Part shown: positions 1 through 24,274 of the stretch, in pieces
How positions within the stretch are numbered: the stretch's first letter is position 1
How the letters are laid out: every line of letters starts with the position of its first letter
Assembly (NCBI GenBank): GCA_038850285.1
Contig: JAWCMA010000018.1
Coordinates: 1 to 24,274, forward strand
DNA from: Methanocellales archaeon
GTDB lineage: Archaea; Halobacteriota; JAWCLZ01
Length of the DNA: 24,274 nucleotides
Reading direction: 5' to 3'
The notes under the pieces: model-generated
The model's database searches: none
The model's input: the letters and a program-made list of their open reading frames with translations, nothing else
What the model was told of the DNA's origin: nothing
Program-made: the position numbers and the translations under genes

Positions 1-634
1 CAAGAGGATGAATCCCGTATTTCTCCTTCACCCTCCCAGGGTCTAGATTTCTTCTAACTCTTCCCGGTGTAATTCCATTGGGTATTATGTTAAGCTTGTA
101 ATCTGGAACTTGATAGAGAAATTGAACCTCATTCCTGAGATTTAGAGAGGTAACGATTACCTGAGAGGACTCATAGCTCCCGAGCCATTCTCTATGGGCG
201 ATTTCTCTTGATTCCCACCAAGTGCCAAAGGCATTGCCATTTCGACCCCACTCAGTACTGTGAAAGGTCAATACATAGGGATAACCGCGGTGCTTTTTTA
301 AATAATTCAAAGCCATCACGGGATGCCAGTCATGGCAGTGCAGCACCTCAAATCTACCCTCTTTTTCCACCATCTCAAAGCGCCGTATCATCGCATTGCA
401 CATTCGATCCATCTGCACCACTATGCCACCGCTTTGATCATGTTCTACTCTATGGTAGTGAACGCCATTTATAACTTCATACTTGCTTTTGAATCCGATT
501 CTAGTGAAGATATGCACCTCGTGGCCTTTTCTCGCAAGAGTCTCAGAAAGCTCGGTAACGTGAGGTGAAATTCCACCTACTTTCACCGAATGCTGGCTCT
601 CCCAGCTGAACAATGCAATTTTAAGTGCTTCCAA
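1..634 (-). CDS. Glycosyltransferase family 4 (GT-B fold), N-terminal part; runs off the left edge of the window
   Basis: Not in the ORF track. Manual translation from TTG at 634 (GAGGGG SD-like sequence just upstream) is open to base 1: MEALKIALFSWESQHSVKVGGISPHVTELSETLARKGHEVHIFTR...VLHCHDWHPV...VLTFHSTEWGRNGN...IIPNGI. The GG, GHEV, HxHDW, TxHS and IPNG motifs are typical of GT4. Confidence 0.9.
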   Translation of the reverse strand, partial: MEALKIALFSWESQHSVKVGGISPHVTELSETLARKGHEVHIFTRIGFKSKYEVINGVHYHRVEHDQSGGIVVQMDRMCNAMIRRFEMVEKEGRFEVLHCHDWHPVMALNYLKKHRGYPYVLTFHSTEWGRNGNAFGTWWESREIAHREWLGSYESSQVIVTSLNLRNEVQFLYQVPDYKLNIIPNGITPGRVRRNLDPGRVKEKYGIHPL

Positions 635-643
635 TATTTCCCC

Positions 644-967
644 TCATTTCCTGAGTTTTCTGGCTATTTCCTCAAGCTCAGCAGCAAGCCGCTCTCTAGC
701 TTCTTTTCCCTTTTTCTCAAAGCTCTCTTTTGCAGTCTTTTCCACATTCCTCAAAATCTCATCCGCTATAGTATAAGTAAATGCAGCAAGTGAGATTGCT
801 CCTTCCTTGAATTTCCTCAAGCTCTCCTCAAAGGTTTCCTCTTTAGGTTTTTTTCGCTTCTCCGCGATCTCAGCCTTTACCTCGGTTAGCTCCTCTTGAA
901 GCTCCTCGAACTTTTCATCTATATATTCCTTCAAATCCTGAATGCTCATCTCTTTTTTCCCAGCCAT
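644..967 (-). CDS. Hypothetical highly charged alpha-helical/coiled-coil protein (107 aa)
   Basis: ATG-started ORF, very E/K-rich with heptad-like hydrophobic spacing and one apolar segment (GAISLAAFTYTIA); ends 9 nt before the GT4 start, so probably co-transcribed. Confidence 0.75.
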   Translation of the reverse strand: MAGKKEMSIQDLKEYIDEKFEELQEELTEVKAEIAEKRKKPKEETFEESLRKFKEGAISLAAFTYTIADEILRNVEKTAKESFEKKGKEARERLAAELEEIARKLRK

Positions 968-1071
968 GGTGATCGCTATCTAATAAACCCTCAATTGATT
1001 TAGCTCTTTGTATTTCTAGACTTGAATTGAATGGAAATCTATAGATAGATAAATGAAGCAATATATTTGGC

Positions 1072-1962
1072 TTGGTGGAATCATTGAAAACATCGCCGAG
1101 ATGCGCGCCTTGTTTGCTCTCAAGAGTTTTTTATGAAGCTGAGCTCTCCACTAAGGATCCAAAGCTGCAGTTAAAAGCAGTGAAAGCTGCTTTGAAGCAT
1201 TTAAGCGAGGGCTTGAATGAAAACTCAGTGGCTGTTAAACTATCAACCAAAGTGCATAAAGCAGTATATGAAGCACTTGGCGATTCAGATCCCTATAAAG
1301 AGAAAAAGAGAATAAGCAATGAAGTGGCAAAGAAAAATGTGCCTCTTGCTCGAAAGCTAATAAATTCAACTAGGGATAAACAAGAGGCATTTAGAAGAGC
1401 TGTTTTGCTCTCAATAATTGGAAATTCCTTTGATTTTGGCGTGCAAGGACTAGTGGTGGAGGATGCAAACTTCGAGAGCTATATGCACGGGGCATTCCGG
1501 CAGGGCTTAGGCGTGGATGATACTCCACGCATGGTCAAATTGCTTGACCGCGTGGTTTATTTAGCGGACAACTGCGGCGAAATATACTTCGACGCACTAG
1601 TTGTGGAGCAAATTAAGCGCATAAATCCAAGGAGCAGAATCGCATTCGTAGTCAGAGGCGAGCCAATTTTAACCGATGCTACTTTTGAGGATGCACTTGA
1701 AGCTGGTATTGATAGCAAAGTTGATGAACTGCTCACAACTGGCAGTGGAGCTGTGGGCATTGACATAGAAACCATTTCAGCTGAACTTTACAGCACTATG
1801 AGAAATGCAACGCTGATTATAAGCAAGGGAATGGCCAACTATGAATCAATGTCCGAATACGATTTCAAGCCCATTGCATATCTACTGAGAACAAAATGCA
1901 TTCCAATTGCAGAATCACTGGGAGTTGGCAAGGGATTGAATATTGCTAAGCTCATTGAGTAG
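1072..1962 (+). CDS. DUF89/ARMT1-like damage-control metal-dependent phosphatase
   Basis: N-terminal CAPC, DPY, IIGNSFDFG, LADNCGEIYFD, KGMANYES and TKCIPIA motifs. The true start may be GTG 1075 or TTG 1084. Confidence 0.9.
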   Translation: MVESLKTSPRCAPCLLSRVFYEAELSTKDPKLQLKAVKAALKHLSEGLNENSVAVKLSTKVHKAVYEALGDSDPYKEKKRISNEVAKKNVPLARKLINSTRDKQEAFRRAVLLSIIGNSFDFGVQGLVVEDANFESYMHGAFRQGLGVDDTPRMVKLLDRVVYLADNCGEIYFDALVVEQIKRINPRSRIAFVVRGEPILTDATFEDALEAGIDSKVDELLTTGSGAVGIDIETISAELYSTMRNATLIISKGMANYESMSEYDFKPIAYLLRTKCIPIAESLGVGKGLNIAKLIE

Positions 1963-1971
1963 GAGTAAAAA

Positions 1972-2460
1972 ATGCTTATAACCAGCACTCGGGATCCCAG
2001 CCAGCAGACTCGTATTCTTTGCAAATTGCTTGCAAGGCTATTTCAAGCCGAATACTTCAATCGAGGCAAAGCGAGTACTCGCGAGGTCTTCGCTCGAGCC
2101 ATTGAAAAAGGACATAAACACGTTTTACTAGTGGGCAGCTTCTATGGCGCTCCAGGGAGTCTAGCTTTCTACGATGGGAGGGGAAATTGCTTGCTTTCAC
2201 TGCACATTGCAATTAGCAAAGTAACTAAAGCTCGTTTTTTCCCCAGAGAATTAATTCTCGCTGGGGAGGGAAAGCTAGCTCAGCGCTTCAGTCAAATTTT
2301 AGGGCTGGGGTTAAATGGAATTAAGGAGGGCAAGCGAATGCTTGTAGTTGAAGAAAAAGCATTGAGCTTTTACGAAGGGGAAATTGAAGACCAAAAACTA
2401 TTGCTTAAGTTAAAAATCTTTAGCGTAAAATATGAGGGGAGGAATATCCTTGGGATCTAG
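1972..2460 (+). CDS. Brix/Imp4-domain ribosome biogenesis protein (archaeal)
   Basis: MLITSTRDPSQQTR...YFNRGKAS...GAPGSL pattern; conserved position upstream of pcc1-pfdB. Confidence 0.85.
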   Translation: MLITSTRDPSQQTRILCKLLARLFQAEYFNRGKASTREVFARAIEKGHKHVLLVGSFYGAPGSLAFYDGRGNCLLSLHIAISKVTKARFFPRELILAGEGKLAQRFSQILGLGLNGIKEGKRMLVVEEKALSFYEGEIEDQKLLLKLKIFSVKYEGRNILGI

Positions 2461-2704
2461 CGGTAGATATAAAGCTGAATGCGAATTTGACTTAGGGAAC
2501 GCTACTATAACTACCTTTAAATCGCTTTTGCCTGAAATCGAGGATGCCTCCTCTGAAAGAACCTATGCATCGATCTCAATGGAGGAAGGTAAAATCAAGC
2601 TAAATATAATTTCAAGCGATCTTACCTCGCTCAGAGCAGCTTTAAATACATGGCTTCGCCTGCTCAAAATAGCCTTTGACATGGCAAAGCTTAAACATAA
2701 GTGA
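2432..2704 (+). CDS. pcc1: KEOPS complex subunit Pcc1
   Basis: SLLPE...I.SSDLTSLRAALNTWLRLL signature; lies between brix and pfdB. The start may be a few codons downstream. Confidence 0.9.
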   Translation: MRGGISLGSSGRYKAECEFDLGNATITTFKSLLPEIEDASSERTYASISMEEGKIKLNIISSDLTSLRAALNTWLRLLKIAFDMAKLKHK

Positions 2705-2738
2705 ATAGAATCCATAACATAAACATAAAGGTGGTGAT

Positions 2739-3092
2739 ATGGAAGAACTACCTCCACAGGTGCAGCATCAAATCGCTCAATTGCAGCAGATTCAGCAGCA
2801 GGTGCAGGCAATCTTAACACAGAAATCCCAGATTGAATTAACACTGCGCGAGACTGAGCGTGCTCTTGAGGAACTTGAGAAGCTGAGCGATGACGCTGTA
2901 ATTTATCGAAGCATAGGCGAGCTGTTGGTTAAAACTGATAAAAACACTGTGAAAAACGATCTAGCGGAGAAGAAGGAAACTTATACCCTTAGATTGAAAA
3001 CCCTGGAGAAGCAGGAAGAGAGAATTCAAGCGAGATACAAGCAGCTTCAAGAGCAATTGAGGCAGGCACTAAGCACCATGAAGGCAGGCTGA
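2739..3092 (+). CDS. pfdB: Prefoldin subunit beta
   Basis: MEELPPQVQHQIAQLQQ...ALEELEKL...IYRSIGELLV, 117-aa coiled coil; AGGTGG SD. Confidence 0.96.
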   Translation: MEELPPQVQHQIAQLQQIQQQVQAILTQKSQIELTLRETERALEELEKLSDDAVIYRSIGELLVKTDKNTVKNDLAEKKETYTLRLKTLEKQEERIQARYKQLQEQLRQALSTMKAG

Positions 3093-3093
3093 G

Positions 3094-3345
3094 ATGGAAC
3101 CTGAAGCACTGACATCTGCGGTTTATAAAGCTATTGAAGATCATATTTTTCGAAAAGTCAAACCCAGGGATATACTTGACTTGGATATTAGAGTGAGTTT
3201 TGAAATTGAAACCCAGACTGTCAATATAGAGGTATTTCTAGACGCCGAGGACTGGATTGAGGCTGAGGAAATTGTGGAAGGAGCAATTCTTGCGGGCATG
3301 CAGTTGGCTGATAAATTGATGGAGCATGAGCGAATTCTTCAATAA
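3094..3345 (+). CDS. Conserved archaeal small protein (DUF3194-like)
   Basis: IEDHIF...DILDLDIRVSF...VNIEVFL...EEIVEGAI pattern, and conserved position after pfdB. Confidence 0.7.
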   Translation: MEPEALTSAVYKAIEDHIFRKVKPRDILDLDIRVSFEIETQTVNIEVFLDAEDWIEAEEIVEGAILAGMQLADKLMEHERILQ

Positions 3346-4258
3346 ACTCAAGCAATATCGAAATATTCTCTACCTCTGCCATATAAATGCTGATTGCGAT
3401 GCAATTGGCAGTGCATATGCACTTGCTGCTGCATTCGGAGGCACCATAGCGGTGGTTGATACTTGCAACCGCACAGCTTTGGCACTCCTCGAGGCTCTTG
3501 AAGCAAAAGTGGAGATCAATCCGGATCCAAGTGGTTTTGACTTAACAGTAATAGTTGATACCGCAACCAAAGATCTACTTGGCAATTTACAGCTGGGGAA
3601 ATATGCATTAATAGATCACCATGAGTATTCAGAGCTAATAGAGAAAGCAGAGTTCTATATACATAAAGCCGCAGATGCCACTGCCGAACTTGTCTATGAT
3701 CTTTTTAAACACAATCGCTTGCACATTAGCAAAAAAATAGCTCTAGCATTGATCGCTGGCATAGTTACCGATACTGGGCACTTCAAACACGCCACTGCAG
3801 CTAGCTTTAGAAAAGTAGCAGAGATGCTGGAGCAAAGTGGTTTGAAATTCGGAGAAGTTTTAGATATCTTCACCAGCTTGCCCATGGATATAAGCGGGAG
3901 AATTGCGATGCTCAAAGCAGTGGAAAGAGCAGCTATCACGCGGGTGAATGACTATCTCATAGCAACTTCACAGGTCTCTGCCTATCGAGATGCAGCAGCA
4001 GCTGCATTGATTACAATTGGTGCTGATATTGCATTCGTAGGAAGCGAAGAAGCTGGGGAGACTAAGATTTCTTCAAGAGCTAGAAGAGAAGTCGTGGAAA
4101 AAGGCTTGAATCTCGCGCTTATAGTGAAAACCGTGGCTGAAAAATTTGGGGGAAGTAGCGGGGGACACGAAGGCGCAGCTGCTCTATCAGCTAAAGCTAA
4201 TTTTGAAGCGGTAATTCGCGAGTGTATAGAAGAAGGGAAGAATGCACTGAAGAGCTGA
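3326..4258 (+). CDS. DHH/DHHA1 family phosphoesterase
   Basis: HINADCDAIGS, VDTA, IDHH, GIVTDTGHF and C-terminal GGHEGAA motifs. Confidence 0.93.
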   Translation: MSEFFNKLKQYRNILYLCHINADCDAIGSAYALAAAFGGTIAVVDTCNRTALALLEALEAKVEINPDPSGFDLTVIVDTATKDLLGNLQLGKYALIDHHEYSELIEKAEFYIHKAADATAELVYDLFKHNRLHISKKIALALIAGIVTDTGHFKHATAASFRKVAEMLEQSGLKFGEVLDIFTSLPMDISGRIAMLKAVERAAITRVNDYLIATSQVSAYRDAAAAALITIGADIAFVGSEEAGETKISSRARREVVEKGLNLALIVKTVAEKFGGSSGGHEGAAALSAKANFEAVIRECIEEGKNALKS

Positions 4259-4346
4259 GAGCTAAGGTAAAAAGCTAAATACTTCTTCGTAATCTTTATT
4301 CTCAACCAAACTCATAATAAATATTGAATGCACAGGGGTTAAGCAA

Positions 4347-4700
4347 ATGGGTTATGTCTATGAAACCAAGGGAGGCAATGTTAGAATCATAATCTGGGGT
4401 CGCTCAATTGGTGTAATCGATGTTAAAAAAGAGACCACTCACCGGGCATTTTTGAATGCAATAATGGTAATACAAAATTACAGAGATAATATATCGCACA
4501 TAGTGGTCTCGCCAATGATCGAACTCCATTACAGCGATAAAGCAATTACTTATTCCCCTGAGAGAAGTGTGCGCACGGTTAACATAGATGTAGAGGGCGT
4601 TAATATAAAAGATATAATTCAGGAATTGCGAGAGCGAAATATGTTTGCAATTGCAGATCAAATTACCAATGAAACCCCGGTAATAGATTTAACGAGGTAG
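4347..4700 (+). CDS. Hypothetical protein (117 aa)
   Basis: ATG-started ORF after an AT-rich promoter-like gap, 3 nt upstream of the next ORF; predicted alpha/beta pattern; no family recognised. Confidence 0.7.
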   Translation: MGYVYETKGGNVRIIIWGRSIGVIDVKKETTHRAFLNAIMVIQNYRDNISHIVVSPMIELHYSDKAITYSPERSVRTVNIDVEGVNIKDIIQELRERNMFAIADQITNETPVIDLTR

Positions 4701-4703
4701 TAA

Positions 4704-5618
4704 ATGGGCATTGTGCTCTTTAGAAATGATAGTGGAATAAGCATAAAAGAACTTAATAATTTAAGCGCTGAAATTGAAAAAAACTTGGAGTTAAAGCCAA
4801 GTATAGTTGAAATCCCCCTTAACACTTATTTTGACAGCGGCATTTTAGGAGTAAGAATTTTCGATGAATTTCAAAGATTCATTGCCCAACTTGGAATGGG
4901 CGAAACCAAGCGCATAGTTGGGGTGCTGCTTGTATCAGAGCCAGTTCCAATAGACTTCGTAGAATTCACTGATGACAAGCGCATAATATTAGCTGCGGCT
5001 AAAAGAGGAGAGGGCTTGGTAACAGCGGTTAAAATACTTCATTTACTCGGCCACGCGCTTACCCTTAGAAAAGACTATGATTACTACTTAGAGCACGGCT
5101 TTGCCCACTGTCAAGTGAAAAATTGCATAATGAATCCTGAAATTGGACACGCAGATGCAATTTCACCTGAGGGCATGTTTATCTGCAGCGATAGCCTGAG
5201 GGAGATAAAAGAGGGAATTAAATTTCTAGGCCTAGATAAAGAATTGCTGGAAATCAAACCTGCTGTGCAAGTTGAACCTGAGGTAATTGAATTTGAAAAA
5301 GCAGGCAAACCTAAGTTCTCGCTGCGCAAATTGCTTACGAGGACGAAATATAGATTGAAGCACCTTCGAGTTTTGCCAGTGAAGAAAAAAAGTAGGCCAC
5401 CCTTGAAGCAGATGAAGCAGGAGGAAATTAGCCCGCCAGCTGCATCTGCAGGAACTGGAGGAATATCAATGCAAGCTGGCGAACTTTTGGATAAAACTGG
5501 ATTAAGTGGAGATGCCCTCTTCCCCGTGGACTGGAATAAGGCTTATTCAACAAAGTATATAGCTGATATGTTGGATTATTACGTACAGCAGAGCAAGAGA
5601 AGGCAGAAAAAAGAATGA
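4704..5618 (+). CDS. Archaemetzincin-like (M54-like) zinc-binding protein lacking the catalytic Glu, with a basic/low-complexity C-terminal tail
   Basis: HLLGHALTL...AHCQVKNCIMN...FICSDS resembles HExxHxxGxxHC-x4-CxM...CxxC, but E is replaced by L; GAGGT SD upstream. Confidence 0.65.
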   Translation: MGIVLFRNDSGISIKELNNLSAEIEKNLELKPSIVEIPLNTYFDSGILGVRIFDEFQRFIAQLGMGETKRIVGVLLVSEPVPIDFVEFTDDKRIILAAAKRGEGLVTAVKILHLLGHALTLRKDYDYYLEHGFAHCQVKNCIMNPEIGHADAISPEGMFICSDSLREIKEGIKFLGLDKELLEIKPAVQVEPEVIEFEKAGKPKFSLRKLLTRTKYRLKHLRVLPVKKKSRPPLKQMKQEEISPPAASAGTGGISMQAGELLDKTGLSGDALFPVDWNKAYSTKYIADMLDYYVQQSKRRQKKE

Positions 5619-5642
5619 AGAATGAAGAATGAGGAATGAGGA
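5611..5642 (+). repeat. 7-bp tandem repeat (AAGAATG)3-AGGAATG-AGGA
   Basis: Read directly from the sequence; spans the stop codon of 4704..5618 and the SD of the following small ORF. Confidence 0.85.
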
Positions 5643-5647
5643 TATAT

Positions 5648-5764
5648 ATGCCTAGATGTGCTATTTGCAATGCAAGTATAAAGGATCCCAAGAGGATTAC
5701 CTCCTGCCCAGTTTGCGGTAAAATGATTTGCAATAAATGCATGCCCAAGCATAAATGCAGTTAA
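5648..5764 (+). CDS. 38-aa Cys-rich zinc-finger microprotein (AN1-like)
   Basis: Below the ORF-track size cutoff. MPRCAICNASIKDPKRITSCPVCGKMICNKCMPKHKCS*; GAGGA 5 nt before the ATG; spacing C-x2-C-x12-C-x2-C-x4-C-x2-C-x3-H-x-C. Confidence 0.8.
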   Translation: MPRCAICNASIKDPKRITSCPVCGKMICNKCMPKHKCS

Positions 5765-5824
5765 CCCTTGACCTTAAGTTAATTTAATATCCACCGCGAG
5801 CAACATTATCACTGGAGATAAATT

Positions 5825-6388
5825 ATGAGCATGAAGCGCTATATCGTGCAGTATACAGCTTCAAAGACAGCTTCCAAGATCTTTCAGGAATTGAAAGAAC
5901 GCGACTGCGACAATCTAAACTTCGCTGATTTACTAGATGAAATTGAGAGAGATAGAACTAAGCCCTATATAGCAGCGGATAGTGTTTTCAAAGATGCAAT
6001 TAAAGTAGAGCTGGAGAGAAGTGCGCTAACGCTCGAGCAGAGGGATAGATATAGAGAGGTATACATCAAGCCCCTCGAGGATTCCATTCAAATTACTATT
6101 TTAGATGATCGAATTTCAGGCGAGCAATGCGATGCTCTAGCTAAAGAAGTAGCTGCCCAGCTTAGCTTTGCCATCACCGGGAGAGAAATAGAGGAGATTA
6201 AGATTTTAAATGTAGTTTCAATCAACGTGTGCTCTAACTGCAATAGAGTAGTTCGAGGACTTGGCTATCTTTGCTCTGAATGCGGCCAAATCTATTGCTT
6301 TGAACACGTGCAGCCTGAGAAACACAATTGCACTGAGAAAAAAGAGGAAAAAGAAATAGCAGTCATTAGCAAGGAAAAATGCGGCTAG
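5825..6388 (+). CDS. AN1-type zinc finger domain protein with an unknown N-terminal domain
   Basis: CSNC-x10-CSEC-x4-CFEH-x5-HNC fits the AN1 consensus exactly; GGAG SD upstream. Confidence 0.85.
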   Translation: MSMKRYIVQYTASKTASKIFQELKERDCDNLNFADLLDEIERDRTKPYIAADSVFKDAIKVELERSALTLEQRDRYREVYIKPLEDSIQITILDDRISGEQCDALAKEVAAQLSFAITGREIEEIKILNVVSINVCSNCNRVVRGLGYLCSECGQIYCFEHVQPEKHNCTEKKEEKEIAVISKEKCG

Positions 6389-6849
6389 TGGTAAATTTGA
6401 GCTTTAGAATAGGTGTAATTGGATCAAGTGCAAGTATACCTCGCCACGAAGCCCTTGCTTATGAAGTGGGAAAACTCATTGCTGAAAAAGGCTGGGTACT
6501 TATTTGCGGCGGCTTAAGCGGTGTAATGGAAGCAGCGTGCAGAGGCGCCCTGGAAAAAGGTGGCTTAACAGTTGGCATAATTCCAAGCGATGGAGAGGAT
6601 GCAAATCCATATGTTAAGATCCCAGTGATCACTGGCATAGGTTATGCTCGAAATATTATAATCGTGAAAAGCTCGCAAGCACTAATAGCAATAGGCGGGG
6701 AATTTGGTACTCTATCGGAAATTGCAATTGCACTTAAACTTAAAAAACCAGTCATTGGACTTGAAACCTGGGATATAAAAGGTATTTTAAAGGCAGCAAC
6801 GCCTGAGGAAGCCATTCAAATGGTCGAAATAGCTTTAATAGAGCGATAA
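6379..6849 (+). CDS. LOG/SLOG family protein (TIGR00725-like)
   Basis: IGVIG, ICGGLSGVMEAACRGA, TGIGYARN, IAIGGEFGTLSEIA motifs. The start may be slightly downstream. Confidence 0.92.
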   Translation: MRLVVNLSFRIGVIGSSASIPRHEALAYEVGKLIAEKGWVLICGGLSGVMEAACRGALEKGGLTVGIIPSDGEDANPYVKIPVITGIGYARNIIIVKSSQALIAIGGEFGTLSEIAIALKLKKPVIGLETWDIKGILKAATPEEAIQMVEIALIER

Positions 6850-8511
6850 ATGGAGAAAAAGATGCAATTAATCAAAAGATATCGAAGATATCTTCAAATC
6901 TTTTATATATTTCTCAAATACGGGCTCTTCACCATTTTCTATGAAGAACTTCAAGCACGAAAACACATTTCAGATGAAAAGTGCACTTGCACCATAGATC
7001 AAATGCGAATGCAAAAAGCGCGGAAATTGCGCTTGGCATTTGAAGAACTTGGACCTACTTTTATAAAGCTAGGCCAAATGCTAAGCCAGAGGCCAGATCT
7101 CGTGCCACATGCATATATTATGGAGCTTGAGAAGCTGCAAGATACTGTTGCCCCCATTAGCTTTGAGGAGATGCGCAAGACCTTTGAAAGCGAGTGCATT
7201 TGCACTAAATTTGGGGAGCATAATCCCTATTGCTATCACTGCAACGATATTCTTTCGATTTATGAGGAGTTCGATGTAAATCCAATTGCAAGTGCTTCAC
7301 TGGCTCAGGTATATAGAGCAAAGATCAATGGTGAAAAAGTAGCAATTAAAGCCCTGCGCCCAAATGTAATTGACCTGATCAATTTAGACTTAATGATAAT
7401 TTATGACTTGCGCAAGCTCTTGATAAAGATCCTTGGCTTCAATAAAGACTTCAACTTTGATGAATTCATCGATGAATTTCGAATGATGCTAAAGCGAGAG
7501 ATTGACTATCGCCAAGAAGCCATAAATGCAGAAAAATTCAGGGAAAACTTCAAAGGCAGAGAAGATGTTAAGATTCCCAAGATCTACTGGAAGTTAAGTC
7601 GAGAAAAAATTTTAGTAATGGAGTATATTGAAGGCAAAAAAATTGCAGAGGCAATGCAAGAATTAGCGCCGCTGGATCGCAAGTTAATTGCTGAAGAAAT
7701 CGCGAGTAATTTCCTAAAGCAAATATATATAGATGGCTATTTTCACGCAGATCCCCACCCTGGAAATGTCTGGTTAGTGGCGAAAGATAAAATTGCCTAT
7801 CTTGACTTTGGTGCATTTGGCAAAATTGATACCAAGCTTAAAGAAAATATGCAATTGCTCTTCTGGGCGATGTACAAGCGCGATGTAGACCTTGCCACTA
7901 AATACTTCCTCCTCCTCGCTGAATATAATAAAGCAATTGATATTCAAAAACTCAAGTGGGATTTAGATAGCATTATTACAAAATATCATATTAAAGATGC
8001 TCCTCAAACTAGGCAAAGCGATAGCTTTGTAAACCTAGCGAGGGAACACAATATTAAGCTGCCTAGGGTTTTTTCACTTTTCGAGCGTGCTTTAATATTA
8101 ACTGAAAGCATGTGCTTAGAATTAGACCCGGATTTTCATATAATGAAGCTTGCAGCTTCATTAATGGAGGAAATAAAAGAGGAAAGAACAAGCTATGCAA
8201 ATATAAAAAAGGAAATAGAAGCTCAACTCCCAACGTACTATAGCCTGCTCAAGGATTTACCCGCGCAGCTTTCAAATATCCTGAAGAAAGGCAGCGAGGA
8301 AGGAATCCCAGTATATATGAAAGGCGAGCTATTCGACGTCAGAAGAATACCCGCTCAAGAAATACTCTTTTCCTATCTTGCAATAATTGCCTTGATAGCT
8401 GCTTCAGCATATCTCATAAGCTTGAATATTTCAGAGCTTATTAATCATATTTCATTCGTTATATTTGGACTTGGAATCGCATTGATAATATTCCGAGTTT
8501 TGAGGAGATAG
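6850..8511 (+). CDS. AarF/UbiB/ABC1 atypical kinase family protein
   Basis: LGPTFIKLGQ (KxGQ), IASASLAQVYRA, VAIK, FHADPHPGN and LDFG motifs; two C-terminal hydrophobic helices. Confidence 0.95.
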   Translation: MEKKMQLIKRYRRYLQIFYIFLKYGLFTIFYEELQARKHISDEKCTCTIDQMRMQKARKLRLAFEELGPTFIKLGQMLSQRPDLVPHAYIMELEKLQDTVAPISFEEMRKTFESECICTKFGEHNPYCYHCNDILSIYEEFDVNPIASASLAQVYRAKINGEKVAIKALRPNVIDLINLDLMIIYDLRKLLIKILGFNKDFNFDEFIDEFRMMLKREIDYRQEAINAEKFRENFKGREDVKIPKIYWKLSREKILVMEYIEGKKIAEAMQELAPLDRKLIAEEIASNFLKQIYIDGYFHADPHPGNVWLVAKDKIAYLDFGAFGKIDTKLKENMQLLFWAMYKRDVDLATKYFLLLAEYNKAIDIQKLKWDLDSIITKYHIKDAPQTRQSDSFVNLAREHNIKLPRVFSLFERALILTESMCLELDPDFHIMKLAASLMEEIKEERTSYANIKKEIEAQLPTYYSLLKDLPAQLSNILKKGSEEGIPVYMKGELFDVRRIPAQEILFSYLAIIALIAASAYLISLNISELINHISFVIFGLGIALIIFRVLRR

Positions 8512-8523
8512 TGTTGGAAATAA

Positions 8524-9168
8524 TTAGCGGATTCTTTCCTCAAGTGCTTTTATTTTCTGCTCAAGTGCTTTCTGTCGAATTGCAATAGTGAGATCACCCC
8601 TGGTTTTTTCCACAGCAAGTCTAGTGGCATCGCTTTTCCTCCGCACTCCCCGCGCTACAGCTTCAGGATAGTTGAAGGACATGAGCTCGAAATAGATATC
8701 CTCCATTAATTCAAGCACCAGCTCTCCTTCCCTAGCTTTATCCAAGCGGATGAGGTCTAGGATATAGCGGCGCAGTTCCCCCACGGCATCTCCTAGGGCA
8801 TTTAAATAGCTTGTGAAATCAACCCCTAAAGTACTTGGATGGGGAATTGTTTTTTTGGTTATTACATCCAGCAAAATCCTAGCCTCGGCATATTCTTGAA
8901 GAGCATCGCTCACGAAGCCATCGTAATAGATATCTCTATAATTCTGCAGCAGTTTTTCAATCTCTTCAATTATACTCCTGCATTCAAATAGCTGCTGCTC
9001 TGCATTTTCATATTCAGCTCTATGGATGGCTTTTATGGCATTTCCTGAGATTCGAATTAATCTACGGGCAGCAGCGATTGCTTTCTCCCTAGCTTCATCC
9101 TTGCCATCGAAGTTTGACCTTATTTCATTCATTATCTCAGCAAGCTGCTTCATATTCATTTTCATCAT
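8524..9168 (-). CDS. Archaeal translin/TRAX (C3PO) family protein
   Basis: D.ARE..I...R.LIR.S..AI..IHR, QEYAEA, YL.ALGDAVGELRR and RRKSD motifs. Confidence 0.9.
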   Translation of the reverse strand: MMKMNMKQLAEIMNEIRSNFDGKDEAREKAIAAARRLIRISGNAIKAIHRAEYENAEQQLFECRSIIEEIEKLLQNYRDIYYDGFVSDALQEYAEARILLDVITKKTIPHPSTLGVDFTSYLNALGDAVGELRRYILDLIRLDKAREGELVLELMEDIYFELMSFNYPEAVARGVRRKSDATRLAVEKTRGDLTIAIRQKALEQKIKALEERIR

Positions 9169-10080
9169 ATTAATCTCTCCAGTTTTCCATCTCTTGATAG
9201 CACCACAACTCTGCTTATCTCAGATTCATCTGCAATTTTATAATTCATTTCCACTGCAATTTTATTCGCGAAATCAGCTATTTCGCTTTGGCATAGCACT
9301 TCGCTCCAGTCGCTTGCGAGAAAATCCAAGGTGCATATATGCCTTTACCTCGACATAATCAGGTTCTGCTTTAGCGATTAACTTACCGTAACTCTCGGGG
9401 TTGAACATATTCAAACCTCGGGTTAAGGTAATGCGAATGGTTGTTCTAGTGCTCAGCTCTGGTAGAAGTTCAAGGGTTTCATTTATTTCACTCCATTTAC
9501 TCCATGTTTCCCCAAGTGGGTTGCATACTTTTTTATATATTACTTCATCCGGGGCATTGATTGAAACATAAAGCTGAGAAGGCTGGAGTTTAGCTATGAG
9601 CTCAGGATTAGTGCCATTTGTAACCACGAAAGTGGTGAAGTTATGCTTGTGGAATTCCTCCACTAACTCCTTCAAATAGGGATAAAGCGTGGGCTCCCCA
9701 GCTAGCGAGATGGCCGCGTGCTTGGGTTCCATGGCTTCTTTTAATTTAGCGAGATCTGTTTTCTCGGAGCCCTTATAGCCTGTTAATAGCTTCCTCTGCA
9801 TCTCAATAGCGCCTTGAACAATAAGCTCAGGTGAGTCCCATTCAACCTCAGGCACTTGCATTTCAATGGGGCGCCAGCAGTGCAGGCAGCGGTGATTGCA
9901 TTTAAGCGTGGGGGTCATTTGAATGCAGCGGTGGGAGGCAATTCCATAGAATTTATGCTTGTAGCAGCTGCCTTCGCCTCGCAGGGATTTCCTCAGCCAG
10001 AGGCAGGGTTTAACTGCACTGTGCTTGCCTACGAAGTGATACCCTTGCTTTCGAAGCTTCTTCATCCAGTCTTCCATCAT
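9165..10080 (-). pseudogene. tyw1: 4-demethylwyosine synthase Tyw1/Taw1 (radical SAM), frameshifted near 9288 (genuine lesion or assembly error)
   Basis: HSAVKPCLW, CYKHKFYGI.SHRC, CNHRCLHCWR, ISLAGEPT and VKAYMHLG motifs in ORF 9274..10080. The conserved C-terminus (SEIADFANKIA...Y.IADESEISRVVVLSR) continues in the +1 frame to TGA 9167-9165. Confidence 0.9.
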
Positions 10081-10122
10081 CGTTCAATTAATTGCTCGTG
10101 CTTATTAAAAATGTTTTACCCG

Positions 10123-11304
10123 TCACCTAAGCATCTTGATTTGCTCCAGTACTCTAGCTCTTATCTCCTGGGGTGCTGGCAATTTTCTTATGACCTCTCC
10201 CTTTTCGATGTATTTCTCAAGCGCTGCCTCCATTTTCACTCCGCAGTTCGGGCATTTTTTTTCCACAGCGCTGCCATAGCTAACGCTAAATCCAAAGCAG
10301 CGCGAACATTGATAAACAGTTTTTTTACCCCCAAATTTCCCTCTCTTGGCAACTGCTTTCCCTTCCATTTCAACTATGTCCATGGCGAAGTCTATGGTTG
10401 GGGCATTGCTTATGGAAGTTCCAACTCCAAAGCCATCAGCACCTGCTCTAGCAAGATCTGGGATATTTTCATCATCTACGCTGCCGCTAATGTAGATCTT
10501 CACTTTCTCATAGCCTCTTATATTCATCTCCCATCTTACCTCTCGAATTATATCTGCATAAGAGCCTTTTCTTGACTTGGGAGTATCGAGGCGCACGCCG
10601 TGCAAGTTTTTAACACTTTCGCAAGCTATTATTGCTTCTATTTTCTCATCATAATAAGTATCAACTAGAGCTATTCTAGGTACATCTAGAGCTATGGTTT
10701 CATCGAAGGCCTTGAAGGCACTTGCTTGATCTCCAAAAACAATTATCAATGCATGGGGCATAGTTCCAGTTGGCTTCTCTCCAATTAACTCTGCACCGAT
10801 GAGCGAGGAAACACCGTCACACCCGCCTATGTAGGATGAGCGGTCAAGCATTGGTGAGATCCCGGGATGCATTCTTCTTATGCCAAAGGCAATTACTGTT
10901 TTATCCCCAGCTGCTTTTTTACACCTCGCAGCCATGGTTGCAATTCCACTTGCTTGACAGATGAAGCCAAGCGCAGGAGTTTCATACAAGCAGAATTCCC
11001 CATATGCTCCTTCGATTACCATCACTGGAACCCTTATGCCCTCGAAGGTTCTGGGTTTGAAAATAGTTCCCTCTGGAAGAGAATAGAGGTCTATCTCTCT
11101 CCCTTTCAAAAGGTATATTACTTCTTCAAGCCCGCAGAAAACTCCCCATTCCCAGTTTTTAGGTAAATCTGAGGTTGTGAATTCTGCAACTACTTTTCTC
11201 TCTTGTAGGCTATATTTATTTAAAATCTCCTTAGTTCTAGAGAAGTAAACATCTGTGGTTTTACCCGCTAGGATTTCTTCATCTCTTGCTATATGAAACC
11301 TCAT
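10123..11304 (-). CDS. pncB: Nicotinate phosphoribosyltransferase (archaeal type, C-terminal Zn knuckle)
   Basis: TTDVYF, FGIRRMHP, GTMPHAL, LVDTY, GVRLDTP, GFGVGT, AKRGK; CSRC...CPNC. Confidence 0.95.
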   Translation of the reverse strand: MRFHIARDEEILAGKTTDVYFSRTKEILNKYSLQERKVVAEFTTSDLPKNWEWGVFCGLEEVIYLLKGREIDLYSLPEGTIFKPRTFEGIRVPVMVIEGAYGEFCLYETPALGFICQASGIATMAARCKKAAGDKTVIAFGIRRMHPGISPMLDRSSYIGGCDGVSSLIGAELIGEKPTGTMPHALIIVFGDQASAFKAFDETIALDVPRIALVDTYYDEKIEAIIACESVKNLHGVRLDTPKSRKGSYADIIREVRWEMNIRGYEKVKIYISGSVDDENIPDLARAGADGFGVGTSISNAPTIDFAMDIVEMEGKAVAKRGKFGGKKTVYQCSRCFGFSVSYGSAVEKKCPNCGVKMEAALEKYIEKGEVIRKLPAPQEIRARVLEQIKMLR

Positions 11305-11849
11305 TGGAATACCTCTCCGGAGTCCACTATTTTAGCACCATAGATCCTCTGCATATACTCAAGAGCTCTCTCATGTTCTATTTTAGCGAGGCTAGCTGTG
11401 CAGTCTCTGGGCACGGTTATTTCATAGCCTCTGAAGAATGCCTCCGCTGCGTTATTCTGCACGCAGATATCCGTGCTTACTCCCACTAGAATGAGTTCCT
11501 TTACATTTAAGTTCTTCAAAATCTCCTCTAGCTTTGTGCTAGCGAAGCCGCTGTAGAATCTCTTCTCCACCACGATATCGCCTTCTTCAGGGCTCAATTG
11601 CTCTATTATCTCGCTGCCCTCTGTGCCTTTCATAGCGTGCTCCCCCCAGATTTTTAGTTCTGCATCATCTTTTTGGTGAGCATCTTTGAGATAAATAACT
11701 GGAATTTTTTGTTTCCTTGCTCTCGCAAGCAGAGATTTTATCGCAGGTACAATATTCTGCGCTTCTTTGCTGCCGAATTTTCCAGTTACGAAATCAACTA
11801 TCATATCTATTACTAAAATTGCCTGAGACATGATCCAGAGATACTGCAA
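11301..11849 (-). CDS. pncA: Isochorismatase-family cysteine hydrolase, probable nicotinamidase
   Basis: ILVIDMIVDF, DAH, WGEHA, EKRFYSGF, GVSTDICV; overlaps the pncB start (ATGA). Likely start is ATG 11831. Confidence 0.85.
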   Translation of the reverse strand: MQYLWIMSQAILVIDMIVDFVTGKFGSKEAQNIVPAIKSLLARARKQKIPVIYLKDAHQKDDAELKIWGEHAMKGTEGSEIIEQLSPEEGDIVVEKRFYSGFASTKLEEILKNLNVKELILVGVSTDICVQNNAAEAFFRGYEITVPRDCTASLAKIEHERALEYMQRIYGAKIVDSGEVFQ

Positions 11850-11870
11850 GAGTGGGATAAATTGTTTTTG

Positions 11871-11914
11871 ATAAGTATAAGTATAAATAAAATAAATATA
11901 AATATAAATATAAA
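11871..11914. repeat. AT-rich degenerate hexamer tandem repeat (ATAAGT/ATAAAT)
   Basis: ataagt ataagt ataaat aaaataaat ataaat ataaat ataaag, between the argS stop and the pncA start. Confidence 0.75.
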
Positions 11915-11920
11915 GTTATT

Positions 11921-13645
11921 TTACATCGACTTGGGCGCAGCTATTCCCAGCAGCTCTAAGGTATTTTGAAGTGCTATTCTCGCGCAATCAACTAAGCCAA
12001 GTCTTGCCTTTCTAAGTTCTTCAGTTTCAGCGCTCAGCACTGGTATATATCTATAGAATTGATTGAAGCTCTCAGCTAGTTCTCGAGCATATGTAGCGAG
12101 GAGGTGAGGCTTTAGGTCTTTTGCAGCGGTTTCAATCACGCTTGAAAGTTTGGATATTTTTTTAATCAATGCTATTTCTTCTTTTTCGATGAGCAATGCT
12201 GGGTTGAAGTTTTCATTGAATTCTAGGTTTGCTTCTCTGGCTTTTTCAAATATGCTGCAAGCTCTTGCGTGGGCATATTGAATGAATGGAGCTCCTTGTT
12301 TTTCAAAGTCAAGGGCTTGCTCCCAGCTGAAGGTTATTCCCTTTTCAGAGGCTACTTTGACTATATCAAATCTCACTGCGCCTATTCCCACCATTTCAGC
12401 TATTTCCCGCTTTTTGGCTTCAGGGAGTTCTTTTCTTCTCTTGTCCACTTCTATATACGCTCTTGCAATTGCTTCTTCAATTAAATCATCGAAGTTAACA
12501 ACCACTCCCTTTCGAGTGGACATTCTTCCTATAGGTAGCGTTACAAATGAATGGTAAACAATCAAGGGCTTTTTCTGCACGTTTAAAATTTTAAGCGCGG
12601 CATTTAACTGCTCCATAGCTAGTTTCTGATCCTCGCCAAGTACATTTATCGCAATGTCAGCTTGCGAGAACTTCCAGAGGTGATAGGCAATGTCTCTAGT
12701 GGTATAGAGAGTAGTGCCATCGCCTCGGGTTATAACGAATTCTTTCTCAAGGCCGAATTCTGATAAGTTTAAAATTAAAGCTCCATCTCTAATTGAGGCT
12801 GCTTTTGACTTGGCAATTTCCTCCACTACCTTTTTCACATCGCTGTTGAATATAAATTGAGATTCCCAGATGATTTTATCATAGGTAACATTTAATCTAC
12901 GCAGGGTTTGCATTTGTCCAGCGATGCATTTCTCCACCACTTTTTTGAATTTCTCTCTTACCTCAACCTCTCCCTCTTCATATTGGGTAAGAAGTCTTGA
13001 GATCTCCTCTTCAACCTCAGGGTCTTCTTCGAGTAAGGAAGCTGCCTTTCGATAGTACTGTACAACTTCATAGTCAGGCTTTTCATATTCCCTGGGCTCA
13101 AGGGTTTTGGGATCGATGTGGTCGTAGCCCCAGACTATTGCAGCCACTTGCTTGCCCATGTCATTGACATAATACTGTACCTCAACATCATAGCCAGCTG
13201 CTCGCAGCAGCCTCGCAAGAGTATCACCTATCACTGGATTTCTCCCCCTGCCTACGTGCAGTGGTCCAGTTGGATTGGCTGAGGTATGTTCAAGTATTAT
13301 TTTTTCACCGCGTCTTGGTAACTTGCCATAGGCTTCTTGTTTTCTCTCCACCTCTCGCAGTGTCATTTCTAGGAATAGCTTGCTTGCGTGGAAGTTTATG
13401 TAAGCCCCTGCGATTTCAACTTTTTCTATAAGGGAGTATTCCTCTAGTTGCACGTGCTTCTTTAGCTCTTGAGCTATTGAATTTGGGGTTTTTTTGTACT
13501 TAGGCGCTAGTTTGAATGCAATTGAAGATGCTAGGTCAGCTATTTCACCTGGCTCCTCTAAACTTAAATCTTGGCCTTCATAGCCTGCTTTTTCCACTGC
13601 TTTTTTTAAAACATCTTCAACTTCTCTTTTGAATGCGAGGAACAT
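11921..13645 (-). CDS. argS: Arginine--tRNA ligase
   Basis: EHTSANPTGPLHVGRGRN (HIGH variant), YYVNDMG, LYTTRDIAYH, MSTRKG, PFIQYAHAR, C-terminal APKSM. Confidence 0.98.
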   Translation of the reverse strand: MFLAFKREVEDVLKKAVEKAGYEGQDLSLEEPGEIADLASSIAFKLAPKYKKTPNSIAQELKKHVQLEEYSLIEKVEIAGAYINFHASKLFLEMTLREVERKQEAYGKLPRRGEKIILEHTSANPTGPLHVGRGRNPVIGDTLARLLRAAGYDVEVQYYVNDMGKQVAAIVWGYDHIDPKTLEPREYEKPDYEVVQYYRKAASLLEEDPEVEEEISRLLTQYEEGEVEVREKFKKVVEKCIAGQMQTLRRLNVTYDKIIWESQFIFNSDVKKVVEEIAKSKAASIRDGALILNLSEFGLEKEFVITRGDGTTLYTTRDIAYHLWKFSQADIAINVLGEDQKLAMEQLNAALKILNVQKKPLIVYHSFVTLPIGRMSTRKGVVVNFDDLIEEAIARAYIEVDKRRKELPEAKKREIAEMVGIGAVRFDIVKVASEKGITFSWEQALDFEKQGAPFIQYAHARACSIFEKAREANLEFNENFNPALLIEKEEIALIKKISKLSSVIETAAKDLKPHLLATYARELAESFNQFYRYIPVLSAETEELRKARLGLVDCARIALQNTLELLGIAAPKSM

Positions 13646-13647
13646 TT

Positions 13648-14892
13648 CTACACCTCTGTTTTATATCTTAAAATAGCAGCAATTCCCCCGAAAGCATGCA
13701 AGAGCTGCTCGCCCTCCTCGAAATCTGTGGAGATGAGCTCTACCTTGGTATTCATTTTCTCCGCTAATCTGGAGAGTTCTAAAACGATATCCTCGCTCTC
13801 GGCAACTGCTAATGGAGAGGAGCATTTTGCACATGCTTCATTTAAAATAGCTTTTTCATTTACACCGGGTTTTTTAATAACTGTTATATTTTTCTCGCTA
13901 CCGCAATTCTGGCAGTGCAATTTCAGCCTTTTTTTTCGCAAGTCTTCGGAAAGCAATAGTACTTCAACTGCTCCAGCCTCTAAGTTTTTCCTCACCTCCT
14001 CCTCGCCATAGGCAGCGAGTCCTCGATCGCTCACAAGTTCTTTCATGAATCTCTCCATCATTTTTTTCTCCCTTATTAAATCCAGGCCTTCTAGTGTTTC
14101 CCTTGCTGCATCAACTAATTCATAGAGCCCGGATTCATCTGTATATGAAACATCGAAGCTCCCGAGGATTTTTTTCTGCAATTCATGGTGGAGATATTCG
14201 CCTTTTATGAATTCTTCCTTAGTGGGAGAAGGCCCGCCGATTAAAATTCCCTGGAGTTCTGGTATGTTCAGGAAGATATTGCTCGCGTGGGTTCCGATTC
14301 TTTTGTAAAATTCATTGATTGCAATGAGCCTAAGCTGCTGGAAGCGATGTGCGCTTTGACCGCCTTTTTTCTGCTTCCCAGGTACATTTGAAGTGAGATA
14401 TCTATTGACTTCTATATGCTTGCCCTTGAGCGTGCCTATTGTTGCTTCTCTTCTATCGAGTACTATCAATCCATAATTTTTTTTCTCCTTCAGCATTTCC
14501 TCAAGCGGCTCTAATATAAATTCTGAGCCGCAGCGATACATATATGTCTTAATTGGCTCAAGGGGGTCTATGATAAAAGTCTCTATTGAAGTGCGATCGC
14601 CGCTTACTGGGATTGCACCTGTGAAAATCACAAGTCCATTTTTAGGGGGACGGGGGTAATATTTCAATCTAGCCATGATTGAATCCAGAGCACTTTGAAC
14701 ATTTACCCTTGTGGACTTGGATTTGATATTTGAAGCTTGGCTATGTTCATCTCTGAGCTGAGCTATTACATCTGAAATTTGCTTATCAGGGGGTATATAG
14801 AGTGAGATGAGTTCAGTGCCCTTACCTATCTTGGCTTTGAGATCTTCAAGCTGAAGTTTGAATTCATATTTCCGCTGGGTTTCTTCCATCAT
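13648..14892 (-). CDS. prf1: Peptide chain release factor aRF1
   Basis: GTELISLYIP, ASNIKSK, YRCGSEF, KKGGQSAHRF, FGGIAAILRY. Confidence 0.98.
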   Translation of the reverse strand: MMEETQRKYEFKLQLEDLKAKIGKGTELISLYIPPDKQISDVIAQLRDEHSQASNIKSKSTRVNVQSALDSIMARLKYYPRPPKNGLVIFTGAIPVSGDRTSIETFIIDPLEPIKTYMYRCGSEFILEPLEEMLKEKKNYGLIVLDRREATIGTLKGKHIEVNRYLTSNVPGKQKKGGQSAHRFQQLRLIAINEFYKRIGTHASNIFLNIPELQGILIGGPSPTKEEFIKGEYLHHELQKKILGSFDVSYTDESGLYELVDAARETLEGLDLIREKKMMERFMKELVSDRGLAAYGEEEVRKNLEAGAVEVLLLSEDLRKKRLKLHCQNCGSEKNITVIKKPGVNEKAILNEACAKCSSPLAVAESEDIVLELSRLAEKMNTKVELISTDFEEGEQLLHAFGGIAAILRYKTEV

Positions 14893-15016
14893 TTATTAAA
14901 TTAAAAAGTAGCATCGTATATATATAAGAATAAGAACCTTGAGTTAATAATTCAAAAAAATGCACAAAGTTTAAGTATAATGACTTTAATTGATCTTTAA
15001 AGTATAATATTAGACA
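14893..15016. promoter_or_regulatory. Divergent promoter region, prf1 / trp operon
   Basis: AT-rich intergenic region with TATA-like tracts (tatatataa, tttaagta) and direct repeat AAGTATAAT at 14973 and 15000. Confidence 0.5.
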
Positions 15017-16033
15017 TTGGTGATCTTTTTGAGGGATTACATTAAGAAGATAAGTGAAAAACAAAATTTAACATTCCAAGAAGCCAGAGATGCAATGGTT
15101 CAAATACTCACAAGTGCAACAGACTCTCAAATAGCTGCTTTTTTAATGAGCTTGAAATTCAAGGGCGAGACAAGCGAGGAAATCGCTGGAATGGTAAGCG
15201 CTATGCTTGAGAAGGCAGAGAAAATACAACCAAGGGTAAATGGAGCGCTGATAGATACCTGCGGTACAGGTGGGGATGCCAAAAATACAATAAACATCAG
15301 CACTGCAAGTGCCATGGTAGCTGCTGCTTGTGGAATTGCAGTTGCAAAGCATGGCAACTTTTCAATTACCTCAAAATCTGGAAGTGCAGATGTACTGCGA
15401 GCACTTGGAATTAAAATAGAGCAACATGCTGAAAAGGTAAGAGAATCTATTGAAAGAATTGGAATTGGATTCATGCTTGCTCCATTTTTCCACCCAGCGA
15501 TGAAAAGAGTGGCGCACATTCGAAGAGAACTTGGAGTACGCACAGTGTTCAACATTCTAGGGCCTCTTTCAAACCCAGCATTTCCAACAGCTCAATTGAT
15601 AGGCGTTTTCAATCCAGAGCTATGCCAGAAATTCGCTGAAGTATTGAAAATCCTAGGGAGAGAAAAGGCAATTATAGCGCACAGCCAAGGTTTGGATGAA
15701 ATCTCAAATCTAGGCAAAACTGAGATTGCAGAGCTTGAAAATGGAGAAATAGAATACTATGAAATAACCCCAGCTGACTTTGGATTGAGAATTGCAGCTT
15801 TAAATGAAATACAAGGAGGAACCCCTGAGGAAAATGCAAATGCAATAATAAAAATCTTCAAAGGCGAGAAGGGAGCAAAGCGAGACATAGTTTTAATGAA
15901 TTCCGCAGCTGCGGTTTATATCAGCGGTTTAGCGTGTGATTTTCGAGAAGGATTTGAAATAGCTTCCAACGCCATCGATAGCGGTGCTGCCCTTAAAAAA
16001 CTCCAAGAATTCATCTCCTTCAATTCCGGGTGA
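15017..16033 (+). CDS. trpD: Anthranilate phosphoribosyltransferase
   Basis: [48 protein letters not shown]. The start may be TTG 15029 (GGTGA SD). Confidence 0.97.
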
Positions 16034-16653
16034 TCCTCTTGGTCTGGGTTAAAATATGTGGAATAACTAACTCCATTGATGTTGAAGCTGTAGCTAAACT
16101 TCGACCAGATGCAATTGGCTTTATTCTTGCCGACTCCCCTAGAAAAATCACTATCGAGAAAGCTAGAGGGCTTTTAAGGCAAGTTCCAAGCAGCATAGAA
16201 AGCGTAGTAGTTGCAACTCCAGCGAATGCCCGCGAGGGCGAGGAATTAATTTCACGGCTCCAGCCGGATTATCTCCAGATTCATAATGACTTAGCAATAG
16301 CGGAAATAAAAAAACTCGGGGAAAAAATAGCGATAATTAAAGCAATTCAAGTAAACAGCAATGCCTTTGAAAAACTAAAGCGCTATGAAAAATATGTTCA
16401 AGCTTTTTTACTCGATTCAGTTAAAAAAGGAACAGTTCACAACTGGGATATAAGCGCTGAAATAGCCAGGAAAAGCAGTTTGCCAGTAATACTCGCAGGC
16501 GGTTTAAATCCAGAGAATGTGGTTGAGGCAATTTCAAGGGTCAAGCCCTTCGGCGTAGACGTAGCCTCAGGCGTTGAAATTGAAGGCAGAGCAGGGGTAA
16601 AAAACTTGGATAAAATTCGAGCTTTTATCGAGAGAGCGAAGAAATATGTTTGA
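16030..16653 (+). CDS. trpF: Phosphoribosylanthranilate isomerase
   Basis: [38 protein letters not shown]. Confidence 0.95.
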
Positions 16654-18232
16654 TAGTTCAAAGATAGCTTTCGAGAGAGAGGTTGAGAAATTAAAATATC
16701 CAGCGATCGTGCCATTGATAGCCAGAGTTAAAACAAGCTTGAGTCCGCTTGAGGTTTATATAAATATTGCAAGGAATTATCCATATTCATATTTACTGGA
16801 ATCAGCTGAGAAGGAAAAGAGGCACGCTAGATTCTCATTCGTTGGAAGCAATCCAGATGCTGTGATTGCAGCGAAGCAAAGAAGAATATCGATTGAGATT
16901 TGCGAGGGAGAGCTATATGATTTGATTCACAATAGCTTGAAGGAAGTGAGCAAAGAAATTCAAGTAGAGGGAGATAAAATTACAGTGGAACTCAAAAAGG
17001 AATATGACACCTTCGATGCCCTTCGAAGCACGTTTAATATAGCCAAATTTCAAGGTGAAAATATTTTCAAGCGCCAAGCATTCCTCGGTGGATTAATTGG
17101 CTACTTCGCCTATGACTTGGTATATGACTGCTGGCTTAAAAAAATAAAAAATAAAAATAAAAATAAAAATAAAAATAAAAATAAAAATAAAAAGCAAGCT
17201 AGCACCCCAGATGCAATTTTCCTTCTAACTAAGCAAACCGTGGTCTTTGATCATTTGAATGATGAAGTATTCATAGTAGAAACCCCAGTTGTGCAAAGCA
17301 AGCAAGAAGCAAATAAAGCCTATGTTAGGGCTGAGGAGAGAGCAAAAGTGCTCTTAAAATCCCTAGCTGCTTCGAATTCAAGCAATATCCAAAGTTCGAG
17401 AATAAAGCCGAGATTTAAATGCAATTTAGAGAAGGAAGAGTTTGAAAAGATGGTGAAAAGAGCAAAGCAGTACATATACGATGGAGACATCTTCCAAGTA
17501 GTACTCTCCAGGCGCTATGAGGCTGAGGTAAATTTAACTCCACTTGAGATCTATAGAGCTCTGCGCCGCATAAATCCAAGTCCATATATGTATCTGCTTA
17601 AATTCCGAGAACTAGCAATAATTGGCACCTCCCCCGAAACCCTTCTTTCGATCCACAACCGCATAGTCATAAACAATCCAATCGCTGGCACTTGTGCAAG
17701 AGGAAAAACTCCTCAAGAAGACGAGGAACTAGCCAAGCAAATGCTGAATGATGAGAAAGAGATCGCAGAACACGTGATGCTTGTAGATCTAGGTAGAAAT
17801 GATGTGCGCATGGTTTCAAAGCCAGGTAGCGTTAAAGTTATCAACTTCAAGTCTGTTTTAAAATATTCCCACGTGCAGCACATTGAGAGCACAATTATCG
17901 GTGAACTTCGCGATGAATGCGATGCATTCGATGCCACTCGAGCAATCATGCCAATGGGCACGGTCTCAGGTGCTCCTAAGATAAGAGCCATGGAAATAAT
18001 CCACGAGCTTGAAAAAGATGCTAGGGGGATATATGCAGGGGGAGTGGGCTATTATGCTTGGGATGGAAGCGCTGATTTTGCAATTACAATTAGAACAATA
18101 GTGGTAAACAATGGCATCGCTAGCGTGCAAGCAGGGGCTGGAATAGTAGCGGATTCCATACCTGAGAAGGAATTCTATGAAACTGAGAGGAAAATGCGAG
18201 CTATGTTAAAAGCAATGGAGGGGGAAGAATGA
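16646..18232 (+). CDS. trpE: Anthranilate synthase component I
   Basis: [63 protein letters not shown]; contains a (KN)7 insertion. Confidence 0.97.
17147..17188 (+). repeat. In-frame hexanucleotide microsatellite (AAAAAT)7 inside trpE
   Basis: Seven perfect AAAAAT units within the A-rich tract 17138-17193, encoding (KN)7. Confidence 0.95.
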
Positions 18233-18804
18233 AGGTTTTATTCATAAACAACTTCGACTCATTCACCTGGAACTTAGTTGACTATGTATCCATCTTCGAG
18301 TCAAACACCATAGTGGTGGACAATACCATAAGCTTAGAAGCCGTACGCAGGATCGATCCAGATGCAATCGTGATATCCCCTGGCCCAGGGCATCCTGCTC
18401 GTAGAGCAGACATTGGCAATTGCATTGAAATAATAAGAGAATTCGGAGAGAAAATCCCCATCCTAGGAGTATGCTTAGGCCACCAAGCGATCTGCGTAGC
18501 TTACAATGGCGAGGTATCCCATTCAATCTTAGGCCCGCTGCATGGCAAGACCTCGCTTATAGTGCACGATGGAAAGAGGATTTATAGAAATGTGGCAAAT
18601 CCATTGATAGCTGGAAGATATCATTCTCTCTCCGCACAGAAGATACCCAGAGATTTAAAAGTCGTGGCAATGAGTGACGATGGCGAGGTGATGGGATTGA
18701 GGCATCGAAAAAACCTAGTCGAAGGCGTGCAATTCCACCCAGAGAGCGTACTCACCCCTGAGGGACTTAAAATCATAAAAAATTTTCTGGAACTTGCGAG
18801 GTGA
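18229..18804 (+). CDS. trpG: Anthranilate synthase component II (glutamine amidotransferase)
   Basis: NNFDSFTWNL, SPGPG, GVCLGHQ, RYHSL, GVQFHPES. Confidence 0.96.
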   Translation: MKVLFINNFDSFTWNLVDYVSIFESNTIVVDNTISLEAVRRIDPDAIVISPGPGHPARRADIGNCIEIIREFGEKIPILGVCLGHQAICVAYNGEVSHSILGPLHGKTSLIVHDGKRIYRNVANPLIAGRYHSLSAQKIPRDLKVVAMSDDGEVMGLRHRKNLVEGVQFHPESVLTPEGLKIIKNFLELAR

Positions 18805-18810
18805 TAATTT

Positions 18811-19614
18811 ACGCTGGGTAAAAAAATTCGCTTGGAGAGAATTTTCAATAGGAACACTGGCAAAACAGTTATAGTCCCCATGGACCACGGCGTAACCCTA
18901 GGTCCCATCGAGGGAATAATAAACATTAAAGAAACCGCTACTTTAATTGCAAATGGCGGCGCAGATGCAGCCCTAGTGCATAAAGGCGCGGCGCGATTCG
19001 GCTATAGAGGCTATGGTAAAGATCTAGGTTTGATTTTACATTTAACTGCAGGCACAGCTCTCAACATTGATCCAAATAAAAAGGTGCTTGTGACAAGCGT
19101 GAAAGAAGCTTTAAAAATAGGTGCTGACTGCGTAAGCGTGCGGGTAAATATAGGTGCGAATGACGAGAGTAGCATGCTTGAGATACTTGGCAATGTATCT
19201 GCGGAATGCGATGAATGGGGAATGCCGCTTTTAGCAATGATGTATGCACGTGGCGGTAAAGTGGATTCAGAGCTGCGTGTGGAATACATTAAGCACGCGG
19301 CTCGCGTTGGAGCGGAATTAGGTGCGGATATTGTTAAAACCAGCTACACAGGTGATATTGATAGTTTTAGGGAAGTAGTTAGAAGCTGCCCAGTGCCAGT
19401 TGTAATTGCAGGCGGGGTTAAAAGTGATTCCGATGAAGCTTTTCTTAAAAGCGTGAGCGATGCAATGCAAGCTGGAGCAAAAGGCGTGGCGATAGGAAGA
19501 AATATATTCCAGCATCGAAACCCCGAGCTTATGACGCGCAGGCTATGCAAGATAGTGCACGAGAACTACAGCGAAAGTGAGGTGATGAAGATAGGGTGGT
19601 GCACAAATGCATAA
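18811..19614 (+). CDS. aroA': DhnA-type class I aldolase, probable 2-amino-3,7-dideoxy-D-threo-hept-6-ulosonate (ADH) synthase
   Basis: GKKIRLERIFN, IVPMDHG, LAMMY.RG, HAARVGAELGADIVKTSYTG, GVAIGRNIFQH, closely resembling MJ0400-type enzymes. The ORF track start is TTG 18832, but conserved sequence extends upstream to ACG 18811/CTG 18814. Confidence 0.85.
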   Translation, partial: TLGKKIRLERIFNRNTGKTVIVPMDHGVTLGPIEGIINIKETATLIANGGADAALVHKGAARFGYRGYGKDLGLILHLTAGTALNIDPNKKVLVTSVKEALKIGADCVSVRVNIGANDESSMLEILGNVSAECDEWGMPLLAMMYARGGKVDSELRVEYIKHAARVGAELGADIVKTSYTGDIDSFREVVRSCPVPVVIAGGVKSDSDEAFLKSVSDAMQAGAKGVAIGRNIFQHRNPELMTRRLCKIVHENYSESEVMKIGWCTNA

Positions 19615-20377
19615 GATAATAGAAGAAATAATAAGCAGTGCAAGGCAGAGGCAAGCTATCAATAGAATTAAAGCCCGCGAGATAGAGAAGCGCGATTTAA
19701 TAGCTCAATTGAAAAAGGCAAAGGAGTCTAGGAAAATACCGGTGATAGCCGAGGTAAAACCGGCATCGCCACTTGGAGCTAAGAGATCTATATCCCCAGC
19801 TCAAGCAGCAGCTATTGCAAGGGAAATGGAAAGTGGCGGTGCAATTGCAATTTCAGTGCTCACTGAGCCAGAGTATTTCAATGGCAGCTTGGAGAATCTC
19901 GTAGCAATTCGAAGCAATGTCTCTCTACCGGTGCTGCGCAAGGACTTCATAGTAAGCGAGGCGCAGTTGTTTGAGGTGAAAGTTGATTCAATTTTACTCA
20001 TAGCAAGCTTGCTTGGATCAGAATCGAGGCACTTCGCTGAGCTAGCGATCAAACTGGGAATGGAGCCGCTTATAGAAGTACACAGCGAAAAGGATGTTGA
20101 AGTAGCTCTCGCAATAAATGCAAAGTTAATTGGTATAAATAATCGAGACTTCGAGTCGCTTACCATAGACCTGAGGAGAACTGAAAAGCTAGCGCCTTTA
20201 ATTAAAAGGCAAGATGAGGAAGTATTCGTAATCAGCGAGAGTGGAATTGAGAATGCGGCTGATGTTCAGCGTATTATAAATGCAGGTGCAGATGGAATTC
20301 TAGTTGGAAGCGCGATTATGAATAGCGGGAATATTAAAGCAAAAACGCTTGAACTCGTAAATGCACTTAGAGCGTGA
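19607..20377 (+). CDS. trpC: Indole-3-glycerol phosphate synthase
   Basis: [51 protein letters not shown]. Confidence 0.96.
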
Positions 20378-21573
20378 TTGCAGTGAAAGGCAAATTCGGC
20401 AGATTTGGAGGTCAATATGTAGCGGAAACACTTATGCCCGCGCTCATTGAGTTAGAAGAGGCTTTTGAGAAGTATTCTAAGGATAGCGAATTTCAGAGCA
20501 AGCTTGACTATTACTTGCGGGAATATGCAGGTAGACCTACTCCCCTCTATTTCGCTCCTAGATTAAGCGAGCATTGCAGGCTCAAGGTTTACCTCAAGCG
20601 CGAAGATCTATGCCATGGAGGTGCGCATAAAATTAACAATGTCCTCGGTCAAGCTTTACTAGCCCAGCAGCTGGGGAAGAAAAGGGTTATAGCGGAGACC
20701 GGTGCAGGGCAGCACGGCATAGCCGTGGCAATGGCGTGTGCGGCTCTTGGTCTTGAATGCGAGATCTACATGGGCACGAGGGATATGGAGAGGCAGAGGT
20801 TGAATGTTTTTCGCATGCGACTTATGGGTGCAAAGGTAACCCCAGTGCACAGCGGCTCCAAAACTTTGAAAGATGCCATAAGCGAAGCTCTCCGCGACTG
20901 GGCAGCGAATGTCACTACAACACACTATCTATTAGGATCAGCTCTTGGTCCCCATCCATATCCAACAATGGTGAGGGAGTTTCAAAGGGTAATTGGCAGA
21001 GAGGCAAAGCAGCAGATACTAGAGAGGGAAAAGCGCTTGCCAAATGCGATAATCGCCTGCATCGGGGGAGGGAGCAATTCCATAGGGATCTTCTATGAAT
21101 TTTTAGAGGATGATGTGAAGCTATATGCGGTGGAGGCAGGGGGAATTGAGCTCCGTCAAGATGAAGTTAAAGCTAGGCACGCTGCAAGGCTAGTTGCAGG
21201 CAGCGAGGGAATACTGCATGGCACCCGAAGCATAGTGCTTCAAAATAGCGAGGGGCAGATCCTTGAAACCCACAGTATAAGCGCGGGCTTGGATTACTCA
21301 GCAGTTGGACCTGAAATTGCCTATCTAGCTGAAAAAGGGAGAATTCTACCTAGATATGCCTTTGATAGAGAAGCACTTCAAGCTTTTCAAGCCTGCTGCA
21401 AGCTAGAGGGCATACTTCCAGCGCTTGAAAGTGCTCATGCAATTGCCTTCGCTATGAAGGCAGTGGAAACAGGGGAAATAGAGGAAAATTCTCTGATTAT
21501 AATAAATCTCTCGGGTAGAGGAGATAAAGATGTTGAAACCGTGGCGAGGGAAATAGGTGAGTCGAATCACTGA
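20374..21573 (+). CDS. trpB: Tryptophan synthase beta chain (TrpB1)
   Basis: [55 protein letters not shown]. Confidence 0.98.
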
Positions 21574-22348
21574 AGTATTTGAGAAATTGAAGTGTAAGGG
21601 TGAAAAAGCATTGATAGCCTATATAATGGCAGGCGATCCCTCCCTACTTGCAACCAAGGACTACTTCTTTGCTCTAGTGGATGCAGGTGTGGATATCGTT
21701 GAACTGGGAATTCCTTTTTCAGATCCAATTGCCGATGGGACAGTGATTCAAGGAGCTAGCGATAGAGCCCTTAAAAGTGGAACCACCCCTAGCAAGGTAA
21801 TGGCACTTGTGAGGCAAATTCGAATGGAAAATGCCACAACTCCCATTATATTAATGACCTATTACAATATCTTCTTTAAATACGGTTTGGAGAGATTTGC
21901 TCGAGAGGTAAGTGGAATTGTTGATGGCTTTATCGTGCCAGATTTACCTGTGGAAGAATCAGCTGAATTCCTAAGCTATTGCAGGAAATATGACCTAGAT
22001 TTAATATTCTTAATTGCTCCCACCACTCCAGTTGATAGAATTAAGCAGATAATTAGGCAAAGCAGGGGCTTTGTCTACTTGGTATCACGCTTAGGAGTAA
22101 CAGGAGCTAGAGCTGATCTCGCGGGTAGCGCAATTGAAGTATTGGAAAGGGTTAAGGGATGCAGCATTCCAAAAGCAATTGGATTTGGCATCTCTAAGCC
22201 TGAGCATGTTAAAGCTATAGCAAATGCAGGAGCGGATGGAATTGTAGTTGGCTCTGCGTTTGTTCAAATAATTGAGCAAGGGGGCGATGTTTCCGAGAGG
22301 CTGAGAAAACTAGCCATGGAGTTAAAGGTTGCAACGCGGAAGAATTAA
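21557..22348 (+). CDS. trpA: Tryptophan synthase alpha chain
   Basis: [53 protein letters not shown]. Confidence 0.98.
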
Positions 22349-22373
22349 GCTTGCAATGGCATTATTTTAAAAT

Positions 22374-23243
22374 GTGAGAAAAGCGCTTCAAAAGGGACAG
22401 AGGATAAGTAAAATATCAGTCGTGGTGCTGATCTCGATTTTCTTAATAGAGGTATTATGTGGAATATATACTGGCAGCATAGGGTTAATTGCAAATGGTA
22501 TGCATTCCGCGGGCGATGCCCTTGTTTCCTTCATAGTGTGGTTTGGACTTCGCCTTGCCCAGCGAGAGCCAGATGAGCGCTTCCACTATGGCTATCATAA
22601 AGCTGAAACTCTATCAGCTTTAATTGCTGCTATGCTTATCTTTGGAATTGGTGCAGTGATTCTATATGAATCATATCTGCGATTGATGCAGCCAGTAGTG
22701 CTATATCTCCCCTCGCTTGCAATTTTAATAGCATTGATGGCTGGCTTGAACTCTGGGGTGCTTGCCATTTACAAGCTTAAAATCGCTAGAGAGGCGGGAT
22801 CTAATGCTATCTCAATAGATGCTAAAAATCAGCTCAAGGACTGCTTTGCTTCATTCATCGTATTAGTTGGAGTTCTCTTCTCCACTTTCGGTTTCCCTCA
22901 GATGGATGCCATTGCAGGTGTAATCATAGCACTCTTCATCTTCACAATAGTCTATGTCACGGTGAAGGAAAGCGCCTATATATTAATGGATGCTTGCGTT
23001 AAATGCGATGGCATAGCGAGCATTAAGCATATAGCTGAGAATTTAAAGGGCGTGAGGAAGGTTCAAGATCTTAAGCTGAGGTCTCTAGGTCCATTTGTGA
23101 TGGGGGAGATGGAAATAGCGGTTGATGCTTGGCTCTCGATTCAAGAGGTAAAGATAATTAAGGATACAATTGAGGAGCGGGTTAAAAATCAATTTCCATA
23201 TATAACTAGGCTAACCATAGAGGTGGAGCCTTATCAAGCTTGA
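22374..23243 (+). CDS. Cation diffusion facilitator (FieF-like) transporter
   Basis: About six hydrophobic helices, HSAGD in TM2, PDERFHYGYHKAE, and a C-terminal domain ending in TIEVEP. Confidence 0.92.
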   Translation: MRKALQKGQRISKISVVVLISIFLIEVLCGIYTGSIGLIANGMHSAGDALVSFIVWFGLRLAQREPDERFHYGYHKAETLSALIAAMLIFGIGAVILYESYLRLMQPVVLYLPSLAILIALMAGLNSGVLAIYKLKIAREAGSNAISIDAKNQLKDCFASFIVLVGVLFSTFGFPQMDAIAGVIIALFIFTIVYVTVKESAYILMDACVKCDGIASIKHIAENLKGVRKVQDLKLRSLGPFVMGEMEIAVDAWLSIQEVKIIKDTIEERVKNQFPYITRLTIEVEPYQA

Positions 23244-23255
23244 GGAAGTTCAGCG

Positions 23256-23699
23256 CTATACATATACTCTTGGGTCTTCTTTTGCAGTGCCTAGGGCTAC
23301 GTGGGTTATGGTTCTTTCCACATATTCAGTTGAAAGCAGGGATTTAACAAACTTGCTGAGTTCTTCTCTATTCTTAAACCTCGCTATAACTATTGCATCA
23401 CTCGTGCCTGTTACATCGTAAACTCCATAGACATTGGGATCTTTAGCGATCTCTCTTTGAACATCTAAGAGCTTTCCCCTGGATATGACTAATTCGATGA
23501 TTGCAACTAGGTCATAGCCAAGTTTCTGGGGATTTAATATAGCGGTGTAGCCTTGAATAACTCCCTGCTTCTCAAGTTCTCTAATTCTAGCTGCAACAGT
23601 TACTACCGAGAGCTTAGTTCTCCTAGCTATTTCTCGAAAAGAAAGCCTAGCGTCTGCTATCAATTCCCTGAGGATCTTAACATCCTTTTCCTCCAGCAT
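23256..23699 (-). CDS. Lrp/AsnC family transcriptional regulator
   Basis: DVKILRELIADARLSFREIA...RIRELEKQGVIQGY HTH; VYDVTGTSD RAM domain. Confidence 0.95.
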   Translation of the reverse strand: MLEEKDVKILRELIADARLSFREIARRTKLSVVTVAARIRELEKQGVIQGYTAILNPQKLGYDLVAIIELVISRGKLLDVQREIAKDPNVYGVYDVTGTSDAIVIARFKNREELSKFVKSLLSTEYVERTITHVALGTAKEDPRVYV

Positions 23700-23782
23700 A
23701 CAATCGCATACCTTTTGGCTTTTTATTTAAACAAATGTAAAGAAAAAATATAAATATTTATCGCAAATAAAATCCTAATAGG

Positions 23783-23807
23783 TAGGAAATATGATGCCTT
23801 TTTCCTA
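23783..23807. promoter_or_regulatory. Inverted repeat TAGGAAA-N11-TTTCCTA next to a TATA-like element (candidate operator)
   Basis: Perfect 7-bp arms at 23783-23789 and 23801-23807, followed by aatatatttaaata, in the divergent lrp / glutamate-synthase-like intergenic region. Confidence 0.4.
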
Positions 23808-23856
23808 AATATATTTAAATAGTTATCTCTTGTTTAAGTAAGGGGAGCTGAAGCAG

Positions 23857-24274
23857 TTGTATAAGCGCTATCATATAGCTACAAAGGCTGTGCCCTTGAG
23901 ATACGGGCAAGTGGGAAGATTTAAAATTGAGAGGAGCAAGCGATGCATGCACTGCGGGATATGCGCTGGGGTTTGCCTGTTTAAAGTGCATAAAAGAAGG
24001 AAGGAAAAGCCTCAATTAATGGCAGAGCCGAAGTCTGAGCTATGCAAGGGCTGCTTCCGCTGCATTTTCAGCTGTCCGATAAATGCTTTAACCATTTCTA
24101 AAAACCCAGAATTCTACGAGCTTAAGAATAGCATTTACACGCCTGATATAATAAGCACCATATGGTATGAAGCAGCCACCGGTAAAATTCCAGTATCTGG
24201 AGCGGGCTATCGCGGGCCATTCTCAGGCTCTGGATTTGATTCTATGTCGACGGATATGTCTGAAATAGTGAGGC
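23857..24274 (+). CDS. Glutamate synthase-related FMN-binding protein with an N-terminal 2x[4Fe-4S] ferredoxin; runs off the right edge
   Basis: Not in the ORF track. TTG 23857 after GGGGAG: MYKRYHIATKAVPLRY...CMHCGICAGVC...CKGCFRCIFSCP...WYEAATGKIPVSGAGYRGPFSGSGFDSMSTDMSEIVR, open to the window end. Confidence 0.85.
   Translation, partial: MYKRYHIATKAVPLRYGQVGRFKIERSKRCMHCGICAGVCLFKVHKRRKEKPQLMAEPKSELCKGCFRCIFSCPINALTISKNPEFYELKNSIYTPDIISTIWYEAATGKIPVSGAGYRGPFSGSGFDSMSTDMSEIVR

Follow-up and report, generated by a model that had tools for sequence, protein, structure and literature searches.

Archaemetzincins and archaeal AN1 zinc fingers are both widespread, and to our knowledge neither has an established cellular role. 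In CarG from Myxococcus xanthus, Gln takes the place of the essential Glu; the protein binds two zinc ions, is devoid of protease activity and acts only with CarD, an HMGA-like regulator, and the Glu of the HEXXH motif is described as the catalytic base (PMC3427221, PMC8156234). DUF6775 is described as an archaeal protein of ~33 kDa with the archaemetzincin fold, which is devoid of HEXXH and clustered with Thi4 genes (PMC13325395). The four genes considered here, ORF1 to ORF4, are known solely from one small family of archaea from hot springs, which is represented by MAGs deposited under the label Methanocellales.

Likened by description, ORF2 and CarG share an archaemetzincin-type His/Cys motif in which the essential Glu is replaced, by Gln in CarG and by Leu in ORF2. 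However, CarG is bacterial, lacks a long tail and has the full set of four Cys, whereas ORF2 has three Cys, a tail of ~120 residues and 12 extra residues separating HxxxH from GxxHC. By analogy, we consider CarG the best model for the mode of action that ORF2 may have; we know of no archaeal counterpart of CarD. With the AmzA archaemetzincins (MEROPS M54, PF07998; 2x7m, 3lmc; AfAmzA), ORF2 shares domain-wide profile homology, the top fold match, the three His, the HCx4CxM motif and the Met-turn. Unlike them, it lacks the catalytic Glu, has one Cys of the CxxC, carries an extra tail, falls below the Pfam threshold and occurs in one family only. DUF6775 likewise combines the archaemetzincin fold in archaea with loss of the canonical catalytic motif, but it has no His ligands and retains a site of three Cys and one His, the reverse of ORF2 (PMC13325395).

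The finger of ORF4 meets the same Pfam AN1 model as the eukaryotic proteins ZFAND1, ZFAND5/ZNF216 and the plant SAPs and aligns to solved fingers. In contrast to the adaptors of the ZFAND/Cuz1/AIRAP type, ORF4 has no A20, UBL or UIM domain and bears an N-terminal ferredoxin-like domain without a clear relative. Archaeal AN1-rhomboid proteases of the same lineage also tie an AN1 finger to a protease fold; in those proteins an intact membrane serine protease carries the finger within the same chain, whereas ORF4 is a separate soluble protein near a putatively dead soluble metalloprotease fold. A literature search on AN1-rhomboid proteins in Haloferax returned nothing.

The four genes and their setting

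We analysed a window of 24,274 nucleotides from one genome of this family (G000) and compared it with a congener (G002), a further genome of the same genus (G001) and a second genus of the same family (G003). The four co-oriented ORFs noted in the preliminary description are all present (Table 1) and evolve as coding sequences relative to the congener. Purifying selection acts on each of them, with dN/dS values of 0.08 (ORF1), 0.26 (ORF2), 0.028 (ORF3) and 0.12 (ORF4), and this range of 0.028-0.26 argues that they are genuine genes and not chance frames. Their placement between conserved genes was likewise described correctly: the conserved families prefoldin beta, DUF3194 and DHH/DHHA1 lie upstream, the prefoldin beta gene being 1.2 kb away, and SLOG cluster 4 followed by an ABC1/UbiB-type kinase lies downstream, all on the same strand. 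The characterization as a zinc-rich set holds for three products, which are of zinc type, but not for ORF1, which is devoid of cysteine. The genes are uncharacterised, as had been proposed; a literature search for 'archaemetzincin' together with 'AN1' retrieved nothing that joins the two. None of the four proteins matched the defence and phage libraries (PADLOC, PHROGs), and Rfam gave no match anywhere in the window.

Table 1. Positions of the four genes and of associated features in the window.
Feature	Positions	Strand	Description
Conserved non-coding block	4267..4308	+	between DHH gene and ORF1; A/T-rich, with TAAATA-like and oligo-T stretches
ORF1	4347..4700	+	117 aa; no cysteine; pI 6.3; orphan
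ORF2	4704..5618	+	304 aa; archaemetzincin-fold domain 1-185, conserved tail 186-304
ORF3	5648..5764	+	38 aa; eight putative zinc ligands (5636-5764 in the ORF listing)
TATA-like box	5780..5790	+	TAATTTAATAT; 35-45 nt before ORF4 start
ORF4	5825..6388	+	187 aa; ferredoxin-like alpha/beta domain ~1-132, AN1 finger 136-173
ORF4 AN1 finger	6230-6343	+	residues 136-173
SLOG cluster 4 (TIGR00725)	6379..6849	+	start overlaps ORF4 stop by 10 nt
ABC1/UbiB-type atypical kinase	6850..8511	+	directly follows the SLOG stop, with no base in between

ORF2 was present in 3 of the 401 genomes of the phylum, all three belonging to this family (f1). Genome G001 lacks ORF1, ORF2 and ORF4 and likewise the flanking SLOG gene, which we attribute to a region missing from the assembly and not to true gene absence. 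Co-location was scored in G000, G002 and G003, all close kin; homologue-bearing Logan/JGI contigs (P0003, P0004, P0007, P0009, P0010, P0012) lie outside this comparison.

ORF2 as a diverged archaemetzincin homologue

The degenerate metzincin motif noticed earlier in ORF2 was confirmed as HLLGH...GFAHCx4CxM (H113-L-L-G-H117 ... G-F-A-H135-C-x4-C-x-M143). The alignment of its five homologues, found among 5.8 billion proteins, directly displays what was kept and what was lost. The residues that correspond to the zinc ligands of HxxxH...GxxH (H113, H117 and H135) and the Met-turn residue M143 are invariant, whereas the catalytic Glu of HEXXH is replaced by L114 in all five. The Cys4 structural site is incomplete, as C141 and C161 are invariant and C136 is found in four of the five, while the second Cys of the CxxC is absent.

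Comparison of the five-member family by hhalign with 20 canonical archaemetzincins from relatives gave a probability of 92.6% (E 4.5e-7) over 144 columns, covering ORF2 residues 8-172 and archaemetzincin columns 8-173. The alignment superposes HLLGH on HExGH, GFAHCx4CIM on GLxHCx4CVM and FC on FCxxC, and reveals a 12-residue insert in ORF2 between HxxxH and GxxH. In line with this result, residues 1-181 as modelled in the ESM Atlas reached TM values of 0.61-0.69 to Peptidase_M54 clusters. Moreover, Foldseek ranked 2x7m (E 1.8e-3) and 3lmc (E 2.7e-3) first and second, the query being a low-confidence AF2 model derived from the five-sequence alignment (pLDDT 41.9) that is too poor for use beyond this ranking check. 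Thus, the profile and fold comparison proposed in the preliminary description led to the archaemetzincin fold, and its view of a protease fold that has lost the catalytic Glu is supported by profile homology, fold matches and the Leu in all five homologues. Judged by hhalign, the fold matches and the motif, ORF2 is a diverged archaemetzincin homologue.

The divergence is reflected in the family searches. ORF2 gave no row for Pfam PF07998 (gathering score 24.4 bits) or DUF6775 at E <= 0.1, and it was not among the matches when PF07998 was searched against its own genome at E <= 1. By contrast, PF07998 exceeds its cut-off in 26 of the 41 relatives, and canonical archaemetzincins occur among the relatives. 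The genus also encodes a 237-aa archaemetzincin-like paralogue with intact HETAH and CxxC, which bears an insert as well. Shared descent of the insert in ORF2 and in this paralogue was considered and set aside, as hhalign between the two yielded 2.9% (E 0.016) and BLASTP an E value of 0.11. The conserved tail of ORF2 starts with a strongly basic segment (residues 186-232, pI 10.8), which is followed by a linker that varies and a C-terminal helix that is conserved.

The zinc-finger proteins ORF3 and ORF4

The canonical AN1 finger ascribed to ORF4 was borne out by Pfam zf-AN1 (PF01428; cut-off 27.9 bits), which scored 33.5 bits with the whole protein, 37.1 bits with the finger alone and 36.9 bits in the genome search, and which is the sole Pfam family over cut-off, A20, UBL and UIM being absent. 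The finger fits the ligand pattern C-x2-C...C-x2-C-x4-C-x2-H-x5-H-x-C, and all eight ligands are invariant in all seven homologues. Among PDB entries it aligned to 1wg2 (E 0.0012), 1wfh (E 0.0038), ZFAND1 (7yab, E 0.015) and ZFAND5 in the proteasome entries 7qxw and 9bui (E 0.065-0.067). The N-terminal domain matched generic ferredoxin-like folds only (best Foldseek E 0.022, best VIA-wide Z 5.9), and the protein ends in an invariant C-terminal Cys-Gly. Scanning metagenome contigs with the ORF4 alignment retrieved no relatives.

ORF3 was seen only in G000 and G002, that is, in one genus, and was not found in G003. Its ATG is preceded at a distance of 8 nt by GAGG, and this start is retained in the congener; the in-frame ATG further upstream would give a product of 42 aa. 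Between the two genomes 37 of the 38 residues are identical at 89% nucleotide identity. The preliminary description had called ORF3 AN1-like. This holds for the spacing of its ligands (C-x2-C-x13-C-x2-C-x4-C-x2-C-x3-H-x-C) and the core CxxCGxxhCxx[H>C], to which the resemblance is confined, but ORF3 failed every test with an AN1 model. Its best Pfam rows all remained under cut-off (FYVE 18.5 bits, RING_2 17.5, DUF2180 16.3), zf-AN1 was absent from its rows at E <= 10, and it was not among the matches of the PF01428 search of its own genome at E <= 1. An HMM built from the seven ORF4 fingers placed it 53rd of 184 rows (E 28) among 25,934 genome ORFs. By family model, the two AN1-type zinc fingers originally counted at the locus thus reduce to one.

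One system or two expression units

In the synteny observed directly in the three carrier genomes, ORF4, SLOG and ABC1 are contiguous in all three, with the 10-nt overlap of ORF4 and SLOG present in G000 and G002 and replaced by a gap of 12 nt in G003. The intergenic region before ORF4, which had been suspected to hold a promoter of its own, indeed contains a conserved TATA-like box: AATTTAA(A)TA is kept in G000, G002 and G003; in G003 a different gene precedes ORF4. Called by eye against the archaeal TATA consensus, this box is likely a separate promoter for ORF4, SLOG and ABC1. A complex prediction for SLOG and ORF4 scored 0.00, which gives no verdict either way. Upstream, ORF1 and ORF2 are only 3 nt apart in G000 and 13 nt in G002, which suggests coupling, whereas in G003 they are 854 nt apart with opposite-strand ORFs in between. 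There, an ABC-transporter ATPase and permease separate ORF2 from ORF4, extending their distance from 206 nt in G000 to 3.1 kb. The order ORF1, ORF2, ORF4 is nevertheless retained within 5.9 kb, which is compatible with a functional link. In G003, the co-occurrence anticipated in the preliminary description is borne out for the order of these three genes, but not for their adjacency or for ORF3.

The conserved TATA-like box, the contiguity of ORF4, SLOG and ABC1 and the split in G003 lead us to a reading with two neighbouring expression units and not one system, in which ORF2 would be a non-cutting adaptor; we regard it as about evenly balanced between right and wrong. One unit would comprise ORF1 and ORF2, plus ORF3 in the genus of G000, and the other ORF4 together with the SLOG (TIGR00725) and ABC1-kinase genes. 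ORF2 would most likely be a zinc-binding protein that holds a peptide or another protein as its partner and does not cleave it, in analogy to CarG with its tail-bearing partner CarD. The AN1 finger of ORF4 would most likely be a protein-docking module, the protein being made together with SLOG and ABC1, and ORF3 may be a young, genus-level finger microprotein with two zinc ions. If this is true, ORF2 would be the second independent case, after CarG, of an archaemetzincin fold turned into a non-cutting zinc adaptor, and the first in archaea, albeit with a reach limited to the handful of uncultured hot-spring genomes that carry the genes.

The single four-gene module originally envisaged, a proteostasis or zinc/stress adaptor in which the dead protease holds substrates and AN1 fingers dock to the proteasome, PAN or Cdc48, did not hold up in the three carrier genomes, and we now consider it quite unlikely. 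The shared strand and tight spacing in G000 and G002, the order surviving in G003, the similarity of the ORF4 finger to those of ZFAND5 and ZFAND1 and the nearby prefoldin beta gene speak for it, as does the AN1-rhomboid protease of G003. However, in G003 an ABC transporter and ORFs on the opposite strand interrupt the cluster, from which ORF3 was not recovered, ORF4 has a TATA-like box of its own and adjoins SLOG and ABC1, Pfam detects no A20, UBL or UIM in ORF4, and ORF1 contains no cysteine. That the four genes are functionally unrelated, as clade-specific fillers of a permissive gap in a conserved gene string, also appears unlikely. Each gene is restricted to family f1, the same gap took further insertions in G003, and at 21 SLOG loci of other families no AN1 pattern was found among the ORFs listed within 1.5 kb, all of which would fit such fillers, but the strong constraint on all four genes, an order kept across two genera and junctions of 3 and 10 nt, typical of coupled genes, argue against them.

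A further alternative retains ORF2 as an active metallopeptidase that employs another residue or a partner as general base, with unrelated neighbours. In its favour, none of the three His ligands varies, nor does the Met of the Met-turn, in a gene under purifying selection, and acidic residues between the ligands are conserved, namely E130 in four of five homologues and D124 and D126 in four of five each, P0002 alone having N and E. Leu nevertheless occupies the position of the catalytic Glu in all five, and in CarG replacement of this Glu accompanies loss of activity (PMC3427221, PMC8156234). Moreover, the intact HETAH of the 237-aa paralogue and the canonical archaemetzincins of relatives argue that the proteolytic role is covered elsewhere, so that we judge an active ORF2 highly improbable.

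A bolder extension would unite ORF2, ORF3 and ORF4, and perhaps ORF1, as clade-specific zinc adaptors, the dead archaemetzincin presenting clients to the AN1-type fingers. Such a soluble, split AN1-protease pairing might feed quality control of the proteasome/Cdc48 type or, in a CarD-CarG-like manner, transcription via the basic tail of ORF2; we consider it very unlikely. G003 encodes a 253-aa AN1-plus-rhomboid ORF, which argues that the vicinity of AN1 finger and pseudoprotease may not be chance, and ORFs of similar length hold a PF01428 match in many relatives. That AN1 fingers in archaea are repeatedly found close to protease folds, whether live or dead, hints at a common logic, which the small soluble proteins encoded here would render testable.

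ORF1 and the conserved block upstream of it

The designation of ORF1 as an orphan proved correct. Searching all 1.84 billion representatives with phmmer retrieved one other 50% cluster, 87% identical, and one weak match (E 3.2e-4 over 38 residues), which we did not trust, as it lies within a secreted protein of 887 aa, in one of its InlB B-repeats. Searches of Pfam, NCBIfam, PADLOC and PHROGs yielded no match, nor did PDB sequences at E < 0.4; the ESM Atlas provided no lead, a metagenome contig scan with the ORF1 alignment found no relatives, and the ORF1 profile has no similarity to those of ORF2 or ORF4. The protein is 92% identical in G002 and 87% in G003. By these comparisons, ORF1 is a strongly constrained orphan without an assignable fold. 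In the non-coding block preceding it, 34 of 42 positions are invariant across G000, G002 and G003, even though synonymous divergence from G000 to G003 has reached saturation (pS 0.83 for ORF1). The block has no Rfam match and no stable fold (z 0.96), and it probably serves as terminator for the unit upstream, as promoter for ORF1, or as both.

Gene Content and Constraint

In agreement with the preliminary description, ORF1 to ORF4 lie on the same strand between 4347 and 6388 and are flanked by conserved genes, being part of a longer same-strand gene string (Table). The window represents contig C18 of the 1.28-Mb genome G000, which is 93% complete, and the G+C content of the ORF region (0.40-0.41) is near that of the remaining window. 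The ORF3 ATG at 5648 is preceded by GAGG 8 nt upstream and is the sole start in G002, a congener. As a side observation, four GAATGA(A/G) repeats span the stop codon of ORF2 and the leader of ORF3 and give several out-of-frame ATG/TGA pairs right before the ORF3 start.

Table. Features in the window and in compared genomes
Feature	Location	Strand	Length	Junction to next gene	dN/dS vs G002
Prefoldin beta (upstream flank)	2739-3092	same
DUF3194 (upstream flank)	3094-3345	same
DHH/DHHA1 phosphoesterase, DHH (upstream flank)	3326-4258	same		88 nt	0.105
Conserved non-coding block	4267-4308		42 nt
ORF1	4347-4700	+	117 aa	3 nt	0.08
ORF2	4704-5618	+	304 aa	29 nt	0.26
GAATGA(A/G) repeats	5612-5640
ORF3	5636-5764	+	42 aa; 38 aa from ATG at 5648	60 nt	0.028
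ORF4	5825-6388	+	187 aa	10-nt overlap	0.12
C-terminus of ORF4, ending in Cys-Gly	6374-6388
SLOG cluster 4/TIGR00725 protein, SLOG (downstream flank)	6379-6849	same		0 nt	0.127
ABC1/UbiB-type kinase, ABC1 (downstream flank)	6850-8511	same
Archaemetzincin-like paralogue	G000 contig C15, L004:1366-2079; also L073, L074	-	237 aa
Second AN1 microprotein	G000 contig C19, L071:1456-1629	+	57 aa
Small PF01428 match	G001 C1:65043-65114
Insert between ORF1 and ORF2 in G003	L003:2449-3302		854 nt
ABC-transporter ATPase and permease in G003	L007:1292-2791

Compared with G002, ORF3 is identical at 37 of 38 residues, with a nucleotide identity of 89% and a pS of 0.48. Against G003, a genome of another genus of the same family, synonymous sites are saturated (pS 0.79-0.87) and pN amounts to only 0.07-0.18. 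Thus, the low dN/dS ratios against G002 and the low pN despite saturated pS against G003 indicate that all four ORFs are coding and constrained.

ORF1, which contains no cysteine and is strongly constrained, had been called an orphan. Consistently, an exhaustive phmmer search over 1.84 billion representatives recovered, besides a weak match, a single further cluster with 87% identity, and family models, PDB and Atlas gave no lead. ORF2 has five homologues, including itself, among 5.8 billion clustered proteins; searching with their profile, we detected it in 3 genomes out of 401 drawn from across the phylum, each belonging to family f1, and a search with the single protein was positive for 3 of the 41 relatives. 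ORF4 has seven homologues of 185-187 aa, each with an AN1 finger. ORF3 was seen in G000 and G002 only, and its blank in the protein databases carries little weight since short ORFs are often left uncalled. Of the sampled words of the region, 78-90% were present in X1-X4, four runs that come from a single study and carry the label hot springs metagenome.

ORF2 Is an Archaemetzincin Homologue without the Catalytic Glutamate

The Pfam search with ORF2 yielded only a sub-threshold Reprolysin match over the HxxxH helix (16.9 bits vs 20.8), and the Peptidase_M54 model did not match. When the five-member ORF2 alignment was compared by hhalign with 20 canonical archaemetzincins, taken from relatives by the HExxHxxGxxHC motif, residues 8-172 aligned with archaemetzincin columns 8-173 (probability 92.6%, E 4.5e-7). 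Likewise, the ESM Atlas model of residues 1-181 matched Peptidase_M54 clusters with TM scores of 0.61-0.69 by query, and Foldseek on the AF2 model, which is poor (pLDDT 41.9), placed the archaemetzincins 2x7m (E 1.8e-3) first and 3lmc (E 2.7e-3) second, with other metzincins ranking lower. All three approaches, which are more sensitive than the Pfam search, agree on an archaemetzincin and, together with the replaced Glu, bear out the degenerate metzincin motif noted for ORF2.

PMC3427221 gives the family motif as HEXXHXXGXXHCX4CXMX17CXXC and names the HEXXH Glu as the catalytic base. ORF2 reads H113-L-L-G-H117, a 12-residue insert, G132-F-A-H135-C136-x4-C141-x-M143 and then F-C161, so that one Cys of the CxxC pair is left. 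Leu occupies the Glu position in all five homologues, and H113, H117, H135 and M143 are likewise invariant; C136 is Ser in one homologue. The tail of about 120 residues that follows the domain is without a Pfam match and contains two conserved blocks. The first (residues 193-228) is part of a basic 47-residue stretch with 14 Lys/Arg and a pI of 10.8, and the second (residues 258-303) ends with an invariant KRRQKK. ORF2 is thus a Glu-less archaemetzincin with a tail, and is new as a variant.

Other proteins of this fold are found in the lineage. Canonical archaemetzincins (80-87 bits) are present in G001 (a further congener), G002 and G003 and were not found in G000. Moreover, a genus-restricted 237-aa archaemetzincin-like paralogue with intact HETAH and CxxC occurs in G000, G001 and G002 and was not found in G003. 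It aligns with the canonical proteins by hhalign (99%, E 5e-18) at a Pfam score below the cut-off (18 bits), and carries a 12-residue insert at the insert site of ORF2 (RRKEDVDYSL vs RKDYDYYLEH); the direct comparison with ORF2 was not significant. A second long insert precedes its CxxC.

Zinc Fingers of ORF4 and ORF3

The proposed canonical AN1 finger of ORF4 holds, as residues 136-173 satisfy the AN1 model and can be aligned with AN1 fingers of solved structure. The seven homologues share each of the eight ligands without exception, and C28, C102 and the C-terminal Cys-Gly are equally invariant; these further cysteines may form a third metal site, or the last may be a reactive C-terminal cysteine. 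The AF2 model (pLDDT 62.6 overall, 60-83 over residues 1-130) displays a beta-alpha ... beta-beta-alpha-beta domain ahead of the finger, for which Foldseek and VIA-wide searches returned generic ferredoxin-like matches only. ORF4 is a new AN1 architecture. Within the library searched, no paper joined archaemetzincin and AN1, and among the matches listed for archaemetzincin or archaeal AN1 zinc fingers no title described such a family.

For ORF3, the preliminary description as AN1-like stood in part. Its ligands, C-x2-C-x13-C-x2-C-x4-C-x2-C-x3-H-x-C with the core CPVCGKMICNKC, resemble AN1 (CSECGQIYCFEH in ORF4) in spacing and core, but a Cys stands where AN1 has His, and the final spacer is shorter. 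However, zf-AN1 was absent from the Pfam results at E <= 10 (the best being FYVE, RING_2 and DUF2180, all below cut-offs), PF01428 did not match ORF3 in the G000 search at E <= 1, and an HMM built from the fingers of the seven ORF4 homologues placed it at rank 53 of 184 rows (E 28) among 25,934 genome ORFs. Because these three AN1 model tests failed, we regard the family of ORF3 as uncertain and class it as a two-zinc cross-brace finger.

AN1 fingers are widespread in the phylum; 22 of the 41 relatives gave matches, for the most part within ORFs 250-375 aa long. Frames of 253-265 aa with a strong PF01428 match (~50 bits) were observed in G001, G002 and G003 and not found in G000; the 253-aa copy of G003 fuses an AN1 finger to a rhomboid protease. 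The lack of this gene and of the canonical archaemetzincin in G000 may reflect an assembly gap in the 93% complete genome. In addition, G000 encodes another AN1 microprotein that stands on its own and shows the canonical pattern C-x2-C ... H-x6-H-x-C (partial PF01428 match, 36 bits), and a similar small match is present in G001.

Gene Order, Upstream Signals and the Module Question

G002 has the same order as G000, DHH, ORF1, ORF2, ORF3, ORF4, SLOG, ABC1, with gaps of 13, 13 and 46 nt and the 10-nt ORF4/SLOG overlap. The G003 order is DHH, ORF1, an 854-nt insert, ORF2, an ABC-transporter ATPase and permease, a 293-nt gap, ORF4, SLOG (after 12 nt) and ABC1; the insert contains two small opposite-strand ORFs of 61 and 44 aa. 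A free-standing ORF3 was not found in G003, the best match (E 0.01) lying inside a 303-aa frame elsewhere in the genome. ORF1, ORF2 and ORF4 cannot all share a single transcript in G003. In G001, ORF1, ORF2, ORF4 and the flanking SLOG were all not found; since SLOG is missing as well and the genome is 92% complete, we read this as an unassembled region.

Upstream of ORF1, 34 of the 42 positions of the non-coding block after DHH are invariant in G000, G002 and G003, although synonymous sites between G000 and G003 are saturated; Rfam did not match this leader, and its fold was not significant. Upstream of ORF4, AATTTAA(A)TA, CAACA and GGAGAT follow one another in all three genomes, even in G003, where the neighbouring upstream gene differs. 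By the archaeal TATA consensus, both blocks look like putative promoters, the latter in line with the earlier suggestion that the ORF3-ORF4 gap may hold its own. A sigma-70 and terminator scan was uninformative, the host being an archaeon.

These data bear on the four genes as one system. In favor of a single proteostasis module, ORF1, ORF2 and ORF4 retain their order within 5.9 kb in G003, but contiguity is broken and ORF3 was not found there. The four-gene module is thus not established, and we regard the proteostasis version of it as improbable. The opposite reading, that the ORFs are unrelated fillers, would fit the genes inserted between them in G003, but has to face the constraint and the retained order, and appears unlikely. 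For the favored reading, two neighboring units with adaptor roles, ORF1 and ORF2 (with ORF3 in this genus) on the one hand and ORF4, SLOG and ABC1 on the other, we consider the case evenly balanced.

Within the first of these two units, ORF2 would hold zinc by its retained His triad without hydrolysis and could serve as a binding module like CarG of Myxococcus xanthus. According to PMC3427221, CarG is homologous to archaemetzincins, has Gln in place of the HEXXH Glu, lacks proteolytic activity and belongs to a transcriptional regulator; the review PMC8156234 describes it as binding two zinc ions, as not binding DNA and as acting with CarD only. The catalytic-Glu position is thus replaced in both, by Gln in CarG and by Leu in ORF2. 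An active peptidase, for which the retained His triad and Met-turn might speak, is very improbable given the invariant Leu. Possible contacts of the basic tail are nucleic acid and an acidic partner. In the second unit, the AN1 finger of ORF4 would dock a partner, and ORF4 would be co-expressed with SLOG and ABC1.

At 21 SLOG loci of other families of the phylum, no AN1-type pattern was found upstream among the ORFs listed within 1.5 kb, and the downstream genes vary by locus, none being ABC1-like as judged by eye. Hence, the ORF4-SLOG-ABC1 link is a feature of this family only. All four genomes of genus g6 (L059, L061, L063, L064) contain a conserved 47-49-aa four-Cys zinc-ribbon ORF (MRAYLYRCRVCG...) about 420 nt upstream of SLOG/TIGR00725. 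In G005 and G035 (L048, L051), the SLOG match lies within open frames of 309-311 aa, which suggests an N-terminal extension or fusion in their genus.
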